Source of the DNA: a virus
UHGV virus genome: UHGV-1579991
Length of the DNA stretch: 64,000 nucleotides
Strand: one strand, 5' to 3'
The notes beneath the pieces are model-generated. The model had not been told where the DNA came from. It saw only the letters and a program-made list of their open reading frames with translations, and did no database searches. Each line of letters starts with the position of its first letter. Positions within the stretch are counted from its first letter, which is position 1. Both the position numbers and the translations under genes were made by a program. Below, piece by piece: positions 1 to 64,000 of this stretch.

Positions 1-180
1 ACAACTCCACTTGCGCACAATGTATCAATCACTGAACAATGTTCTTAGCATCAATGAGGTCGCCAAATTGTGCTGAGGTGGGCGACAACTCCACTTGCGC
101 ACAATGTATCAATCACTGAACAATGTTCTTAGCATCAATGAGGTCGCCAAATTGTGCTGAGGTGGGTGATGACTCCACTT
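1..180. repeat. tandem direct repeat, 84-bp unit, about 2.1 copies (1-84; 85-168 with one mismatch; partial copy 169-180)
   Basis: Read directly from the sequence. The window starts inside the array, so further copies may lie upstream. Confidence 0.85.
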
Positions 181-197
181 ACAAATAACACAAAAAT

Positions 198-223
198 GCT
201 CCACTGAGAAATCTCAGTGGAGC
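198..223 (-). terminator. rho-independent terminator-like hairpin (11-bp stem, 4-nt loop) downstream of the gene ending at 251
   Basis: gctccactgag/aaat/ctcagtggagc; on the minus strand it is followed by a T-rich run (complement of caaaaat). Confidence 0.6.
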
Positions 224-250
224 ATTGCTTATATGTGAAGCATCTGTCAG

Positions 251-773
251 TTAGCTGACTTTCTTTGCATTCTTAAGTATGATTGATACGATATCACTAT
301 TGTTAACTTTGACAGATGGGTTTGACATTGGCAATGTAAACTTATCACCAACACCCAATGGATACTGCCATGCCATAGAAGTTAACAGTATAGGATTGCC
401 ACCAGGGCTTGTGCTGTTGATGTTGGCATACGCATTGATGTTGTAAATATTGCCGGTGCCACGGCCATCTGCTGCATAACAGCCAAAGCCAATTTTTGCA
501 GCAAAGTTTGAGTAGTCATAAGCTTTTGGCATCATTAACGCACCAATGGCGTAAGTTTCACCACCGCGGCATTCCATCATTTTGATAGGAAAGCCTGACG
601 TTGGTATGTTAACTGTCACATTGTCAAGCGATATTGTACCTTGTATCGCCATTGTTTCAGTAGTGCCAAAGTTGTACAATGAAGCATCACCAATAACAAG
701 CTGCAGGTAGACTAATTTAGAGCCCCCCCGCTAGCCCTTGTTGACGCTCAAACCAAAATTGTGGAGTTTTCAT
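251..773 (-). CDS. MKT-leader family protein A; leader and body are in different frames as sequenced (poly-G switch)
   Basis: Leader ORF MKTPQFWFERQQGLAGGL* (ATG at 773, stop 717-719). Body frame is open 251-730 with no ATG (track start is TTG at 679). Frames differ by +1 at the C7 run 723-729; one fewer G fuses leader to body. Paralogous leader at 2337. Confidence 0.5.
723..729 (-). repeat. homopolymeric tract, C7 on plus strand (G7 on coding strand), at leader/body junction of gene A
   Basis: Read directly from the sequence. Confidence 0.9.
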
Positions 774-832
774 ATGTTATATGTTTGAATGTTGTAAGAT
801 ATGTACATATTACATACAAAACTCCTCAAATT

Positions 833-1220
833 ATGAACAATACAATGAACTGGGGGGGGGACACAACAAGCCCTCCGAAGTAAGGCTGTGCAAGTAACAT
901 TTCTTGACTACAATGATGGCTATGAGACTTCATTTGAAACTATTGAAGTTCGTACAAACATGCGCACAATAGCAAATCTTATGAATGAATCTATGCCATT
1001 TGCACTAAAAGATAACGAATATGTCAAACAGTTTATCTTTGACATTTTCAATGGCAATGACAGCAGCAGTGTCGAAGTTACAATAACGTACAATGGCGAA
1101 ACAATATACACGGAAGACATACCGCCACAAGAAAGCTCGACATCATTACGTGCATATCTATCACTAAGACAAACAATCATAGGTGAAACGAATATGATTA
1201 GAGTTATTGAACACCTCTAA
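833..1220 (+). CDS. MNNTMNW-leader family protein B; leader and body are in different frames as sequenced (poly-G switch)
   Basis: Leader ORF MNNTMNWGGDTTSPPK* (ATG 833, stop 881-883). Body frame is open 849-1220 (track start is GTG at 888). Frames differ by +1 at the G9 run 852-860; one fewer G gives MNNTMNWGG-TQQALRSKAVQVTF... Confidence 0.5.
852..860 (+). repeat. homopolymeric tract G9 at leader/body junction of gene B
   Basis: Read directly from the sequence. Confidence 0.9.
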
Positions 1221-1231
1221 ACATCAAAAAA

Positions 1232-1259
1232 AACTCCGCTGAAATTTCTCAGTGGAGTT
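1232..1259. terminator. bidirectional terminator-like hairpin between convergent genes B (+) and C (-)
   Basis: About 11-bp stem with one G-T pair, flanked by an A8 run upstream and a T6 run downstream. Confidence 0.6.
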
Positions 1260-1276
1260 TTTTGATGTTGTAAATA

Positions 1277-1616
1277 TCAATCAATGTAATTGAATGCGAC
1301 ATTGAAATTGGTGCTACTAAGTTTACGACTCATCTCTGCAGGTGATGGCGTTACGCCCATTAGCTGAAATTTGCATTTCATAGTTGAGTCTACTATTGCA
1401 GTAACTGTGGCGCTGCCAGTGTATTGTTCAGAACCAACGCCACTGCTAAATAGCTTAACTAATTTAGTTGCAAGCTTATTGTTGACATCATAGTACGTAA
1501 TGTTTGCTGAGCCCTGCTTTGTTGAATTACATGTCACATTGTACTTAGCAGTCTTGTACGCCGGTCCAGCTTGGAGGGCTTGTTGTGCCCCCCCCCCAGT
1601 TCATTGTGTTGTTCAT
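1277..1616 (-). CDS. MNNTMNW-leader family protein C; leader and body are in different frames as sequenced (poly-G switch)
   Basis: Leader ORF MNNTMNWGGGTTSPPSWTGVQDC* (ATG 1616, stop 1545-1547). Body frame is open 1277-1600 (track start is GTG at 1537). C10 run 1588-1597; one fewer G gives MNNTMNWGG-AQQALQAGPAYKTAKYNV... About 70 nt of 5' UTR plus leader is nearly identical to gene B. Confidence 0.5.
1588..1597 (-). repeat. homopolymeric tract, C10 on plus strand (G10 on coding strand), at leader/body junction of gene C
   Basis: Read directly from the sequence. Confidence 0.9.
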
Positions 1617-1640
1617 GATTTGAGGAGTTTTATGTGAAAC

Positions 1641-2337
1641 TTACGCATATTTAAGTGAGTTTTGAATTTCATAGACATGTATCATGCTTGACGTACCTGC
1701 AACAATTGCACTAAACGCATTCATCAAAGGCGCCACATAGTCTGACGCAACAAACTGCCATGGTTCACATGCTTGCAATGTGCCAGCTACACTGCCGCCA
1801 ATCGTGAACGCAGAATTCAATCTATTTGACGCCAATACTGCAGTAGCAGTTATTAAGTTATCACTAATCATAACTTCTGCATTGACTGATACTCGTCTTG
1901 TGAGATTTACAGAAGTTTCAATAGTGCCTGACAAAGAACCTGCACGTGAATTTGATATTGTCAATCTTGCAGAGTATAAGTCGGGGAAGTCTATATTCAA
2001 TGTCGTCCTGTTGCCATAAATGATAGTGAAACTATTTGATATTAGTGATGCATCAGCTTCGTTATTTGCATCAAGCAACGCAAAACTGTGCGGTCTTGTA
2101 GTATCACCAGCAAGTTCTTTGTATTTATTGCCACGTAGCACGAATGTCAAAGAGCCGTCTTCGAATGTAACGAAGTTTGCATTGTAGACATTACCAGTGT
2201 CTTCACAATATAGCCAAACTGGCAAGCCGCATACAGCATGGTCTGCGTTATCTGTAGCATACAATGTGATAATAGTGTCACGAAGAGCCCCCCGCGATTG
2301 ACTGCTGGCGTTCAAACCAGAGTTGAGTAGTTTTCAT
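1641..2337 (-). CDS. MKT-leader family protein D; leader and body are in different frames as sequenced (poly-G switch)
   Basis: Leader ORF MKTTQLWFERQQSIAGGSS* (ATG 2337, stop 2278-2280). Body frame is open 1641-2333 with no ATG (track start is TTG at 2315). C6 run 2288-2293; one fewer G gives ...QQSIAG-ALRDTIITLY... Confidence 0.5.
2288..2293 (-). repeat. homopolymeric tract, C6 on plus strand (G6 on coding strand), at leader/body junction of gene D
   Basis: Read directly from the sequence. Confidence 0.9.
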
Positions 2338-2406
2338 AAGCGAAAAGACTTTTGTATGTGAAATTTATTGACATATTATATATCATGCTGCACTACGCAC
2401 AAAAAG

Positions 2407-2435
2407 AAGAGCATCGGTTGAAAACCGATGCTCTT
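2407..2435 (-). terminator. rho-independent terminator-like hairpin downstream of the gene ending at 2460
   Basis: aagagcatcgg...ccgatgctctt, 11-13 bp stem; T-rich run follows on the minus strand. Confidence 0.6.
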
Positions 2436-2459
2436 TCAAGTTCTGCTGTGAACAGTTCA

Positions 2460-3074
2460 CTATGATACAGTCCACGGGCAGTTTGCAGTAACCGTAACCG
2501 TAACAGCAGGAGTACCGGCCTGAGGAATCGTGATTTCCTGCTTGTCGAGTACCAGCGTCGGGTCACCAGCAGCCTGAACGATTGCAATCTGAGCAGTCTG
2601 AGCACCGTTGGCAGTTACCAAAATCGATGTCGTACGCTCGTCAATCGTCAAGTTGGCGGGAATATCAAGCTCAATGCTGAACGCAAACTCAGCGCTAGCA
2701 CCAGGGTCACCTGTAATTGCGACGCCATTGCCGGTTTCTGCACCAGCAACTGCGTACTTTGCAGGCAGCTCAATAACGAACTCGCCACCATCAACGATGC
2801 TGAATGCCAGCTTCGATGAGTTAGATACACCAGTTACGGTAAGAGTACCACCAGCCTTGGGAGCTGACATCTCTGAGCCGTTGTCAAATGACACGAACTC
2901 AGCCTTTGCAGTCTGCTGTACATTGTACGTTGAAGGCGCTGCAATACCAGCACCCTGAACGGTTACAACACCAGTACGTGCAACACGACCAGTGTGGGCG
3001 TCAGCAGAGTTGGAAATTGAACCATTACCCGAACCAGACGTCGGGGACAGTTTCAACCATGCGGGTTTAGCCAT
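2460..3074 (-). CDS. protein with Ig/BACON-like N-terminal domain (paralog 1 of 3), 204 aa
   Basis: N-terminus MAKPAWLKLSPTSGSGNGS...AHTGR is shared with the next two genes; the pattern resembles BACON/Ig-like domains (motif-level only). Confidence 0.7.
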   Translation of the reverse strand: MAKPAWLKLSPTSGSGNGSISNSADAHTGRVARTGVVTVQGAGIAAPSTYNVQQTAKAEFVSFDNGSEMSAPKAGGTLTVTGVSNSSKLAFSIVDGGEFVIELPAKYAVAGAETGNGVAITGDPGASAEFAFSIELDIPANLTIDERTTSILVTANGAQTAQIAIVQAAGDPTLVLDKQEITIPQAGTPAVTVTVTANCPWTVS

Positions 3075-3131
3075 TGTTCAAAATTGTTTATTAAGTGAGT
3101 GTATATGTTACAAAAATTCGATGATTGCTCA

Positions 3132-3731
3132 TCAAAGAATTTTCCAAGAAGCGTTTGATGTCAAATTCATTGTGATTGTCGTGCCATCATCATCAACTGT
3201 TACAGATTCTGTACTCAGCACAAGAGTTGCTGCAGCAGCTGCTTGAGTAATGCTAACATTCAATGATTTGCCACCAGGAGTTGTCACAGTCAATACAAAT
3301 GATTTCTGTTCAATTGTCAAATTTTGCGGCACTGTAACTTCAATTGACCAAGCAAACTTTGCAATATATCCTGGGTCATTTGCAATTGCAGCATCATTTG
3401 TTGCAGCAGTGCCATTTGCAGTGTACGCAGTCGGAATGTTAAGATTCGGATTTGCAGTTGCAAATTTTAGCTTTGCTGCATTAGACTCACCAGAAACGAC
3501 AATTTTTGTGGTGGCTGCAGTCACATTGTATGATGCTGTGCCAGATACAAATTCTGCAAGAGCAGCTTGGTTGATTGTTGCTTGCTTTGTAACTGTTGGT
3601 GTGGTCTTCGTTTGCACAGTCGCAATTGTGCTACGAATGCCTCTGCCGGTATGAGCTCCTGCAGTAAATGCCAGGATGTCATTGCCCTCACCAGACATCG
3701 GTGAACACTGTGCCCATATAGCTTTTGCCAT
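3132..3731 (-). CDS. protein with Ig/BACON-like N-terminal domain (paralog 2 of 3), 199 aa
   Basis: N-terminus MAKAIWAQCSPMSGEGND...AHTGR; C-terminus is Thr/Ala-rich and variable. Confidence 0.7.
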   Translation of the reverse strand: MAKAIWAQCSPMSGEGNDILAFTAGAHTGRGIRSTIATVQTKTTPTVTKQATINQAALAEFVSGTASYNVTAATTKIVVSGESNAAKLKFATANPNLNIPTAYTANGTAATNDAAIANDPGYIAKFAWSIEVTVPQNLTIEQKSFVLTVTTPGGKSLNVSITQAAAAATLVLSTESVTVDDDGTTITMNLTSNASWKIL

Positions 3732-3802
3732 TGTTACTGTGCAATTTTTAATTGTTTGACATATTATTTATATGCATTGCTTAAGCAATGTTGAATTGAC
3801 AT

Positions 3803-6800
3803 TTATCGAACAAGGAATGACGTACCAACAACCATATTTGGGATTGCCAAGCCATTGCCAGACTGGCTTACTGCAACTGTGCCACTTGTGTAACCTGACA
3901 ATGCTGCAGTAATTGTTGCCGACCTGCTGTTATCTGAACCCCAGTTATTTGCAGCGGACAATGTCGAACCACTGATTGTGAATGCGCCATTGTTCGATGA
4001 GTACGTTGGAGTAACCGCAGCATCTGATGTTGCAGACTGACCTGTCGTGTATGTTGTGACGGTTCGACCTGTCGTAGACAATGTTGCAGTGCCACCAGCA
4101 GCTCCAAAGCTTGTAACAGTTGAGCTAACAATCAGTGTCTTCGTAGTAGAAGTCACACTGTTGGCTTCCTGTGTAGCAGTGATTGCTTTTGAGCCAGTTT
4201 GACCATTCAACGCAACCGTCATATTGACTGTTGCAGTTCTTGCAGAACCAGCTGTTGTGCCACGATTTGCAGCAGTCAATGAACCTGTTGTACTACTGTT
4301 AAGTGTAAAGCCAGTAGTTGCAGCCATACTGTATGAAATCGTACCACCAGACGTAATAGTGGTTTTTGAACCACTTGTGTACGTTGCTGTCTGCGAATAT
4401 GCTGGCGTGCCTGTTGGAGTCTTTGTTGCACCTGCTGCAGCAAATGTTGCATATGATGTTGCTGTAGTAACTGTGACTGCACTGTATGATACACTGTTAG
4501 CTGCTTGATAAACATCAAGAGCTTTTGTAGCAGTCTTAGACCCTTCACCAGTAGCAGTTGCAGTCAAAGTGCCAATCTTTGTACGAGCTTTGACTGTAGT
4601 GCCAAGCGATGATGCGCTGACTTTTGTGCTATACGTAATGCTAACTGAGCCTGCCCTTGTGCTGCCAGACGTATATGTAATTGTCTGTGATGCACTGATG
4701 CCAGACATTGATGCGACTTCACCACCGCCAGCAGGAATATCTGATACAGAACCACCAGAGATTGTTACTGCGCCATATGTCGTAATTGCATTTGCAGCTT
4801 GGTACACATCTACTGCTTTTGTTCCAGATTTGCCATTGACTGTTACAGTAACAGTAGATGTTGTAATCTTTGTGCGAACTTTAGCAGTAGTGCCAAGCGA
4901 ACTACCAGACACTGCGCCAGTAGACGTTGTTACACCAGTGCCAGACCATGATTTGCTACCACCAGATGTAACTGTCTGTGTTGAGCCACTTGACCAAGTA
5001 ACTGACTGACTGAATGACACTGTAGGCGTAACTGAACCACCACCTGCAGGAATATCGCCATAAGTCATCGAAACTGTTGGCGTGCCATATGTAGCAGCAT
5101 TAGCATTTTGAGATGCAGTAGCAGTCTTTGTTCCACTGATAGTCTTTGTGCCTGCTGCGTTGTATGATGCAGTTGGCGTCCATGTAGCCTTTACAGTCTT
5201 TGTAACTGTTGGCGATGTAGTTGCGCCACTTGCAGTAGTGCCCTTTGATGATGCTGTTATAGCACCAGTAGATGCATTGAGTGCAGTGAACAATCCTGAT
5301 GCGCCTGGCCAGCTATATGATGTTGTAGTTGACAATGAACCATACGTAGATGCTGGCGCAGTAGTTGAAGTACTGCCACTACTAAAGTGGTATGTTACTG
5401 TGTTTGCACCATTTGACGGTGTAGATGTTCCGCCGCCTGCAGCAATTGCAGGATATGACATCGAACCAACTGCAATATTGAGTGCAGTCACATAGTTGCC
5501 TGCCTGATAAATCGTGGCAGACTTGCTGGCAGATTTGCCGTTCATTGTGACTTTAACAGTCAGTGTACCTGCAGTAGTCTGGTTAGATATTGTAGTACCC
5601 TTTGATTGCACAGTGACTGTCGATGTATACTCAATTGTTCCGCCGCTTGTCAGTGTTTCTGTCGTCTTTTCACCAGTAGCATATGTCGTAGTTTTGACCT
5701 GCGAGTAAGTTACTGTGCCAGATTTTACAGAACCGCCGCTTGCTGCAATGATAGTTGCAGACGGTGTCAAGTTAACTGTGATATCGCTATATGTAACTGT
5801 GCCGGCAGATTGAGCTGCTTGATAAACATCTGCAGCTTTTGATGCAGACTTACCATTGAGTGCTACTGTGACAGTCAATGTGCCAATCTTTGTTCGTGGC
5901 TTAACTGTTGTGCCAAGTGATGATGCAGTGATACCTGCTGCTGGACTGTATGAAATTGTTGCACCAGTAGTGATGTTCTGTGTTGAAGTTGATGTGTATG
6001 TTGCAGTCTGCGAATATGACACATTGCCGCTCTTAATTGTACCACCAGTTACAGGAATATCTGCTACAGTGAAGCTTGAAATTGTAACTGCGCCATATGA
6101 CACAGTGTTTGCAGCTTGCTTGACTGTGCAAGAACCAGTTTTTGTAACACCGCCCTCAGTGTATGAGCCGGAAATTGTAATGCTGCGTTCTGCGCCTACG
6201 ACTGTTGTGCGATTTGCTGCAGTTACTGTAGTAGTCGACAATGTAAAGCCAGTTGCTGAACCGCTAAGTGTTGCAGATACTGCAGCAGATGACGTTGAGC
6301 CTGATGCATATGTGTATGACGCTGTTGAAGTGATTGTAGTTGAACCGCCACCAGCTGCCAATGTTGCAGCGCCAGGTGTCAATGTCAAGCCATTCAGCGT
6401 CTTTGAGTTTGCAGTTTGTGTTGCAGTAGCAGTTTTTGTAGCAGATTTGCCATTGATTGCTACCGTAACTGTGACAGCATTTGAAGCATCAGTAGAGCCT
6501 ACATATGATGTGCCCATTGACGTTACAGTCAATGCGCCACTTGTTGTATTCAATGTCCAGCGTGACTTAGCAGTCATTGCATAAGACAATGTAGCGCCAC
6601 TTGTCAATGTGCCACCTGAGCCAGCTACACCATTCCAAGTCCAAACTTGTGAATATGAAACAGTTGGATTTGATGTACCACCAGCCGGAGCAATATTTGC
6701 ATATGAGAATGTTCCAATGACAGGCGTTTCATAGACTTTAACGCCTGCAGCTTGGTTGAACGTAATATCTTTTGATGCAGACTTGCCATTTGCAGTGACT

Positions 6801-8131
6801 GTCAAGGTAACAACAAATCCATTACGTGCAGCAGTAGAATTGTTGTTTGTCACTGTGACATTCAAGCCAGATAAGCTATAGCCTGTTACAGCAGTTTTAA
6901 CCACAGCAGTCCATGTGCCACCTGATGCATTACTATCAGTCGAGCCACTGCTATATGTCATTGACTGCGTAAATGTTGCAGATGCATTGACTGCAACAGT
7001 TTGACCTGCTACTGCAAGAGCAACTGGTGTTGTCTTTGTAATGACTGGCGTACCATACGTAATGCTGTTAGCAGCTTGTGTAATCGATACAGTAGCAGTT
7101 GCATTGCCATATGACGCTGTGCCACTAAATGACCGAGCATCACCGACAGTCTTGCCACGATTTGCAGATGTTACAGAATTTGCAGATATCGTAAATCCTG
7201 TTGCTGTGCCTGTAATTGTTGGCTTGACATTTGTTTCAGTAGATGTAACAACACCGTTCCATGTCACAGTGTACGTACCAGTGATGGTTGATGTTCCACC
7301 TGCTGCAGTATGACTTGTTGAATATGTGTTCAAAGCAAGCTTGTACACAACTGAACCAGCTGCTTGCGAGCATTTAACAGTCTTCGACAAACTATGACCA
7401 CTTACAGTCAATGTGGGCGTAACTGCTGCAGTTGATGCGTTGTTTGGCGTGTTAACTGTAATTGTTGCAGGACCTGTGCCAGATGCTTTTGAGACTGACC
7501 AACCTGCAGGTACACCCGAAATTGTCCATGCAAAGTCAGGATTACAAGAAATTGCGAATGTCTTCGATTCACCTTTTGCAACAAATGACAAAGTTTCTGG
7601 TGATACTGCCAATGTTGCACTTGCACCAGCTTGATTTACAGTGAATGTTGCAGATTTGCCACCAGGCGTTGACAATGTGAAAGTGAATGCCTTTGCAGCG
7701 ATTGCAGTATGTGCAGCAATCTGCACTCGTACAATGACTTCAAATTCTGCATTGACACCAGGGTCATTGTCAAAGTTTGTGTTGAGCGCATAATATTTGC
7801 CTGCAACAGTCACGCCAAGCACTGTGCCACTTGCAGTGCCGCCAGTACTGCCAAGCACAAGTTTTTGTGCATTTGTGACACATTTCAATGTTGCAATAGT
7901 GCCACCATTTGACGCAATGTTTGTAGATGCAACTGTAGCTCGTATAGTTTCACCAGGAGACTCTTGCAATACTGCACAGTTTTCAGTTACTACTGGTGAA
8001 CCTGTAGTTGTTTGTGCAGTAAAGCTGCCAGACCTGTTGTTTCGACCAGTATGCACAAATGCTTTGACAGACAACTGCGAGTTGCCTGTGCCAACATCAG
8101 GTGTAACTGTCAACCAAGTAGGCTTTGCCAT
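3803..8131 (-). CDS. large Thr/Ser/Gly-rich multi-repeat Ig-like protein (paralog 3 of 3), 1442 aa; likely virion surface, fibre or adhesin
   Basis: N-terminus MAKPTWLTVTPDVGTGNS...HTGR, followed by more than 10 repeats each ending in a x-Q-A-A-N type motif (VYQAAN, ITQAAN, VKQAAN, ATQTAN, TFNQAAG). Confidence 0.8.
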   Translation of the reverse strand: MAKPTWLTVTPDVGTGNSQLSVKAFVHTGRNNRSGSFTAQTTTGSPVVTENCAVLQESPGETIRATVASTNIASNGGTIATLKCVTNAQKLVLGSTGGTASGTVLGVTVAGKYYALNTNFDNDPGVNAEFEVIVRVQIAAHTAIAAKAFTFTLSTPGGKSATFTVNQAGASATLAVSPETLSFVAKGESKTFAISCNPDFAWTISGVPAGWSVSKASGTGPATITVNTPNNASTAAVTPTLTVSGHSLSKTVKCSQAAGSVVYKLALNTYSTSHTAAGGTSTITGTYTVTWNGVVTSTETNVKPTITGTATGFTISANSVTSANRGKTVGDARSFSGTASYGNATATVSITQAANSITYGTPVITKTTPVALAVAGQTVAVNASATFTQSMTYSSGSTDSNASGGTWTAVVKTAVTGYSLSGLNVTVTNNNSTAARNGFVVTLTVTANGKSASKDITFNQAAGVKVYETPVIGTFSYANIAPAGGTSNPTVSYSQVWTWNGVAGSGGTLTSGATLSYAMTAKSRWTLNTTSGALTVTSMGTSYVGSTDASNAVTVTVAINGKSATKTATATQTANSKTLNGLTLTPGAATLAAGGGSTTITSTASYTYASGSTSSAAVSATLSGSATGFTLSTTTVTAANRTTVVGAERSITISGSYTEGGVTKTGSCTVKQAANTVSYGAVTISSFTVADIPVTGGTIKSGNVSYSQTATYTSTSTQNITTGATISYSPAAGITASSLGTTVKPRTKIGTLTVTVALNGKSASKAADVYQAAQSAGTVTYSDITVNLTPSATIIAASGGSVKSGTVTYSQVKTTTYATGEKTTETLTSGGTIEYTSTVTVQSKGTTISNQTTAGTLTVKVTMNGKSASKSATIYQAGNYVTALNIAVGSMSYPAIAAGGGTSTPSNGANTVTYHFSSGSTSTTAPASTYGSLSTTTSYSWPGASGLFTALNASTGAITASSKGTTASGATTSPTVTKTVKATWTPTASYNAAGTKTISGTKTATASQNANAATYGTPTVSMTYGDIPAGGGSVTPTVSFSQSVTWSSGSTQTVTSGGSKSWSGTGVTTSTGAVSGSSLGTTAKVRTKITTSTVTVTVNGKSGTKAVDVYQAANAITTYGAVTISGGSVSDIPAGGGEVASMSGISASQTITYTSGSTRAGSVSITYSTKVSASSLGTTVKARTKIGTLTATATGEGSKTATKALDVYQAANSVSYSAVTVTTATSYATFAAAGATKTPTGTPAYSQTATYTSGSKTTITSGGTISYSMAATTGFTLNSSTTGSLTAANRGTTAGSARTATVNMTVALNGQTGSKAITATQEANSVTSTTKTLIVSSTVTSFGAAGGTATLSTTGRTVTTYTTGQSATSDAAVTPTYSSNNGAFTISGSTLSAANNWGSDNSRSATITAALSGYTSGTVAVSQSGNGLAIPNMVVGTSFLVR

Positions 8132-8186
8132 TTTATGTCGTTTTATTATTTTCTGTGATATTTACACACACAATGTAACCTGCATT

Positions 8187-10115
8187 TTATCGAACATGCC
8201 AAAGAGTGTTCGACTTCACATTTACAGAGCTCTTAAAGTTATTATGACTGCACAACCAAACATGTGACTTATCAAGTTCTACATAAGCATCTGACTTTAA
8301 GAATGCTTCAGAAGATTTGCTTGTCTGTTGCTTTGTCATTGATGCATCACCTACAAGCATTGCAGTCGAACCTTTGTACACTTGTTGTGCATCATCTGCA
8401 ATCAACGTAGCTTCAAATGGCTGTTGCTGCATAAGCAATGCAAGCGTAGACCTACATGCATCTTTGTCTACTCGTATATGTGTGATTTTGCCAGCAAAAC
8501 CATACAGCTGAACAATGTCTGAGTCATTTGACCAGTCATGCAAAATTGATGTAGACTTAACAACTTCTGTCAAGATTTGCATGTCATTGACTGCGGTCGA
8601 TGTTGACAAACTCAGTACAAGTTCAACGTCACCATTGTTAAGATTGCGTTGTCTAATGACTACGCCGTTCCAGCTCTTGCAAATCTTATCATCTACGCTT
8701 GCTAAGCTTTCGCCAGTTTTGACATCAAGCACATGTAACAAGCCAGATGACACTATAAGCATCAATCTGCCAAGTCGCATCAGTTGCCATGATGCTGCTT
8801 GAGCTTTTGCATTGTCTTCAAGCATAAACAAGCAACATGCAGACCAATCTGACACATCAAGTGATTTGACATACTCAACTGCGATGTCATTGCCAACAGC
8901 ATTCATATCATAAAACGCACCAGACACTGGCACATATTTGAATGACAGCGGTGATTCATTTACACTGACCGCTTTATGAACAAATCTGCGATTTGTCTCA
9001 TACATACTCAAGTCAACATGAGTATCATTAACAAACATATTGAGAGCGATGTCTTCAACTTGTTCGGTCGCAATTTTGTCTGCATCAAAAGCATCGAATG
9101 TTTTTGTGAGCTCGTCCAAATTAAGCATCTCTTTTACATCATCAGCAACTTGCATCTTAGACTCGTCACGATATTCAGGTCGATGCTCATATGACTTCAA
9201 TGTCAGCTCATAATATGGTGTCGATAACATAATGCCATCTGGATGCTGCACAGATGCGACTTCAAGCATTCGATTTGCTATTGGCACATAGCAATAATCG
9301 AATTGCTGTGGTTGTTTGCCAATGCCAAACACTCGTTCATATTCTGCTTTTGGCACATGAGCCGTTATACCTTGTTCAAAGTCAATGTCAAATGTGTCAT
9401 ATGTGACTTTGTTCGTGCTAAATTCATTGTCAACAACCATCAGCTTCAGCCACTTAACTGCACCAGTATGAATCAAGTCATATGCACGTAATGATGCTAC
9501 ACGATGCTCATCTGACACTTCATGGCTGAACCAGATAACAACATGACCAAGCTGACGATTCACAGCATTTACAATGTTGTCTTGCAATGCTATAGCATCT
9601 TGCATGTGCGTGTATGGATTGTACAAATGATTGTCTGACTCAATGACAATTGACGCATGTTTTGCTGGTGCAAAAATCTCGTCAGCATATGTGACATTGT
9701 CAACAGACTCTTCATTGACTTTGATGTCTTCAAGCACATATGAGTCATGACGAACATTTGCTGCATCTGTCCATTGCTTGCGCCATGCAACATCAACAAT
9801 CATAATGAACTTAACATGTACAGGCTCATCTGCAGTTGCATATGCAAGCACGAATTCATTCAAATGTGTTGCAGCATCGTACACAGAACCAGGTTCAGAC
9901 CATGTCTTGCCAGCATCTACAGACCATTTGAACTGCACATTGAGCATTGCACGACATTGCTCAGCATTATCAACAAGCTCAATATTATTCAATGAGCCTT
10001 TGATATCTGCAGCAAATTCAAGATACAGTGTAGAATCTTGTCTTACGATGATGCAATCGTCATCAGCCTTTTGTGACACTGACTGCTTTGTTGATTCGTT
10101 TGATGACTTTGCCAT
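8187..10115 (-). CDS. hypothetical protein, 642 aa (structural block)
   Basis: Long ORF co-directional with its neighbours; no motif recognised. Confidence 0.7.
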   Translation of the reverse strand: MAKSSNESTKQSVSQKADDDCIIVRQDSTLYLEFAADIKGSLNNIELVDNAEQCRAMLNVQFKWSVDAGKTWSEPGSVYDAATHLNEFVLAYATADEPVHVKFIMIVDVAWRKQWTDAANVRHDSYVLEDIKVNEESVDNVTYADEIFAPAKHASIVIESDNHLYNPYTHMQDAIALQDNIVNAVNRQLGHVVIWFSHEVSDEHRVASLRAYDLIHTGAVKWLKLMVVDNEFSTNKVTYDTFDIDFEQGITAHVPKAEYERVFGIGKQPQQFDYCYVPIANRMLEVASVQHPDGIMLSTPYYELTLKSYEHRPEYRDESKMQVADDVKEMLNLDELTKTFDAFDADKIATEQVEDIALNMFVNDTHVDLSMYETNRRFVHKAVSVNESPLSFKYVPVSGAFYDMNAVGNDIAVEYVKSLDVSDWSACCLFMLEDNAKAQAASWQLMRLGRLMLIVSSGLLHVLDVKTGESLASVDDKICKSWNGVVIRQRNLNNGDVELVLSLSTSTAVNDMQILTEVVKSTSILHDWSNDSDIVQLYGFAGKITHIRVDKDACRSTLALLMQQQPFEATLIADDAQQVYKGSTAMLVGDASMTKQQTSKSSEAFLKSDAYVELDKSHVWLCSHNNFKSSVNVKSNTLWHVR

Positions 10116-11613
10116 TGCGAGGATTTATAATTGCAAGTTCAATATCATAGTCGCCGATATGACGAAAATGATGTCTAAAAAGATATTTGTCAGATGTAGC
10201 TTCAATGACTCCACCAGATATTGCATTGCGATATGTGCATGTCCATTTGATGTCATGCGGAGCATAAGCATATGACAGCTCATCTGGGAAGCAGCACACT
10301 TGACTCCCAACTGTCACAGTTGCGCCATTGTCAATCTTGCAGAACCTTGTGTCATTTGGTCTACGTTGCACTGCATAGTGATGCTGACATTCAAACATGT
10401 CTGATTTGATTGACAAAGTTTGCCAAGGTGATTCAACAAGATACCGAGGTTTTTGAGACTCTTCACTTACAAGTTTACAATGCAGCCCAAGATTTTTAAG
10501 CTCTTCAACAAGTTGAGTGTTTGCAATGTGTAGGGTGTAGTGTTTGTCATTTGTGTGTATTTCCACATCATACTCAGTAGTGTCAACGACATCTGCAATG
10601 ATTGTCGCAGGCCAGTTGCCAGTCAGCTCAAAATCATCAAATGCAAAATGCAAGTCGGTGTTAACATGCAATTGTGCTCTGCTCATAGGCTCTTTGCTGT
10701 ACGCATACAATGCCCATTGCATTGAATTGTCAAGCATCTGAATTTCTTGCACAGACCATGTAAACTTTGCAAATTGTGAATCTGCATGCAATTCACAGTA
10801 GTCATTGATTTGCTTAAGCAAGTCTTTAACATCTGCATATGCAATGTTGACTTCATCTGCGTCAACTTGAACGCCATCGACATCGACAAACTCAGACATC
10901 GACATTGCAAATGTGCCAGCATCTTCAATATCAATTTGCATGTTCAGATATGTTGAGCCGTACTGCAACAATCGCATGCAATCAGAATCAATAAGTTTGA
11001 TGTCATTCAAATGGTCAAGCCATAGAACATTTGATTGCACCTTGTCAAGATTGTAGAGCCATTTTATGATTGAGTCGTCTTTTTTGACATTTTCTGGGTC
11101 AAATACGTTAGGGTCTGGGTAGCTCATGAAATCTGGCACACCCAATGCTTTGCGTGTGCTATAGTACAATGTAGCATTGTTCATGCCTGCAATGTCAATT
11201 GACTCATCAGGCTCTTGAAGCTTTGCAGCAATTTGAGACAATGAATTGCCAGCATATGACTGCTCAAGTGAATGTAGTTTGTTGTCTGCAATAGCAATGA
11301 CGAAGTTTGCTTGCAATTCTACGATGTTCAGTGTGCGTTTGAACACTTGCACTTGACCATAGCAATCTTTGAGAGTCAACACAAGTTCATATGCACCTGC
11401 AGTTGTTATGCCAAGCTTAAGATGCTGTTGAACATCAAGATACGTTCTGTCAAACACAAGCTTGCCAGATTCATCATAGATTTCATATGTAGCTTCTCTG
11501 CAATTTTGTATAAGCGCAGATAAGTCTGCGTCTTTTGATGACCATGCTGCAATTGAAATGTCTATAATTGCTACATTGTCTCTATAAAAAAGCCCTATAG
11601 GTTGTGGATTCAT
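10063..11613 (-). CDS. hypothetical protein, 516 aa (structural block)
   Basis: Long ORF; its 3' end overlaps the next gene's start by about 50 nt. Confidence 0.7.
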   Translation of the reverse strand: MNPQPIGLFYRDNVAIIDISIAAWSSKDADLSALIQNCREATYEIYDESGKLVFDRTYLDVQQHLKLGITTAGAYELVLTLKDCYGQVQVFKRTLNIVELQANFVIAIADNKLHSLEQSYAGNSLSQIAAKLQEPDESIDIAGMNNATLYYSTRKALGVPDFMSYPDPNVFDPENVKKDDSIIKWLYNLDKVQSNVLWLDHLNDIKLIDSDCMRLLQYGSTYLNMQIDIEDAGTFAMSMSEFVDVDGVQVDADEVNIAYADVKDLLKQINDYCELHADSQFAKFTWSVQEIQMLDNSMQWALYAYSKEPMSRAQLHVNTDLHFAFDDFELTGNWPATIIADVVDTTEYDVEIHTNDKHYTLHIANTQLVEELKNLGLHCKLVSEESQKPRYLVESPWQTLSIKSDMFECQHHYAVQRRPNDTRFCKIDNGATVTVGSQVCCFPDELSYAYAPHDIKWTCTYRNAISGGVIEATSDKYLFRHHFRHIGDYDIELAIINPRNGKVIKRINKAVSVTKG

Positions 11614-11624
11614 TGTATTGCAGT

Positions 11625-12074
11625 CTATTGATGATTGTTGTTATCACACTTGTTGAGCAACTGGTCATAGTACGTTTGCTCTGTCTTACGTTGCTGCTCT
11701 ATCAAAATAATGATTTGTTCCATTTGAATTTCAAATGCAGTGTTTTTGCGAACAAGTGCTTTATGTTGCTCAGTAGTTAATGCTGCGTCAAGAATGTCCA
11801 ACATATCTGCATGATATGCAGCAATAATTTTGTTGTATTGCTGCATAGCAGTTTGCAAAGATTCAAATGACTGGTCAGATAGTGTTGACAAAATCTGGAC
11901 ATGCATTTTGTCAGTCAAGTCAATTTTTGCTTGCAACAAATCACGTTCTGCTGAATGCTTTCTGTCAATGTTGATGATAAACATCATCAAAATCATCAAT
12001 ACAAAAGCTATAACAGTCTTGTAGTTCTTGTCATCAATGAATCGCAGCAAAAATATGTCTAAAAACTTTTCCAT
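11625..12074 (-). CDS. hypothetical membrane-anchored coiled-coil protein, 149 aa
   Basis: Hydrophobic segment VIAFVLMILMMFIINI followed by a Q/E/K-rich helix-like region. Confidence 0.55.
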   Translation of the reverse strand: MEKFLDIFLLRFIDDKNYKTVIAFVLMILMMFIINIDRKHSAERDLLQAKIDLTDKMHVQILSTLSDQSFESLQTAMQQYNKIIAAYHADMLDILDAALTTEQHKALVRKNTAFEIQMEQIIILIEQQRKTEQTYYDQLLNKCDNNNHQ

Positions 12075-12077
12075 TGC

Positions 12078-13427
12078 TCATTCTGCGATTTCCCAGATTC
12101 GTGTTCGTTTGTTTGCTATGCTTCGTACTATAGCATTGTCACCTATGCGAACATCCCATGCTCGATTTGATGTCAATGTGATATTCTTTGTGCCACCAGG
12201 CTGTTCAAATGACAAGTTTGCTTTGTCAAGTTCAAGCAATGGGGCCAAGTCCATGCTTTGGTCAATAAGCCAATCAAAGTACTCAGCGTCAATTTGCGAC
12301 GTGTCAATGTCTGCTTCAGTGACTACAAAAATGTCATTAAGCTTGTTTGGTCTAACAGTGTCACCAATTGGCTCAAATGCAGTGCTTGGCAGAAGCATTG
12401 TATGTGGACGAATGTAAATGATGTCTTCATCTACAAATGCATTCATATCTTTGACGACAATTTGTGCTGCAGGAGTGTATGGCTTTGACGTTACAATTTC
12501 TGCATTGTCTAAGCCATACAAGTATCGAGCCGTGTATGATGCAAAAACATCAATGCTGACATCTGCAAAATGAATGTGCTCTGGCAAAAATACATCTTCA
12601 AGAATCATGACAAGATACTGCAGCTTCAGCAACAAATCTTGATTGTCTGCCATGTTCTTGACAAATTCAGGCATGCCACAGTTCAGATATTTGCCAGATG
12701 CTTCATTGTATTCATAAGTCAGTTGCAGCAAATTTGTGCGCTTATACATGCCTGCGTATGGTGAAATGTCATCTTGCAATGGCAGCAATGTTCTGTTGTT
12801 GCCATCAAGTGATTTGAGCACTTCATAGATGCGAACAGCTTCACTGTAGCCAAGCCAGTCTAATGCAGCATGCAACCCATTGTATGTGCCAAGCTTGCTG
12901 TCAATATCATCTCGTCGTATAAGCCACTCTCTTGCTTTGCTATTCTGCAATATGAAGTCAACGACATCTTGTCGAATGTCATTCAGCATCAATGCTTTGT
13001 TGTAGTACTCAAGATAGTCATGACCCATATTAGACATCATGACAAGCAAGCGTTCATCTGCGTCAACGACTGTAGCAGTCACATTGACATGCAATGCAAT
13101 GCCATCAACGACAACTTCAATTGCACAAACGTTATTGCCAACATCAACAGCATTGAATATGATGTTTGCAATCATGTCATCGTTGACAAGATGTCGAGTG
13201 GTCTTATCTACAAGCAGCAATTCATTGTTATCGTCAACCATAAAGAAACTCAATGCAGACGATAGCAATCTGACTGTGCATTCAACATTGTCTGAAAACA
13301 ATGATGCAATGTTATATGTGCCCTTTGACACATTGCCAAGCTCTATGTTAGCACCGTCATAGATGCGCTTGCCGAATCTGTCAAAAATGTTTATTGCAGC
13401 CATGTTACAGTTTCTTATCAATGTCAA
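12078..13427 (-). CDS. hypothetical protein, 449 aa
   Basis: Long ORF; no motif recognised. Confidence 0.7.
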   Translation of the reverse strand: MTLIRNCNMAAINIFDRFGKRIYDGANIELGNVSKGTYNIASLFSDNVECTVRLLSSALSFFMVDDNNELLLVDKTTRHLVNDDMIANIIFNAVDVGNNVCAIEVVVDGIALHVNVTATVVDADERLLVMMSNMGHDYLEYYNKALMLNDIRQDVVDFILQNSKAREWLIRRDDIDSKLGTYNGLHAALDWLGYSEAVRIYEVLKSLDGNNRTLLPLQDDISPYAGMYKRTNLLQLTYEYNEASGKYLNCGMPEFVKNMADNQDLLLKLQYLVMILEDVFLPEHIHFADVSIDVFASYTARYLYGLDNAEIVTSKPYTPAAQIVVKDMNAFVDEDIIYIRPHTMLLPSTAFEPIGDTVRPNKLNDIFVVTEADIDTSQIDAEYFDWLIDQSMDLAPLLELDKANLSFEQPGGTKNITLTSNRAWDVRIGDNAIVRSIANKRTRIWEIAE

Positions 13428-13666
13428 AGTTTCTTGTCAATATCAAAATATGACGTAAAGCGATTCACAAATTCAACAAACAAAATCGACAATGCATCAC
13501 ACATACCAATGAGAGTTGATACGCCAAAATACGCTGCAACTCTTGTGCTCTTATTGAACACTACTCTACTATATACACCACTCTGCCATGATGGCTTTGC
13601 GGTGACAAGCATTGATTGCTTGATTTTGTCTCTTGTTGTGAAATTCGATTGCATATTTGTGAATCA

Positions 13667-15277
13667 TCAACATTCTACATACGAGCCATCAGTGTTTTCA
13701 ACAAGCACTTTGATGCTCAAGCCCACATCTGTGCCTTGCTGACTTCTTATCAATGGCACAATGTTTTTTGATCGTGGTGCAATGTTGCCCATATTGTCAA
13801 TGTGCACGTCATTGCCAATGAACTGCACATCTACTGATTTGATGACATCAAGCTCTTCAAGTTTTGCGATTGCAGCAGAACGACTAACGAATGTCGATGC
13901 ATTTGACCATGAGTCTTCTACAAATGCTTTTGCAGCATCAAGTAATTGTTGCTTGACGTCTTCTATATTTTGCAGTACTGCAGTCTTTTTGACAAGAATG
14001 AGCATCTGATAAAATTCAAGTTGCACAGTGTCAAATTGCACATCAGTTAGCAGCACATAGTCACCAGTGTTTTCAATAGCATTGTTCAGATATTGTCTAT
14101 CTATAGAGTCAATCGTAAATTCTGCTATTGGCAATGACCAGTAGTCATACACTATTGAGCCCGCTTTGACATACTTGTCTGCAATGTTAGGCACCAACAC
14201 GACATGAATTGTCTGAGTCTCTGTATTTGACCAGACATCAAGTATCTTGTACTGACCAAAACGTGACATGAATGCTCTGATTGAATCTGCTGAGTGCAAC
14301 ACAAGTGCCCTGTTAATTGAGCCTGCATGTGAACGTATAGATTCGATGTCTTCACCATTGTAACCACCTACAATGTCTGTCAGCTGTTCAATGACTAATA
14401 CACCCTTTGGACTTACTGCAGTAGTGTTTGCATCATACATACCATTGACCCATTCAAATGTTGCATCATTGTCAATCAAAATGTTTCCTGCATAGCCCTC
14501 ACATGCAGTGTATTCTACATTGACGACTGCATTTTGTGCAGGAATTTGACCAGCAGTGCCATTGCCAAACACAATCTGTAGTTTGCCATCATATGACCAG
14601 CGTTCAATGTATCCCTTGCTGTATCGGTCCATTTCATCAAACCCTGCATAGCGAGTCCACAGTTCATTACCAACTGTGACAGTCAATGAATCTTCAGATA
14701 CAATCAAGTTGCGTTCTTCGATAGTGAATGTTGTCATTGACTCACCATCAGAAATATATTGCTGAGACTTGCGTTCACCTTGTCTGACTGCGAATTCATA
14801 TCGTACACCTGTCAACTCATTGTTGATGTTGAGTTGCGCAAAGTCTTGATGTATATCGATGTAGTACATCAATGAGTTCTCTTTGCATTTAATTGCTGCG
14901 TATCGTTTAATGAACACAGTTGGACCAAGCTCTTTGACTGCGTCATATGAAAAACTCAATGCAATTTTGCCTGATGCTGCAATGCCACCAACGCATTTGT
15001 AACATGCAAGCTGCGCAAGGCCTCGTACAGATGCAGTTTGTTCTGCAGTAAGCAAGTTGTTTTCTTTTGTGCCTACTACAATTTGCGTAAAGATGAGTGA
15101 CGCAAGTTCTCTGAAACTCTGAACAAGAATTCCAAAAATTGTGTACTTACCATATTGTTTCTTTGTAGAGTTCAGCAAATTCTGCAGCCAAGTATCTATA
15201 GACTGTGACACACCTGAATATGACATTTGCATTTTCTGCATCCATGTCATATTGTCACGAGTGTTATTTGTGCGCAT
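13667..15277 (-). CDS. hypothetical protein, about 537 aa; start trimmed
   Basis: Track ORF 13667-15400 reads through the terminator hairpin and tandem repeats; start moved to the first ATG after the repeats (15277). Start is uncertain. Confidence 0.65.
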   Translation of the reverse strand: MRTNNTRDNMTWMQKMQMSYSGVSQSIDTWLQNLLNSTKKQYGKYTIFGILVQSFRELASLIFTQIVVGTKENNLLTAEQTASVRGLAQLACYKCVGGIAASGKIALSFSYDAVKELGPTVFIKRYAAIKCKENSLMYYIDIHQDFAQLNINNELTGVRYEFAVRQGERKSQQYISDGESMTTFTIEERNLIVSEDSLTVTVGNELWTRYAGFDEMDRYSKGYIERWSYDGKLQIVFGNGTAGQIPAQNAVVNVEYTACEGYAGNILIDNDATFEWVNGMYDANTTAVSPKGVLVIEQLTDIVGGYNGEDIESIRSHAGSINRALVLHSADSIRAFMSRFGQYKILDVWSNTETQTIHVVLVPNIADKYVKAGSIVYDYWSLPIAEFTIDSIDRQYLNNAIENTGDYVLLTDVQFDTVQLEFYQMLILVKKTAVLQNIEDVKQQLLDAAKAFVEDSWSNASTFVSRSAAIAKLEELDVIKSVDVQFIGNDVHIDNMGNIAPRSKNIVPLIRSQQGTDVGLSIKVLVENTDGSYVEC

Positions 15278-15304
15278 ATCAGTTAATTTGTTTGTATATG
15301 TATT

Positions 15305-15377
15305 CGAATGTGCACACATGAGAATAGGTCTCTTCGAATGTGCACATATGAGAATAGTCTCTTCGAATATGCGCACA
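15305..15377. repeat. tandem direct repeat, about 30-bp unit x 2.5 (cgaatgtgcacacatgagaataggtctctt)
   Basis: Read directly from the sequence; lies between a terminator hairpin and the next gene start. Confidence 0.7.
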
Positions 15378-15381
15378 AAAA

Positions 15382-15407
15382 GAAGAGCTTGCATATGCAA
15401 GCTCTTC
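15382..15407 (-). terminator. perfect palindromic hairpin (gaagagcttgcat/atgcaagctcttc) downstream of the gene ending at 15450
   Basis: About 12-bp stem; T-run follows on the minus strand. Confidence 0.55.
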
Positions 15408-15449
15408 CATCACCAAAACCTATCTAATTATGGAAACACCTCTGAAAGG

Positions 15450-15860
15450 TCAAATTATGAATCGTTTTGTGATTGGCCTGAAGTCTTCTGGCAAATCATA
15501 ACGTTTTGTGATTGTTACATCGCAAACAAGCAAATCGTTCATTTGTGTAGCAGATTTTGTAATGAAACAGTTGACAGACCATTCAAACAAATGCTGCGTA
15601 ACGCTATAGTTTTTGAGTGCTGTGATGATATGCGACTGAATTGTTGCTGTCGAAATGCTTCTGTGATAAAGTGCAGCGTCAATCTTCTCGACATCAAACA
15701 TAATGTCAATTTCATTCAAAAAGACACGCAATGAATCTGTTGTTTGCAATTCGTCGTCTTCTTGAGTTTCTACAAAGTCAATGCCTTGCAGCTCTTGTGA
15801 CATTTGTGATGTATCGAAACGATTATCTGGCATGATATATTTATGCTGTTTGTTGAACAT
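15450..15860 (-). CDS. hypothetical protein, 136 aa
   Basis: ORF in the co-directional array. Confidence 0.55.
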   Translation of the reverse strand: MFNKQHKYIMPDNRFDTSQMSQELQGIDFVETQEDDELQTTDSLRVFLNEIDIMFDVEKIDAALYHRSISTATIQSHIITALKNYSVTQHLFEWSVNCFITKSATQMNDLLVCDVTITKRYDLPEDFRPITKRFII

Positions 15861-17151
15861 TGACAGTCACAAGCACCTGTTTACCAGGTTCTTGTGATTT
15901 CATTTGACGTGACACTTCAATGAATGCATCAAGCAATTGCGCAGGTGAAACAGTCATGCCTTGTTCCATAAGCTGCTTGCGCAACGCTGCAATTTGCTGA
16001 CTTGCATTTTGGTCATTGCCAATTGACAACATTAGTGAATCAAGTCGACGTCCAAGTTCTGCAACTTTAAGCTGAATTGACTGCAATTGTGATGCTGAAT
16101 CTGCAAGTTGACTGATGGCTTGCATGTACAAATCAAGCGATACGCCATCAATATTCGATACTTCAATGGGCGCAAGCCCAACATTGCATGAGCTTACTCG
16201 AGTGCAAATGCGAAATGCAATTGCGTTTGCAGAGCCGTCATCAGACATTGCTTTCTTAACAAAGCGTTGCATGCTATAACCTCTGCCACCTGATTCTTCA
16301 TATCGATTGACAAAGAACAATGAATGCAAGCATCGTGTTTTGACAGATGGATTTGACTGCAGCCAAACATCGCAATACAATGCAATGCAATTGAATTCAA
16401 TGTCTTCGTTGAATGTTTCATAATCTGAGAACTGCAGCTTCAATCTGTCAACTGCACGACTCAGACTGTATCGACTTGCAGGTTCTACAATATCTGCATT
16501 GTCATAGATAGCTTTTGTGAATGTTGTGTCGCCATCTTCAAGACCCTGAGCATTTTCTTGAAATGCTTCTGGCACATAGCCAACTTCAATGCCTGGATAT
16601 GTTGCAGCAGTCCACTTTGCATTGCATCGCTTTGCATTTGCAGGTATGTACAGATACTGTTCTGTGTATGACATGCCATTAAGCTCAACTACACCAAAAT
16701 CTATCGCATTGCCAATGTATGTGACAAGCGGCTGCCAATCTGAACGTTGCACGAATGCTGCGCCATCTGCAGTAGACTCAAGTTCAAGAGCAGAAGCTTT
16801 TTGAAACATCTTCCACAACGCAGATTCTGCAAATGTTTCATTAGCAGACTCAAGCAATGAAGTTGCAAGCAATGAGCAGTTGTCGAGGTAGTTTTGACAC
16901 AATGCTGGCACAAGAGCATTTGCATCTTCGACCATCGTAGTGTCATTGAACTCTGATGGATGCACAAAGAACTTTTGCCCATTATGCTCAGCATCATTGT
17001 ACCAGTCTGGAATGTTCAAACAAGCAAACACAGATGGTGATATGACAATGTCATGATTCAATGTTGCATTTGTCAACAATGTATTTGTGTCAGTGAACAC
17101 AAGTACAGTGCCTTGTGTTAACTTTAATGGGTCGAAAATGGAAACTCTCAT
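15841..17151 (-). CDS. hypothetical protein, 436 aa
   Basis: Long ORF; no motif recognised. Confidence 0.7.
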   Translation of the reverse strand: MRVSIFDPLKLTQGTVLVFTDTNTLLTNATLNHDIVISPSVFACLNIPDWYNDAEHNGQKFFVHPSEFNDTTMVEDANALVPALCQNYLDNCSLLATSLLESANETFAESALWKMFQKASALELESTADGAAFVQRSDWQPLVTYIGNAIDFGVVELNGMSYTEQYLYIPANAKRCNAKWTAATYPGIEVGYVPEAFQENAQGLEDGDTTFTKAIYDNADIVEPASRYSLSRAVDRLKLQFSDYETFNEDIEFNCIALYCDVWLQSNPSVKTRCLHSLFFVNRYEESGGRGYSMQRFVKKAMSDDGSANAIAFRICTRVSSCNVGLAPIEVSNIDGVSLDLYMQAISQLADSASQLQSIQLKVAELGRRLDSLMLSIGNDQNASQQIAALRKQLMEQGMTVSPAQLLDAFIEVSRQMKSQEPGKQVLVTVNVQQTA

Positions 17152-17153
17152 TG

Positions 17154-17588
17154 TTATGAAATTGTCAATCGATGTTCTGCATCAGTTTGCTCACTACTGA
17201 ATGTCACTGTTACTGAGTGCTCAGTGTCATTGAAACTTGCAATGCACTCATGCTCAATGCCAGCGATTCGCAAATGCACATCAGCAAAAGTCTTGTCAAT
17301 TGTTGATTTGATGACATACGCATATTGCGGTACATGTGATTCAAGTCGAGTAACAGTCACATATTGATTGTATACTTGCTCTTCACTATTTACAAGCTCA
17401 GTCAATGTTGGCTTTACTACACTGACATGTGCAAACTGCAATGCTTTAAGTACTGCTTTGCTTCTTGAATCTACTTGTTGCTGATTTGACACCAGCAGTT
17501 TGATTGCAGAGTATGGTGTCTCTACATTAGCATCAATAGTATTGAGTGCAATAGGCTTTACAGTAGCCAAAAATTCTGCAAGTGTCAT
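17154..17588 (-). CDS. hypothetical protein, 144 aa
   Basis: ORF tightly packed with its neighbours. Confidence 0.55.
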   Translation of the reverse strand: MTLAEFLATVKPIALNTIDANVETPYSAIKLLVSNQQQVDSRSKAVLKALQFAHVSVVKPTLTELVNSEEQVYNQYVTVTRLESHVPQYAYVIKSTIDKTFADVHLRIAGIEHECIASFNDTEHSVTVTFSSEQTDAEHRLTIS

Positions 17589-17589
17589 A

Positions 17590-18090
17590 TTATGAAAGCT
17601 GAGCCGTAGTGTACCAAGTTAAGTCAGATTCATTGTACGTCAATGCAATTGTAAGAGCTTGACCAAGTTGCTGTGACAATTGCTTACATGAATCAATGAA
17701 TGCTTGCATATCTGCATATGACTTTGTGTAGAACATGCACCATTCTGTTGTATTGACTGCGACATTATGAACATCTGCAAGATGACAGACTTCTACAGAT
17801 GATACATTAAAGTCTGAGCCATCTTCATCAACATGATGCACATTGTTTGCGCACCAATATTGATACAGACGAGCTTTGTCTGATGCAGTCATGTCAAACT
17901 GCATGCGTTGAGCAATTGATTCATCGATGTTATTAATGAATTGCTTTGCTGATTTTGACTCAAGCATCGCATGATGCAGTGTATGATTTGCATGCCAGTC
18001 TGGAGTGCCGATTGCTACGCTAAGCTGATTTTCAAACACAAACTGCTGTGCTTGAGCTTCTTCGTAGCATTGTGTCCATGTCTTTGTCAT
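17590..18090 (-). CDS. hypothetical protein, about 166 aa; start trimmed
   Basis: Track ORF ran into the sigma gene; start moved to ATG 18090 (MTKTWTQCYEEAQ...). Confidence 0.55.
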   Translation of the reverse strand: MTKTWTQCYEEAQAQQFVFENQLSVAIGTPDWHANHTLHHAMLESKSAKQFINNIDESIAQRMQFDMTASDKARLYQYWCANNVHHVDEDGSDFNVSSVEVCHLADVHNVAVNTTEWCMFYTKSYADMQAFIDSCKQLSQQLGQALTIALTYNESDLTWYTTAQLS

Positions 18091-18208
18091 GTTGTTTATC
18101 TTAAGTTTGTATATGTACAAATAATGTTGATGTTGTATTGAAGCATCGCAAAATAAGGCCAGACTACTCGGTTGAGCTTGCCTGACCTTTTCAAATGCAT
18201 TTTGCTTA

Positions 18209-19105
18209 TTACAGTGTTCCGCAAAGCAATTCACGTAAATCCATGCCAGCTTGTGTACTATACTGAGCAATAAGATTACGTTCTGAATCAGACATGCTCC
18301 AATAAATCTTATGCTGAGCTCTACGAATAATAGTATGAATGCCAGATGTGCTACAATTGAACTTCTTTGCAAGTTCTGCATGAGTTAGCAAATCAGCATC
18401 ACCAAGGCCATACACATGTGTGAGTACAAGCTTTTCATTTTGAGTGAGTTGTTCAAATGCTCTTTGCAGAATCTTTGTGTTGCGTTTGTGAGCATCCTCG
18501 ATTTCAAGAACTTCTTGGCCTGTTTTGAAGTCTGACCTCAAATCATTCTGAACTGGTGACCATGCATCACCATCTTTGTCAAGTGTAGTGTCATCCTTGC
18601 TGGTGAATTGTTTGCCTTCAAGAGCTCTTTCATATGCTCCACGAATGCCAGTAGATAATTGTTGACTTGTCAAATTGAGTTCATCAAGTACATATTTCTT
18701 AATCCAAGGATATGCATATGTGCTAAACTTTGCTTCACGAACTCCTGCAGGCAATACGCCTTCTACATAATTCTTGGCTGCTATTGACAATCCAAGATTG
18801 CCTGCTTGAATGACATCATCCAGCGGAACTGAGCGTTTGCCAGATGCGAACCATAAGCTTCGTGCAACTGATATGACCAGTCTTAAGCAAGATTTGATAA
18901 GAGCTTCACGATTTTCTTGAGTCTTCTTGAATCGAGTAACATCACAATATCGCTTTGCAGTAGCCAGCGATTTGACTTCTTCAGGAGTAAGCTCATTCTC
19001 CATCCTCATTTGCTTGAGCTCCTCCTTTGTGTATAGACGTTCTCTTGTTATTCTACCTACGTCCTTTACGTAGCCTTGATTGATTTGTGAATTTGAACCT
19101 GCCAT
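18209..19105 (-). CDS. sigma-70 family RNA polymerase sigma factor, 298 aa
   Basis: Region-2-like FSTYAYPWIKKYV and region-4-like HTH (LTHAELAKKFNCSTSGIHTIIRRAQHKI). Confidence 0.65.
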   Translation of the reverse strand: MAGSNSQINQGYVKDVGRITRERLYTKEELKQMRMENELTPEEVKSLATAKRYCDVTRFKKTQENREALIKSCLRLVISVARSLWFASGKRSVPLDDVIQAGNLGLSIAAKNYVEGVLPAGVREAKFSTYAYPWIKKYVLDELNLTSQQLSTGIRGAYERALEGKQFTSKDDTTLDKDGDAWSPVQNDLRSDFKTGQEVLEIEDAHKRNTKILQRAFEQLTQNEKLVLTHVYGLGDADLLTHAELAKKFNCSTSGIHTIIRRAQHKIYWSMSDSERNLIAQYSTQAGMDLRELLCGTL

Positions 19106-19133
19106 GGTTGTGTAACTTATTTAGTTTTAATTT

Positions 19134-19162
19134 GTTATATAAATTTAATCATTTTTTGTCAC
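19134..19162 (-). promoter_or_regulatory. sigma70-like promoter candidate (GTGACA-N17-TATAAC) upstream of the sigma factor gene
   Basis: Hexamers read on the minus strand with 17-nt spacing, about 30 nt upstream of ATG 19105. Confidence 0.4.
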
Positions 19163-19208
19163 ACGTGAAAATGTTTTGCACATTATTTTCATATAAAGTG
19201 TAAAAAAG

Positions 19209-20267
19209 TTATGAACATTTTGTTAACAATGCATGACCACAATCATAAACTGCAACATAGCCAGTGTTAAGCATCTCTTGCTCATCTTGGCCGGCGTCTA
19301 CAATATGTTCTTTGCTGTTAAGTTTGACCCAGTGCTTGCAGATTGTTGACTTATCATCTGACAATTTAGGGTTAATGCAGAAGTCTGTTGAGCTTATTGT
19401 GTTGTCGAGATGCTGTTTGATGATATTGACAACTTGTTCAGGCGTCATCCAATCAAACACTGTTATGCAAGTGTAGCCATGCTTGAGGGCAAGCTGAGTT
19501 TTGTTGAAGTGATAGTCGAATGGGAGCGCATAGTTATGCTTAGACTTGCCAATTGCATATGCATAGCCATACGTAGAGTTGTGACTGATTGTTGGGCAAA
19601 TTTCAATCAGCAAATGCTTATAATGCAGGTCATATGACTGGCGTTCAATATTGACGTCATCACAGTCAAATGCAAGCCCAAGTTCTTGTAGCAGCAAAGT
19701 TTGCCATCGTTTGTTTGTAGCTGATATGACATTTTTGTGAGCATTGCGACATTTTTGATGCATACAAAAGAATGGGACACCATATTTTTGCTGCATCAAT
19801 TTAGTGTCAATGCCTGCTGCATTGCCATAACGTTCAAGCTTCGTTGCTCTAATTTTGTCAGCATCACCCCAAATGTTGCCATATCGTTTGCGCTTTGTGT
19901 CTTGAGACTTCTTAATGTTGCCACTGCGGTTGCCATAAATAAGTTCCTTTGATTGACACGCATGTTCAGCAGCATCTGGCCCATATATGTGACCGTATTT
20001 TTGAAGCTTAATTTCATTGATACGTTCTACTGGGCCATTTGGATGACCATAGCGTTCTTGTTTGATGCGTTTTGTGTGCTCAATTGTTGACTTTAATGCA
20101 AGCTTTGACGTAACGCCAAATTTGCGCAAACAGCCTATTCTAATATTGAAACTACGTTTAATATGCGATGCTTCTATTTTTGTAACAGCCAATTGCAATG
20201 CAGCATCACGTTCAGTTTCAAGCATGCAAATTTGTTCATCAATTGTCATAGCATCAAACCATTTCAT
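19209..20267 (-). CDS. repeat-rich (RYG-x-G) putative free-standing homing endonuclease or DNA-binding protein, paralog 1
   Basis: Tandem roughly 18-aa (R/K)YG repeats and a conserved C-terminal domain (LIEICPTISHNSTYGYAYAIGKSK) shared with 35445-36719 and 48935-50126. Confidence 0.7.
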   Translation of the reverse strand: MKWFDAMTIDEQICMLETERDAALQLAVTKIEASHIKRSFNIRIGCLRKFGVTSKLALKSTIEHTKRIKQERYGHPNGPVERINEIKLQKYGHIYGPDAAEHACQSKELIYGNRSGNIKKSQDTKRKRYGNIWGDADKIRATKLERYGNAAGIDTKLMQQKYGVPFFCMHQKCRNAHKNVISATNKRWQTLLLQELGLAFDCDDVNIERQSYDLHYKHLLIEICPTISHNSTYGYAYAIGKSKHNYALPFDYHFNKTQLALKHGYTCITVFDWMTPEQVVNIIKQHLDNTISSTDFCINPKLSDDKSTICKHWVKLNSKEHIVDAGQDEQEMLNTGYVAVYDCGHALLTKCS

Positions 20268-21837
20268 TCAACTTGTCAACATTCTTTTTGGCATCTGCAC
20301 TTTGTACAAATGCATAGACGTTGTCATAGACTTTGCTAATTGCTGCATCTGTATAGTCATAGAAGTTGTGTCGAGTTCTTGAAGTTCTACCACCTTTGAT
20401 GCCGAGTGATGTTTTGTCAGAATCTGATGGTTTCCAATATGTTCGCCCAAACCCAGTAGATAAAATCATACTTTCCACACCAGACCTATCTCGAGGCATA
20501 GCATGCTTCAAATGGCAAGTTACAATGAAGTCAGTTGGAAAGTCATCATAGCCAAGCTCACTTGATGCGGGTTGTATGTCGGTCTTCGTCAAGATAAGAT
20601 TGCCAATGCTTGCTATTGGTCGAAGTGGGTTTCCTAATAGCAAGTGCCATTCGCCGATGGCGTCGCCCTTCAACAAACTATTCATAACTGGAATTGCTGG
20701 CCGACCAATAGTGTTCAAGAATTTTGCGACTGCAAAGCGCTGAAATGCAAGTTTAGCAATCTGTTGCAATTTTTGTTTTGCTGCTTCTTTTCCACCACCG
20801 CTTGCATTCATAATGTTTTGGGCAATACCTTTGAAGAAGTCTGTGATTGAGTTGAATGAACCATCAAGTGCATCTTGAATAACTGCAGATTCAAGTTCAA
20901 GCGCTTTGTTCCAGAATATTGAAGGCTGACCGCCGACCCAATATCGACCCCCACCCCAAAACTTTGCATCATTGTATGTGCATTGCATCACATTGCTCAA
21001 CAAGTCAAGCATTGCTGTTTTGGGATTGATTCCATCAATTGACTTCAATGAATAAAAGAATTTGACAGTCAATTCATGCTCAAAATTCAAGCCGACATCA
21101 CGAATATGTGTTTGCGTAATTGAATCAATCGGGCCATAAACTTTGTTATGGTCATGTGTAGGGTCTATTGACAGTCGTGCTTTGCCACGCATTTGGTCTT
21201 TTGCATACACTGGGTCCATCAATTTTGCTACTCGGCCCATCCAGCCACTGATGCCATAATTGCCTCCACTGTCACCACGCATTTCGCCTTGCTCCAATGC
21301 TGCAGACAATTCTTTCCAACGCATGCCAAAACTGAAGCTCAACAAATCTTCAAGTTTGTTGTTTTCGCCATCAAACCACGTAATCATATGGGCGATTTCT
21401 GGTGTTTGCTGAACTGTTGTGTTGAAGATGTCATCTTGGCATGGCTCAGCAAATCTGCGCAATGTTATGAGTCTGTTGTTCGGGATTTGACCAAGAAATC
21501 TACAATACGCAAAGTCTTGCCAATCATATGTTGATGCGCCAATGGGGTTGTTGATGATATTTGCTGCAGTAGGCGTCAAGTATTGCAGGCCTTGCAAGTC
21601 TTGGTCAAAGTACACAGTTTTGCCATCAGGCAATTGCGGTGCTGCAAATAGATTCCATGCATTGAACAATGATTGCACACCTTGTTTTGATGCGTCTTCT
21701 GCACCACGAGGCATATCCGCATTGAGCTTCTTTTCATAAAAACCATGCTCATAATCTGTTTCTTGTGCAAATGCGCCAGTCAGAGTGCTACTATCTGCAT
21801 TGAGCTTATTGTCTTTTGGCGGAGCTATTGTAGCCAT
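20254..21837 (-). CDS. hypothetical protein, 527 aa (possibly a virion structural protein)
   Basis: Long ORF; no motif recognised. Confidence 0.7.
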   Translation of the reverse strand: MATIAPPKDNKLNADSSTLTGAFAQETDYEHGFYEKKLNADMPRGAEDASKQGVQSLFNAWNLFAAPQLPDGKTVYFDQDLQGLQYLTPTAANIINNPIGASTYDWQDFAYCRFLGQIPNNRLITLRRFAEPCQDDIFNTTVQQTPEIAHMITWFDGENNKLEDLLSFSFGMRWKELSAALEQGEMRGDSGGNYGISGWMGRVAKLMDPVYAKDQMRGKARLSIDPTHDHNKVYGPIDSITQTHIRDVGLNFEHELTVKFFYSLKSIDGINPKTAMLDLLSNVMQCTYNDAKFWGGGRYWVGGQPSIFWNKALELESAVIQDALDGSFNSITDFFKGIAQNIMNASGGGKEAAKQKLQQIAKLAFQRFAVAKFLNTIGRPAIPVMNSLLKGDAIGEWHLLLGNPLRPIASIGNLILTKTDIQPASSELGYDDFPTDFIVTCHLKHAMPRDRSGVESMILSTGFGRTYWKPSDSDKTSLGIKGGRTSRTRHNFYDYTDAAISKVYDNVYAFVQSADAKKNVDKLNEMV

Positions 21838-21890
21838 ATCTTCAAATTGTATTTAGGATATGTACCAAACAAACAAAAAGCTTGACTTAT

Positions 21891-22379
21891 TCAGTCAAGC
21901 TTTTGTTCAGAAAGTTCAATAATTTGTGTTTCGTATAGTCGTCTTAGTTCATCAAATCTTACACAGTTTTTGTCATACAGTGTAGCAAGGCCTTGCAATG
22001 CTTGTTGTTTGCTTGTCCATATGATGTCAGCAGTCAAATCCCATAGCCACTTTTGTGCATAATAGAACTTCCAGTCATGCCAAAATGTCTGTGCAGTAAT
22101 TTGTTGTTCTTTGTCATCGATGTAGATGAAGTGATGTGTTGGATTGCCACTTTCAAGGTCTACAAATCTGAATGTCTTATTTGCTACATGTTCAGCAACC
22201 CATTCATTAGATGCAATGACTTCTTGCAATGCACATTGATAATAGTAACGCTTTGCAATGTCAAAGTGTCGAACTACTACACCACGAAACAACGTCCATA
22301 GCCATGGCTCTTCTTCTGAACTTCTAATCCAATAAACTTCTTGATTTACTGGTAGAAAATTGTAGTGAACGAGGTCCAT
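21891..22379 (-). CDS. hypothetical protein, 162 aa
   Basis: ORF in the array. Confidence 0.55.
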   Translation of the reverse strand: MDLVHYNFLPVNQEVYWIRSSEEEPWLWTLFRGVVVRHFDIAKRYYYQCALQEVIASNEWVAEHVANKTFRFVDLESGNPTHHFIYIDDKEQQITAQTFWHDWKFYYAQKWLWDLTADIIWTSKQQALQGLATLYDKNCVRFDELRRLYETQIIELSEQKLD

Positions 22380-22382
22380 TGC

Positions 22383-23000
22383 TTACAAATGCACATTAAC
22401 GCTTGTAACAAGGTCGCAATCAATCAATGCTTTGAGCGTGTCAATTTCATTGTATCCGAATGCGCGTGTAGCAGCAAGCACGTGATTGACATCGACTGCA
22501 GCAGTAATGTCAACTACAACAGTCTTGTCATCTTCAAGTGGCTGCAAACGCTTGATGAGTTGATGCAGCATATCATCTGCTGGTACACTTGGCTGTTGCA
22601 CAGATTCAGCAACATAAGTGGTTTTGACTGGCTGTTGAGCAGGATACGTGGGCACAGGTGACACGGGTTCAATGGGTCGTTCTGTTTGCGGTGCTACAAT
22701 TGGCTGAGTTGGCAAAATGGTCTCTGACACAGTGCTGCCATCTGCTGCAGTTGTAGATACACTTGGAATCACTATTGGTTGAGAAAACACGTCATCTTGA
22801 GGGCGATTCCAAGTTTCAATTTCAGACAATGCATAAAGACGATTTTGACTGTCCCATGCCTTGTCAGCTTCTTCGTCAATTGCAACAATTGTCCGAATTT
22901 CTGCCGTTGCTGGTCTATCGCCATTTTCAAGCTGTTCAATGACTCTGATAGGCGCTATTGATGTTCGTGCCATATTTGGATGGTTTTTTATATTGTACAA
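22383..23000 (-). CDS. hypothetical protein with Pro-rich linker, about 200 aa
   Basis: ORF; true start may be the internal MARTS methionine. Confidence 0.55.
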   Translation of the reverse strand: MYNIKNHPNMARTSIAPIRVIEQLENGDRPATAEIRTIVAIDEEADKAWDSQNRLYALSEIETWNRPQDDVFSQPIVIPSVSTTAADGSTVSETILPTQPIVAPQTERPIEPVSPVPTYPAQQPVKTTYVAESVQQPSVPADDMLHQLIKRLQPLEDDKTVVVDITAAVDVNHVLAATRAFGYNEIDTLKALIDCDLVTSVNVHL

Positions 23001-23098
23001 CGCAAAGCATGCTTTTGCATCTGTGCATGCTATTTTATGCTAAGTACCCTGTGTAAAATAGTGAAATGCTTATTTTACGCAGGGTGCATCAAGTTAAA

Positions 23099-26000
23099 CT
23101 ATCGTACGATAAAGGGCTTGCTGATATCTTCAATAATCATTGAGCCGATGCCATGCAGCTCTTGAGTAACCTCGACAGATACATCTTGTGCAGTGTTGTA
23201 TGAGCACTTGAATGCTGCAACTCGACTAAATGCGTCAATGTCTGAATAACTGAGTTCATCAACTTGTATTGAGATTTCACCAATTGCTGGCGTAGTCTTT
23301 GATGGTGTAATTGTGATGTCATGTAGCCAGCCCGGATTGCCAACTATGACTGCTGTCAATGATTCGCCATCAATTGGGTTGATGATTTCATAGTTGAAGC
23401 TTAAAGTCTTTGCAGTATCATCAGTTGTTGCTGATGCAGGCGTAATGTTTATTGTTGTTACGCCCTTAGCAGCTTGGATTACTTGTGCAGTGACATCTTG
23501 AGCATTGATGTGAGAGAACTTAACTGAGCAGCTACGTTGTTCTGTTGTTAAGTTGCGGTCACATTCAATAGTCAAGTAGCCCTTGCCAGTGTTGTCATCA
23601 TATTCAAAGTTTGTATCGATAAATGCACCATCATTGTCAAGAACTGCATATGACAATTGCTGACCTGCAATTGGATTGCCAACAGTGATTTCGAATTGTG
23701 CTTGAGTGTCAGTTGACTTCAATTGAGCTGTCATTGGCTCAACAATTATCGTTGATACACCTTGAGCTGCTTGTGTGATGCTGACCGTTACATTGTCAGC
23801 AGTCATGTATGACAGTCTCAAGTATAAGTTACGAGTAGCTGTTGCAGTGTTGATGTCAAGCGCAAATTGTATTGTGCCAGCTGACATGTTTACTGCAGGT
23901 TCGCCAACAAAGCCAGAGCCCTCTGCTGCAACTGTTAATGTTTCGCCTTCAATAGGATTGCTGATGTTAAAGTTAACTGTGAATGAACCACCATTAGCTG
24001 CTGCATTGATTGTCAGTGGTTCAGCATTGATAACTGTAGCTTCTTTAGCTGCCTGAGTAAGCAAGACTGCTACATTGTCAGCAGTTGGATATTGCAGTAC
24101 AATGTTTGCTGTACGAGCACTTGTTTGCAATGTCTTGTCATAATCAAATGTAATCTTGCCATCAGCAACTTGAACATTGTGAATCCAGCTTTCTGTTGCA
24201 TATGCAGTGACTGCAGCACCAGCATAGCCATTACGAATTTGATATGTAATTTCAGATGAACCGCCAGCAGCATTAAGTGACATAGAGCTTGTGACAATGA
24301 TTTCAGGCCTTGTTGATGCACCTGTACTGTATTGAACTACAGATGCAATTACACGAGGCTCAAATATGACAGCATTTGCAGAGCCGCCAAATGTCGGTGT
24401 TGCAATCACATAGATTGGCCAAACGCCACTTGATGCGACATTACGTAAGATTGCTTGATAATGCAGTTCATTGCATGCATCTTGCAATTCACTCCACGTT
24501 TTTGCAGTGTCAATTGATGTCAAGCATGCTGGCAATACTGCGCATGTTGATGGCTTATCAGCATCAATTTGTGTTGCAGCGCCACCTGATACTGGTCTGT
24601 AGCTCAAGTCGACTTTAACAGATGCATAGCCATTGCCATACACAATGAATGGCACAGTGATATCAAGTAAAATATCAACAGTCGCAGGCATGTTCAGATA
24701 TGCTGGCAGCGGTACAAGTGTTTGCATTGCTGTCGTGCCTGGCACATGGTCATCAAATGATTCGACATACACAGGTGGCGTCAAATCATCTTTGTGAGCA
24801 TATTCTGCATGAGTGTGGTCTGAATGTGACACTGTGCTTGCATAGCCAGACCCAGCAAAGTCTTTGTTGAATGCAGACTTCTTTGCTTCTTCAGTCAATC
24901 TGCCGGAGCCATCATATGCCAGCACAGTATTTGATGCGCCGACACCTGCTGCAAGATGATTTGAGCCATCAATGAAGACATGTTTGTATTGACATTCAAA
25001 CAAATGAGCATCAAAATTGTCAAATATCGAATTGAACAACTTTTTGACTGCAGATGCTGTAGGCAGATGCTTGTTTGCATTTGCGCCATCGATAATGATG
25101 CTTGACCAATTGTCTGAGCTCTTGAAGATGCTAAGAAGCATATCAACAACTTTGCCAGTAGCATCTGTGCCAAGAACACTTGCACCGGGCAGTTTCATCA
25201 ATTGCAAGTCGACTGTTGCAGCAAGTTTAAGCAACTGCTTTGTCAATGTCAGAATGTCTGTGACAACTCCAGCATCTGACAATGCTGCAATGCGATATGA
25301 CTGATTGATGAGTTGCGCAAACTTGTATGCACGAATGAATGATTCTCGCTTTGATTCTGCATCCAAGCCTTTTGCTAAGAACAACTCATCGTACTTCAGA
25401 TTTGCATATGACAATATGTCAAGCTCATTGACTGCAGATGTAAAATGGTTGCGAAGCCTAATGCCCTCATATGACTGCCACAATGTAGCCAAATCAGCAA
25501 ATGACTTGACATGCGAATCATCTGATGCAAAGCCAAACACAAGACCACTATTAAAGTCATTTTGCAGCAGCATATGTGGAAATGCATCAAGACCTGGCAA
25601 CTGGTTCTTTTTGTCAGCATCAAGACGATTCAATGTTCTTTGCGTGAGGTCATAATAGTAATATGGATTGCCCAATATCTGCACGACAGGCTTTGCTGCT
25701 TTGTTGTTTGCATTGCCAAGACCATCAATTTGTGTATCACTCGGTGCAAGCAGAATAACTGAGCTATCGACATTATTATATCGAGGCACGCTTTCAAGCC
25801 CTATTGATAAAGCTCCTGTATGTTTGTTTGAGTAGTTGTTGTCGATTTCTGCACCAGGCTGACCATCTGCTGCAATGTTGAACATCGCTGCATATGACTT
25901 GATTGTACCGCCGTACTTTGTTTTGATGAGCTCTTCAATGATTTGCGTAATGATGACATTCAAGTTATCATTGTCACTCGTCAACAACTGCAAGCCTGTG

Positions 26001-26506
26001 AATTGCCACCATTGTGCATCATCTGATGACGCGTCATACCAGTACACTTTGCCATCTGGTGCAATGACCCAGTCTGCGTATGACAAAGCGTCTGTATGCA
26101 AAATGTTGCAAAACGCAGGTTTGTTTGCATCTGAACAGAACTCATTGAATGCTGCAGCATCGACAACTTTTGCAGTACCTGCGTCATTTTGCGTAGCTGA
26201 CCAATCACTGCCAAATGTTGCATTGATATCAGCAAGTGATGCATACATAATGCGGTTGCCTCGATAGCCATCGAAGCCAGGCAAACCACGGTCACCAGTT
26301 TCACCAATACGCCCCTTAAATAGGGGTGAATTCACTATACGTGAAAAGTTATAGTTGAGCGCCTCGATAAGCGCTGGGTACGAATCAACTTGTAACTTTT
26401 TCAGTACAATTGGCTGTGCTTTATGTTCTGCAGACATATTGTTCAGATATTTTGCTTTGTATATGTATTCGAGACTTTGTTGAGAATCGTCTGTCACTAT
26501 GTGCAT
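23099..26506 (-). CDS. fibre-like protein, 1135 aa: short collagen-like Gly-X-Y stretch plus C-terminal Ig-like repeats
   Basis: GRIGETGDRGLPGFDGYRGN near the N-terminus; 4-5 C-terminal repeats ending in TQAAK/TQAAQ, the same inter-domain motif as the 1442-aa protein. Confidence 0.7.
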   Translation of the reverse strand: MHIVTDDSQQSLEYIYKAKYLNNMSAEHKAQPIVLKKLQVDSYPALIEALNYNFSRIVNSPLFKGRIGETGDRGLPGFDGYRGNRIMYASLADINATFGSDWSATQNDAGTAKVVDAAAFNEFCSDANKPAFCNILHTDALSYADWVIAPDGKVYWYDASSDDAQWWQFTGLQLLTSDNDNLNVIITQIIEELIKTKYGGTIKSYAAMFNIAADGQPGAEIDNNYSNKHTGALSIGLESVPRYNNVDSSVILLAPSDTQIDGLGNANNKAAKPVVQILGNPYYYYDLTQRTLNRLDADKKNQLPGLDAFPHMLLQNDFNSGLVFGFASDDSHVKSFADLATLWQSYEGIRLRNHFTSAVNELDILSYANLKYDELFLAKGLDAESKRESFIRAYKFAQLINQSYRIAALSDAGVVTDILTLTKQLLKLAATVDLQLMKLPGASVLGTDATGKVVDMLLSIFKSSDNWSSIIIDGANANKHLPTASAVKKLFNSIFDNFDAHLFECQYKHVFIDGSNHLAAGVGASNTVLAYDGSGRLTEEAKKSAFNKDFAGSGYASTVSHSDHTHAEYAHKDDLTPPVYVESFDDHVPGTTAMQTLVPLPAYLNMPATVDILLDITVPFIVYGNGYASVKVDLSYRPVSGGAATQIDADKPSTCAVLPACLTSIDTAKTWSELQDACNELHYQAILRNVASSGVWPIYVIATPTFGGSANAVIFEPRVIASVVQYSTGASTRPEIIVTSSMSLNAAGGSSEITYQIRNGYAGAAVTAYATESWIHNVQVADGKITFDYDKTLQTSARTANIVLQYPTADNVAVLLTQAAKEATVINAEPLTINAAANGGSFTVNFNISNPIEGETLTVAAEGSGFVGEPAVNMSAGTIQFALDINTATATRNLYLRLSYMTADNVTVSITQAAQGVSTIIVEPMTAQLKSTDTQAQFEITVGNPIAGQQLSYAVLDNDGAFIDTNFEYDDNTGKGYLTIECDRNLTTEQRSCSVKFSHINAQDVTAQVIQAAKGVTTINITPASATTDDTAKTLSFNYEIINPIDGESLTAVIVGNPGWLHDITITPSKTTPAIGEISIQVDELSYSDIDAFSRVAAFKCSYNTAQDVSVEVTQELHGIGSMIIEDISKPFIVR

Positions 26507-26536
26507 TTTGCATCACGAAGTGCATTTTGCATATCA

Positions 26537-29500
26537 TCATTGCCACTCTACAATGCACATTGCAGCGCCTTGTTGAGCTTCAAATTGCACTGTGACATAT
26601 GAATTTGAACTGTCTCTGTTCAATGCAATTGGCATGATGAGCTGACCTGTAAAGACATCATAGAATGTCAACGTTGGCTGTGGCAGTTTCGAAATCAAGT
26701 AATTTGCATATTGCATTGATTTTGCATTGTCACCAAGCAATTTTGCAAGTGCTGCTACAAGCGATAAACGTTGTTCTGCGCCAGCAACATCAGGCAATTG
26801 TAGTTCTGCTGTTTTTGTTGTAGCAACGGACATAATTGCTGCGAACATGCAAAGTTCAAACACTGTAGGGCCTGCGATATGCTCAAATGCGCCATCAAGC
26901 CAAACTCTCGACAATTGCGTTGACAATGGGCTAATGACTTGTTCTACTGTAAGAACTTCATTGTCAATCAATGACCACAAATGAACTGAACTTGACTGAG
27001 CAAATGCTACTTTGTGTTGCAAAGACTCATCATCATTTGCAAGCGCAGACCATTGCGTAACTTGAGTCAATTCAGGCAAACAATATGCACCATATCGAGT
27101 CAAATTGACAAGCAGCTTATTTGTTGGACTTGCATTTGCAGGGTCTGCATCAATGATTTGCTGCTGCATAAACTTTTGCATTACTGCAATTCCGTCAAGC
27201 GCATTGATTGCATCACGTTGATTGTAGAATGCTATTGGCGCGAATCTATGAATCATTGTCTGCATTGTTGGCATAACTTGCATTACAATGCTTGTCATCA
27301 TTGACTCAAGAATTCGTGGTCTAACAGAGCCCTCAATAAATGCATCGACGTCATTGTCAAATGTCACAGCAAGTTCTGTTTGTATCATATGTCGAGGCCA
27401 ACTGTATGTTTCACCAGACTCGTATTCAATTGATGGAATGATGTCTTTGACCCAGATGATTGCTTCTGTGTCATTCAGCAAGTTCACTTCAATCACATCA
27501 AACAGTTGTACAACTGCAGTCTTATATGCTACTGCACTTGTCCAGTTTGTTATGTCAAGTTTGACATTTGTGCCTACAATGAAGATGTCCTTAATTGAGA
27601 ACAAGTTTTGCAATGCAATAACTTTGATTGCAATATCAATTGAGCCATCATCATTTATGACGATTGGCTTGTCTACTGTAGCGCCTTTGTATGGAAAGCT
27701 CGCGACAGTTTTGCTAAGTGGATAACAGTTGAATGCAATATCTACTTGTGTAATTTTGCTGTCATCAAGAGCAACAATGTTTGAATTGTCATAGTAGATG
27801 CTTTTGTCAATTGCAGATGTCTGCAAAATGCCATCAAGATTGACAAGAGACTGGTCAATAACTTTGAATGGCAATGCAACTGTCAATGTTTTGAACTTGT
27901 TATTGATAATAAGCTGCGGTTTGCATTCAAATATGCTGTCACCATCTACTCTGACTACTGCAAAACGCCAGCCGACATATGATGATGACACACTGTATTC
28001 AACACCCTTAAACAACGCAAATGCTGTGATATGGTCTGGCTTGGCGTAGCAGTATGTGTAGCATGGCACTTCAAGAAGTGCTTTGTCAGTTATAGCAAAT
28101 TTATGTGTCAGCTTTGTATCAAACACGTCGATAGTAGTGTCAGCAAACTCTTTTATGTCAATTGCTTCTGTAGCATATGACTTACAAAGCAGTTTTGCGT
28201 GTTGATGTTGCAGCACATAGTCAGGGCAGCCAGACCCTTCAACAAACCAGCTGTAATTAAATGAATCTAATGCAATGCCTGTCAAGCGTTCATATGGCGC
28301 AAAACCAGTGCAGTTGAATGCTATTGAATTGTTTACTCTGTATTGCTTGTTCAACGCATCAGTAGCTTCAACTGCAGCAAAATGACATTGACGAATGTTT
28401 GGCTTATTGTCCTCATCATTGATTGCGAGGTCATCAAATCTGTCATAGACAGAATCAGAAAATATCAATGCAGAGTCTTTTGACTCAAGAGTTTTGATTG
28501 CATTTGGCTGTGAGTTGCCTTGCAATTGCTTAACATGTTGGGCTATTGCATCAGCATATTGTAGTCGTTTAGACTTTTCTGCTGCAGCAGTCATGCTGGT
28601 TGCCCATGCATCAATGTCAAACTCTGTGTTTGTTGTCAGTCTCAATTCTGACTCATAGAAGCCTGACCAGTCATACACATCATGCAATCTGCAAAGTCTG
28701 GCTTGTGCAGCTTGAATTTGCAGCATGTCAAATGCAATTTTGACTGCAATGTCTGGTAGCACATCATCTACAAGCACTACAAGCGAATCAGTAGTTGTCA
28801 ATGACTCATCAATTTCTGCAAGAGTCATCAATTGACGAATTCGTACTTTGATTGCATCGGTGTCATTAAGATGCAGCAACAATGCATTTGCAGTTTGCAA
28901 GTATTGTCGCATTGTAGCACTAATGACAAGTGAATTATTGACAGTAACTGCTGCATCAAATTGCACTGTTTGACTGCTGTATGTACTTTTCTTGTACATC
29001 GACCACGGCAGCAAAACTTCAATGTTGACGTCATTTGAGTTGCAATTTGTCTCAATTCGCAGTCTTGGATTGCTTTCTGCACTATACTTTGACGATGGCA
29101 ACACTGTTACAGCGTAGTCATATGTAGACTTTGCTGAAGCATTTTTGAATGCTTCAATGAATCTGTCAATGCTTTCTTGCCAGTTTAGACCAAACAAGAA
29201 TTGATTGTCATCGACTGTTTGGCCATCTTCCCATGCATACAGACGTTCGCCATCGATGCCAGCATCTTTCATCTGACAAACAACTTGCACATCGACCTTG
29301 CCATCTACAATGATTTCGAATTTTTCACCAGGCGTCATTTTGCCCGTCAATTCCAAATCAAGTGTTCGCTTTCGTGTAAATGTGTTTGGCTTAAGCCCAT
29401 CATTTGCAGAAAATGATGCTACAACAGTTTCTGCATACAGCTTAGATGAATCAAGCAATGTAGGCAATTTGACAGTGTAGCCATCAATGTATGTCAGCAA

Positions 29501-30340
29501 GCCAAGCGCATCACCAGATACATATGCATCAATGAATGGTAAATGTGACAATGACATCGTTGGCGTCCACTCTGTCATTTGAGCATCTGACACATACAAG
29601 CCGACATATCGATGCTCACCTGGAGTGACATCTTCAAATTCAAATGACAAGTTGACAATTTGCGAGCATATCAGACCATTGTCTCGCCAAGCTTCTGATA
29701 ATGCAGCGTCAAAGTCATATGGTGACAATTCTGTATCATCAATATTTGGCACACCAAGTGTAGCATCTTTATATTGCGCAGTGACTGCATCAAAGCCCCA
29801 CACACGACTTTGCTGATTGCTGCTATGTGACACAAAACATGCAGCTTCAGACATTGATGCTTGATGCTTTGTCAACTCAACAATGTCTTTCAATCGCCAT
29901 TGATGAACAAGTACAGCGTCTTTTATGATGCTTTGCCAATCTGTTGCAGTTAAGTTATCTGAACGCAATACAACAAAGTATTGTGGCATATCTGTCTTTG
30001 ACAGCAACAATGGTGCAAAATATCTGAACACATTGAGTCGCTTCGTATATCTGCAGCCACACACATATGTCATATCGAACTGTTTTGCAAGTTCGTCATT
30101 TTGCTGCATGCCAATGAGTGTGCTTTGTTGCACATTGCAAATCTTCGATATGCCCCACTTAAGACGAGACCACATTGCAGCAGCATTGTCTGCATATGAG
30201 CCTGCATTCGAGTCAAACTCAAGTGAACTTGAATTTGTAAGTGGCGCAAACTTGACTTTGCTATACATGTCTACAATGCATTGTACATCGCCAGACAGCA
30301 ATGTATTTGTGCGAAACAGTGCTTTTGATTCGTGTATCAT
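26537..30340 (-). CDS. large hypothetical virion or tail protein, 1267 aa
   Basis: Long ORF immediately downstream of the tape-measure-like gene. Confidence 0.75.
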   Translation of the reverse strand: MIHESKALFRTNTLLSGDVQCIVDMYSKVKFAPLTNSSSLEFDSNAGSYADNAAAMWSRLKWGISKICNVQQSTLIGMQQNDELAKQFDMTYVCGCRYTKRLNVFRYFAPLLLSKTDMPQYFVVLRSDNLTATDWQSIIKDAVLVHQWRLKDIVELTKHQASMSEAACFVSHSSNQQSRVWGFDAVTAQYKDATLGVPNIDDTELSPYDFDAALSEAWRDNGLICSQIVNLSFEFEDVTPGEHRYVGLYVSDAQMTEWTPTMSLSHLPFIDAYVSGDALGLLTYIDGYTVKLPTLLDSSKLYAETVVASFSANDGLKPNTFTRKRTLDLELTGKMTPGEKFEIIVDGKVDVQVVCQMKDAGIDGERLYAWEDGQTVDDNQFLFGLNWQESIDRFIEAFKNASAKSTYDYAVTVLPSSKYSAESNPRLRIETNCNSNDVNIEVLLPWSMYKKSTYSSQTVQFDAAVTVNNSLVISATMRQYLQTANALLLHLNDTDAIKVRIRQLMTLAEIDESLTTTDSLVVLVDDVLPDIAVKIAFDMLQIQAAQARLCRLHDVYDWSGFYESELRLTTNTEFDIDAWATSMTAAAEKSKRLQYADAIAQHVKQLQGNSQPNAIKTLESKDSALIFSDSVYDRFDDLAINDEDNKPNIRQCHFAAVEATDALNKQYRVNNSIAFNCTGFAPYERLTGIALDSFNYSWFVEGSGCPDYVLQHQHAKLLCKSYATEAIDIKEFADTTIDVFDTKLTHKFAITDKALLEVPCYTYCYAKPDHITAFALFKGVEYSVSSSYVGWRFAVVRVDGDSIFECKPQLIINNKFKTLTVALPFKVIDQSLVNLDGILQTSAIDKSIYYDNSNIVALDDSKITQVDIAFNCYPLSKTVASFPYKGATVDKPIVINDDGSIDIAIKVIALQNLFSIKDIFIVGTNVKLDITNWTSAVAYKTAVVQLFDVIEVNLLNDTEAIIWVKDIIPSIEYESGETYSWPRHMIQTELAVTFDNDVDAFIEGSVRPRILESMMTSIVMQVMPTMQTMIHRFAPIAFYNQRDAINALDGIAVMQKFMQQQIIDADPANASPTNKLLVNLTRYGAYCLPELTQVTQWSALANDDESLQHKVAFAQSSSVHLWSLIDNEVLTVEQVISPLSTQLSRVWLDGAFEHIAGPTVFELCMFAAIMSVATTKTAELQLPDVAGAEQRLSLVAALAKLLGDNAKSMQYANYLISKLPQPTLTFYDVFTGQLIMPIALNRDSSNSYVTVQFEAQQGAAMCIVEWQ

Positions 30341-30345
30341 GTCTC

Positions 30346-33300
30346 TTATTTGTGTACTTTTATGCCTGCGCCTTCAAGCAATTCGAAGATGTCAATCAAT
30401 ATCGACATTACAGGATTTGACGGGTCATCAGCAAACTCTGCATACTTGTCTGCGCCTTCTACAGGATTGCTTTCAGTGCCAAGCTTGAGCATAGGCTGCA
30501 TTACACCAGCAGTTGCAGGCAATGCATTCATTGAGCTGAAGTTGTCTTTGTCAGTGTCCTTGTTCAAGAATGACTCAAGAGTGTCGAACAGCTTCTTGAG
30601 TGATTGAACAAGCGGCCCTTCTATCGTTGCTGCGACTTGTTTCAAACCTGCAATCATTTCTTGAGACTGCAATGACTTATATTGCATGTCGAGCTTTGTT
30701 AGCTTTTCAAAGTTGAGTGAATTGATTGCAGTTTGAATGTTCTCGATGTTTGTTGCAGTAGATTGCAGTTCTTTATTGCGCTTATCCAGGTCACCATCGG
30801 CAAGAACATCAAAGAATGCATCAAGCGCTTTGCCAGTATCTTTGACTCTGCTTGTATCAATGCCTTGCATGTCATCAAACATCGATACAATAGCGCCTAC
30901 TGCTGCTTTTGCTGTTGGCGCAAAAGTCTTTTCAATATAATTGACATCAAGTTTTTGTTGCGAGAAGCCTGTTATGAGATTGACAAGTGGGTCAAGTATT
31001 GTGCCAATTCCATCAAAGCCAGCTTTTGCTTGTCGCATACGCTTCTTGAAATCTTCACGTTCAGCTGCGTTTATGCAAGCATTTACAAGAGAATCAATAA
31101 CTGATTCAAGGCCTACACCAACTTTTGGCAATGCTTCAGACAAATCAATTGTGCCGACAACTACGAGTTCACCATTTCGAGCTTCATATTTTGGGAACAC
31201 AAGAGTCGCCATGCCCTTGATGCCCTCAGACAATTGATATACGAGATTGCCAAGACCTGACAATGCATTGATTGCTTTCTTAGCACCCTTTGCTTTGTCT
31301 TCAACACCATCAAGAGCATCAACCATAACCTTGATGAATGTTGCAAGATTGTTGCCAATGCTTACAAGTTCAGCATCAGTTAAGTTGACTTCTGACATTG
31401 TCTTGATTGTCTTTGCAAAATTAAGCATTGACAATCCAACTGCGCCAAGTGCTGCAGCACCTGCAAGTGTAAATGGTAACGTGAATGGGTTGCCTGTTAC
31501 AGTAGCAACGCCTACAAGAGCTGCTACAGTGCCAGCAATTGAAGCAATGTCAAGGTCTTTGACTGTCTGCATCTTTTCAAGTGCAGCAGCAAAGACATAT
31601 GTCGCCGCACCTGTAGCAGCCATTGCACCAGCGCCAAGCAACGCTAATGGGCCAACCAAGCCAAGTGCAGTTGCTGCAGCAGTTACTGTAACTACAAATG
31701 CGCCAAGAGCAAGCATTGTAGTGCCATCAACAGATTGAGCTTTGACAAGAGCGTTTGCATACATTGTAGTGCCGACTGCAGATAATACAAGTGCAGCGCC
31801 ACCAAGCAATGCAGTCGCACCCATATTACCCAGAATTGCGATTGCACCCACATTTGCTGCAATAAACAAGCCCATCATGATAGCAGTTTCACTATCAACT
31901 GCATTTGCAATAAGCAATGCACCAGCAAGTAACGCAACACCAACAGAAGTTACAATGAGTGCACCTGCAGCAACCAATGGTGAGCCTTTACTTGATAGAG
32001 CCATCAATGCTGCAAGTGCACCAGTTACAACTGCAAGTGCTGCACCAGCTTTGCTCATGTCTTCCCAATCAAGCAATTTATATGGCAACATTGCAATGCC
32101 AAGAATGCCGACTGCTGCAGCCATGACAACAACACCAGTAGCAATTGACATAACTTGTTTGCTATCTTTTGCAACTCTTGTCATTACTGCGAAAATCGTA
32201 GCAAGTACGCCGATGCCAAGCGCAGCTTTACCCATGTCTTCCCACTCGACAATTCGCCAAGCAAATATGCTAAGTGCAAGTACGCCAACCGCTGCAGACA
32301 TTGCAAGCACGCCTAAGCCAAGCTTTTGCATATCGCCATCTTTGCCAGCAAGATGATTTGCGCCAGCCATTGCCAATGCAAGTGTAGTGATTGTTATTGC
32401 AGGCGCAAATGCATATGTGTAATCAGGGATGAGTTCGTGCCAAGCCCAAATTGACAATGCAAGCACCGCTATTGAACCTGCAATCATCATCATTTGAGCA
32501 CCAATGCCACCCTTGAGATTTGAGCCCTCTGTCTGCATTTTGCTGAACGCTTCGGCATTACCTTTGCCAGCAAGCGTCATACCAAGACCTGCGCCTGCAG
32601 ATGATATGCCATTTGCAAAGCCGATTGCAAGACCCAATGCAACAATGACACCAAAGATTAAGCCAACAGATTCCCAGCTTGCTTCCATCAATTCACCTGC
32701 AGCAACCACTGCAAGCACAAACAGAGCAATTGAACCTGACAGCATCAACATTTCTTTGCCCACTGCATTCTGCTGTCCTTTCTTGCCGCCGCCTGAACCA
32801 AACAGCGATTCACCAGACAACGCCTTGCCAAGTACCCAGATTGCTCCGCTAACTGCAAGCAAAGCAACTGAACCCATAACAACACCGCCCCACGACACAT
32901 TACTAAACAGCATCATTGACAATGCTACCATGCTAAGTGCGCCTGCAATCATCATGACATTCTTTGCACCAGCTGATGCATCTTTGTCAGTAATTTTGCC
33001 AATTGCCCAATATGCTGCAATGAATGTCAATGTGCCAAGCGTGAACATTCCAAGAGCTTCAAATGTCACAAGTTGACCAAATGACCATATTGTAAGACCC
33101 ACAAGAGCAATTGCTGCAGCAGCTTTCATGACAACCTCTGTCGTTCTATCAAGAGATGCCACAAGTGATTCAACTTGGCTGACCATGTCAGCCACTGCAG
33201 TCATTGACTCTTTATGAGATTTCAGAGTTTCAGCAGCATTCAAATACGAATCGACAAGCTTATTCAAGGCAGCCTCAAATCTTGGAGCAGCCTTTTCAAG

Positions 33301-34068
33301 CCTGTCGACAATCAAATCGATAGCTTCAAGACCGCTTTCAAGCTGCAACCGTTTGACAGGCGACATATTTGTCAAAGAGTCAATGATTGTCGCAAAAGCA
33401 GTAGCTATCGTGCCCATTTTTGGGTCAATGTTGGGCGCATTGCTTGCATTGGCCTTGATGTTTGCGATTGAGTCTTTTTCTTGACGTTCTGCAATGACGT
33501 CTGCAAATGTTGTCAGGTCATCAAGTTTTGATGACATCAATGCAAAGATGTTGCGTTGATTTTCCTCGATAACTTCAAGATAGACTCTTACAAGATCGCA
33601 ATGTTGTGTAAATTCAGTATGTTGTGATTCAACATGCTCTGCAATCACATCAAGCAAAACAGAAGCATCTGATATGTTTGTTGCAGCAGCTTTGTTTTCA
33701 ATATGCTCTGCAATGATTTCGAGCAATGCGTTTGTGTCAGACAATAATGCAGATACTGATGTTGCTGAAGATGATTCGTCTGTTTGCAGTTCAGATATGA
33801 TTTGAGCAAGACCTGCAAACATATTTGTTTCTGCACTCGAATCTTTTTCTTTCCATGATTGATACAAAACTGCACCAACAGTTGAGCACAATGACGCAAC
33901 AATAGTGTCATTGCCAACAATTGACATGAAAGTGTTTTCAAGCTTTGTCAGCTCATCATCACTGACATCAGTCGAAGATGCTAACGATGTGTCAGCATCT
34001 TCGAACTCTTGCCAGTTTGTTGGCTTGTCGCCTGTAGAATCATAGACGTTTGTTTTGTCTTCAGCCAT
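30346..34068 (-). CDS. tail tape-measure-like protein, 1240 aa
   Basis: Very long Ala/Gly-rich protein with many hydrophobic helices and coiled-coil-like N-terminal region, typical of tape measure proteins; inference from composition. Confidence 0.55.
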   Translation of the reverse strand: MAEDKTNVYDSTGDKPTNWQEFEDADTSLASSTDVSDDELTKLENTFMSIVGNDTIVASLCSTVGAVLYQSWKEKDSSAETNMFAGLAQIISELQTDESSSATSVSALLSDTNALLEIIAEHIENKAAATNISDASVLLDVIAEHVESQHTEFTQHCDLVRVYLEVIEENQRNIFALMSSKLDDLTTFADVIAERQEKDSIANIKANASNAPNIDPKMGTIATAFATIIDSLTNMSPVKRLQLESGLEAIDLIVDRLEKAAPRFEAALNKLVDSYLNAAETLKSHKESMTAVADMVSQVESLVASLDRTTEVVMKAAAAIALVGLTIWSFGQLVTFEALGMFTLGTLTFIAAYWAIGKITDKDASAGAKNVMMIAGALSMVALSMMLFSNVSWGGVVMGSVALLAVSGAIWVLGKALSGESLFGSGGGKKGQQNAVGKEMLMLSGSIALFVLAVVAAGELMEASWESVGLIFGVIVALGLAIGFANGISSAGAGLGMTLAGKGNAEAFSKMQTEGSNLKGGIGAQMMMIAGSIAVLALSIWAWHELIPDYTYAFAPAITITTLALAMAGANHLAGKDGDMQKLGLGVLAMSAAVGVLALSIFAWRIVEWEDMGKAALGIGVLATIFAVMTRVAKDSKQVMSIATGVVVMAAAVGILGIAMLPYKLLDWEDMSKAGAALAVVTGALAALMALSSKGSPLVAAGALIVTSVGVALLAGALLIANAVDSETAIMMGLFIAANVGAIAILGNMGATALLGGAALVLSAVGTTMYANALVKAQSVDGTTMLALGAFVVTVTAAATALGLVGPLALLGAGAMAATGAATYVFAAALEKMQTVKDLDIASIAGTVAALVGVATVTGNPFTLPFTLAGAAALGAVGLSMLNFAKTIKTMSEVNLTDAELVSIGNNLATFIKVMVDALDGVEDKAKGAKKAINALSGLGNLVYQLSEGIKGMATLVFPKYEARNGELVVVGTIDLSEALPKVGVGLESVIDSLVNACINAAEREDFKKRMRQAKAGFDGIGTILDPLVNLITGFSQQKLDVNYIEKTFAPTAKAAVGAIVSMFDDMQGIDTSRVKDTGKALDAFFDVLADGDLDKRNKELQSTATNIENIQTAINSLNFEKLTKLDMQYKSLQSQEMIAGLKQVAATIEGPLVQSLKKLFDTLESFLNKDTDKDNFSSMNALPATAGVMQPMLKLGTESNPVEGADKYAEFADDPSNPVMSILIDIFELLEGAGIKVHK

Positions 34069-34077
34069 AGTGTATCA

Positions 34078-34332
34078 TCAGAACTTTGGCAGTTCAAAAT
34101 TGTTGTTGAACTTTGGCATTGGCAGACTTGTTGGCATCATTGACTTTGCTTTGCGCATATATGCGTCTTGCTGAGCCTTGATACTTTTCTGAGTACTGCC
34201 TTGCGAATCGCCATCGCCTTTTCGAGCTTCTTCTTCAGTTTTGATAAGCTCAAGTACATCATCCAACAGCCATTGATATTCATAGTATGGCAATGCGTCC
34301 AATTCAGAAAACTGAAGAGGGCATTTTTGCAT
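34078..34332 (-). CDS. hypothetical small protein, about 84 aa; start trimmed
   Basis: Track ORF 34078-34476 overlaps the upstream gene; an internal ATG at 34332 lies just after that gene's stop. Confidence 0.5.
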   Translation of the reverse strand: MQKCPLQFSELDALPYYEYQWLLDDVLELIKTEEEARKGDGDSQGSTQKSIKAQQDAYMRKAKSMMPTSLPMPKFNNNFELPKF

Positions 34333-34348
34333 GATGTATATGCGATTC

Positions 34349-35371
34349 TTACAAAAGTTCCGATTCGAGATTTTGAACTGGTTGAAAAATCTGCTTGATT
34401 CCCTCTGGAAATCGAAACGGGGCTTCACCCTCCATGTGACACTTCGGGCAAGTGAACTTGATATTGTTAGATGCAAGAATCATGCACTTAGACAAAATCT
34501 TCAGTTTAAGCGGCAATTCTTTGAATGCATCCATTGCTTGGAACGACTGACAAATTTGCTCAGCTTTCTTGACATTAAGACCTCGCCAATCAGGTGTAAG
34601 CCACTGAGCTGCAAGAATATATGTCTTTGCATTCATCAATGTGTCTTTGTCAAGTGTTCGCATGTACTCTGCAAAAACTTTGCCAACGCCGATTGTCGAT
34701 GGCTTGAGTACAAGTTCGCCATACGAACGAGTTTGAACTCGATAGCAGCCGGTTTCAGAATCAATGTACTTGTCCATTGACTCATCGGGCTCATCCCAAG
34801 TCATGTTATCAGCAGTCAAGTCAAGCTTAAAATTATGCTTGCAAGTGCCTGATGAAATTTCCAGCGTAATTGGATTTGTCAGCTCAGAGTTCTCAGGGAA
34901 TGTGAGGTCGTGAATCAACATTATTAAGCGCCACTTGTCATGTTCGTATATATCATCAACTGACCAATGATTCATACCAGACTTGCTGACACATCGAACA
35001 CATACCTTGACAATGTCGTTCAAATATGTTGCTGCTTCAGCTGGATTTGCATTGTCATCAAGATTTGACCAGTGACGAATTTCACCTGCTCGGCAAGCTC
35101 GATAGATAATTTGCAAATCACTTGGGTACAGTCGGCCTTGCTTAGCAAGCTTCGTCATGTCAACATTGAACCAGCCAGTATCTGTAACTTCTGATTGACG
35201 CGCTCTTTCTGCAATGCGCTCTTGAGCTACTTCAGTTGCAGCGTCAATTGCGCTGTCATTGATTTTTGTAGCTGCTTCAGCTTCTTCTACTGCAGATGCA
35301 AGTGGATTGTTTCGACCTGCATTCTCACCACCATCTGCTGGAATGCTAAGACGTTTTCTTTCTTGTGGCAT
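34349..35371 (-). CDS. hypothetical protein, 340 aa, with C-terminal Cys motif (FTCPKCHMEG)
   Basis: ORF upstream of the tape-measure-like gene. Confidence 0.65.
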   Translation of the reverse strand: MPQERKRLSIPADGGENAGRNNPLASAVEEAEAATKINDSAIDAATEVAQERIAERARQSEVTDTGWFNVDMTKLAKQGRLYPSDLQIIYRACRAGEIRHWSNLDDNANPAEAATYLNDIVKVCVRCVSKSGMNHWSVDDIYEHDKWRLIMLIHDLTFPENSELTNPITLEISSGTCKHNFKLDLTADNMTWDEPDESMDKYIDSETGCYRVQTRSYGELVLKPSTIGVGKVFAEYMRTLDKDTLMNAKTYILAAQWLTPDWRGLNVKKAEQICQSFQAMDAFKELPLKLKILSKCMILASNNIKFTCPKCHMEGEAPFRFPEGIKQIFQPVQNLESELL

Positions 35372-35444
35372 ATTGTAATGTATTTGAATGGTTTTGTTTT
35401 GTTTTTGCTATCGCATTTCAAAGACAAATGATATAATCATTTGT

Positions 35445-36719
35445 TTATATATTTGACAGCTGTTTGCGTTGCAAAATTGCATGACCGCAGTCATATACTG
35501 CAACATAACCTGCATCAATCATCTCTTGCTCATTTTGTCCGCAGTCTTCAATATGTTCTTTTGTCTTTAAATGACACCAGTGTTTGCGAATTGTTGACTT
35601 GTCATCTGACAGTTGCGGATTAAGTGCGAAGTTAGTTGAGTCTACTGGTTCACCTGCAAGATGCTTTCGAATGACATCAATGACTTCATTGTCATCCATC
35701 CATTCGAATATTGTAATGCAAGTGTAGCCAAGCTTAAGAGCAAGCTGAGTTTTGTCGAAGTGATAGAATTTGCTAACATGCTTATTGTGTGTAGTACGGC
35801 CAATTAAATATGCAAAACCATATGTTGAATTGTGTGACCAAGTTGGATTGATTTCAATCAATAATTTGCAATGTTCATTACTGTAATTGAGGTCATATGA
35901 CCATCGCTCAAGATTGACATCATCAAGCCCACAATCAATCCCAAGTTCTTGCAGCAATTTGTCATGCCACCAATGGTTTGCTCGTGATTTTACATGACCT
36001 TGAGCATCACGACATTTAGCAGTCATACAAAAATATGGGACACCATAGCGTTGCATGTTAGTTGACGCAATTTTTTGCAAATCGCCTGCAGCAGACCCAT
36101 ATTTTTGTCGTTTTGTTGCAACTGCTACTGCAATATTGCCAAATTTGTTGCCATATCGTTTCTGTTTAGTTTCAAGTGCTTTGTCAATATTTATGATGCC
36201 TCTTGTACCATGTTCTTTTTCACGTTTAGCTAAAATTGTTTGCATGTCGCCAAGTTTGTTGCCATATCGTTGCAATTTAGTTTCATGCATTTTTGCAATA
36301 TTTGTCCAACTATCACCATAATGTTGTCTATGTGTTGCAGCGCAACGTGCTTTGTCACCAAACATGTGTCCAAACTTTGCTAAACGACGCTCAACAAATT
36401 TTTGCATGTCACCCATGCCATTACCATATCGTTTCTGCTTAGTTGCAACAGCCTTTTGCATATTGACACCTCGATAGCCATAACGCATTTCTATTGTTGT
36501 AGTAATTTTATCACTGATGACTTTTGATTGCTGAGCATACTCAAAACCATATTTACGCAAGCAGCCAATTCGCTTATTATATTTCAAACGAATTTTACCA
36601 TGTGATGTCTTCTTTGGGCCATACCATTCATATGGCGTTTCTGCAATCAATTTATCACGTTCAGCTTCAAGTTCTTTTATTCGAGCTTCAAGAGCTTCAC
36701 CTATTAATTGTGTTGCCAT
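35445..36719 (-). CDS. repeat-rich (RYG-x-G) putative homing endonuclease or DNA-binding protein, paralog 2, 424 aa
   Basis: Same repeat architecture and C-terminal domain (LIEINPTWSHNSTYGFAYLIGR) as the gene at 19209-20267. Confidence 0.7.
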   Translation of the reverse strand: MATQLIGEALEARIKELEAERDKLIAETPYEWYGPKKTSHGKIRLKYNKRIGCLRKYGFEYAQQSKVISDKITTTIEMRYGYRGVNMQKAVATKQKRYGNGMGDMQKFVERRLAKFGHMFGDKARCAATHRQHYGDSWTNIAKMHETKLQRYGNKLGDMQTILAKREKEHGTRGIINIDKALETKQKRYGNKFGNIAVAVATKRQKYGSAAGDLQKIASTNMQRYGVPYFCMTAKCRDAQGHVKSRANHWWHDKLLQELGIDCGLDDVNLERWSYDLNYSNEHCKLLIEINPTWSHNSTYGFAYLIGRTTHNKHVSKFYHFDKTQLALKLGYTCITIFEWMDDNEVIDVIRKHLAGEPVDSTNFALNPQLSDDKSTIRKHWCHLKTKEHIEDCGQNEQEMIDAGYVAVYDCGHAILQRKQLSNI

Positions 36720-36728
36720 TATAAAATA

Positions 36729-36757
36729 TTGAGATATTCAATATATGTACATATAAT
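36729..36757 (+). promoter_or_regulatory. sigma70-like promoter candidate TTGAGA-N17-TATAAT upstream of terL
   Basis: Hexamers with 17-nt spacer; -10 element ends about 21 nt before ATG 36779; a 7-bp inverted repeat (atattga-N5-tcaatat) overlaps the -35 element. Confidence 0.45.
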
Positions 36758-36778
36758 ACGAATATTCAAATTAAACAT

Positions 36779-38770
36779 ATGTCTGAAGTTAAGCATCAAG
36801 TATATGACCCTGTAGCACAATTCAAATCTGCAGAAGAAAAGGAAGCTGCAAGAGTCGTGTGGTGTTCAGAAAGTGTGCGTCGTGCATATGCAGCAGTTGA
36901 CCAAGGCCTGCCATTACGGTCGAATCCCTGGTTCTTTGGCAATATTGCATTGCGTAAGCCAGGACTATTGTATAGATACTCTGACGTAGAGCTACGTGAA
37001 TGGCTTAGATGTGCTTATGATATACTGTACTTTGCCAACACATACGCTACACTCATGACACCTGCAGGTGTGCGAATGCATATTACGTTGCGACCATATC
37101 AGAAAAAAATGCTTCGTGCGTATCAAAAGCAAAAGTACATTATAAGTTTGTGTGGACGACAAATAGGCAAAACTACGACTGCTGCAATTTTCCTCGCTTG
37201 GGCTGTCATTTTCAATCGTGAGCTCAACATAGCAGTACTTGGCGACCGCTTGGCTACATCAAGTGAAAACCTGAACAAAACAAAAGACATCATAAACAAT
37301 CTGCCATTCTTTATGAAGCCTGGTGTGTTTGTTTGGAATGGTGGAATGGTCGCATTTGACAATGGCTGCAAAATTATCACAGGTACTGCTCAAAAGTCAT
37401 CACTTGTCGGTAAAACAATTCACATCTTGTATCTTGATGAGCTCGCAATTCCGCCTGCTCAGCAATCAAAGACTCTTGTAGACTATGCATTGCCCACAAT
37501 TGCATCATTGCCAACTGGCAAAGTTATCGTAACATCTACGCCATCTGGTGATAATGTGTTCAAGACTTTGTGGCTTGGTGCAATTAACAAAACAAATGGA
37601 TTCTTTCCAATTCAAGTAAACTGGTGGGACATTCCAGGTCGTGATGAAAAGTGGAAAGCTGAACAAATTGCAATTCTTGGTGAAGATGCTTTCAATGAGC
37701 AATACAACTGCGTGTTCTTGTCAGGTGCAACGTCAATTTTCAATTCAAGAGCAATTGATGATATTGCAAGACGACAACAAAAGTATGAATTTGTTGCTGA
37801 TGAGCGTCTTGAATCGCTGCTCAGATTTTTCATTGCTGATTCAGATGTTGGCACTGAACCTGAGCCGCATTCATTTATGACTTGGCGTGCAGATATTGAC
37901 CCAGCGACACTCAAAAATGAAACATGTATCATCAACATCGACATCGCTGAAGGCTTATCTGGCGACTTTTCTGTCATACATGTGCATCGTATAGTTGACA
38001 TTGCAAAAGATGCTGAACTTGAACTTGATGCAAGCAATCTGTATGATATGTTTGACGATGACAAAAAATCATTGTTTGCAAAAGCAGTTGAAATGCAACG
38101 TCAAATGTCGGCAACACAAGCTCAAGATGATGACGATGATGACGATGACGACTGGTTTGGCGCAGACGATGATGTTGCTCAAGGAGTCGATGCATATCAA
38201 GATTATGCGAATGCTGCAGTAGAAGAGATTGGCTTGTGGCGCTCAAATGTGACGTCAATTAAAGTCATGGCTCTGTATTTGCAGTTCTTAATGACATATG
38301 TGTTTGACGCAAACAAAACAAAGATTATCTATGAACGCAACAAATATGGTGGAGAGTTTCGTTCATATTGTTTGTCTGAACGTGCACGCAATATTGCAAT
38401 TGATGAAGAGAGCTTCGTAAGCTTCCAACGAACTCTTGGTTCAGAACAACTTGCACCAGGCTGTTCAATTACGCCTGGCACCAAACCAGTGTACGTAAGA
38501 CAGCTCAAAGACCTTATTGAAACTGGCAAGATTCTTGAAAACAATGCAGATACGCAAAGAGAGCTTACATACTTTGGCGGTGTCAAAGGCAAGAATGGTC
38601 ATGTGTCATATCAGGCATCACCAGGCTTCCATGATGACATTGCAATGACTCTTGTATCTCTTGCAGCATTTATGGACACTCGATGCAACGATTGGCTTGA
38701 ACTGCTTGATGTGTTCTACAATGGCAGCAGTCAAACAAGTTCTGATGATGACGATGATGACTGGATTTGA
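36779..38770 (+). CDS. terL: terminase large subunit, 663 aa, with unusual poly-Asp insertions
   Basis: Walker A GRQIGKTT and Walker B ILYLDE in the N-terminal ATPase domain; acidic runs QAQDDDDDDDDDWFGADDD and C-terminal SSDDDDDDWI. Confidence 0.9.
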   Translation: MSEVKHQVYDPVAQFKSAEEKEAARVVWCSESVRRAYAAVDQGLPLRSNPWFFGNIALRKPGLLYRYSDVELREWLRCAYDILYFANTYATLMTPAGVRMHITLRPYQKKMLRAYQKQKYIISLCGRQIGKTTTAAIFLAWAVIFNRELNIAVLGDRLATSSENLNKTKDIINNLPFFMKPGVFVWNGGMVAFDNGCKIITGTAQKSSLVGKTIHILYLDELAIPPAQQSKTLVDYALPTIASLPTGKVIVTSTPSGDNVFKTLWLGAINKTNGFFPIQVNWWDIPGRDEKWKAEQIAILGEDAFNEQYNCVFLSGATSIFNSRAIDDIARRQQKYEFVADERLESLLRFFIADSDVGTEPEPHSFMTWRADIDPATLKNETCIINIDIAEGLSGDFSVIHVHRIVDIAKDAELELDASNLYDMFDDDKKSLFAKAVEMQRQMSATQAQDDDDDDDDDWFGADDDVAQGVDAYQDYANAAVEEIGLWRSNVTSIKVMALYLQFLMTYVFDANKTKIIYERNKYGGEFRSYCLSERARNIAIDEESFVSFQRTLGSEQLAPGCSITPGTKPVYVRQLKDLIETGKILENNADTQRELTYFGGVKGKNGHVSYQASPGFHDDIAMTLVSLAAFMDTRCNDWLELLDVFYNGSSQTSSDDDDDDWI

Positions 38771-38776
38771 TTTGTG

Positions 38777-38836
38777 GCACATCATCACAAAACAAGCCAG
38801 CAGAATTGTCTGCTGGCTTGTTTTGTGATGATGTGC
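38777..38836. terminator. 28-bp perfect inverted repeat with 4-nt loop between convergent terL and DHFR genes
   Basis: gcacatcatcacaaaacaagccagcaga/attg/tctgctggcttgttttgtgatgatgtgc; no strong U-tract on either side. Confidence 0.6.
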
Positions 38837-38838
38837 TG

Positions 38839-39342
38839 TCATCGTTTTCGATGGAAGACTTTGAATTTGTATCGTAACGTTCTGTCATTATCTGTGCATG
38901 TGTATAGTGCAGACTCAGATTTTTTAGTCCACATTCGCCAATTGACTGCAGGAAATCGAACGTCGCCCTCAACATAATTGTCAATCATCGTCAAGTACAT
39001 TCTGTCTGCATAAATCATTGCTTCTTCAAACAACTTAGAACCGCCGATGATAAACATGTTAGACGCAAATGCAGACTTGCAATATGCTATTGCATTGGCT
39101 AGCGTGCTAAATACGAAATAGTCGCTTGTTGGCTGCAATGTAGAGCTTATAACAATGTTAATTCTGTCAGGCAAGGGTTTGCAATTCATCGACTCAAAAG
39201 TCTTACGACCCATGATGACAATGTGATTCTTTGTGAGTTTCTTGAAGTGCTGCAAGTCATATGGAATATGCCAGGGCAAATCACCATTGCGACCTATGAC
39301 ATTGTTATTTGATACTGCTGCTATGATATTGATGTATTGCAT
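38839..39342 (-). CDS. folA: dihydrofolate reductase, 167 aa
   Basis: IAAVSNNNVIGRNGDLPWHIPYDL, VIMGRKTFES and IIGGSKLFEE motifs typical of DHFR. Confidence 0.85.
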   Translation of the reverse strand: MQYINIIAAVSNNNVIGRNGDLPWHIPYDLQHFKKLTKNHIVIMGRKTFESMNCKPLPDRINIVISSTLQPTSDYFVFSTLANAIAYCKSAFASNMFIIGGSKLFEEAMIYADRMYLTMIDNYVEGDVRFPAVNWRMWTKKSESALYTCTDNDRTLRYKFKVFHRKR

Positions 39343-39357
39343 TGTTGATGAAGTTGT

Positions 39358-39669
39358 TTATAATGAGTCAGACACTACAGATGCATATTGCAAGACCTGT
39401 TTGCGAATATCACTGCCAATCAGTCGTTCATATTGCAGACGCAGTTCTGTAACTGTCATATTATCTGGCAGCTCTTTGACTTTGATAAAGATGCCTGCAG
39501 TGTCACCTTTAGCAATATAGCCTGTTTTCTCGCACATGTTACGCAAACAGTCAATATATGAATGTCGCTCAGATTTGACTGCACATAGCATTTGCTGCCT
39601 GCTAAATGACTCACCTACTGCAATGCTTGCAATGAATGACTTAAATGCATGCCAACGTGTCATTGTCAT
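39358..39669 (-). CDS. hypothetical protein, 103 aa
   Basis: ORF in the array. Confidence 0.5.
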   Translation of the reverse strand: MTMTRWHAFKSFIASIAVGESFSRQQMLCAVKSERHSYIDCLRNMCEKTGYIAKGDTAGIFIKVKELPDNMTVTELRLQYERLIGSDIRKQVLQYASVVSDSL

Positions 39670-40124
39670 TACAGATTTGATTTGTATGTTTCACAGCGTT
39701 TCCAATCTGTTGCAGCTTTCAGACCCTTCAAGTATTCTACATACATTGGATGTTCCCATGCAGGGTCATCAGTTACAGCAACATAGCCTTTGCTATGCTT
39801 GTCTTTGTCAATAAGCATCTCTGCATATTTTGGCGCAAGCAGTCGTTTGTTTGCAGCCCAAGCAAAATGACATTTGATAAAGTGTCGCGTAATTCTTGTG
39901 TATGCCGCTTTGACAGACTTTAGCATATCAGGGTCTGCAATAACATCTGCCAAATTCTGTGGCGCTGCTGCAATGAAAACTGCTTCGCAGTCTTTATGCT
40001 TTGCAGCTATTTGCTGCAATAAGTCTTTATGTGAATTGAGATGCAGAATTGTCGAACAAATGACTACAATGTCTGTTGCAGGTTCAATTCGTTTTGCTTG
40101 TTCTTTAAGAGATGGTTGTTCCAT
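39669..40124 (-). CDS. hypothetical protein, 151 aa
   Basis: ORF in the array. Confidence 0.55.
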   Translation of the reverse strand: MEQPSLKEQAKRIEPATDIVVICSTILHLNSHKDLLQQIAAKHKDCEAVFIAAAPQNLADVIADPDMLKSVKAAYTRITRHFIKCHFAWAANKRLLAPKYAEMLIDKDKHSKGYVAVTDDPAWEHPMYVEYLKGLKAATDWKRCETYKSNL

Positions 40125-40130
40125 GTTGTG

Positions 40131-40385
40131 TCAGATTTTGATATGTCGTAGCAAAATTTTATGCAAATTCAACAATGATTGCGCTGCATATGCTGGATTT
40201 GGTTGAAGCTCTTTGCAGTTGTCGCATTTCAATGACTGCTCAGTTATTTGAGCATCTGTGTCAATGTTAATTGCAGTTTGACAAACTATGCATTGCCATT
40301 TAAGCGTATGCGTATGTAAGTTGTCTACGAACAATGTAGAGCCAAACTTATCTTGCCAGTCTTCTGCGCATTTTGGATGAAACAT
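40131..40385 (-). CDS. small Cys-rich zinc-ribbon-like protein, 84 aa
   Basis: C-x2-C ... C-x2-C spacing (CIVCQ ... CDNCK). Confidence 0.5.
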   Translation of the reverse strand: MFHPKCAEDWQDKFGSTLFVDNLHTHTLKWQCIVCQTAINIDTDAQITEQSLKCDNCKELQPNPAYAAQSLLNLHKILLRHIKI

Positions 40386-40389
40386 ATTG

Positions 40390-41397
40390 TTATGCGTTGT
40401 GAGCCCAGTTCAGCCAAACGTCATCTATTGACTGTGTAGTGTATTCACAATCATACAAGAAATTTACAAGAGCATCATAATTGCGTCTGCCCCACAATTT
40501 GTGCTTCAAACTGCCGATTTCTTCGTCTTTCTTGTAATTGTTGTAGATTCGTTCAAGCATTGCTGAAGAGCCTGCTTTTGTGTCATATTCTGCCTCAAAC
40601 AAACAGCCACAACTTGCTTTCTTTACAATTATGCGGTCATACATTGACACTACTGCTCTCAAAATGCTTTTTGACTGCAATCGTAACACATCAAGTTTAT
40701 TGCATTGAGACTCCCATTTTTTGTACAATGTGTTGAATGATGGATTGTCAAGCAGCTTGTCTGCAATTGCGTATGCAAACGACATTGCATGCCAATCATC
40801 TGTTCTGAAGTCCTCTGTGTTATGCTTATTGTAATATGCGCCAGTCGGTGCACAACCAATAAATGCTTCAAGTTGTCCAGCGTCATTTCGCAATATACGC
40901 AATGAATGCTTATTAAAGAATGACACCCATATGCGATTATGCGCAACTATCACAGAATACTTGTTTTCACATTTTGCTGCAGCATCGCTTATTGAACGAC
41001 AATCAATCTGCTTGCAAATTGATGTTATGAATGCTGCAAACTCTTCATGCTTCTTGAGCTTGTTTTGCGTGACGTCATATAGATGCAACAAACCATTGAC
41101 AACAGAGTCAAGCTTAGCTTCATCAGACTCAAAACTACCAAATGTTTCAAAGACTCGCATCTCTTTGTCAACAAGCATTTCTACGATTGCGTCAATATCT
41201 TTGCTAAGCAGTGTTTTGGGTTCTAACGTTGCATGCATAAATGTCAATTGAAGCAGCGCATTCGCAGTTTGTTCAGACAGCACGTCATTTGCGCGCGCAA
41301 TGTCGATTGCAGCTTTAAGTTCTGTTCGTTTGACTTCAAAATATCGTTGCAGCTGTAGTTTAAGTTGCTGAGAATAGACATTATTTGGTCTGAGCAT
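40390..41397 (-). CDS. hypothetical protein, 335 aa
   Basis: Long ORF; no motif recognised. Confidence 0.65.
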   Translation of the reverse strand: MLRPNNVYSQQLKLQLQRYFEVKRTELKAAIDIARANDVLSEQTANALLQLTFMHATLEPKTLLSKDIDAIVEMLVDKEMRVFETFGSFESDEAKLDSVVNGLLHLYDVTQNKLKKHEEFAAFITSICKQIDCRSISDAAAKCENKYSVIVAHNRIWVSFFNKHSLRILRNDAGQLEAFIGCAPTGAYYNKHNTEDFRTDDWHAMSFAYAIADKLLDNPSFNTLYKKWESQCNKLDVLRLQSKSILRAVVSMYDRIIVKKASCGCLFEAEYDTKAGSSAMLERIYNNYKKDEEIGSLKHKLWGRRNYDALVNFLYDCEYTTQSIDDVWLNWAHNA

Positions 41398-41500
41398 ATT
41401 TGGGATGGACTCTTACGTTTATTTAAGAATAAAGTACCACAAGTTGTCAAGTTTTGCTAACTTTGACGACTTGTGGTACGTCTGTTTTATGCATGCACTG

Positions 41501-41869
41501 TTATTTGATTGCGCGTTCAAACATTCTGCAGCACCAGTCTTTATATGCTGGATTGCCCTTAACATCTGCTCGGAATGCACAGTTGATAAGAGTCTTCTCT
41601 TCATCAACAAAGCATGCATAACGACAGTTTGCACAGCAACGAGCATCTTCTTGCTTAGTACAGAATGCTGCACATGTCATGTCATCTTCTGTGTTGCGAA
41701 TTGTTTTTGTTGGCGTGTATTCATAAGTGCACTGACAAATGCCATTATGTTCACGATGAAAGAAGCAATTTTTGCAAACATGCGCAACTTCTTCAACTGG
41801 TGCTGATGCTGCATATGTTTGTTCTTGCTCTACTGCAGACTGTGCAGCAGCTTTAGTCTTTTTTGCCAT
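41501..41869 (-). CDS. Cys-rich small protein, about 122 aa; start trimmed
   Basis: Track ORF started inside the tandem repeat (TTG); first ATG is at 41869 (MAKKTKAAAQ...); 14 Cys residues. Confidence 0.55.
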   Translation of the reverse strand: MAKKTKAAAQSAVEQEQTYAASAPVEEVAHVCKNCFFHREHNGICQCTYEYTPTKTIRNTEDDMTCAAFCTKQEDARCCANCRYACFVDEEKTLINCAFRADVKGNPAYKDWCCRMFERAIK

Positions 41870-41894
41870 TGTATCAAATGTTTGTATTTGTAAG

Positions 41895-41970
41895 TTGTTT
41901 TGATGCAAAATGCAAAACAATATAAAATTGTTTTGATGCAAAATGCAAAACAATATAAAATTGTTTTGAT
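41895..41970. repeat. tandem direct repeat, 33-bp unit x about 2.3 (ttgttttgatgcaaaatgcaaaacaatataaaa)
   Basis: Read directly from the sequence; intergenic, upstream of the Cys-rich gene; each unit carries two TGCAAAA half-sites. Confidence 0.8.
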
Positions 41971-41972
41971 AT

Positions 41973-43877
41973 CTACAAAGATTTGAACAATTCCTCGTAT
42001 GTTACAATTTTCTTGCCTTTTGCAAGTGCTGCTTTCATTTTGTTCGACAGCTTGTTGACATCATTTGTGACAACATAGTCACATGCATCAATGTTTGCAC
42101 CGACATCTTCAAGCTTACCATTTGCTGCATCAATAAATGCACCTTTTGTTGCCCAAGTAGGCTTAGGCGAGCCTGTCATGACAACCTTGATTGTGTTAGC
42201 ATGCGCAGATGCTTCTTTATGCATTTCATTGAACATCACGAAGCATTGTGGAAAGCGCTTGAGTAATCTTTGTATGACATTCAACTTTATGAGCCTGTCA
42301 ATTGGCTCCATGCTCAAGCCCTTAAAGTCATACTGGCAATTGCTAAAGTACGCAGACAACTGATATGCAGCTTTACCACCGAGACCAGGAATCTGCATGC
42401 ATTCAATGAAATGCGACAAGTGAATGCTACTGAAGCGTTCACGTAAGCCTGCAATGACTGTACGGTCATTTTTGCTGTTTGTGTCAAACTGCAGCAGCTC
42501 AAACAGTCGTTCATTGTCAACTTCTTGCACAATGCAGAACAAGTCTTCAATTGTGGGCGCATCAGAGAATGTCAACATGACATCAAGATTGTCTTGTGCA
42601 ATAAGCAATGCTTCACAAATTTTCGTAGCATAAACCCAGCCAAGCCCATCAATATTAAGCTTGCAAACGCCTTTGATAAACCTCGTGCATCTTGCAAATT
42701 CCTCAGGCATCATCAAGTGAATGCCATCGACATATGCATGTACAGGAATGTCAGCTTTGCTGCTATCACCAGGTTCAATACATTCTTGAATGTCTGGAAT
42801 AATGTCACCGCCCTTTTCAATACGAACAAGAGCGCCTGGCCAAATACCATTTGCATGCAAAAAGCCATAGTGAAATGCTGAAGCTGCTTTTACTGTAGTG
42901 CCATCAAGCTCAACAGGCTCAAGTTCAACTCTCGGAAAAAGCTCACCATTGATTCGCTGACGCCAATCAATTCGAGTCACTCGAGTTACAGCAGACATTG
43001 CGTCAAGCTTCAATGCAACCATGTTTGCATATTCTGCTGCATTTGCAAACTGCTGCTCAATCCACAAGTCATCTGCAAAAGGCTTGACTACAATGCCATC
43101 AATGCGATATTTGAATTCTGAACGCCCATTGGCAATTTTTGTGCAAGTTTCTGCAAACTCATTGTAATCAGTGACTTCAAAGACTTCTGCAATGAATTCT
43201 GCAGGCCAGCCAACTTTAGCAAGAGCATCTGCAGGATTGGTTTGCTCATATGTTTTGCCATCAAGTGTGTCAGTCAGCATGTATGCCATAGGGTCAATGT
43301 CTTCCATGCCACACATGTCTAATGACTTCACAAATGCTGCAGCAGTATTGCGCTCATTTTTGTATTTGACAGAGCCATCAGCATTGAAATGATATTTTTG
43401 TGCAAAAATGTCTTTTGCAATGACAGCCTCAAAGCGAATTTGATATGGCTGTTCTGCTGCAGCAAGCTGCATCGGCACTTTGCCTGCTACAACAAATTTG
43501 CGCGTGACATCATAGCCCGTATAGCCATCACCACGAGTAACAACTTTTAGCAATCTGCCATCAGTGTCGTAATGTGCTTCACAGCCCATGCCATCATACT
43601 TGTGCATAAGCAGCATTTCATGACCAACAATGTTGCACACAGTATCATGCAACGCAGTTGTAAACTGTGACTTTGTATGAATTGCAGCAAGACTCAATGC
43701 AGGTGTAAGATGCTTAACTTCTTGTTTATTTGACTCTTCAAAGCGAATCTTATGTTTAATGTCGCTATTTGCAAGAAGCTGCTGTTCAAGAGCATCAAAT
43801 GCCTCATCAGACATTATCGGATTGCCTGCATAATACGCAGCTATTGCGTCATGGTACATATTGAGTGTATCAGTCAT
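41973..43877 (-). CDS. ligA: NAD-dependent DNA ligase-like protein, 634 aa
   Basis: N-terminal Ia-like segment (AYYAGNPIMSDEAFDALEQQL) and adenylation motif KYDG with downstream TRGDG; motif-level call. Confidence 0.65.
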   Translation of the reverse strand: MTDTLNMYHDAIAAYYAGNPIMSDEAFDALEQQLLANSDIKHKIRFEESNKQEVKHLTPALSLAAIHTKSQFTTALHDTVCNIVGHEMLLMHKYDGMGCEAHYDTDGRLLKVVTRGDGYTGYDVTRKFVVAGKVPMQLAAAEQPYQIRFEAVIAKDIFAQKYHFNADGSVKYKNERNTAAAFVKSLDMCGMEDIDPMAYMLTDTLDGKTYEQTNPADALAKVGWPAEFIAEVFEVTDYNEFAETCTKIANGRSEFKYRIDGIVVKPFADDLWIEQQFANAAEYANMVALKLDAMSAVTRVTRIDWRQRINGELFPRVELEPVELDGTTVKAASAFHYGFLHANGIWPGALVRIEKGGDIIPDIQECIEPGDSSKADIPVHAYVDGIHLMMPEEFARCTRFIKGVCKLNIDGLGWVYATKICEALLIAQDNLDVMLTFSDAPTIEDLFCIVQEVDNERLFELLQFDTNSKNDRTVIAGLRERFSSIHLSHFIECMQIPGLGGKAAYQLSAYFSNCQYDFKGLSMEPIDRLIKLNVIQRLLKRFPQCFVMFNEMHKEASAHANTIKVVMTGSPKPTWATKGAFIDAANGKLEDVGANIDACDYVVTNDVNKLSNKMKAALAKGKKIVTYEELFKSL

Positions 43878-44109
43878 CGTCTTCTTCTGTTAAATCATTT
43901 TCTTCTACCAATGTGTCAGTTGTGTCAATATCTGGAAATTCGTAGTTGTTAGGTCGTTTTACGCTAATGTCATGCAAATGCTTCATAAGTTCATCACGAG
44001 TCATAAAGAACGTGTTATTATTGTCATTTGCATACATTAAAGACTTTGCTGTAGATTCATATGTAGTTGCCGTGCACATATACAACGGCAAGCCATTCAG
44101 TGTTGGCAT
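43870..44109 (-). CDS. hypothetical small acidic protein, 79 aa
   Basis: ORF; C-terminal EENDLTEEDDD. Confidence 0.45.
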   Translation of the reverse strand: MPTLNGLPLYMCTATTYESTAKSLMYANDNNNTFFMTRDELMKHLHDISVKRPNNYEFPDIDTTDTLVEENDLTEEDDD

Positions 44110-44110
44110 T

Positions 44111-44554
44111 TCATTGCAATTGTTTTTGATACGCTATCAATTCATTAAGCAGTTCATCTGCATGACATTGAACAAGTAGTTGCCACGTTTTTGAATCAAT
44201 GTCTTCAGTTTGCATGTACAAGTCTACTACTCGTTTGTCAAACTTGTTTATTGCATCTATAGTAGCATTACTTACAGGCTTGTCAACTTTCTTACCGCTG
44301 ATAAAAGACCATTTTGGCTGTCTTGCATTACTAAGTTCTCTATGATAAGCATTCATAACTTGTGTCATGTCCATACCGAGTTTGTTGAATGCTTGAGCAA
44401 TCTGCGGAAAGGCTATGGCAACATTGCGATTTGTCATGAATGCATTGTCTGCTTTTTGTTTTGCAGTCAACTTATCATAATCGCTATCACGAACATACAG
44501 CAACTCCTTAAATTTGAAGAAGTCTACTTTTTGTGTGATGAATTGTTCTGCCAT
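44111..44554 (-). CDS. hypothetical protein, 147 aa
   Basis: ORF in the array. Confidence 0.55.
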   Translation of the reverse strand: MAEQFITQKVDFFKFKELLYVRDSDYDKLTAKQKADNAFMTNRNVAIAFPQIAQAFNKLGMDMTQVMNAYHRELSNARQPKWSFISGKKVDKPVSNATIDAINKFDKRVVDLYMQTEDIDSKTWQLLVQCHADELLNELIAYQKQLQ

Positions 44555-44608
44555 TGAAGTTTATTGTTATATAGTGATATAATACAACAAAAATCTCAAA
44601 TTTGCACA

Positions 44609-45118
44609 CTACGATGGCTTTTTGTCATCAAATTTGAAAATGACTGGCATTGCAGAATCAGGCTTTATGTCGCCTTTGTTAACTGCGTCATTTAAGCATT
44701 CTACAATCTTTTTGCCAAGGTCTTTTACTTCTGCAGGAATTTTCTCGTATGGCACATTTGATGACAGTTGAAGCTCATTTTGCTGATGCTCGTTTTGTTG
44801 AAGCTCTGCTGTTTCAGATAGCTGCTTGTCAATTCGAGTAAACATCAATTCATCACGTGCATCAATAAATTCTTGAATTGCTTGCAGCTGCTCAATGCTG
44901 CATATGACAACACATTGCAATAAGTTTGATGCATCATAGAATGACATGCCAATAATTCGTGTAGTGTCACAATCGAATGCGCAATTGATGTCTTTCAATG
45001 TGTCCATAAATGACATTGATAAGTCTTCAATGCCTGATACATCTGCAATGCTGAACACAAATTGTGTGCTGCCAACGCATTCATGCTCATCTGAAAATAT
45101 GAGCTTATCTACTGTCAT
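44609..45118 (-). CDS. hypothetical protein, 169 aa
   Basis: ORF in the array. Confidence 0.55.
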   Translation of the reverse strand: MTVDKLIFSDEHECVGSTQFVFSIADVSGIEDLSMSFMDTLKDINCAFDCDTTRIIGMSFYDASNLLQCVVICSIEQLQAIQEFIDARDELMFTRIDKQLSETAELQQNEHQQNELQLSSNVPYEKIPAEVKDLGKKIVECLNDAVNKGDIKPDSAMPVIFKFDDKKPS

Positions 45119-45330
45119 TTCGTAGTTGCTTTTGTGATGATGCCCTTTGCAAGCATCTTTTTGTATGTGTCATAGCCGATAATGTCAATTGTTGTGTCGT
45201 TTACTCGCCGAACAATCAACTCTGCTTTATCTGCAGCAGACATGATGTTATCTGCAGCTTCTTTGTTTGCAGTGATAGCAGACCATTTACCATTACCGAG
45301 CTTAGTTATGTTTGCTTTGATTGATGTCAT
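45115..45330 (-). CDS. hypothetical small protein, 71 aa
   Basis: ORF with 4-nt overlap to the downstream gene. Confidence 0.45.
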   Translation of the reverse strand: MTSIKANITKLGNGKWSAITANKEAADNIMSAADKAELIVRRVNDTTIDIIGYDTYKKMLAKGIITKATTK

Positions 45331-45335
45331 TGTTG

Positions 45336-46679
45336 TCAGAATTGAAACATGTTATTGATAAATGCGTCGCCAAACTGCGCATCTGCAGCTTTTGACGTTG
45401 TGTCATACGTTGCTGCATTGATGCCAAGTGCAGTTATTGTTGATTGCGCATCTACAAGTTCATACACTTTGCAGCTCGGCTTTGTAATGTCTGTAAACGA
45501 CATTGTGTACATGAAGTTTTCAAAGATATGTCTTGGTACTTCACGTGCATTCAAACATGCAAGTTGTCTATTTTCTGCAAATCGCGCCTTGAGCCATTCA
45601 AAGTCATCTGCAGGTACTGAGTCAACATTCATGAATGTCTTATATGCTGCAGTCAAAAACATTGCAATGACTTCGTCATCATACAAATCTTCACCAAGCA
45701 TATATCGCATGCCAGGTTCCAACTGTTTTGCATTGTTAGTTTCAATACCAAGAGACTTCAATGCATCGTAGATTTGGCCTACAGATAAATGCGACCAATT
45801 GTTGCCACGTTTCTTGAGCTTGCCAAACAATTCTGGGATGTTGTCACCAGCATCACCAAGCACAATCTTGTAAAACAAGAAACTTGGCACATGTTCATGA
45901 ATCTCAGCATCAACATACTCAAGCAATGCTGCATATGGGTTGTCAAGAATACGTGTTTTAACTTGAGCACCAGCAAAGCTGTCGAAGATGCTGCCGCCGA
46001 CATTCTGCGACTTTTCACCAGCAAGTTCTTTGATGTGTTCAAGCACAAACTTGTCGCCCATCAGTACTCGAGACTTCTGCCACCCATTTGCTTTGCAGCC
46101 ATTTTTGATGATTGCATATGCTGAACATGCGCCAGTGTTTGTGTTGACACATACACATTGAGTCAAGTCTTTATCAGTGCCTTGATACAGCACATTGCGG
46201 CCTTTTGATGTTGCATATCTACTAAGCATGAAGATGACATCATCAGCCTCTGCTTCAGAAAGCTTGATGTGACGAATGCCATGTACTTCTTGCATCAACT
46301 TAAGCCATTCAAAATATACACCATAAACTTTGAGCCAGTTGATTGTCTGGTCATACGTTCGAGTGCCTTTGTAACCAGCATCTTCACCTTGTTCAAAGCC
46401 TTCTCTTGTCAAATATTGATGCTTTGAGCGCCACAAATTCGACTTTTTGTCATCGACAGCAATAATGACATCATCAACGACATCTTCAAGTCTACGAAGC
46501 TCATTACAAAGGTCGAGCGTTAACTTGGATATCAAAGACAGTCTTGATGCATTCTCATTCTTTTCGAATGACAAGTCTGTACCTGATTTTGCTAATACTG
46601 GCACTCTGCTCTTAACCCACCAGCTCCCGTCAATTACGTAAATGAACTTGTGATTATGAGTATTGTCAAGCTTTGTCAT
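45336..46679 (-). CDS. 5'-3' exonuclease / flap endonuclease (FEN, RNase H-like), 447 aa
   Basis: FIYVIDGSWW, SEAEADDVIFML and GDAGDNIP motifs matching the 5'-3' exonuclease family. Confidence 0.8.
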   Translation of the reverse strand: MTKLDNTHNHKFIYVIDGSWWVKSRVPVLAKSGTDLSFEKNENASRLSLISKLTLDLCNELRRLEDVVDDVIIAVDDKKSNLWRSKHQYLTREGFEQGEDAGYKGTRTYDQTINWLKVYGVYFEWLKLMQEVHGIRHIKLSEAEADDVIFMLSRYATSKGRNVLYQGTDKDLTQCVCVNTNTGACSAYAIIKNGCKANGWQKSRVLMGDKFVLEHIKELAGEKSQNVGGSIFDSFAGAQVKTRILDNPYAALLEYVDAEIHEHVPSFLFYKIVLGDAGDNIPELFGKLKKRGNNWSHLSVGQIYDALKSLGIETNNAKQLEPGMRYMLGEDLYDDEVIAMFLTAAYKTFMNVDSVPADDFEWLKARFAENRQLACLNAREVPRHIFENFMYTMSFTDITKPSCKVYELVDAQSTITALGINAATYDTTSKAADAQFGDAFINNMFQF

Positions 46680-46927
46680 TGTCTGAATGCTTTTGCAATT
46701 GCTGATGTTGAGAGCATTGGCACACTACCATTTTTGAAGCGAGGCTTTTTGTTTGACAACGACCACTTTTGCTTATGCCACTTTGAACAGCTTGTGCCAC
46801 GATTTGTTACATCTGCGCCGGACCTTGAGCACTTGAGTCGGAAATCTTGTGCAGATGTGCCATGCTTCTTTATTGAATGTTGACAATTATAACAGCATTT
46901 ATCGTGTCGTTCTACTGGATATCTCAT
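46676..46927 (-). CDS. small Cys/His-rich protein, about 83 aa; start trimmed
   Basis: Internal ATG of track ORF 46676-47035, placed just after the upstream gene's stop; HDKCCYNCQH motif. Confidence 0.4.
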   Translation of the reverse strand: MRYPVERHDKCCYNCQHSIKKHGTSAQDFRLKCSRSGADVTNRGTSCSKWHKQKWSLSNKKPRFKNGSVPMLSTSAIAKAFRQ

Positions 46928-46928
46928 G

Positions 46929-47396
46929 TCATTCAATGATAAGTGTATGACCAACTTCTTTCGCAAATGATACAATGCAGCCAAACAATTGCGGGTCGCA
47001 CCAAGGTTTGATGAACTGCTGCCACCAGTGAACATCAGATGACACCATCATTTCTTTGACAAGGTCTTCCTTTTCCCTGTCAAGATATGCAATATCACCC
47101 AACGCAAACATTGACTTCAAGATATTATCATCACTCATGTCAAACTTGCCAAGCCCTTGTTCGTCAACTTTTCGTGCAACTTTGATTGCATCGGGCAGCT
47201 TACATGCGCCATTTGCGCACAAACATGCTGCAAGAATTACAAATGCAGGCTTCTTATCCTGTGCAAGTCTGTATGCCCAATTGCGTGTAGCAGGAAAGTT
47301 TGGCACTCTGATGTCTACACCTTGAGGCAGATTGGATTCTTTAACTGCTTTAAGCTTGGCATCACTGCCAACCATGCCCATCTTTATTTGTGTCAT
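46929..47396 (-). CDS. hypothetical protein, 155 aa
   Basis: ORF in the array. Confidence 0.55.
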   Translation of the reverse strand: MTQIKMGMVGSDAKLKAVKESNLPQGVDIRVPNFPATRNWAYRLAQDKKPAFVILAACLCANGACKLPDAIKVARKVDEQGLGKFDMSDDNILKSMFALGDIAYLDREKEDLVKEMMVSSDVHWWQQFIKPWCDPQLFGCIVSFAKEVGHTLIIE

Positions 47397-47523
47397 ATAT
47401 CAATCTTGGTCAAGAAATTGTTCTTCGTCATTTGGTTGTTTCTTTGTCGACTCATCGACATTGTCTGCATCAAGCCACTTGTCATCTTGCTCGACTGTTC
47501 CAGTATCTGGTGTGTTCATATTG

Positions 47524-47919
47524 TTATCGGTTCTTTGAAAATGAAACTTGCGTTGATTGCTGTGGTCGAACATCAACAAACACTGAATCTACTGCGTCAA
47601 ACTTAAGCGTAGCAAGTGAATCAATTGTTTGCCTTGCTTTTTGCAAATTGCGTGCTTTGATGCCTGATACTGTTGCAGATTTTTCAAGCAGATATGCATC
47701 ACGAGGCGTCCAGTAGCGAGCCTGCCAACGCATATGCATAGAGTCGACAACCAAATTTTCTGCTGCAGCATCAATAATTGCTGCAGTTGATTGCTGAGTT
47801 GCATCAAGTCGTTGCTGCAATACTGCTAATTGCTTTGTGTGCTGCTGTTGATGTTTGAATACTATGCTGATTGCTCCAAATAAGAGAAACCATGCAATAA
47901 AACGCAAAAATGACTTCAT
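47524..47919 (-). CDS. hypothetical membrane-anchored protein, 131 aa
   Basis: N-terminal hydrophobic segment FIAWFLLFGAISIVF. Confidence 0.5.
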   Translation of the reverse strand: MKSFLRFIAWFLLFGAISIVFKHQQQHTKQLAVLQQRLDATQQSTAAIIDAAAENLVVDSMHMRWQARYWTPRDAYLLEKSATVSGIKARNLQKARQTIDSLATLKFDAVDSVFVDVRPQQSTQVSFSKNR

Positions 47920-48890
47920 GATTGCTGCACGAATTTTGAGAGCTCGAATGACAATGCGAGCATTGTTATGAATTGGTCAATTGACTGTTTAGACTCTACA
48001 CTGTATTTGTGAGCTGCAATGACAATGTCTCCAAGTCGTGCAACAAAACCAGGCGTATTCTTTGAGAGCTTTGCATAGCACCAATTTGCAAAGTCAGTTG
48101 AGAGAGCATTGATGACTTCAGTTTCACGACCTTTGTATTGTGACAATGTTTTGTAAAATTCACGCGGGTCTTTGCATGCGACAATGAAGTCATACAGTTC
48201 TTCAAACTTTGCTGACATGCCCTTTGTGACATGCTCAAGCGTTATATGACGCTCACCTTGATTGAAGACAAAGTAGCAAATGTTCAGAATTTTGCGGAAG
48301 TCTGGATAGTTATCTTGAATTAGCTTGATGAGCGCTTCTTTTTCAATGGTGCATTCATTTTCCTTCAAGATATTGTAGACGCGAACCATGCACTTCTTCA
48401 TCAACTGTTCTGCAATATCATCAGAAAAGTCGAATGACAGCATTTTGAGACGAGATTGAGCAATTGATGCATCAATACGGTCTGGATAATTGCAAGTTGC
48501 AATGAAAAACGCAATGCCTGCAAACTCTTCAATGGTGCCTCGCAAAGCCATCTGGCTTTGTGTCGATAGATAATCCATTTCATCAAGCAGCACAACCTTT
48601 ACGCCACTTGACGACAATGACATATGCTGACAGAATTCTGAAATTGTGTTGCGAACTGTGTCAATGCCAGAATTCTTTGAGCAGTTGATTTGCAGAATTG
48701 AACGTCTATCAGTCCACTTCAATGCCAATGCTCTTGCTGCGGTTGTTTTTCCACTTCCTGGTGCTCCTGCGAACAAATAATTTTGCGGCTGACCATTAAA
48801 TGCCGCAGCATAATCATCAGGCACAATTAACTCTTCGACTTTTGTTGGCCTGTAGCGTTCTAACCAAGTTCTATCTTTAAGGGATGCCAT
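47916..48890 (-). CDS. clamp loader subunit (RFC / gp44-like AAA+ ATPase), about 324 aa; start trimmed
   Basis: WLERYRPTKVEEL ... LFAGAPGSGKTT (Walker A) ... LLDEMDYL (Walker B); start moved to ATG 48890 (MASLKD). Confidence 0.75.
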   Translation of the reverse strand: MASLKDRTWLERYRPTKVEELIVPDDYAAAFNGQPQNYLFAGAPGSGKTTAARALALKWTDRRSILQINCSKNSGIDTVRNTISEFCQHMSLSSSGVKVVLLDEMDYLSTQSQMALRGTIEEFAGIAFFIATCNYPDRIDASIAQSRLKMLSFDFSDDIAEQLMKKCMVRVYNILKENECTIEKEALIKLIQDNYPDFRKILNICYFVFNQGERHITLEHVTKGMSAKFEELYDFIVACKDPREFYKTLSQYKGRETEVINALSTDFANWCYAKLSKNTPGFVARLGDIVIAAHKYSVESKQSIDQFITMLALSFELSKFVQQS

Positions 48891-48934
48891 TTGTTGTTTG
48901 TTGATATATGTAAAAATATTGTACAACAATACTG

Positions 48935-50126
48935 TCATTTTTGCACAGCATGGCCGCAATCGTACACAGGCACATAACCAGCGTCAAGCATTTGTTGTTC
49001 ATCTACTTCTGCAGTATGCGCAGCATACAGTCGCTTCTTGTAATTCCACCAATGTTTTCTAATAGTCAATTTGTCATTGCATATGACAGGATTTTTTGAC
49101 AAGTCTGTGCTATCTACACGTTCATTGCATAAATGCTGTCGTATGATTTCTACAACGTCATCAGGGTTATCCCAATCCCATATTGTAATGCATATGTAGC
49201 CTGCTGTAAGTGCTGCTTGAGTTTTTCTAAAATGTCTATCATTAGGAATTGGCAAATTGCGTTTAGATTTGCCAATTGCATATGCAAAGCCAAATGCAGC
49301 ATTATGTGAAAACGATGGGTTGATTTCTATTAGTAGATGCTTATAATGCAAATCATAAGAAAATCTGCCAATATTGACATCATCAAATGTGCAATCAATG
49401 TTAAGTCGTTGCAGCAAAAAATCATGCCACCAACGATTAACCGTTGTAATGGTGCGCCCATTAGCATGCCGACAACGCTCAGTCATAACAAACCAAGGTA
49501 CACCATAGCGTTCAAGATTTGTTTGCATGCGTTTTGCAGTGCCACCATATTCATCACCGTATCGTAATCTGCGTGTATGAACTGCTTTTAATGGGTTGCC
49601 AGCAGAATTGCCATATCGTAGCATCTTTGTTTGCTGCGCTTTAGCAGTAATTACACCATGGTCAGGATAGTGTTCGCGTATTGTTTGCTGCACTTTAGTA
49701 GCATTCCATGTGCGATAGCCGTACTTGTGTAATTTTGTTTGCTGGGCTTTTTGCATGTTGTTATAATATGGGTCGCCATAGCGTTCTTCTTTAATTTTGC
49801 ACATTAACTGTTGGTCGCCAAATGCATTGCCATATTTTGCAAGTTTTGTTGCCTTAAATTTAGTCATGTCGCCAAGCCCATTGCCATATCTTTCTCGTTT
49901 TGTTGCGACACCTTTGTTTGTAAATTCTTTTTAATTGCGCAGTGTTTTCAACACCATATTTACGCAAATTGCTTATACGACTGTTATATGTACGTTTGCA
50001 AATTGTGTATTGTGAGTAGCGTTTATGCTGAGGTCGTTCTTTAGACGCAGTTTGCAATATCACATCTCTTTCCTCTTCAAGTTCTTTTATGCGAGCTTCA
50101 AGAGCTTCTCCAGTTAATGGTTCCAT
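48935..50126 (-). pseudogene. repeat-rich (RYG-x-G) homing-endonuclease-like gene, paralog 3, split by a frameshift
   Basis: Two overlapping ORFs (49860-50126 and 48935-49867); homology to paralog 2 continues across a T5 run at about 49928-49932 only if one base is removed. Confidence 0.6.
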
Positions 50127-50155
50127 ATGTCATTTGTGTAAATGTCAACAAAAAT

Positions 50156-50192
50156 AGCGCAGCAGTGTAATCTCACGACTAACTGCTGCGCT
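50156..50192 (-). terminator. terminator-like hairpin (10-bp stem agcgcagcag/ctgctgcgct, 17-nt loop) downstream of the helicase gene
   Basis: T-run follows on the minus strand (atttttgttg). Confidence 0.5.
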
Positions 50193-50362
50193 TGAACATT
50201 GTGCTATGAAAGAATGACCATCCCAAACACCCAAACAAGCACAAATGTTCCGACACAAGAAAACGGAAGAACCCGAAAGAAGCGAGGAGCACGCTTTGTT
50301 TGTGACTGGATTATGTTATCAATGTATGTACTTATAGGGTGTTTGTTCGTGGGTTCTTGTCA

Positions 50363-53300
50363 TCAAAAGCCTCGATTCATCAGTTCATCAGCAAGTCGTT
50401 CAAGTTCAGTAGCAGCTTTTTGTCGCTTGGCTTCTCTTTCTGCTTCAACATCTGCTTTGCTTACTGGCGATTCCAAGTCTTTTGCAGGTGCATCTTCAAT
50501 AACAGTCAAATTGTTGTCATCAAACTTGTTGTCAATGTCAACTCGTTTGAATGATATGATGCCTGATGACACCTGAGCTTCTACTTGTTGTTTGTCAAAT
50601 ACAAGACTACTAATCGTTGATTGCAGTTTTGTAGATGCCAGCAATCGTTCTGTGTTATCTGCAAAAATGTCATCAGTAAACAATACATGCAGCATTTGAG
50701 CAATCGAATCACGACTTCTGCTGTAGCCACTGTCAAATGCAGGCAACTGCTTAATTGCATAGATGTCGCCATCATGTACAGTAATTGCATTGAACATGCG
50801 TCTTGCAATTGATGCCACCGAATCAAGTACATCTGGTGATTGCGGCGTGTAGCCTCGTGAATCAAAGTATATGAGTGCAGAGTTCTTAACAATTTGATCG
50901 ACTACTTCTGATGCAATTGAGACTGCATCTTTGCTGTTATTGAAGACATCATTTAGCATATATGACACAATCTTGATGTTCGACTCATGCATTGTGCCAC
51001 TTGAGCCAGCATCAAATATTGACACTGCGTCTTTGATTGATTTGAGTCTTGCAAGTCGATACATGTCTTTGTTATCAATGACATACATATCGATAGTCTT
51101 CATAATTGTGTCGAACAAGTAATGATGCGATAGTGTTCGCAATGCATGTCGCCAATCATCAAATACTCGTCTGTCTTCTACAAGATATGCAAGCTTGCCA
51201 TTTTTCTTGACAAGTTCAAATCTGTCTGATTCTTGAATTTGCTCTGCCGGCAAATTCATGATGACTTCGAATGTAGCCTGATTGACAAATGATGCAAACA
51301 TTTTGCCAATCTTGCTGTTCTTTTCTTGACGGTACTCTGCTCGAGCTTCTTTTGCAGCATTGAGAACTTGAGCAATCATCATGTCATCTGCAACAACATC
51401 TTGCACGACTTTGCATTCATAGCCATACGATGACAATGTGTTCTGAATGATGACAAGCTGAGTAGCCCATTGTCGCCATTTCTGCTCAAACATATTGAGC
51501 TTATACGCAGTCAAGTGAATCTTGATTTCACCTGTGTACGGGTCACGATAAAAGTACGGTGCATTGAATGCCCATTCAAAGAAATCAAAGAGACTTCTTG
51601 AGTCATTGCGCTTTGTCTGCATTTGCAAAATGTCCCAGAATGTCAACTTTTCAACATTTGTTAATGTCAAGTCAAGCTCATCATATGCAGTGATGTTTCG
51701 TGGGTCACCATTCGCTTTTGTCATACTGAAATACACATATGACTGAATGGATATTTTGCGAAGTCGTGAGTTGAACTGCTCAATTTCTTGACCAGTGAAT
51801 GCCTCGTCATAAATGACATCGAATTCGTAGCTGTCATTGATATCAATGCCAACTGACAAGTAATTTGTGCAGAATAGCAGTTCAATATCACCGATTGTGC
51901 CAGATTCATTGATTGATTGAACAAAGTCATGCATTGCATTGTCACGCTTGTAGTACTTGACTTTTGGATTTCTGCCAAGCATCATTCGAACTGCACCAAC
52001 AATTGCATGAGTAAATGCATCGCCTTTGTTTGTTGGGAACAGAATTCGTTTGCCTGCTTTAATTGCTGTTGAGATATGTGATGCAAGTTTTGTAATCTTG
52101 TCGCCGTCATGTTTGCAGCAGACAAATCTGACACCTTTGTTGTAATTAAGTGGCTTATCGCAGAATACGACAGTATCAAAATGACAGAACATGTGTTCAG
52201 CTACAGGTGTGCCTGTCATCAAAATGACTTTTGTCTGTAACTTTGTTAAGTTGTCAATCACATTTGCAGGTACAACATCACGATATGCAGACATTGTCAA
52301 CAAGTGCGACTCGTCGACGACGACGTAGTCATATAAAATTGACACTTCCTCTGGGTCAGCTAATGTAAATTTATCGAATGTCAAAGCTACATTGACATGC
52401 TTAGACAATTCAAGACCACGCTGACCAAATGAGCAATACATGCCAAGGTCTGACATCTCAATCTTTGATTGCAAGATTGATGTGTATGGTTCAATCAGCA
52501 TGACTCGTTTTCCATCACGAGTAAGCTGTTTGATGAATTCTGTCTTGCCTGAACCTGGTCGTGCAATCAAATAGTTGATGCCAGTTACAAATGCTTCTTC
52601 AAGTTCATGCTTGTATGTCGACAAATACTCATTTTCTGCAAGTTTGAAGACATGCGTATGTCGAAGTTCAAAGTCTTTTTGCTGTGCAACTTTCGACATA
52701 ATGTATTGACTGATTGCGTCTTCTGTATTGTGTTCAGCAATCAGTTCATTGACAGTTACAGACGACTTGTTAGCAAACTTGAATTTGAAGCCATGTTTTT
52801 CACGAAGTTCTTTGACAGATGACCATACACATGGACAAGTGCCTGCTGCATTACGTTCAACTGCAGACCTGAATGAGTTTGCCCAGCTGTTATGCTCTGC
52901 ATTGAACTTTGGATTGCCCGAACACATTTGCAAGAACATTTGCAACACATGTTGATATTGTGCAGAAGTCGTTGATTGCAAATCATATAAAAATGCTAAA
53001 GTATATGCAAGTCTGTATCTACCAGTGTTATCGTAGTTTTGTGGAGTGATTGTGAGCATTGTGCCCTCTTCAATCATTGTGATGTCGTCACGTTGAGTAA
53101 AGACTTGCTCGCCGTCAGTCATTGCAGTCATATGAGACTTCGGTGCATAATCAAAACGACCACGAAGTCTATCAAACATTGTCTTCAGTTTGTCGATGCA
53201 GAATTTTGCATCAACTGAAGCATAAATGCTAACATCAAACTCTGGTTGCTCAATGAATTGCGCGTTTTGATTGATGATGACATCTTTATCTCGTGCAACA

Positions 53301-53962
53301 AATAGTGGCTGACTAATTTTGCAAACAGACGCATCAACTACTCGAGATTCAGACATTTGACCTGACTTTTCAAGTCGTCTTGACAATGTATTGTTGACAG
53401 GATGCACTTCTCGAGCCATGTCATGATTGCCCTCTGATTCAAGCTGGTCACTCAGCAACACAAGGCATTTCCAAATGACATACAGTTTTGCCTCATATGC
53501 ATCAAGATATACTTTCTTTGCTGCAGAAGCATTTTCAGATGACACAAATACAGCATCTTCAGTTTGAATTGACAGAGGCTTTGAGATTGTATAGACGTGC
53601 AAGCCTGAACCAGAAGTCGACTTAAGCACAGCAACACACCACGGATATTTGCAAAGCATTGCAGCCAAACGTGGTTTAATGACTTCTACAAGTTCTTTTG
53701 AGTGAAAGTCCAAATCGACTGGCTGTAAGCCTGACCAAGTCAAGTAGTCATGAACTTGTTGTTTTGGTCGAGCAAACATTGTCGATTGCGACACAAAGGG
53801 ACGATGCGCTTTATCTACTGTGTCAAGTGACTCATCATTTGCAACTTTCATGATGAGGTCATACAATGAAATTTGTTGCTTATTGACAGTGTCTTCTGTT
53901 TTACGAACACTGTCGCCCATCATGAACTTTATGCCACTGAGCAAATCTTTGACGTTTGACAT
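50363..53962 (-). CDS. P-loop NTPase helicase (DExH-type), possibly primase-helicase, about 1199 aa; start trimmed
   Basis: Walker A ARPGSGKTEF and Walker B VVVDESHLL; start moved to ATG 53962 because the track N-terminus overlaps the upstream gene. Confidence 0.6.
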   Translation of the reverse strand: MSNVKDLLSGIKFMMGDSVRKTEDTVNKQQISLYDLIMKVANDESLDTVDKAHRPFVSQSTMFARPKQQVHDYLTWSGLQPVDLDFHSKELVEVIKPRLAAMLCKYPWCVAVLKSTSGSGLHVYTISKPLSIQTEDAVFVSSENASAAKKVYLDAYEAKLYVIWKCLVLLSDQLESEGNHDMAREVHPVNNTLSRRLEKSGQMSESRVVDASVCKISQPLFVARDKDVIINQNAQFIEQPEFDVSIYASVDAKFCIDKLKTMFDRLRGRFDYAPKSHMTAMTDGEQVFTQRDDITMIEEGTMLTITPQNYDNTGRYRLAYTLAFLYDLQSTTSAQYQHVLQMFLQMCSGNPKFNAEHNSWANSFRSAVERNAAGTCPCVWSSVKELREKHGFKFKFANKSSVTVNELIAEHNTEDAISQYIMSKVAQQKDFELRHTHVFKLAENEYLSTYKHELEEAFVTGINYLIARPGSGKTEFIKQLTRDGKRVMLIEPYTSILQSKIEMSDLGMYCSFGQRGLELSKHVNVALTFDKFTLADPEEVSILYDYVVVDESHLLTMSAYRDVVPANVIDNLTKLQTKVILMTGTPVAEHMFCHFDTVVFCDKPLNYNKGVRFVCCKHDGDKITKLASHISTAIKAGKRILFPTNKGDAFTHAIVGAVRMMLGRNPKVKYYKRDNAMHDFVQSINESGTIGDIELLFCTNYLSVGIDINDSYEFDVIYDEAFTGQEIEQFNSRLRKISIQSYVYFSMTKANGDPRNITAYDELDLTLTNVEKLTFWDILQMQTKRNDSRSLFDFFEWAFNAPYFYRDPYTGEIKIHLTAYKLNMFEQKWRQWATQLVIIQNTLSSYGYECKVVQDVVADDMMIAQVLNAAKEARAEYRQEKNSKIGKMFASFVNQATFEVIMNLPAEQIQESDRFELVKKNGKLAYLVEDRRVFDDWRHALRTLSHHYLFDTIMKTIDMYVIDNKDMYRLARLKSIKDAVSIFDAGSSGTMHESNIKIVSYMLNDVFNNSKDAVSIASEVVDQIVKNSALIYFDSRGYTPQSPDVLDSVASIARRMFNAITVHDGDIYAIKQLPAFDSGYSRSRDSIAQMLHVLFTDDIFADNTERLLASTKLQSTISSLVFDKQQVEAQVSSGIISFKRVDIDNKFDDNNLTVIEDAPAKDLESPVSKADVEAEREAKRQKAATELERLADELMNRGF

Positions 53963-54029
53963 ATTTTGTTGATGCTTTTGTTTGGTCAAAATTATATTGA
54001 ATATGATACAACACTTGTGACATTTTTGC

Positions 54030-54671
54030 TTAGAATGCGACACCGACATGTGCGCCAATCATAGCAGCTTTTGAGTCAACTTGCTTCATGCAGCCAGCAT
54101 CAATACCGACACGCCATTGTAAACTACCTTTGCCAAATTGACGAGTGTATGACAGCCAATACATGTCAATTGATTGCTTGTCAAATGTGCCAAATGCATA
54201 ATGAAAGTCTACATTATTTCGTGGCGCATCATGGTCAATGACTTTAATTGTCGTAGTTTGCACTTCACGAATGACTGTGTCTGCTTTGAACATCAAAACG
54301 TCCCAATCACGTTGCTTAATTGCGTTTTGTGTGACATAGTCTTTTATTGCTATTTGCAGTTTGTCTGACTTCAATGTGTCTGCGTACTCATATTGTGCAA
54401 AGTAGTCATTAACATAATGCATAAGCTTTGTTGTGTCAATGTCAACTACAAGAGTCGTGTCACAATACACTGGCACTGGTATTGTCTTGCCAGGTATATG
54501 AACTGTGTCGTGTTTAATGAATGTGTCAACTTTGACAATTGGCTCTGCATTTATAGCATCTTGATATGTTTGCCAGTCTTTTGGGCTGACAAAATGCCAA
54601 TCTTTGAAAATCATGACAGCAGTCAATACAATGACTGCTGTCATGACTATGATTTTGAGTGTCTTCAACAT
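54030..54671 (-). CDS. membrane-anchored protein, 213 aa
   Basis: N-terminal transmembrane segment IIVMTAVIVLTAVMIF. Confidence 0.55.
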   Translation of the reverse strand: MLKTLKIIVMTAVIVLTAVMIFKDWHFVSPKDWQTYQDAINAEPIVKVDTFIKHDTVHIPGKTIPVPVYCDTTLVVDIDTTKLMHYVNDYFAQYEYADTLKSDKLQIAIKDYVTQNAIKQRDWDVLMFKADTVIREVQTTTIKVIDHDAPRNNVDFHYAFGTFDKQSIDMYWLSYTRQFGKGSLQWRVGIDAGCMKQVDSKAAMIGAHVGVAF

Positions 54672-54677
54672 GGTTGC

Positions 54678-56273
54678 TTATGCTTTTGCAGTTACAGATG
54701 ATAAGACAATTCGCTGTAGGAAATTGCCCGTAGTGTCCATGATGTCCCAAGTAGTACTTGAGCCCTCATTGTTTGACAATGTAAATCTGATGTAATTCGA
54801 TGTTCTTGTCAATTCATCGCGAATGATATTGTTGCCTGAACGTGCAATGTAACTACCAAATTTCTGCAATGCAATTTGAGCATTGTCTGTGTCAAGCAAT
54901 GCAATTGATATGTCTACAGAAGAGCCTTTTGGACAGTTAATTGTCTTGACAACGAACAATGATTGAGCATCATCATTTATCACAAGCTTGCTGATAAGCG
55001 TAGGCACTGGTCTGTCAATCTGCAAGACTCTATCTACGCCTGCTTTAGCATTGCCAATGACAGTCTTTTGATTGATAACTTTATGCACAATGTCATATGA
55101 TTCAAATTTGACTTGAGGCTTACGATGCCAGCAAAGCATTGCAATGTCGTCTTCAGACAGAATCAATTGCATTGAACGACTTATACGCACTTGTCCAAGA
55201 GTCGACACGTAATCAAGTACAGCAGTAACATACACAAGAGCCATTTTTGGCTTGTTATCTGGATTGTCATTATCTACAATGATGGGTGACCATTCAACTG
55301 CTTGTGTCGCATTGTCAACATTTGCAAATTGCATATGTCGTATGCTTGAGTCTATGAGAGAGCCTTCTGCATTGTATGCTTGCAAGATGACGTCATATGT
55401 TACATTCGCATCATCAATCAACTCAAGTCTTGAAATCCAATCTGACAATTGCATTGTGCGATGCTTCATCTGCATTTCAATACATGCAGGCGCGTATTCG
55501 GATTCTTGTCTAAGTACTACATCTGCATACAAAGTCTCATCTTCATTGCCGGTCAACAGCAATGCTTGTTTGATTTCTCGAAGAGCAAACTGAGTAAACG
55601 TTCTGACTGCACCAGATACAAGTGACTGCTCAAATGAATAGACTTTGTCATCATATACAAGGCCAATTTCTACATTGATATTTGATTGCAGTGCTCGTCT
55701 TGTAGATGTACCAAACACGAACTCACGAACTTTAGACATTTCGTCACTGTTCATTGAACACAAAAAGTCAATATCAACAATTTTGAATTCAATTTCAGTA
55801 GTGAATTGCTCATTGTCAATGACAACAATTTTGTTCTTGACAGGTGCAAACAATGAACGTGCTTTGATGTCAAGCAATGACATCAAACTGTATTTGACAT
55901 CATCAATGTCAATTGACAGTCTAAGCCAAACGCCAATGACATTTGATGCATAACGAAATCCGCTGACTGCGTATAATCTGCATGTTAGATATTGCAGTTT
56001 GTCAAGCGATGTCGTTTTATATGCTGAATCTGCAAAATTTGCAACAATTGTGTCTGTGTATGAGTCTGGTGTCAGATATGTCGGCACCTGATATGTAGTG
56101 TTTTGTGCAACTGAACTATATTCACGAACATTGTGTGTTTCTGCACCATCGGCATTCAATAAATGCACAACACCACCACTTGCAATCTTATGCAAGGGCA
56201 CATCTGTCATATCATAGACACTTGAATCACCAATCTCAAGGGCAAAATCTTCAGTCAGTCTCAGTCGTTGCAT
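54678..56273 (-). CDS. hypothetical protein, 531 aa
   Basis: Long ORF; no motif recognised. Confidence 0.7.
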   Translation of the reverse strand: MQRLRLTEDFALEIGDSSVYDMTDVPLHKIASGGVVHLLNADGAETHNVREYSSVAQNTTYQVPTYLTPDSYTDTIVANFADSAYKTTSLDKLQYLTCRLYAVSGFRYASNVIGVWLRLSIDIDDVKYSLMSLLDIKARSLFAPVKNKIVVIDNEQFTTEIEFKIVDIDFLCSMNSDEMSKVREFVFGTSTRRALQSNINVEIGLVYDDKVYSFEQSLVSGAVRTFTQFALREIKQALLLTGNEDETLYADVVLRQESEYAPACIEMQMKHRTMQLSDWISRLELIDDANVTYDVILQAYNAEGSLIDSSIRHMQFANVDNATQAVEWSPIIVDNDNPDNKPKMALVYVTAVLDYVSTLGQVRISRSMQLILSEDDIAMLCWHRKPQVKFESYDIVHKVINQKTVIGNAKAGVDRVLQIDRPVPTLISKLVINDDAQSLFVVKTINCPKGSSVDISIALLDTDNAQIALQKFGSYIARSGNNIIRDELTRTSNYIRFTLSNNEGSSTTWDIMDTTGNFLQRIVLSSVTAKA

Positions 56274-56310
56274 ATTGTCGAAATCTTGTTTGTGTTATAT
56301 GTACACAAAA

Positions 56311-56336
56311 CTGCACCAGCAAAATTGCTGGTGCAG
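56311..56336 (-). terminator. rho-independent terminator-like hairpin (ctgcaccagc/aaaatt/gctggtgcag)
   Basis: 10-bp stem; T-run follows on the minus strand; sits between stop 56340 and next start 56273. Confidence 0.55.
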
Positions 56337-56339
56337 TCG

Positions 56340-56597
56340 TTAATTGTTGAGATACTGCTGAAGCTCGGCTTCTGTTGCAAGTCTACATTGCTTAATATTG
56401 AACACTGTCATAATATGACAACTCTTGCATTTATGCCAAATTTCAGCAACAGCAGTTTGTGTGTTCTTTGGCAATGAGTGTCTGTACTTGACAATGTCTG
56501 TAGTACCGCAGCATTTACATGTGCCAAGCACTACATACAATTTTGAGTTAGTCGCGCTCAATTGTGACATGTCTAACTTCTGCTTCTTCATAGCCAT
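56340..56597 (-). CDS. small zinc-ribbon-like protein, 85 aa
   Basis: CKCCG ... CKSCH motifs. Confidence 0.5.
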   Translation of the reverse strand: MAMKKQKLDMSQLSATNSKLYVVLGTCKCCGTTDIVKYRHSLPKNTQTAVAEIWHKCKSCHIMTVFNIKQCRLATEAELQQYLNN

Positions 56598-57969
56598 GCT
56601 CTCTTAGCTTTTCAATGAGCGCTTCAACATCTGCTCGATAAGTATCGCGATTGTCGGAACGTTCAACTATTTTGTACTCTTTCTTAAGTTCTACAATCTT
56701 TGCTTTAAGCTTTTTCTGTTCATCTTGAGTCAATCTGCTGACTGCAATTTCAAGAACTTTGTGATTGATTGAATGCTCATCAAGAATAGACTTGACTTGC
56801 TTAGTCGTCATTTTGTGCAGCACAATGACTTCGTCAAGCACAAGTTGAATGAACTTCATGATGTCTTCATACCACTGAATTGTAGTACGAATGTCTTCAA
56901 GTCGTTTTTGCTTGCGAATTTCATAGAATTGCAAACGCCACTCGACAAATCGCATAATGAGTGAACCGACTGTTTTGTATCGACGAATCTTGTCATCGAA
57001 GTCAATGACAGTCAAGTTGTCACGTTCAATTCTGCAGAACATTGCAAGAGTCCAGTATAATGAATCTTTTGCAAGCAACTCAGCAAGTTTTGCTTTCGTA
57101 AACTTTATCTCATACAGAATCTTGTCTTTGTGAGAGTAATTTGTCCATGCTTCAATAATGTCACGGTCAAGCAGCATATTGAGATGGTTTTCATAGCCAT
57201 CGAATGTGTTGTTGTATGGGATTGCAGTTACATTGACTGTAGTGTCATCAACAACTTCCATTCGACCATGATGCTCATATACACCATTGACAAGTCGCCA
57301 TTCTCCTTGCAAGCCTTTGACATATGGCGTAATTTTACGTTCAGAAATATCTTCGCCATCAAGAGCATCAATAACAGCATTGCAAACTTCAATTGGATTA
57401 CGATTGATAATTGTGCTTGAGTAGCCAACCGCAATGCCCATAATTGAATTTAGCAAAATTGTGGGCACAATTGGCAGATAAAATTGCGGCTCAACTTCAA
57501 TGCCCTCTTGCCAACGATTTGTAAGCAACTCATTGTCTTTCATAAGCAACTCAAATGCATCTGACAATCGAACAAAGATGTATCGAGGCGCACCTGCATA
57601 TGGGCTATAGAACGTACCAAACTGGCCTTCACCAATAAAATATGGAATGTTCTGCTTAAAGTCCTGAGACATGATTGTGATATTGCCCTCAAGACTTGTC
57701 TGGCCGTGTTCGTAACCACCCTCTGCTTTTACATAGCCTGCAAATGCACCTACAGTTTGCTTAACGCCACCTTTAAGACGCTTGAGTGCAACATACATGA
57801 TTTTTCGTGCAGTAGGCTTAAAGCCATCACGAACATCAGGTATCGCACGTTCAAATGCTGTGTGTAATGCGTACTCTTTATATCGAGTATTCAAAAATTC
57901 CGCAATGGAAATTTGAATATCTTGTTCTGTCAATGGTTCTGTGTAAACTTCTTGTTTTCGTCGTGCCAT
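56548..57969 (-). CDS. type IIA topoisomerase A-subunit-like protein (GyrA / ParC / T4 gp52-like), about 473 aa; start trimmed
   Basis: AFERAIPDVRDGFKPTARKIMY and FGTFYSPYAGAPRYIFVRL (active-site Tyr context) match GyrA N-terminal motifs; track start is TTG, first ATG at 57969. Confidence 0.75.
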   Translation of the reverse strand: MARRKQEVYTEPLTEQDIQISIAEFLNTRYKEYALHTAFERAIPDVRDGFKPTARKIMYVALKRLKGGVKQTVGAFAGYVKAEGGYEHGQTSLEGNITIMSQDFKQNIPYFIGEGQFGTFYSPYAGAPRYIFVRLSDAFELLMKDNELLTNRWQEGIEVEPQFYLPIVPTILLNSIMGIAVGYSSTIINRNPIEVCNAVIDALDGEDISERKITPYVKGLQGEWRLVNGVYEHHGRMEVVDDTTVNVTAIPYNNTFDGYENHLNMLLDRDIIEAWTNYSHKDKILYEIKFTKAKLAELLAKDSLYWTLAMFCRIERDNLTVIDFDDKIRRYKTVGSLIMRFVEWRLQFYEIRKQKRLEDIRTTIQWYEDIMKFIQLVLDEVIVLHKMTTKQVKSILDEHSINHKVLEIAVSRLTQDEQKKLKAKIVELKKEYKIVERSDNRDTYRADVEALIEKLREHGYEEAEVRHVTIERD

Positions 57970-58016
57970 TGTAGCTAATTTGATTTTATTTCCTATATTA
58001 TTGTACAACGATGTTG

Positions 58017-58190
58017 TTAGATTTGCATCATTTGAATATCTTCAAATCTGCAAAGCTGCGCAGTAGACTGAATACGGAATACTAAGAATACACCGCAATC
58101 AGTGACACGTTTAACAAGTGCATCTTCATTTGTAGGCGTATACAGTACAACATCCCAAGGTTCGAGTTGTTTTGCTTCTTCTGCTGTCAT
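58017..58190 (-). CDS. possible small ORF, 57 aa, below the track cut-off
   Basis: ATG at 58190 to TAA at 58017-58019 fills the gap between neighbouring genes: MTAEEAKQLEPWDVVLYTPTNEDALVKRVTDCGVFLVFRIQSTAQLCRFEDIQMMQI. Confidence 0.3.
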   Translation of the reverse strand: MTAEEAKQLEPWDVVLYTPTNEDALVKRVTDCGVFLVFRIQSTAQLCRFEDIQMMQI

Positions 58191-58205
58191 ATTTGTAGTA
58201 ATGTT

Positions 58206-59174
58206 TTAGTCGAGCCAATGCAGCATATTCTCGTCATCAAAACGAGATTCAAGCTCTGCTGTCGTAATGAATGCAAGTTTGTTCAGCATATACTGCTGCA
58301 ATTCACGTTTGCGAATTGATTCAAATCTGACAAATGTTTCAGGCACTTCAAGCTCACCATCAGCATCATATGTTGCAACAGAAGTGTCAACATTGATGTT
58401 GTGAATCTTTTCGCATGACACTCTGTACTTTGTCAAGTCAAAGCCTGGTTTGCCATCATTACGAGGCAACAAACTCCACATAGCAAAGTTTTCTACAGCT
58501 TCAGCAACAAATGCAAGAGCTTCATGCATGTCAACACTGTAGTCTTCTATAAGATTTGCGTATAGTGTAGCTACAATGTTTTGATGTGTCGCAAGGTCAA
58601 GCTTATTGCTAATTGCATGCTCAAAAATGTCTTTGAAGTTCTCATACATAGTAAAGTTCTTCAAGACAAGTCGCTGTAATGCTGTGCGGTCTTCAAGAGC
58701 TGCATATGCAGTGTCATCATGCATTGCAGAAGCCGCTGCTTGCTGAGCATTCAGTACAACTGATACGTCATGAATGACAAATTTTGAGTCAATCAGCACT
58801 GACACTGCAATAAACGGTGCAACAGACTTTGAGTCTTTTTGAGCAAAGTCAATCTCAATGTGAAATGAATTGCCTTGTCGCGATTGCACCGAATGATAAA
58901 TTTCATAGTCATTGACGTACAGCTTAAAGTGCTGCTTAATTGCGTCATTGACTGCATTGATGCCCGCATCATAAATGTTGCCAATCACTTCAAGTGCACG
59001 AGTGTTAAGTGTATGTGCAAGAAATGCTACATTTTGATAGTTGACGAGTTTGTGAGACAAATCAGTCGTGTTGTTAAGTTGTCTCATCAAATCATGCAGT
59101 GCATCATATGACAGTTTGATGTCATCTAACGTGTTGCACTCATGTATTGCGTTAATTTGCTGTGTCAGAGTCAT
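58206..59174 (-). CDS. hypothetical protein, 322 aa
   Basis: ORF in the array. Confidence 0.65.
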   Translation of the reverse strand: MTLTQQINAIHECNTLDDIKLSYDALHDLMRQLNNTTDLSHKLVNYQNVAFLAHTLNTRALEVIGNIYDAGINAVNDAIKQHFKLYVNDYEIYHSVQSRQGNSFHIEIDFAQKDSKSVAPFIAVSVLIDSKFVIHDVSVVLNAQQAAASAMHDDTAYAALEDRTALQRLVLKNFTMYENFKDIFEHAISNKLDLATHQNIVATLYANLIEDYSVDMHEALAFVAEAVENFAMWSLLPRNDGKPGFDLTKYRVSCEKIHNINVDTSVATYDADGELEVPETFVRFESIRKRELQQYMLNKLAFITTAELESRFDDENMLHWLD

Positions 59175-59418
59175 TTTGTGTATGTTCTTGATTTGCTTGT
59201 TCTGCTAAGTTGTTTATGAATGCTTTGAGCAATTCAATGATTGTTGTTAGTAACTGAATTTGAAACAATACAATGCTAAACATGACAATTGCTACAATGC
59301 AAATTGAAATGAAGAGCATATTGATGTCAAATTTGTTTGCTATCAATGTTTGCAGCCAAGTTATGACTGCAAACATTGAAATCAGTATGAATACTTTGTG
59401 CTGTGATAACGATTTCAT
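59152..59418 (-). CDS. small membrane protein with two predicted TM helices, 88 aa (holin-like topology, speculative)
   Basis: Hydrophobic segments VFILISMFAVITWL and FISICIVAIVMFSIVLF. Confidence 0.45.
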   Translation of the reverse strand: MKSLSQHKVFILISMFAVITWLQTLIANKFDINMLFISICIVAIVMFSIVLFQIQLLTTIIELLKAFINNLAEQANQEHTQNDSDTAN

Positions 59419-60134
59419 TTGAAATGTGCGGATGTCGGATTAGTGTCGGTCATTCTAATGTGCCAGTCATAAATGAACCATCTTGCGAGGTCATCATTTT
59501 TGATGTTATGAGTTTTGACATACTGTTCAGGGCCTAATGCCTCGCCGGTTTCAGGATTGACTGCGAAGTGGGATTCATCTACATTAGTAGACTTGTTTTT
59601 GATGTTTGAGATTCGGAGCTTTGTATGCAGTTCAGTGCCATCAGATTGCAGTGTTTTGACATAGAATGCAGTTTTTGTCGTTGCTTCATTGTCAAGCCAT
59701 ACACCGAACTTAACTCCGTGCGATTTCCAGTATGCATTGTCAGCATCCCTGATTGCTTTGAAGTTCGGGTCATCAAGCCAAGGCTTGAAGACATATACAG
59801 CATGTTGTTCCTTTCGAGTGATTTCGCCTTTGCCTTCACAAACTGTATGATACAGCCGCATTGCAGTTTCTTCATCGAAATAATAAGTCAGATTGCCTGG
59901 CTTATCGAATGTGCCAAACTGCTGACCATCGATTACGAGAATGAATGTGTAACGTGAATCCTTGAAGAACTCTACTCGTACAGGCTGTTTGTGCTGTCTG
60001 CTGTTAAGCAGTCTGTCAATTGTAATGACTGCCCAGTTGGTGCCTGTCTTTGTTTTGTTGCCGTGAAACAGTTCAGGATATGAAACTGTGTAAGGCAATG
60101 CTTTGTACTTCCAATGTTCATTAAAACTTTTCAT
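59415..60134 (-). CDS. hypothetical protein, 239 aa
   Basis: ORF in the array. Confidence 0.6.
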   Translation of the reverse strand: MKSFNEHWKYKALPYTVSYPELFHGNKTKTGTNWAVITIDRLLNSRQHKQPVRVEFFKDSRYTFILVIDGQQFGTFDKPGNLTYYFDEETAMRLYHTVCEGKGEITRKEQHAVYVFKPWLDDPNFKAIRDADNAYWKSHGVKFGVWLDNEATTKTAFYVKTLQSDGTELHTKLRISNIKNKSTNVDESHFAVNPETGEALGPEQYVKTHNIKNDDLARWFIYDWHIRMTDTNPTSAHFK

Positions 60135-60235
60135 ATGTAGAGATTTTTGTAGTTTGTATCAATTGCATTCTATATCAATTGCATCTTGTATCAAATACAT
60201 TATATTGATATATGATAATTGTACTACAAAAATCC

Positions 60236-60339
60236 CAAATTTGCACACTTTGATAATCAAAAGTGCAAACAAAATTCAAAGTTATATTGTACATCATAAA
60301 GTGCAAATTTGCACTTTATGATGCTGCAAAATGTTTGCA
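60236..60339. promoter_or_regulatory. cluster of TTTGCAC/GTGCAAA half-sites including a 20-bp perfect palindrome aaagtgcaaatttgcacttt (about 60298-60317)
   Basis: Read directly from the sequence; AT-rich intergenic region that also carries two atcaattgcat direct repeats (about 60158-60184). Confidence 0.4.
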
Positions 60340-60349
60340 TAAAAAAATA

Positions 60350-60373
60350 AGCAGCTTAGATTGCTAAGCTGCT
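60350..60373 (-). terminator. terminator-like hairpin (agcagcttag/attg/ctaagctgct) downstream of the membrane protein gene
   Basis: 10-bp stem; followed on the minus strand by a T7 run. Confidence 0.5.
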
Positions 60374-60397
60374 GTCATTGTATGTATGCAGTCACTG

Positions 60398-60883
60398 TCA
60401 TTTGTAGTGTTCAGTTATGTATGCAGAGCATAGCAAAACAACTGATACACAAATGACAATGTATGTTGGCGTAATCAGTGTCACATTGAATAACAATGCA
60501 GTCAATGCGCATACTGTTACTGATATGAGTGTTGAAATGAATGCAGCATATGCACTAAACTTGCTTTTTAACAAACGTTCGATGATATATGTTGTCGCAA
60601 CAGACAGTAAGACTACACATGCAAATAACAACAGCCAAGTTGAGTTTGACGTTGTCGGCTCTTCAATAAACTGCAATGTTGCTGATGGCACTTCAATATT
60701 GTTTGATGCTTGTAATGTGCCACTTGCAGCATCTGCGTACATCACAGTTAAGTAGTGTCGTTGAATTTCTGCTGCGTCTACTTTATAGATTCTATGCCAT
60801 GCAACATCTGATATGATGTATGTTGCAGCCATAAATGCAGCAATGCATAGCATATAAGAGCCAAACTTTGCAATCGGTTTCAT
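60398..60883 (-). CDS. multi-pass membrane protein, about 161 aa; start trimmed
   Basis: Several hydrophobic helices; first ATG with a sensible N-terminus is at 60883 (MKPIAKFG). Confidence 0.55.
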   Translation of the reverse strand: MKPIAKFGSYMLCIAAFMAATYIISDVAWHRIYKVDAAEIQRHYLTVMYADAASGTLQASNNIEVPSATLQFIEEPTTSNSTWLLLFACVVLLSVATTYIIERLLKSKFSAYAAFISTLISVTVCALTALLFNVTLITPTYIVICVSVVLLCSAYITEHYK

Positions 60884-61258
60884 GCAAATATATTTTTGTT
60901 TGTATATGTACATAAAAGAGCAAGTTCTCCACATTGAGAACTTGCTCAGCTGACCTGTTACCAGGTGAAAGCGTGGTGCAGCACCTTGTGCTGCAATGGC
61001 TATGCTGCCATCGCCATAACGGGCTGAGCATTGCCCAGCATCATTACACGACCAGCTGCATTAAGCGTACGCTTTGCTTTGTTGAAAAATTTGCCAGTTA
61101 TCTGGTATCTGCACATCTATTCAAGCGACCTACTATGCAATCAAATGCCTGTCGAGCCCAATGTTTGAGCAGTTGTTTGTCAGATGCTCAGCTGACTGCA
61201 GTCTTTCTGAGTGTATCAAGTTCAGCGATTCTGCATCTTTGCTAAATGGCAATGGTTC

Positions 61259-61300
61259 AGGTGGACTCGCCGAGAATCGAACTCGGGTCTTACATAGCGC
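61259..61300 (-). other. tRNA 3'-half-like element (T-arm plus acceptor 3' strand) with no 5' partner
   Basis: CCGAG/TTCGATT/CTCGG T-arm followed by CGAGTCC-A-CC; no complementary 5' acceptor strand was found upstream. Confidence 0.2.
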
Positions 61301-61342
61301 ATCCTTGACTTGGTCCTGTAAACAGGGTTGTCAACATGCATT

Positions 61343-61413
61343 GCAATACGACAGGACTCGAACCTGCGACCTCGGATTGGACGTCCGCGCTCTTACCGCT
61401 GAGCTACGTATTC
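61343..61413 (-). tRNA. tRNA-like gene with canonical D- and T-arms but non-canonical anticodon arm (possible pseudo-tRNA)
   Basis: GCTC/AGCGGTAA/GAGC D-arm and GCAGG/TTCGAGT/CCTGT T-arm; acceptor stem 6 of 7 pairs; the region GTCCAAT could not be folded into a standard anticodon stem-loop by hand. Confidence 0.35.
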
Positions 61414-61506
61414 TTATCAATTGACTGCACTGCAATGCAATCAATCGTGCCAATGATATTTGACACGCATAATTGCAGTTATGCGTAACAATTCAAATGT
61501 CATTTG

Positions 61507-61579
61507 AGCCAACTGCAGGAATCGAACCTGTAACCTGCTGAGTACAAATCAGCTGCTCTACCAATTGAGCTAAGTTGGC
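61507..61579 (-). tRNA. tRNA-Thr (anticodon TGT)
   Basis: Hand-folded cloverleaf: 7-bp acceptor stem GCCAACT/AGTTGGC, D-arm GCTC..GAGC, anticodon stem GCTGA/TCAGC with loop TTTGTAC, T-loop TTCGATT; CCA not encoded. Confidence 0.8.
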
Positions 61580-61584
61580 ATAAA

Positions 61585-61658
61585 GTCGTTGGGCCATTGC
61601 AACCCAAACCTATCATCTTTGCCTAACCAAAGATGCAAGCGCTCTCTTACACCACGAC
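61585..61658 (-). other. tRNA-like element with irregular arms (possible degenerate tRNA)
   Basis: Acceptor-like pairing GTCGTGG/CCAACGAC (6 of 7) and a long hairpin CATCTTTG/GTTAGG/CAAAGATG; T-loop atypical. Confidence 0.2.
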
Positions 61659-61661
61659 TTG

Positions 61662-61733
61662 TAGCCGAACTTGGAGTCGAACCAAGCTTTCGAGAATGAA
61701 AATCTCGCGTCCTAACCGATAGACGAAACGGCC
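61662..61733 (-). tRNA. tRNA-Glu (anticodon TTC), with two mismatches in the acceptor stem
   Basis: D-stem GTCT/GGAC, anticodon stem CGAGA/TCTCG with loop TTTTCAT, T-arm CTTGG/TTCGACT/CCAAG; acceptor 5 of 7 pairs. Confidence 0.55.
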
Positions 61734-61916
61734 AAGAGCAGTTCAAGTCTGCAGCATTGAACTGCGGAAACAATGCCTGTACGGGCAACCAATTGTGCAG
61801 ATACAGCGACATTGCAAAATCACACCGAACCAAGTTTGTGGCTCTTCTGTCTCATAAAAACAAGTAATCATTACACTTGGCACCAATGATTTTGATGTAA
61901 AAATCGGTGTGTTACG

Positions 61917-62001
61917 CGGAGAGTAAGGGATTCGAACCCCTGGTACGTTGCCGTACAGTGGTTTTCAAGACCACCGCCATCGACCGCTCGGCCAACTCTC
62001 C
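61917..62001 (-). tRNA. tRNA-Ser (anticodon TGA), type II with long variable arm
   Basis: Acceptor GGAGAGT/ACTCTCC, D-arm GCCGAGCGGTCGATGGC, anticodon stem GTGGT/ACCAC with loop CTTGAAA, long variable arm, T-loop TTCGAAT. Confidence 0.8.
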
Positions 62002-62194
62002 ATAAAACATTGCATAAGCATTCTTATCTCTTGATGAGGCCAAGTAGCTAATTTGGCAAGTTTGTTATATCTATCGTGACTGTTGCAGTTTGTTGTCACT
62101 CAATACACAAAACTTTCGAACATTCATTGACAACACTGCAATATCGCTTTTTAAGCTCAGCCATCAATGTATTTATGCAATGTATAACAATTCG

Positions 62195-62276
62195 TAGCCA
62201 AACCGGGACTTGAACCCAGACTCCTAATGGAACAACATTTTGAGTGTTGCGTGTCTACCAATTCCACCATTTGGCC
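62195..62276 (-). tRNA. tRNA-Leu (anticodon CAA), type II
   Basis: Acceptor GGCCAAA/TTTGGCT, anticodon stem CAACA/TGTTG with loop CTCAAAA, 13-nt variable arm, T-loop TTCAAGT. Confidence 0.75.
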
Positions 62277-62373
62277 ATTTGCAAATGCAAGCTGTTTCAC
62301 AACTGTTTGCATTTGCATTTGCATTGTTTAACACACTAAAATATGATTCATCTAATCAAAAACCAGAGAATTG

Positions 62374-62446
62374 TCGAGAATGTGCGATTTGAACGCCAAT
62401 TATACGTCCCAAACGTATCGTGTTACCGGATTACACTACATTCTCG
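62374..62446 (-). tRNA. tRNA-Pro (anticodon TGG), with irregular D-arm and T-stem
   Basis: Acceptor CGAGAAT/ATTCTCG perfect; anticodon stem ATACG/CGTAT with loop TTTGGGA; T-loop TTCAAAT. Confidence 0.6.
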
Positions 62447-62453
62447 TTAATTG

Positions 62454-62524
62454 TTGAACTGTCTGGACTCGAACCAGAAATATATCATCCAAAGTGATAT
62501 GTGTTACCATTACACCACAGCTCA
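62454..62524 (-). tRNA. tRNA-Gln (anticodon TTG)
   Basis: Acceptor TGAGCTG/CAGTTCA (one G-T pair), D-stem GTGT/ACAC, anticodon stem TATCA/TGATA with loop CTTTGGA, T-arm TCTGG/TTCGAGT/CCAGA. Confidence 0.8.
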
Positions 62525-62629
62525 GTATATAATGTATGCTTGTGTTATTATGTATATTTGTTAGTAATTATATGAATAATATACTACATTTATTTATGAT
62601 TTGCACCATATACTGCAACTTTGTATCAC

Positions 62630-62992
62630 TTAATTGCACAATGTGACTCTGTCTTTAAGTTTATGCATGTGTAGCACGTTTGCAATATCTACTGGCAACT
62701 TATATGACCCATCAGATATTGCAAATGCTGCAAGTTGCATAATCAAATCTGCATTGTCTGTAAGAACTTCTGCAAATTTACTGGCATCACAACATGCGTA
62801 ATACTTGCGAATTGTTGCTGCTTGCTTTTGTATGATGACACGCACATATACAGTTTGAGCAATGACTGCGCGTCGTAAATCAACTTTGACAATACACATA
62901 GTGTCATCGTCGTCTTTCACGACATGTCGCCATACGCCGTCATTGCAAATGCCATGCTGTGCTATAAGTGTTTTAGTGATATCAGACATCAT
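62630..62992 (-). CDS. hypothetical protein, 120 aa
   Basis: ORF downstream of the tRNA cluster. Confidence 0.55.
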   Translation of the reverse strand: MMSDITKTLIAQHGICNDGVWRHVVKDDDDTMCIVKVDLRRAVIAQTVYVRVIIQKQAATIRKYYACCDASKFAEVLTDNADLIMQLAAFAISDGSYKLPVDIANVLHMHKLKDRVTLCN

Positions 62993-63037
62993 CTCTACTC
63001 AAATATAATTTTTTGATAATAAAATTCCATACAAATA

Positions 63038-63535
63038 TCATTCGATGTTACCAGATAATATCCGAATGGCATCCAATGCATTTTCTCGTATCAAGCCAAA
63101 CTTACCTATAACTTGAACAAAATGTTTGTCATTTTCAAATGTTGAGTCATCAAGAATGACATATTGTTTGATGTTATGTTTCTCAACAAGCGCAGGCACT
63201 GCAGCAAATCTGTCATGAAAGCCCTCAGCATAAATTGATGGCAACAAATAGCCTGGCATATTGCGCTTAAGCCACATTATCTTGCAGTCATCAAGAATAG
63301 CCCAACTGCTTATTAAGCATATTGCACCAACATCTGACATTTGACAAATGTATCTCAACCAGCCAACACAACGTTCATCGAACAATTGGCCAAACTCATC
63401 TTTTGACTGCACATCCATGTTTGCACGATGCTTTGACATGTGCAACATATTGAGATTATCTTGGCTATTCAGAACACCATCAATGTCCAAGAATATCACT
63501 TTGTCAGGCCAAATCACTTTGTTTGTTGTGTTCAT
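63038..63535 (-). CDS. HAD-superfamily hydrolase-like protein, 165 aa (phosphatase or nucleotidase type)
   Basis: Motif I FLDIDGVLN (DxDG) and C-terminal VILDDS. Confidence 0.55.
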   Translation of the reverse strand: MNTTNKVIWPDKVIFLDIDGVLNSQDNLNMLHMSKHRANMDVQSKDEFGQLFDERCVGWLRYICQMSDVGAICLISSWAILDDCKIMWLKRNMPGYLLPSIYAEGFHDRFAAVPALVEKHNIKQYVILDDSTFENDKHFVQVIGKFGLIRENALDAIRILSGNIE

Positions 63536-64000
63536 GACGATGTTTTGTTATGTCTTCTACTGTTAGCTTGAGTTCAGGCCAAGTGTCAAACACTTTCTGC
63601 AGCTGCTCATCTGACTTGTTAAGAAGCTTCTTGTATATTGTGTGTATTGATTGATAATGAGCATCAAGAGCTTTGCCGATGTGCACAAACGGTATTTGCA
63701 AATGCACAATGCAATGCAGTATGAATGCTTGTTTACGAAGTCTTTGAACACCGCCATCCAAACGCCAAATTTGTAGTACACCTGCATTCAGTGCATCTTC
63801 ATACAATGACTGTACAACTTGTATGTTATGTTCTGCTGTAGCACGTTTGTTATCGCGCTTTGCTGCTGCAAGCGACCTACGTGAATCTGGCATTGCTCTT
63901 GTGTGCTTAGTAGTCTGTACTGTGACATCATTGATATGACTATGAATGTTCTCAACATCAATGAATTCAGTACGATGTTCTTTTGCTGCAGTTTTTCGTC
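63504..64000 (-). CDS. hypothetical protein, 5'-partial at the window edge
   Basis: Frame of track ORF 63504-63893 stays open upstream to the end of the window, so the gene probably starts beyond position 64000. Confidence 0.5.
   Translation of the reverse strand, partial: RKTAAKEHRTEFIDVENIHSHINDVTVQTTKHTRAMPDSRRSLAAAKRDNKRATAEHNIQVVQSLYEDALNAGVLQIWRLDGGVQRLRKQAFILHCIVHLQIPFVHIGKALDAHYQSIHTIYKKLLNKSDEQLQKVFDTWPELKLTVEDITKHRHEHNKQSDLA

What the first reader, a model, noticed from the sequence alone, without database searches (positions are those of the whole stretch)
60140..60340. Intergenic cluster of TGCAAA-type half-sites and a 20-bp perfect palindrome next to the tRNA cluster
The 260-nt AT-rich gap upstream of the gene starting at 60134 contains two atcaattgcat direct repeats, then caaatttgcacac, aagtgcaaac, the perfect palindrome aaagtgcaaatttgcacttt and tgcaaaatgtttgca. 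Related sites occur upstream of the gene starting at 44554 (caaatttgcacac at about 44597, in an almost identical 25-nt context), in the 33-bp tandem repeats at 41895-41970 and upstream of the sigma gene (ttttgcacat at about 19176). This looks like a recurring operator or iteron for a dimeric DNA-binding protein.
Basis: partly seen in the sequence, partly recalled or inferred. Interest (0 to 1): 0.55.

Follow-up and report, generated by a model that had tools for sequence, protein, structure and literature searches.

The report
Stacked phage promoters with a palindrome
The "TGCAAA half-sites" are mostly the upstream (-35) boxes of a promoter type that recurs in front of this uncultured phage's replication and tRNA genes. 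Two or three copies are stacked in this gap, and one sits inside a 32-bp perfect palindrome, so this is ordinary phage gene-control DNA with one unexplained feature.

Summary
The sequences are real, but the short TGCAAA/TTTGCA words are not informative. TGCA-containing hexamers are the commonest in the whole window. GTGCAAATTTG with up to 2 mismatches occurs 76 times against 76 expected.

The composite TGCAAA-N16-TAnnAT is highly non-random: 6 exact hits against 0.99 expected. All are on the coding strand and directly upstream of gene starts. With near variants there are at least 7 strong members in the window. They lie before the tRNA cluster, twice in this gap, and before the topoisomerase IIA, clamp-loader, ligase-operon and 23.0 kb genes. 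More lie outside the window.

In related strains the box and the TA..AT positions stay fixed while spacers change. The distant relatives PAU and MA9V-1 have the same layout with a different box. The gap therefore holds a terminator, a decayed promoter copy, promoters P1 and P2, and a 16-bp repeat with variable copy number in the leader.

The palindrome is 32 bp, not 20. One strain keeps it perfect through a mirrored double substitution. It could be an operator or a stem-loop of the kind seen in T4-type promoter/terminator cassettes.

The 33-bp repeats at 41.9 kb and the site before the sigma gene do not fit the promoter model. I found no support for an iteron or origin reading. Novelty is modest.

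The parts
60341..60373 (-). Intrinsic terminator of the upstream unit (tRNA cluster, possible tmRNA, 178-aa membrane-protein ORF). The hairpin is 60373-60350 and is followed by TTATTTTTTTA.
   Evidence: Terminator scan: 10-bp stem, 5 G-C pairs, T run. RNA fold -14.5 kcal/mol, z -3.9. The upstream ORF on the minus strand is the real one: better protein conservation and third-position substitutions.
60313..60339 (-). Decayed promoter-like copy ('site a'): TGCAAA (60339-60334), N15, TAAAGT (60318-60313).
   Evidence: In position it corresponds to promoter P1 of the divergent relative L008, which lies directly after the terminator (GTGCAAA-N15-TATAAT). The scores for this site printed are all negative. 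Its TGCAAA...TTTGCA symmetry is broken in strains L006 and L007 (TGCAGA).
60292..60323 (.). 32-bp perfect palindrome CATCATAAAGTGCAAA|TTTGCACTTTATGATG. It covers the P1 box and the whole spacer and ends at the -10 element.
   Evidence: longest palindrome in the window. Hairpin -21.7 kcal/mol, z -6.6. Strain L007 has T>C and A>G at mirror positions, which is 2 of only 3 differences in 189 nt. Strain L003 has one substitution that breaks an outer pair. The palindrome is absent from L008.
60286..60314 (-). Promoter P1: GTGCAAA (60314-60308), N16, TACAAT (60291-60286).
   Evidence: Exact hit of TGCAAA-N16-TAnnAT. PWM score 36.8 bits. Aligned with the other members.
60277..60307 (-). Overlapping match to the Bacteroidota-type promoter: TTTG, N19, TAACTTTG.
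   Evidence: It is the only such match on the minus strand, and the only non-coding one on either strand. It is not conserved in L008, so its meaning is uncertain.
60260..60269 (+). Third copy of AAAGTGCAAA, inverted relative to the P1 box, between P1 and P2.
   Evidence: (pair I6). The promoter model does not explain it. It is conserved in three strains and absent from L008.
60218..60248 (-). Promoter P2: GTGTGCAAATTTGGGATTTTTGTAG-TACAAT. The box is 60245-60240 and the -10 is 60223-60218.
   Evidence: 39.6 bits. Conserved in L008 as ATGCAAA-N16-TACTAT with the same downstream TTATCATATA. P1 and P2 are a 68-nt tandem duplication (family D2).
60147..60205 (-). 16-bp tandem repeat (ATGCAATTGATAyAGA on the minus strand) in the leader between P2 and the ATG.
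   Evidence: 2.6 copies. There are 5.6 perfect copies plus degenerate flanking units in strain L006. Absent from L008. The leader has no significant RNA structure (z -1.1).
59415..60134 (-). First gene of the downstream operon, 239 aa, function unknown. It is followed by 88-aa, 322-aa and 57-aa ORFs and the topoisomerase IIA gene.
   Evidence: No family hit was found. Only 2 homologues turned up in the large protein search. The structure model was unusable.
62578..62606 (-). Same promoter class in front of the 7-tRNA cluster: GTGCAAA-N16-TATATT.
   Evidence: 30.8 bits. In other strains the -10 changes to TAATAT or TATTAT while the box is unchanged.
58000..58028 (-). Same class in front of the topoisomerase IIA gene: ATGCAAA-N16-TACAAT.
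   Evidence: (34.9 bits).
48918..48946 (-). Same class in front of the clamp-loader gene: GTGCAAA-N16-TACAAT.
   Evidence: (37.9 bits). In strain L024 the spacer is heavily substituted, but the box is unchanged and the -10 is still TA..AT.
44579..44609 (-). Same class in front of the 147-aa gene and NAD-ligase operon: GTGTGCAAATTTGAGATTTTTGTTG-TATTAT.
   Evidence: (39.0 bits).
22992..23020 (-). Same class in front of the 196-aa gene (ATG at 22973): ATGCAAA-N16-TACAAT.
   Evidence: 28.5 bits.
54003..54030 (-). Weaker candidate: AGCAAA-N16-TATCAT, about 80 nt before the 1186-aa gene.
   Evidence: PWM 17.2 bits, which is inside the range of the null maxima. Sequence conserved in strain L022.
41431..41458 (-). 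Weaker candidate: AGCAAA-N16-TACTTT, before the 335-aa gene.
   Evidence: PWM 11.5 bits, not above the null. It lies in an intergenic region.
18209..19105 (-). Phage sigma-70-family factor with regions 2 and 4. It is a candidate reader of the promoter class.
   Evidence: Pfam Sigma70_r2 and Sigma70_r4, and PHROG 351. NCBIfam sigma-70 family. Homologues in MA9V-1/2, PAU and PTm1/5.

Best explanation
The gap 60135-60397 is a promoter region, not an array of operators or iterons.

Reading the coding (minus) strand, the order is:
- an intrinsic terminator that closes the tRNA / 178-aa unit;
- a decayed promoter copy;
- two intact tandem promoters, P1 and P2, of the phage's main promoter class for replication and tRNA genes;
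- a 16-bp repeat of variable copy number in the untranslated leader;
- the 239-aa gene that heads the topoisomerase operon.

The class consensus is rTGCAAA, then 16 nt ending in TGTwG, then TAyWAT. TGCAAA lies where a -35 element would lie and TAyWAT is the -10 element.

Inferred, not shown: host core RNA polymerase carrying the phage's own sigma-70-family protein (18209-19105) reads these promoters. Its region 2 would contact the clade-conserved G-TAyWAT and its region 4 the phage-specific box.

The 32-bp palindrome lies over the P1 box and spacer. It is most likely a control element specific to P1. It would be either an operator for a dimeric repressor or a stem-loop of the kind found in T4-type promoter/terminator cassettes. 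It is not part of the general motif.
For: Shown:
- TGCAAA-N16-TAnnAT has 6 exact hits against 0.99 expected, and 0 of 100 shuffles reach 6. All hits are on the coding strand just upstream of gene starts.
- A position weight matrix built from 10 instances separates 7 window sites (28-40 bits) from everything else (17 bits or less). Null maxima were 16-26 bits.
- Two more members lie within the 6 kb beyond the window end, one of them before the topoisomerase IIB gene, and one lies elsewhere in the genome.
- In strains 4-9% divergent the box never changes and the -10 keeps TA..AT (TACAAT, TATTAT, TACTAT, TAATAT). Spacers accumulate substitutions.
- Both promoters are conserved in the only divergent relative, L008 (65% protein identity in the downstream gene). 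The palindrome, the extra half-site and the 16-bp repeats are not.
- Strain L007 carries a third tandem module and L006 a partial one, so whole modules are gained and lost.
- Syntenic distant relatives show the same geometry with a different box. PAU has GAAACT-N16-TAnnAT, 10 hits against 0.39 expected, preceded by cGTAG. MA9V-1 has ATGTCr-N17-19-TAyTAT, 10 hits against 0.87 expected.
- All these phages encode a homologue of the sigma factor.

Background: group 2 jumbo phages lack their own RNA polymerase and are proposed to redirect host polymerase with phage sigma factors (PMC7824862).

For the palindrome: it is perfect over 32 bp, abuts the -10, and shows a mirrored compensatory change.
Against: - There are no transcription start or expression data. 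The promoter assignment is by sequence logic only.
- The box matches the canonical -35 TTGACA at only 3 of 6 positions.
- The host is unknown, so a host sigma factor, alone or with a phage activator, cannot be excluded.
- Replication and tRNA genes are usually early or middle genes. If the phage sigma reads these promoters, it would have to be made earlier, yet I could not recognise a promoter before the sigma gene.
- MA9V-1 and PTm1 promoters also carry the host-type TAnnTTTG, so host sigma may act in those phages.
- I found no DNA-binding protein that could bind the palindrome.
- The mirrored substitution could arise from hairpin-templated mutation rather than from selection.
- The position weight matrix was scored on its own training sites.
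Confidence: 0.75

Rival explanations
1. Operator array. AAAGTGCAAA half-sites bind a dimeric phage regulator that represses or activates several operons. The palindrome would be the strongest site and the other copies auxiliary sites.
For: The 32-bp perfect palindrome keeps its symmetry through a mirrored double change. A third, inverted AAAGTGCAAA copy between P1 and P2 is not explained by the promoter model, and the 10-mer occurs only in this gap. CAAATTTG, which is itself a palindrome, follows the box in P1, P2, the 44.6 kb promoter and L016.
Against: Outside P1 there is no dyad. GCAAATTTGC occurs once. Every other copy is a single box in one orientation at fixed distance from a -10 element. 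The palindrome and the extra half-site are absent from L008, while the boxes are kept. No helix-turn-helix or other DNA-binding domain was found in the neighbouring small proteins. This reading is best seen as an added layer at P1, not as the explanation of the recurring motif.
Confidence: 0.3
2. Stem-loop of a composite promoter/terminator cassette, as in T4-type PeSL elements. The P1 palindrome would act as RNA or DNA secondary structure. It would attenuate read-through from upstream or serve as a recombination point for module shuffling, and would not be a protein-binding site.
For: PeSLs combine a promoter with a stem-loop that lies between, or overlaps, the -35 and -10 boxes. They mark indels between close relatives (PMC2839356; PMC4122927). 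In PAU the box sits in the loop of terminator hairpins whose stems differ between copies. Strain L007's extra module has its own dyad, GTGC-N6-GCAC, in the same position, and module number differs between strains. The compensatory T-A to C-G change is what base pairing predicts. The hairpin is strong (-21.7 kcal/mol).
Against: No U run follows the hairpin, and a canonical terminator lies only about 30 nt upstream, so a second terminator seems redundant. Most members of the class have no comparable stem. The L007 P0 hairpin is not better than shuffled sequence (z -0.85).
Confidence: 0.25
3. Replication origin. The 16-bp direct repeats would be iterons and the palindrome and AT-rich DNA an unwinding or loading site. 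The promoters might prime replication as at T4 oriF/oriG.
For: The gap is AT-rich, holds direct repeats, a long palindrome and promoters, and lies at the head of the replication-gene module next to the tRNAs. T4 origins do combine a middle promoter with an unwinding element (my own knowledge, not checked here).
Against: Repeat number varies from 3 to about 7 between near-identical strains. The repeats and the palindrome are missing from L008. The 16-bp period is 1.5 helical turns. There is no change of GC-skew trend at 60 kb, although the uniform gene orientation makes this uninformative. No initiator protein was recognised and the 239-aa model failed.
Confidence: 0.08
4. Host-sigma promoters. 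The class would be read by the host's primary sigma factor, possibly helped by a box-binding activator in the manner of T4 MotA/AsiA, and not by the phage sigma.
For: The genes served (tRNAs, topoisomerase, clamp loader, ligase) are typical early or middle genes. TAYWAT is also the -10 consensus reported for T4/PST early promoters (PMC4122927). The 11-nt box GTGCAAATTTG ends 12 nt before the -10, a MotA-box-like geometry (the geometry is from my own knowledge). P1 overlaps a perfect Bacteroidota-type TTTG-N19-TAnnTTTG.
Against: If the host is a Bacteroidota member, its sigma A needs TAnnTTTG. A Bacteroidota host is suggested by 0 of 47 genes having a Shine-Dalgarno sequence, by the closest relatives infecting Chryseobacterium and Tenacibaculum, and by PMC6847099. 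Of the members whose sequence I examined, only P1 (downstream TAACTTTG) and the L016 copy outside the window (TAAATTTG in the spacer) carry TAnnTTTG. The box differs from every canonical -35. I did not specifically look for MotA or AsiA homologues, and none appeared in the family scans I ran.
Confidence: 0.25

Closest known systems
PeSL / PmSL composite promoter-terminator cassettes of T4-type phages (Arbiol et al. 2010, PMC2839356; Comeau et al. 2014, PMC4122927)
   Same: Short intergenic cassettes with a terminator or stem-loop plus a two-part promoter (hexamer, N16-17, TAYWAT). They are dispersed in front of many genes. The stem-loop may overlap the -35 box and spacer. Intact and decayed copies cluster near indels between close relatives. 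Here, strain L007 has an extra module and site a is a decayed copy.
   Different: The box here is TGCAAA, not a sigma-70 -35 (TTGACA or TTTACW) and not a Mot box (TGCTT). There is no Shine-Dalgarno sequence. Most members lack a stem-loop. The members precede core replication genes and tRNAs rather than orphan genes in hyperplastic regions. Recombination or mini-circle formation was not tested.
T4 middle promoters (MotA box plus sigma-70 -10, sigma appropriation by MotA/AsiA)
   Same: A phage-specific box replaces the canonical -35 at a fixed distance of about 12 nt from a TAnnnT -10, in front of replication and tRNA genes (geometry; T4 facts from my own knowledge and PMC4122927).
   Different: The box sequence is unrelated to the MotA box. 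No MotA or AsiA homologue was identified. This phage carries an RpoD-like sigma factor, which T4 lacks.
Promoter classes read by phage-encoded sigma factors (for example Bacillus phage SPO1 gp28 and gp33/34; group 2 jumbo phages, PMC7824862)
   Same: The phage encodes a sigma-70-family protein with regions 2 and 4. It also has a promoter class whose -35 is unlike that of any host. The same design, with a different box, is present in relatives that share the sigma gene.
   Different: The link between this sigma factor and this promoter class is inferred only. In SPO1 and T4 the phage sigma factors serve middle or late genes, whereas here the class serves replication and tRNA genes.
Intergenic promoter motifs of Sphingomonas phage PAU and Chryseobacterium phage MA9V-1
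   Same: Replication modules are syntenic. The layout is hexamer, N16-19, G-TAyWAT. The run-up to the -10 is shared (cGTAG-TATAAT in PAU, tGTAG-TACAAT here), as is part of the downstream sequence (TTCATATAATTA).
   Different: The box is GAAACT in PAU, where it lies in a terminator loop, and ATGTCA in MA9V-1. MA9V-1 and PTm1 also carry the host-type TAnnTTTG.

Membership tests
Two-part sigma-70-type promoter class | Two conserved elements at a fixed spacing of 16-17 bp | tested here: met
   TGCAAA-N16-TAnnAT: 6 hits against 0.99 expected. Alignment of 11 instances, ten with N16 and one with N15.
Two-part sigma-70-type promoter class | Located upstream of genes, on the coding strand, at leader distance from the start codon | tested here: met
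   All exact hits are on the minus strand. The ATG lies 20-50 nt downstream except at P1 and P2, which are stacked. 5 of 10 minus-strand N15-17 hits fall in the non-coding DNA, which is about 7% of the window.
Two-part sigma-70-type promoter class | The key -10 positions (T-12, A-11, T-7) and the -35 box stay fixed while the spacer drifts | tested here: met
   Strain comparison: the box is unchanged, the -10 varies only at inner positions, and spacers are substituted.
Two-part sigma-70-type promoter class | -35 resembles TTGACA | tested here: not met
   GTGCAA or TGCAAA matches TTGACA at 3 of 6 positions (read directly from the sequences).
Two-part sigma-70-type promoter class | Transcripts start 5-9 nt downstream of the -10 | not testable with these tools
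   No transcript data are available.
Dyad operator of a dimeric regulator | Inverted-repeat symmetry of the site | tested here: met
   Met only at P1: 32-bp perfect palindrome, with a mirrored compensatory change in L007.
Dyad operator of a dimeric regulator | The same dyad recurs at the other regulated genes | tested here: not met
   GCAAATTTGC occurs once in the window. P2 and the 44.6, 48.9, 58.0 and 62.6 kb promoters carry a single oriented box.
Dyad operator of a dimeric regulator | A cognate DNA-binding protein is encoded by the phage | tested here: inconclusive
   No DNA-binding domain was found in 20 neighbouring proteins scanned against Pfam. Many phage proteins were not scanned.
Iterons / replication origin | Three or more conserved direct repeats with fixed number and phasing | tested here: not met
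   The 16-bp unit has 2.6-3 copies here and about 7 in L006, and is absent from L008.
Iterons / replication origin | Adjacent initiator gene, or a strand-skew switch | tested here: inconclusive
   The 239-aa protein has no family hit and its model is poor (pLDDT 42). The skew is monotonic, but all genes are on one strand.
PeSL-type promoter/terminator cassette | A promoter and a stem-loop combined in one short intergenic unit | tested here: met
   The P1 hairpin overlaps the box and spacer, and a terminator lies directly upstream. Most other members lack a stem, so this is met for P1 only.
PeSL-type promoter/terminator cassette | Association with indels between close relatives, and decayed copies nearby | tested here: met
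   L007 has a 75-nt extra module, L006 has a 22-nt remnant, and site a is a decayed copy.
PeSL-type promoter/terminator cassette | Near-consensus host sigma-70 promoter and a Shine-Dalgarno sequence at the 3' end | tested here: not met
   The box is TGCAAA. 0 of 47 genes have AGGA, GGAG or GAGG upstream.
Bacteroidota sigma A promoter (TTTG-N19-21-TAnnTTTG) | A -7 element TAnnTTTG with a -33 TTTG | tested here: not met
   On the minus strand only P1 matches, and it is the only non-coding match on either strand. I saw no full TTTG-N18-21-TAnnTTTG at the other members.
T4 middle (MotA-dependent) promoter | MotA box TGCTTtA about 12 bp upstream of the -10, with MotA and AsiA genes | tested here: not met
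   The geometry is similar, but the box sequence is different. No MotA or AsiA hit appeared in the PHROG or Pfam scans I ran. The search did not cover the whole genome.

The most novel reading that the evidence does not exclude
The PAU / MA9V / PTm-like phages, including this human-gut member of about 180 kb, would share a transcription system. A conserved phage RpoD-like sigma factor would read a clade-wide extended -10 (G-TAyWAT). Its region 4 and the -35 box (TGCAAA, GAAACT, ATGTCA) would have co-diverged in each lineage. In this phage the head of the replication operon would additionally be controlled through a 32-bp palindromic operator, or would double as a transcription-activated origin.
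Probability: 0.3. Interest if true: 0.5.

Novelty: new member of a known kind. Interest (0 to 1): 0.33.

Why it matters
The result gives a usable promoter consensus, rTGCAAA-N16-TAyWAT, for an uncultured human-gut phage of about 180 kb. This phage is a relative of the jumbo phages PAU, MA9V and PTm, whose regulation is unstudied.

The result also shows that the same promoter design, with a lineage-specific box, runs through that clade. This makes the specificity of the clade's own sigma factor directly testable.

It helps annotation by marking operon boundaries and correcting several gene starts. It is also a caution: in a genome where TGCA is 4.7-fold over-represented, short "half-sites" carry no information by themselves. 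This is not a new kind of system.

Tried and rejected
- Looking for divergent relatives of the gap. The protein search, IMG/VR and the JGI metagenome scan gave only near-identical strains, plus one 65%-identical relative on 1.2-1.4 kb contigs.
- Pattern scans of IMG/VR. The pattern TGTAGTACNATTATCATATA found only unrelated coding hits outside this phage.
- Walking along the 181-kb contig.
- Bacteroidota-type promoter scan. Only one full match on the minus strand, so this was rejected as the general explanation.
- RNA element in the gap or leader. No Rfam family reaches threshold there, and the leader fold is not significant.
- Divergent-promoter reading. A gene caller had placed a plus-strand 112-aa ORF upstream, but conservation favours the minus-strand 178-aa ORF. 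The gap therefore lies between genes of the same orientation.
- Candidate regulator or initiator. Pfam, PHROG and NCBIfam scans of neighbouring proteins gave nothing. The AlphaFold model of the 239-aa protein had pLDDT 42, so no fold search was run.
- Membership of the sigma-gene upstream site and the 33-bp repeats. Rejected by the position weight matrix. At 19.18 kb the box TGTGCAAAA is present, but no -10 follows at N15-18.
- Literature. I found no published promoter description for MA9V-1, PAU or PTm1.
Full report
**Setting**

The window is positions 657-64656 of a 181-kb metagenomic phage contig. It is 100% identical to locus L001 over the 14.6 kb they share. Two IMG/VR genomes of 175 kb are 91-97% identical strains.

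Almost all genes lie on the minus strand. Positions 1-36 kb hold structural genes and a sigma-70-family gene at 18209-19105. Positions 39-64 kb hold replication genes: clamp loader, exonuclease, NAD ligase and topoisomerase II. A cluster of seven tRNA genes lies at 61343-62524.

The terminase, topoisomerase IIA and sigma proteins hit Chryseobacterium phages MA9V-1/2 best, followed by Sphingomonas phage PAU; the terminase and sigma proteins also hit Tenacibaculum phages PTm1/5. The replication module is syntenic with MA9V-1 and PAU. None of 47 start codons has a Shine-Dalgarno core upstream, and the leaders are A-rich. This fits the Bacteroidota style of translation initiation (PMC6847099, seen). 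The host is therefore probably a Bacteroidota member, but that is an inference.

**The observation**

There are three corrections:
- The palindrome is 32 bp and perfect (60292-60323). It is the longest in the window.
- The ATCAATTGCAT copies are part of a 16-bp tandem repeat.
- The context shared with 44.6 kb is the 23-mer GTGTGCAAATTTGRGATTTTTGT, present exactly twice with none expected.

The short words are uninformative:
- TGCA is 4.7-fold over-represented throughout, mostly as xxT-GCA. GCA is the strongly preferred alanine codon.
- TTTGCA is the commonest hexamer in the window.
- TGCAAA is as frequent in coding DNA as in non-coding DNA.
- GTGCAAA is, if anything, under-represented: 25 against 40 expected.
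- GTGCAAATTTG with up to two mismatches occurs exactly as often as in shuffles: 76 against 76.

**What recurs**

On the coding strand, P1, P2 and the 44.6 kb site share GTGCAAATTTG, then 11 nt, then GTAyWAT.

The general pattern TGCAAA-N16-TAnnAT gives six exact hits against 0.99 expected. All are on the minus strand and immediately before gene starts:
- 60313 (P1) and 60245 (P2);
- 58027, before topoisomerase IIA;
- 48945, before the clamp loader;
- 44606, before the 147-aa gene and ligase operon;
- 23019, before the 196-aa gene.

The tRNA cluster is preceded by GTGCAAA-N16-TATATT at 62605.

A weight matrix built from ten instances scores these seven sites at 28-40 bits. The next site scores 17 bits, and the null maxima were 16-26 bits. 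This scoring is partly circular, because the matrix was trained on these sites. Independent support comes from:
- two further members in the 6 kb beyond the window, one of them before topoisomerase IIB;
- one member elsewhere in the genome (L016);
- both promoters of the divergent relative L008;
- a third tandem module present only in strain L007.

**Footprinting across strains**

Where strains differ, the box is unchanged. The -10 changes only at inner positions (TACAAT, TATTAT, TACTAT, TAATAT), so TA..AT is kept. Spacers take several substitutions. This is the pattern expected of -35 and -10 elements.

In L008 the downstream protein is 65% identical. There both boxes, both -10 elements and the sequence just after the P2 -10 are kept. 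The palindrome, the inverted extra half-site and the 16-bp repeats are missing.

**Anatomy of the gap (minus strand)**

The upstream ORF is the minus-strand 178-aa membrane protein, not the plus-strand 112-aa ORF that a gene caller chose. The gap is therefore not a divergent promoter region. Its parts, in order, are:
- the terminator, 60373-60350, plus a T run;
- site a, TGCAAA-N15-TAAAGT, at the position of L008's P1. Its symmetry is broken in other strains, so it is probably a decayed module;
- P1 inside the palindrome;
- an inverted AAAGTGCAAA at 60260-60269;
- P2;
- three 16-bp repeat units, about seven in strain L006;
- the ATG at 60134.

P1 and P2 are a 68-nt tandem duplication (family D2). 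Module number differs between strains.

**The palindrome**

It runs from about -44 to -13 of P1 and ends at the -10. From the palindrome to the ATG (189 nt), the window and L007 differ at only three positions. Two of these are mirror positions of the palindrome, T>C and A>G. By my estimate this has a chance probability of about 10^-3. Either symmetry is selected, or the change was templated by the hairpin itself. L003 carries a single change that breaks an outer pair. As a hairpin the palindrome would be very stable (-21.7 kcal/mol, z -6.6), but no U run follows it.

There are two readings.
- It may be an operator for a dimeric repressor of P1. No candidate protein was found.
- It may be the stem-loop of a composite promoter/terminator cassette like the PeSLs of T4-type phages. 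In PeSLs the stem-loop lies between or over the -35 and -10 boxes, and the cassettes mark indels between close relatives (PMC2839356; PMC4122927). PAU shows this design clearly, with its box in the loop of terminator hairpins. L007's extra module has a GTGC-N6-GCAC dyad in the same place.

**Who reads the promoters**

The relatives show the same geometry with other boxes. PAU has GAAACT-N16-TAnnAT, 10 hits against 0.39 expected, with cGTAG before the -10. MA9V-1 has ATGTCr-N17-19-TAyTAT, 10 hits against 0.87 expected, usually with the host-type TATATTTG just upstream. PTm1 promoters look mainly host-type.

All of these phages carry the sigma homologue. The comparative literature places such phages in a group that lacks its own RNA polymerase and is thought to redirect host polymerase through phage sigma factors (PMC7824862).

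A conserved G-TAyWAT across phages whose listed hosts fall in different phyla, combined with a lineage-specific box, is most simply explained by the phage sigma factor. The near absence of the Bacteroidota TAnnTTTG from this class points the same way. This step is inferred. A host sigma factor, with or without a MotA-like activator, remains possible.

**Claimed relatives that fail**

The 33-bp repeats at 41895-41970 are 2.3 perfect copies, and one strain has one copy fewer. They carry TTTGCA in the opposite orientation on the coding strand and their own dyad, CAAAACAAT-N5-ATTGTTTTG. No position in them passes the 10-bit cutoff of the matrix scan.

The site before the sigma gene has the box TGTGCAAAA, but no -10 follows at the right distance, and it scores -7.6 bits or less. 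It may be a box-only remnant.

**Verdict**

This is an ordinary regulatory region: stacked promoter cassettes of a phage-specific class. It has one unexplained element (the maintained 32-bp palindrome) and a repeat of variable copy number in the leader. It is a new member of a known kind. I found no support for an origin or iteron reading.

Noticed in passing
window 60909-61351, minus strand (core 61000-61320): Possible phage-encoded two-piece (permuted) tmRNA directly after the tRNA cluster. ARAGORN calls a permuted tmRNA with a tag ending ...PVMAMAA*. Rfam tmRNA_permuted (RF04321) matches its full length at 30.7 bits, below the gathering score of 47, with E = 4e-4. A terminator follows at 60947-60918.
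   Followed up: partly
whole window: Extreme oligonucleotide bias. GATC and CTAG are almost absent (6 each on both strands, observed/expected 0.01). TGCA is 4.7-fold over-represented. CC/GG is at 0.52 and TA at 0.56. The GATC loss looks like restriction avoidance. The TGCA excess follows from alanine GCA codons preceded by codons ending in T.
   Followed up: partly
window about 735-741, 850-858 and 1455-1465: Homopolymer G/C runs of 7-10 nt in and between small paralogous ORFs at the start of the window. They could be slippage-prone phase-variable tracts or assembly noise.
   Followed up: no
window 2275-2383; L016 8824-8932; L001 293-361: A repeat of about 110 bp (97% identity), present at least three times in the genome. 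It carries a terminator followed by TTTTTGTGCG. In L016 it lies directly upstream of a TGCAAA-class promoter, in inverted orientation.
   Followed up: partly
window 15300-15407, minus strand: A 26-bp perfect palindrome (15382-15407) is an intrinsic terminator followed by TTTTTGTGCG. After it come about 2.5 tandem copies of a roughly 30-bp unit, TGTGCACATTCGAAGAGACnTATTCTCAT, upstream of the baseplate-wedge gene. The listed TTG start at 15400 is probably wrong.
   Followed up: no
window 41895-41970: A 33-bp tandem repeat, 2.3 perfect copies, with one copy fewer in strain L024. Each unit has the dyad CAAAACAAT-N5-ATTGTTTTG. It lies upstream of a lysine/alanine-rich 121-aa ORF (ATG at about 41866). 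It is a separate regulatory candidate.
   Followed up: partly
window 21858-21865, 56297-56304, 36743-36750, 799-806; also 3760-3775: A second promoter-like motif, GTACATAT, without the TGCAAA box, often right after terminators. A T4-late-like TATAAATA lies before the gene at 3731. Together they could represent another promoter class.
   Followed up: no
L154 (Sphingomonas phage PAU, record positions 11078-52301): PAU genes also lack Shine-Dalgarno sequences, and the stretch examined has 31% G+C. Both are odd for a Sphingomonas host. PAU promoters (GAAACT-N16-TATAAT) are embedded in terminator hairpins, with the box in the loop.
   Followed up: partly
window 58008, 48959, 23000, 54058, 15400: Several longest-ORF starts (TTG) fall inside promoters or terminators. 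The real starts are the downstream ATGs, for example 57969, 22973 and 53923.
   Followed up: partly

What the first reader, a model, noticed from the sequence alone, without database searches (positions are those of the whole stretch)
61250..62530. tRNA cluster mixes canonical tRNAs with tRNA-like elements that do not fold normally
Six genes fold by hand into acceptable cloverleaves (Thr-TGT, Glu-TTC, Ser-TGA, Leu-CAA, Pro-TGG, Gln-TTG), none encoding CCA. Three further elements have tRNA hallmarks but are defective: 61343-61413 has good D- and T-arms but no foldable anticodon stem; 61259-61300 is a T-arm plus 3' acceptor strand only; 61585-61658 has an acceptor-like stem and an 8-bp hairpin in place of an anticodon arm. 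Stable hairpins also sit just 5' of tRNA-Glu (about 61738-61765) and tRNA-Leu (about 62281-62316). These could be decaying tRNAs, processing signals or tRNA-derived regulatory RNAs.
Basis: partly seen in the sequence, partly recalled or inferred. Interest (0 to 1): 0.45.

Follow-up and report, generated by a model that had tools for sequence, protein, structure and literature searches.

The report
Phage tRNA operon with two-piece tmRNA
The "defective tRNAs" in this phage gene cluster are three different things: an odd but recognisable glycine tRNA, one half of a split ribosome-rescue RNA (two-piece tmRNA), and a tRNA-shaped leftover that has lost its anticodon loop. The kinds are known, but this tmRNA is unusually divergent.

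Summary
The sequence observations are largely right; the single interpretation ("decaying tRNAs") fits only one of the three elements.

- **Operon:** window 62524-60912 (minus strand) reads as one RNA operon. It holds seven tRNAs, one tRNA-shaped element and a circularly permuted (two-piece) tmRNA, and ends in a strong intrinsic terminator.
- **61343-61413:** ARAGORN and Rfam both call it tRNA-Gly(UCC) (44 bits, threshold 29). It is still atypical: G1·G72, a four-pair anticodon stem and G33.
- **61259-61300:** this is the T-arm and 3' acceptor strand of the tmRNA acceptor piece. The matching 5' strand GGGCUCG lies 100 nt downstream and gives a G3·U70 pair. A 25-codon tag (…PVMAMAA) follows. 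Three sequence types in related contigs keep 42 pairs, 19 of them changed on both sides. The tag is conserved at the protein level.
- **61583-61660:** neither tool calls it a tRNA. It keeps a 7+5 acceptor/T stack and a D-like stem. An 8-bp hairpin with a hypervariable, even inverted, tip replaces the anticodon arm. It is probably derived from tRNA-Gln, and its function is unknown.
- **Spacer hairpins:** real, and conserved in relatives.

Phage two-piece tmRNAs are already described. This one is a divergent new member, below Rfam's threshold.

The parts
62453..62524 (-). tRNA-Gln(UUG), first gene of the operon
   Evidence: ARAGORN; Rfam 64.4 bits. A different allele sits at this position in L001, L002 and L005.
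62373..62446 (-). tRNA-Pro(UGG), with a shortened T stem
   Evidence: ARAGORN; Rfam 49.9 bits with a non-standard T-stem pair. L001 carries a canonical allele instead.
62280..62317 (-). Conserved hairpin ending 3 nt before the 5' end of tRNA-Leu
   Evidence: Fold. In 12 relatives, 14 pairs are kept, with five one-sided G-C to G-U changes and one break, while the sequence just upstream is replaced or has indels.
62194..62276 (-). tRNA-Leu(CAA)
   Evidence: ARAGORN; Rfam 54.2 bits.
62002..62193 (-). Structured Leu-Ser spacer closed by an 11-bp stem that ends 6 nt before tRNA-Ser
   Evidence: Fold z = -2.06. Consensus structure in 9 relatives, with two pairs changed on both sides.
61916..62001 (-). 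tRNA-Ser(UGA), canonical 7/5 form
   Evidence: ARAGORN; Rfam 56.5 bits.
61734..61915 (-). Structured Ser-Glu spacer, including the hairpin 61738-61765 that ends 4 nt before tRNA-Glu
   Evidence: Fold z = -2.36. The helices are conserved in 9 relatives while the central segment is replaced in L037, L038 and L040.
61661..61733 (-). tRNA-Glu(UUC), with two U·U mismatches at the base of the acceptor stem
   Evidence: ARAGORN; Rfam 46.4 bits with mismatches flagged.
61583..61660 (-). tRNA-shaped, non-decoding element. 7-bp closing stem 61660-61654 with 61589-61583; D-like stem 61652-61649 with 61642-61639; 8-bp hairpin 61635-61628 with 61621-61614 and variable tip 61627-61622; T-like arm 61606-61602 with 61594-61590.
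   Evidence: No tRNA call. Fold z = -3.1 to -3.6. 99.4% of cells paired in 7 distinct sequences, with one compensatory A-U to C-G change and two U·G to U-A changes. Tip variants and an exact 24-nt inversion. 11-nt identity to tRNA-Gln.
61506..61579 (-). tRNA-Thr(UGU)
   Evidence: ARAGORN; Rfam 67.7 bits.
61414..61505 (-). Thr-Gly spacer with two stable hairpin domains (61504-61452 and 61447-61418)
   Evidence: Fold z = -4.24, 0 of 200 shuffles as stable. 31 pairs kept in 8 relatives; all changes are one-sided and compatible.
61343..61413 (-). tRNA-Gly(UCC), atypical: G1·G72, four Watson-Crick pairs plus G·A in the anticodon stem, loop CGUCCAA with G33
   Evidence: ARAGORN; Rfam 44.1 bits, gathering score 29. 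Nearly invariant in relatives; the only change is U4 to C in L005.
61260..61342 (-). tmRNA acceptor piece: 5' strands of the connector helices, a small hairpin 61326-61315, T arm 61286-61270, 3' acceptor strand CGAGUCC 61269-61263, discriminator A and CC 61262-61260
   Evidence: ARAGORN permuted tmRNA. Rfam tmRNA_permuted alignment. Cofold and helix list. Covariation table.
61160..61259 (-). Intervening segment of the permuted tmRNA gene; it has to be removed to free the 3' end of the acceptor piece and the 5' end of the coding piece
   Evidence: It lies between the ACC end and the GGGCUCG 5' strand. Largely conserved in L004.
60912..61159 (-). tmRNA coding piece: 5' acceptor strand GGGCUCG 61159-61153, connector-helix 3' strands 61140-61110, hairpin 61105-61094, tag frame, two post-tag hairpins 60994-60978 and 60966-60953, terminator
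61000..61077 (-). Tag reading frame, GCA resume codon to UAG stop: AKRTLNAAGRVMMLGNAQPVMAMAA*. ARAGORN starts it 6 codons earlier, at 61095.
   Evidence: Compared with L004: 10 identical, 10 synonymous and 6 non-synonymous codons, plus one in-frame codon indel; PVMAMAA is invariant.
60912..60947 (-). Intrinsic terminator: 12-bp stem, 6-nt loop, UUUUAU
   Evidence: Terminator scan. The stem is kept by compensatory changes in L004.

Best explanation
Window 62524-60912 (minus strand) is one phage RNA operon. It most likely runs from an AT-rich promoter region upstream of tRNA-Gln to the terminator at 60947-60912.

**Contents.** It encodes seven tRNAs (Gln, Pro, Leu, Ser, Glu, Thr, Gly), one tRNA-shaped non-decoding element, and a circularly permuted ssrA gene.

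**Processing (inferred from established tRNA and tmRNA biology).** Host RNase P cuts at each tRNA 5' end and at G61159. 3' nucleases trim the trailers. The CCA-adding enzyme completes the 3' ends, since none is fully encoded.

**The tmRNA.**
- Removing the 100-nt intervening segment leaves two RNAs: an ~83-nt acceptor piece and an ~250-nt coding piece.
- These pair through the acceptor stem and a long connector helix to form an alanine-accepting tRNA-like domain with G3·U70.
- With host SmpB it would enter stalled ribosomes and add AKRTLNAAGRVMMLGNAQPVMAMAA, marking the peptide for proteolysis.
- During infection this would keep ribosomes recycling.

1. An idiosyncratic but recognisable tRNA-Gly(UCC).
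2. The tmRNA acceptor piece.
3. A probable tRNA-Gln derivative whose anticodon arm has been rebuilt into a perfect 8-bp hairpin. It cannot decode. I think it most likely survives as a folded spacer that RNase P and 3' nucleases can still cut, so that it punctuates the transcript between tRNA-Glu and tRNA-Thr.

**The spacer hairpins.** Those ending 3-6 nt before each tRNA most likely fix processing sites and protect 3' ends.

**Shown versus inferred.** Shown: gene identities, structures, covariation and tag conservation. Inferred: the single transcript, every processing step, charging, SmpB use and all functions.

**What the confidence covers.** The figure given applies to the identities of the genes and to the tmRNA reading. 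My confidence in the proposed role of the tRNA-shaped element and of the hairpins is much lower, about 0.4.
For: **tRNAs.** ARAGORN and Rfam agree on all seven.

**tmRNA.**
- ARAGORN calls a permuted tmRNA at 60909-61351.
- Rfam tmRNA_permuted aligns 61000-61320 end to end (30.7 bits, E 6.5e-4 in a 2-kb search).
- The homologue in L004 scores 35.1 bits. Its neighbouring protein is only 48% identical to the window's.
- The acceptor stem GGGCUCG/CGAGUCC has G3·U70 followed by ACC.
- Sequence types A and C fold to the same architecture. Type B's own minimum-energy fold draws the inner connector helices differently, and its homologous helices were assigned by hand.
- Across the eight helices, 42 pairs are standard in all three types, and 19 have changes on both sides.
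- Tag: 10 synonymous against 6 non-synonymous codon differences, an in-frame indel and an invariant C-terminal PVMAMAA.
- A strong terminator follows.

**tRNA-shaped element.**
- It is not called as a tRNA.
- The fold is more stable than shuffles, z = -3.1 to -3.6.
- Outside the hairpin tip, the changes in relatives are one compensatory pair (A-U to C-G in L037), two U·G to U-A changes (L001) and one T-loop change.
- It shares an 11-nt identity with the 5' end of the cluster's tRNA-Gln, plus a collinear TTTGGTT at the former anticodon loop.

**Spacer hairpins.** They are conserved while neighbouring spacer sequence is replaced.

**Precedent.** Phage-encoded two-piece tmRNAs are documented (PMC9004378).
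Against: - The tmRNA is below Rfam's gathering score (30.7 against 47). It is also far below the alpha and beta subfamily thresholds (tested on L004 and L006 only).
- No pseudoknots were demonstrated.
- CCA is not encoded in the window (ACCU).
- Types B and C have a 6-nt T loop. ARAGORN misses type B, and type B's inner connector helix is imperfect.
- I chose the covarying helices from per-sequence energy folds, which favours finding pairs.
- No SmpB was found among the ten small ORFs scanned with Pfam. The rest of the ~175-kb genome was not available.
- For the tRNA-shaped element the relatives are 90-100% identical, so the evidence rests on about six substitutions.
- The thermodynamic optimum for that element is a rod (-25.1 kcal/mol), not the cloverleaf (-19.7 to -19.9).
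- The element is absent from some relatives (L040, L034, L042), so it is dispensable.
- No expression data exist for anything here.
Confidence: 0.8

Rival explanations
1. The tRNA-shaped element at 61583-61660 is simply a tRNA pseudogene: a duplicated tRNA-Gln inactivated by a hairpin-forming mutation. It has no function of its own and is kept only because too little time has passed.
For: - It is similar to tRNA-Gln.
- It cannot decode, because it has a 6-nt loop on an 8-bp stem.
- It is missing from L040, L034 and L042.
- A second, tRNA-Leu-like element with a destroyed anticodon arm exists in L037, which suggests a recurrent mutational process.
- The perfect inverted repeat and the inverted tip are signatures of DNA-level palindrome mutation, which can keep the arms identical without selection.
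Against: - All changes outside the hairpin tip respect the cloverleaf, including one two-sided compensatory change.
- The element is as conserved as the functional tRNAs beside it, while other spacer segments are replaced.
Confidence: 0.35
2. The tRNA-shaped element is a selected tRNA mimic: a decoy, sponge or regulator that engages host tRNA-binding factors (tRNA-targeting defence nucleases, modification enzymes) through its acceptor/T body without taking part in translation.
For: - It preserves a 12-bp acceptor/T stack, and its substitutions are compatible with the structure.
- A second anticodon-less tRNA-like element occurs in a relative.
- Phage tRNAs are known to counter tRNA-targeting defences (PMC10264068 and PMC11555353, listed).
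- A gene with a HAD domain typical of RNA-repair proteins is conserved just upstream of the cluster.
Against: - There is no direct evidence.
- The tip of the hairpin can be substituted, lengthened or inverted, so any function cannot depend on that sequence.
- The T loop UGCAAUG departs from the tRNA consensus.
- The element is dispensable in some relatives.
Confidence: 0.12
3. All three odd elements are decaying tRNAs.
For: The cluster's tRNAs carry many irregularities: G1·G72 and G33 in Gly, U·U pairs in Glu, and a short T stem in Pro.
Against: - 61343-61413 passes the tRNA model and is nearly invariant in relatives.
- 61259-61300 pairs with a 5' strand 100 nt downstream and belongs to a covarying tmRNA with a conserved tag.
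Confidence: 0.03
4. The permuted ssrA gene is a non-functional relic, or acts only through its tRNA-like domain (for example to interfere with host tmRNA, as reported for the tag-less form of mycobacteriophage DS6A).
For: - Its Rfam score is below threshold.
- Type B alleles have a 6-nt T loop and a weaker inner connector helix, and ARAGORN misses them.
- The tRNA-like domain is exchanged as a cassette between otherwise near-identical genes.
- The DS6A precedent is described in PMC11915505.
Against: - The tag frame is under protein-level constraint between the window and L004.
- 19 pairs are kept through two-sided changes, including helices outside the tRNA-like domain and after the tag.
- G3·U70 is retained in every type.
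Confidence: 0.08

Closest known systems
Two-piece (circularly permuted) tmRNA of Alphaproteobacteria, some Betaproteobacteria and cyanobacteria, and of marine/aquatic myophages such as Methylophilales phage Melnitz and pelagimyophages (PMC9004378; PMC3985003; Rfam RF04321)
   Same: - The gene order is permuted: T arm and 3' acceptor strand first, then an intervening segment, then the 5' acceptor strand and the tag frame.
- G3·U70 is present.
- The tag ends in hydrophobic residues followed by Ala-Ala.
- The tRNA-like domain is assembled from two RNAs through the acceptor stem and a connector helix.
- It is encoded by a large phage next to tRNA genes.
   Different: - It scores below the Rfam gathering threshold (30.7-35.1 against 47) and matches the alpha and beta subfamily models only weakly.
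- No similar sequence was found in 50,697 GenBank phage records at blastn sensitivity. Two exact-pattern scans of 185,579 species-representative genomes also found nothing.
- The tag is long (25 codons).
- Simple hairpins follow the tag where pseudoknots are usual.
- No glutamine riboswitch like Melnitz's was detected.
- It sits at the end of a tRNA operon.
- The related contigs appear to come from non-marine samples (inferred from sample names only).
Bacteriophage T4 tRNA gene cluster with its stable RNAs of unknown function (species 1 and 2, rnaC/rnaD); from my own knowledge, not checked here
   Same: - A phage operon of tRNAs lacking encoded CCA, processed by host enzymes.
- The tRNA set overlaps (Gln, Leu, Gly, Pro, Ser, Thr).
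- It contains additional small structured non-tRNA RNAs.
   Different: - No sequence similarity was tested or seen.
- The extra element here is a 78-nt cloverleaf with an 8-bp hairpin in place of the anticodon arm.
- T4 has no tmRNA.
Pseudo-tRNAs and tRNA-like RNAs that do not decode (for example tRNA-Other of Bacillus cereus and non-proteinogenic tRNA-Gly of staphylococci); from my own knowledge
   Same: A tRNA-derived cloverleaf with altered D and T loops, located among real tRNA genes.
   Different: - Those molecules keep a 7-nt anticodon loop and are aminoacylated.
- The element here has no usable anticodon loop, and nothing is known about whether it is charged.
Small hairpin-loop inversions at inverted repeats, well known in plastid non-coding DNA; from my own knowledge
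   Same: The 24-nt tip between the 8-bp arms is an exact reverse complement in L043 compared with L035.
   Different: Here the hairpin sits inside a tRNA-shaped transcribed element of a phage.

Membership tests
tRNA (Rfam RF00005), applied to 61343-61413 | Covariance-model score at or above the gathering score, and an independent ARAGORN call | tested here: met
   44.1 bits against 29. ARAGORN calls tRNA-Gly(tcc).
tRNA (Rfam RF00005), applied to 61343-61413 | Canonical details: 1-72 pair, 5-bp anticodon stem, U33 | tested here: not met
   G1·G72 is flagged in the alignment. Reading the sequence gives four Watson-Crick pairs plus G·A, and the loop CGUCCAA with G at position 33.
tRNA (Rfam RF00005), applied to 61583-61660 | Covariance-model or ARAGORN detection | tested here: not met
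   No RF00005 match at E<=10 in a 2-kb search, and no ARAGORN call.
tRNA (Rfam RF00005), applied to 61583-61660 | 7-nt anticodon loop on a 5-bp stem | tested here: not met
   An 8-bp stem with a 6-nt loop. The loop differs in sequence and length among relatives and is inverted in one.
tRNA (Rfam RF00005), applied to 61583-61660 | 12-bp acceptor/T coaxial stack with a 7-nt T loop | tested here: inconclusive
   A 7-bp closing stem plus a 5-bp T-like stem can be drawn and are kept in 7 sequences. However, the loop is UGCAAUG rather than UUCRANY, and the energy optimum is a rod.
Permuted (two-piece) tmRNA (Rfam RF04321) | Permuted order: T arm and 3' acceptor strand upstream of the 5' acceptor strand, together forming a 7-bp acceptor stem | tested here: met
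   CGAGUCC at 61269-61263 pairs with GGGCUCG at 61159-61153. The stem is kept through three two-sided changes in types B and C.
Permuted (two-piece) tmRNA (Rfam RF04321) | G3·U70 alanine identity pair | tested here: met
   G·U at the third pair in all three sequence types.
Permuted (two-piece) tmRNA (Rfam RF04321) | Tag reading frame after the tRNA-like domain, ending in hydrophobic residues plus Ala-Ala and a stop codon | tested here: met
   …PVMAMAA*. Against L004 there are 10 synonymous and 6 non-synonymous codon differences.
Permuted (two-piece) tmRNA (Rfam RF04321) | Score at or above Rfam's gathering threshold | tested here: not met
   30.7 bits in the window and 35.1 in L004, against 47. 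No match in the gathering-mode scan.
Permuted (two-piece) tmRNA (Rfam RF04321) | Pseudoknots PK1 and PK2 flanking the tag frame | not tested
   Only nested hairpins were examined. A hairpin lies at 61105-61094 before the tag, and two after it.
Permuted (two-piece) tmRNA (Rfam RF04321) | Processing into two RNAs, alanylation, SmpB binding and trans-translation | not testable with these tools
   Needs RNA end mapping and biochemistry. No SmpB was seen among ten small ORFs.
Alpha- and beta-proteobacterial tmRNA subfamilies (RF01849, RF01850); the cyanobacterial model RF01851 was part of the scan but gave no listed match | Subfamily covariance model at or above its gathering score | tested here: not met
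   Beta: 20.7 and 17.6 bits against 84. Alpha: 15.5 bits against 50. Only the tRNA-like domain matched. These scores are from L004 and L006; in the window, lower-scoring same-clan matches were suppressed.

The most novel reading that the evidence does not exclude
This phage lineage repeatedly converts spare tRNA genes into anticodon-less, tRNA-shaped RNAs. Two cases were seen: a tRNA-Gln derivative in the window, and a tRNA-Leu derivative in L037. On this reading they are kept by selection as mimics of the tRNA body. They would act as decoys or sponges for host tRNA-targeting defences or tRNA-binding enzymes, with a hairpin tip that is free to vary and even invert.

A second, separate novel reading is that this ssrA gene is an independent (fourth) origin of tmRNA gene permutation, carried by a phage outside the alpha, beta and cyanobacterial host lineages.
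Probability: 0.12. Interest if true: 0.7.

Novelty: new member of a known kind. Interest (0 to 1): 0.42.

Why it matters
- It shows that a "half tRNA" in a phage tRNA cluster can be the visible part of a permuted tmRNA that standard thresholds miss. Such genes are probably under-annotated in phage genomes.
- This example extends phage two-piece tmRNAs to a very divergent, largely unannotated ~175-kb phage lineage. It offers natural allelic cassettes of the tRNA-like domain, which could be used to test what the domain needs in order to work.
- The tRNA-shaped element and its L037 counterpart are candidate cases of tRNA genes being turned into non-decoding RNAs. That would bear on how phages use tRNA-like molecules against host defences, but only if expression and function are shown.
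- The identification of the tRNAs and the tmRNA is solid, but the kinds themselves are ordinary.

Tried and rejected
- **blastn against GenBank phages:** the 2-kb region gave only tRNA-sized matches, at most 5% coverage.
- **Relatives through neighbouring proteins:**
  - The 239-aa neighbour has only two protein clusters in 5.8 billion sequences, both on contigs too short to use.
  - Relatives came instead from the 161-aa and 120-aa neighbours.
- **Scans for more relatives:**
  - The metagenome scan with a tRNA-Thr 37-mer returned 21 loci. Only L015 was related; the rest were unrelated bacterial or phage tRNA-Thr genes.
  - The IMG/VR scan with a conserved 17-mer from the tag region gave only chance matches apart from the two known contigs.
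  - Two scans of species-representative genomes for the tmRNA found nothing.
- **Copies of the tRNA-shaped element:** a covariance model built from it found no other copy in the window or in 18 loci.
- **Rod versus cloverleaf:** the rod-like minimum-energy fold is 5 kcal/mol more stable and fits the alignment almost as well (99.0% against 99.4% paired). I prefer the cloverleaf only because the L037 change C to A breaks a rod pair but falls in the T loop, and because the L001 changes turn two U·G pairs of the D-like stem into U-A. This preference is weak.
- **Terminator reading of 61653-61632:** rejected. The terminator-like hit lies inside the tRNA-shaped element, is weak, and has three more RNA genes downstream with no convincing promoter.
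- **ARAGORN's tag start (GGC at 61095):** set aside in favour of GCA at 61077. The six codons between differ non-synonymously in L004 (GKFFNK against GNFINK). This choice is an inference.
- **MAFFT alignment of the tmRNA (A1):** it misplaces the T arm by one column between types, so pair counts were done on hand-defined helices.
- **Papers:** PMC516066 (third lineage of two-piece tmRNA) is not held in the library.


Full report
**1. What is in the window**

All RNA genes here lie on the minus strand. ARAGORN finds seven tRNAs:

| tRNA | coordinates |
|---|---|
| Gln-UUG | 62453-62524 |
| Pro-UGG | 62373-62446 |
| Leu-CAA | 62194-62276 |
| Ser-UGA | 61916-62001 |
| Glu-UUC | 61661-61733 |
| Thr-UGU | 61506-61579 |
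| Gly-UCC | 61343-61413 |

It also finds a permuted tmRNA at 60909-61351. Rfam's tRNA model scores all seven tRNAs above its gathering score of 29, from 67.7 bits (Thr) down to 44.1 bits (Gly).

None of the tRNAs encodes CCA (read). Six of the seven have C after the discriminator.

**2. Element 1 (61343-61413) is a tRNA, though an untidy one**

Both tools call it tRNA-Gly(UCC).

Read base by base, it has several irregularities:
- a G1·G72 mismatch;
- an anticodon stem of four Watson-Crick pairs plus G·A;
- the loop CGUCCAA, which puts G where U33 is nearly universal.

The gene is nearly invariant in relatives: the only change seen is U4 to C in L005. Other tRNAs of the cluster are also irregular, with two U·U pairs in Glu and a shortened T stem in Pro.

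**3. Element 2 (61259-61300) is the acceptor piece of a two-piece tmRNA**

*Anatomy.*
- The T arm CCGAG-UUCGAUU-CUCGG and the 3' acceptor strand CGAGUCC-A-CC end at 61260.
- The complementary 5' strand GGGCUCG lies 100 nt further along the transcript, at 61159-61153. Together they give a 7-bp acceptor stem with G3·U70, the alanine identity pair.
- A reading frame follows, ending …PVMAMAA-UAG at 61000.
- After it come two hairpins and a 12-bp intrinsic terminator at 60947-60912.

*Model scores.* Rfam's tmRNA_permuted model aligns 61000-61320 over its full length, but at 30.7 bits, below its gathering score of 47 (E = 6.5e-4 in a 2-kb search).

*Comparison settles the question.* Related contigs carry three sequence types of this gene:

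| type | loci | acceptor stem | T stem |
|---|---|---|---|
| A | window, L001, L015, L034, L042 | GGGCUCG / CGAGUCC | CCGAG / CUCGG |
| B | L002, L005, L006 | GGGGGUG / CACCUCC | CCGCC / GGCGG |
| C | L004 | GGGGGUG / CACCUCC | CCGGC / GCCGG |

- L004 is the only distant relative. Its neighbouring protein is 48% identical to the window's.
- Folding the acceptor piece together with the start of the coding piece gives the same architecture in types A and C. Type B's own minimum-energy fold draws the inner connector helices differently, and I assigned its homologous helices by hand. The shared architecture is:
  - the acceptor stem and T arm;
  - a segmented connector helix;
  - a small hairpin in the acceptor piece (CCUG/CAGG, UUGC/GCAA, UCAU/AUGA in the three types);
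  - an outer helix between the very 5' end of the acceptor piece and the coding piece.
- In eight homologous helices all 42 pairs are standard in all three types, and 19 have changes on both sides. I chose these helices from energy folds, which biases towards pairing. Even so, 19 two-sided changes with no break is strong.
- The tag is conserved as protein. Window against L004 gives 10 identical, 10 synonymous and 6 non-synonymous codons, one in-frame codon indel, and an unchanged C-terminal PVMAMAA.
- The six codons that ARAGORN adds upstream change non-synonymously. I therefore place the resume codon at GCA 61077, as an inference.

*Why it must be two pieces.* Because the 3' acceptor end lies upstream of the 5' end in the gene, the RNA can only be charged after the intervening 100 nt (61259-61160) are cut away. 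That necessarily yields two RNAs.

**4. Element 3 (61583-61660) is tRNA-shaped but cannot decode**

*Detection.* Neither ARAGORN nor the tRNA model detects it, even at E<=10. It fills the whole Glu-Thr spacer and folds better than shuffles (z = -3.1 to -3.6).

*Fold.* With its flanking bases it can be drawn as a cloverleaf of tRNA dimensions:
- 7-bp closing stem AAGUCGU/ACGACUU;
- D-like stem GUGU/GCGC;
- a perfect 8-bp hairpin CAUCUUUG/CAAAGAUG with a 6-nt tip;
- a T-like arm UGGGU-UGCAAUG-GCCCA.

The energy optimum is instead a rod, 5 kcal/mol more stable.

*Variation in relatives.* Ten relatives carry the element.
- Outside the hairpin tip the only changes are:
  - a two-sided A-U to C-G change at the outer closing pair (L037);
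  - two U·G to U-A changes in the D-like stem (L001);
  - one change in the T-like loop (L037), which would break a pair of the rod fold.
- Paired cells are 99.4% for the cloverleaf and 99.0% for the rod.
- The tip of the 8-bp hairpin is hypervariable: GUUAGG, GUUAGA, GCUAUG, GCGCAUCA, and an 18-nt insertion in L035.
- The 24-nt tip of L043 is the exact reverse complement of L035's. This is a DNA inversion between the 8-bp arms. No function can therefore depend on the tip sequence.

*Likely origin.* The 5' part shares 11 consecutive bases (TCGTGGTGTAA) with the same region of the cluster's tRNA-Gln (shuffle p about 0.005-0.009). It also shares a collinear TTTGGTT where tRNA-Gln has its anticodon loop. 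The element is probably a tRNA-Gln copy whose anticodon arm was rebuilt into a palindrome.

*Related observations.*
- A second such case exists in a relative. L037:3321-3403 is a tRNA-Leu-like insert (z = 5.3) with CGAC-GUCA-GUCG in place of the anticodon arm, also not detected by either tool.
- The window element is absent from L040, L034 and L042, where other sequence and ORFs take its place. It is therefore dispensable.
- A covariance model built from it finds no other copy.

**5. Hairpins and spacers**

Every spacer is strongly structured:
- Thr-Gly z = -4.24;
- Pro-Leu z = -2.2;
- Ser-Glu z = -2.36;
- Leu-Ser z = -2.06.

Each ends in a stable helix 3-6 nt before the next tRNA. Meanwhile adjacent spacer sequence is replaced or gains and loses bases. 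The other spacers behave the same way. At this low divergence the result is suggestive, not proof.

**6. How it most likely works**

*Shown:* gene identities, folds, covariation and tag conservation.

*Inferred from standard tRNA and tmRNA biology* (PMC3985003):
- One transcript runs from the AT-rich region upstream of tRNA-Gln to the terminator. Only weak promoter-like matches were found.
- RNase P cuts at each tRNA 5' end and at G61159. 3' nucleases and the CCA-adding enzyme finish the 3' ends.
- The two tmRNA pieces anneal, are charged with alanine and, with SmpB, rescue stalled ribosomes and tag the peptides.
- The tRNA-shaped element and the spacer helices most plausibly act as folded punctuation that fixes cleavage sites and shields 3' ends.
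- A neutral pseudogene (my estimate 0.35) or a selected tRNA mimic (0.12) cannot be excluded.

**7. Comparison with what is known**

- Phage-encoded two-piece tmRNAs are documented. A survey found 53 among 18,146 phage genomes, 50 of them from marine or aquatic samples (PMC9004378).
- The current tmRNA database lists 79 phage sequences, and its authors state that tmRNA_permuted retrieves all permuted entries (PMC11915505).
- The gene here falls below that model's threshold and matches the alpha and beta subfamily models only in the tRNA-like domain (tested on L004 and L006).
- It has no blastn-level relative among GenBank phages. Two exact-pattern scans of the genome collection also found nothing.
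- It is therefore a divergent new member of a known kind.
- The host phage is itself remote from described phages. The best topoisomerase II match is 39% (Chryseobacterium phage MA9V-1), and nine of ten neighbouring ORFs tested have no PHROG family.
- The sample labels of related contigs (ZELL14, COST17, MCDO18) look to me like human-gut studies. This comes from memory of naming conventions and was not verified.

**8. Limits**

- There is no expression data.
- Only one truly divergent relative (L004) covers the tmRNA, and none covers the tRNA-shaped element.
- Pseudoknots were not analysed.
- SmpB was not looked for beyond ten small ORFs.

Noticed in passing
L002:4061-4143, also L015 and L034 (same slot as window 61916-62001): In some near-identical relatives the canonical tRNA-Ser(UGA) is replaced, at the same position and with the same anticodon, by a selenocysteine-tRNA-like form. 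It has an 8-bp acceptor stem, a 4-bp T stem, a 6-bp D stem and a long variable arm. Rfam tRNA-Sec gives 41.8 bits (gathering 47), and ARAGORN does not call it. Such (8/4) tRNA-Ser genes are known from phage tRNA clusters (PMC5389517).
   Followed up: partly
L034:1994-2079, L042:2968-3053, L043:8244-8329 (slot of window 61506-61579): Some relatives carry an 86-nt tRNA with the Thr anticodon UGU but a long variable arm and U73, in place of the ordinary 74-nt tRNA-Thr. A type-II tRNA body with a threonine anticodon is unusual, and its amino-acid identity is unclear.
   Followed up: no
L005:1305-2144, L043:8506-9345, partial in L006 (between the homologues of window 61343 and 61342): A 279-aa ORF with a DUF559 / restriction-endonuclease-like domain (Pfam 9e-6) is inserted exactly between tRNA-Gly and the tmRNA gene in some relatives. 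Other unannotated ORFs replace tRNA-Glu and the tRNA-shaped element in L034, L042 and L040. This looks like homing-endonuclease traffic and could drive the allele mosaicism.
   Followed up: partly
window 61260-61342 and 61110-61159 compared with L002, L005, L006: The tRNA-like domain of the tmRNA (both halves) is exchanged as a cassette between genes that are otherwise nearly identical in the intervening segment and the tag. Type B has a 6-nt T loop, and ARAGORN does not detect it.
   Followed up: partly
window 62373-62524 compared with L001, L002, L005: tRNA-Gln and tRNA-Pro exist as sharply different alleles in genomes that are about 99% identical over the rest of the cluster. The window's Gln allele was not seen in any relative examined. 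L001 has a canonical Pro where the window has one with a short T stem.
   Followed up: partly
L037:3321-3403: An 83-nt insert in the Leu-Ser spacer folds as a cloverleaf with a normal T loop (UUCGAGU) and resembles tRNA-Leu (z = 5.3). It has a 4-bp/4-nt hairpin in place of the anticodon arm, and neither ARAGORN nor Rfam calls it.
   Followed up: partly
L035:2237-2335 compared with L043:8145-8243 (homologues of window 61614-61635): The 24-nt tip of the 8-bp hairpin is an exact reverse complement between the two contigs, which indicates a DNA inversion between the inverted-repeat arms. The L035 orientation gives a much more stable RNA hairpin (-18.1 against -9.9 kcal/mol).
   Followed up: yes
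whole window 1-64000: GATC occurs 3 times where about 179 are expected, and CTAG 3 times where about 67 are expected. TGCA occurs 1097 times against about 232 expected from base composition, and hexamers built on TTGCA/TGCAA dominate. This suggests restriction avoidance and a pervasive sequence bias or motif.
   Followed up: partly
window 63038-63535 (minus strand) and 62630-62992 (minus strand): The gene upstream of the 120-aa ORF that adjoins the cluster matches the HAD domain of "Swiss Army Knife" RNA-repair proteins (Pfam PF18143, 2e-14). This HAD gene followed by the 120-aa ORF is conserved directly upstream of the tRNA cluster in all relatives examined.
   Followed up: partly
window 38839-39342, 47916-48959, 56548-58008 and neighbours: Recognisable genes include dihydrofolate reductase, a clamp loader and a topoisomerase II subunit. 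Nine of ten other neighbouring ORFs tested have no PHROG family, and the best phage match for the topoisomerase is 39% identical. The phage lineage is poorly described.
   Followed up: no
window 60975-60966 and 61074-61068: The start of the tag frame (AAAGCGU) is complementary to ACGCUUU in the conserved single-stranded stretch CACGCUUUCA after the tag. Both are unchanged in L004, so there is no covariation to judge whether this long-range pairing forms (read).
   Followed up: no
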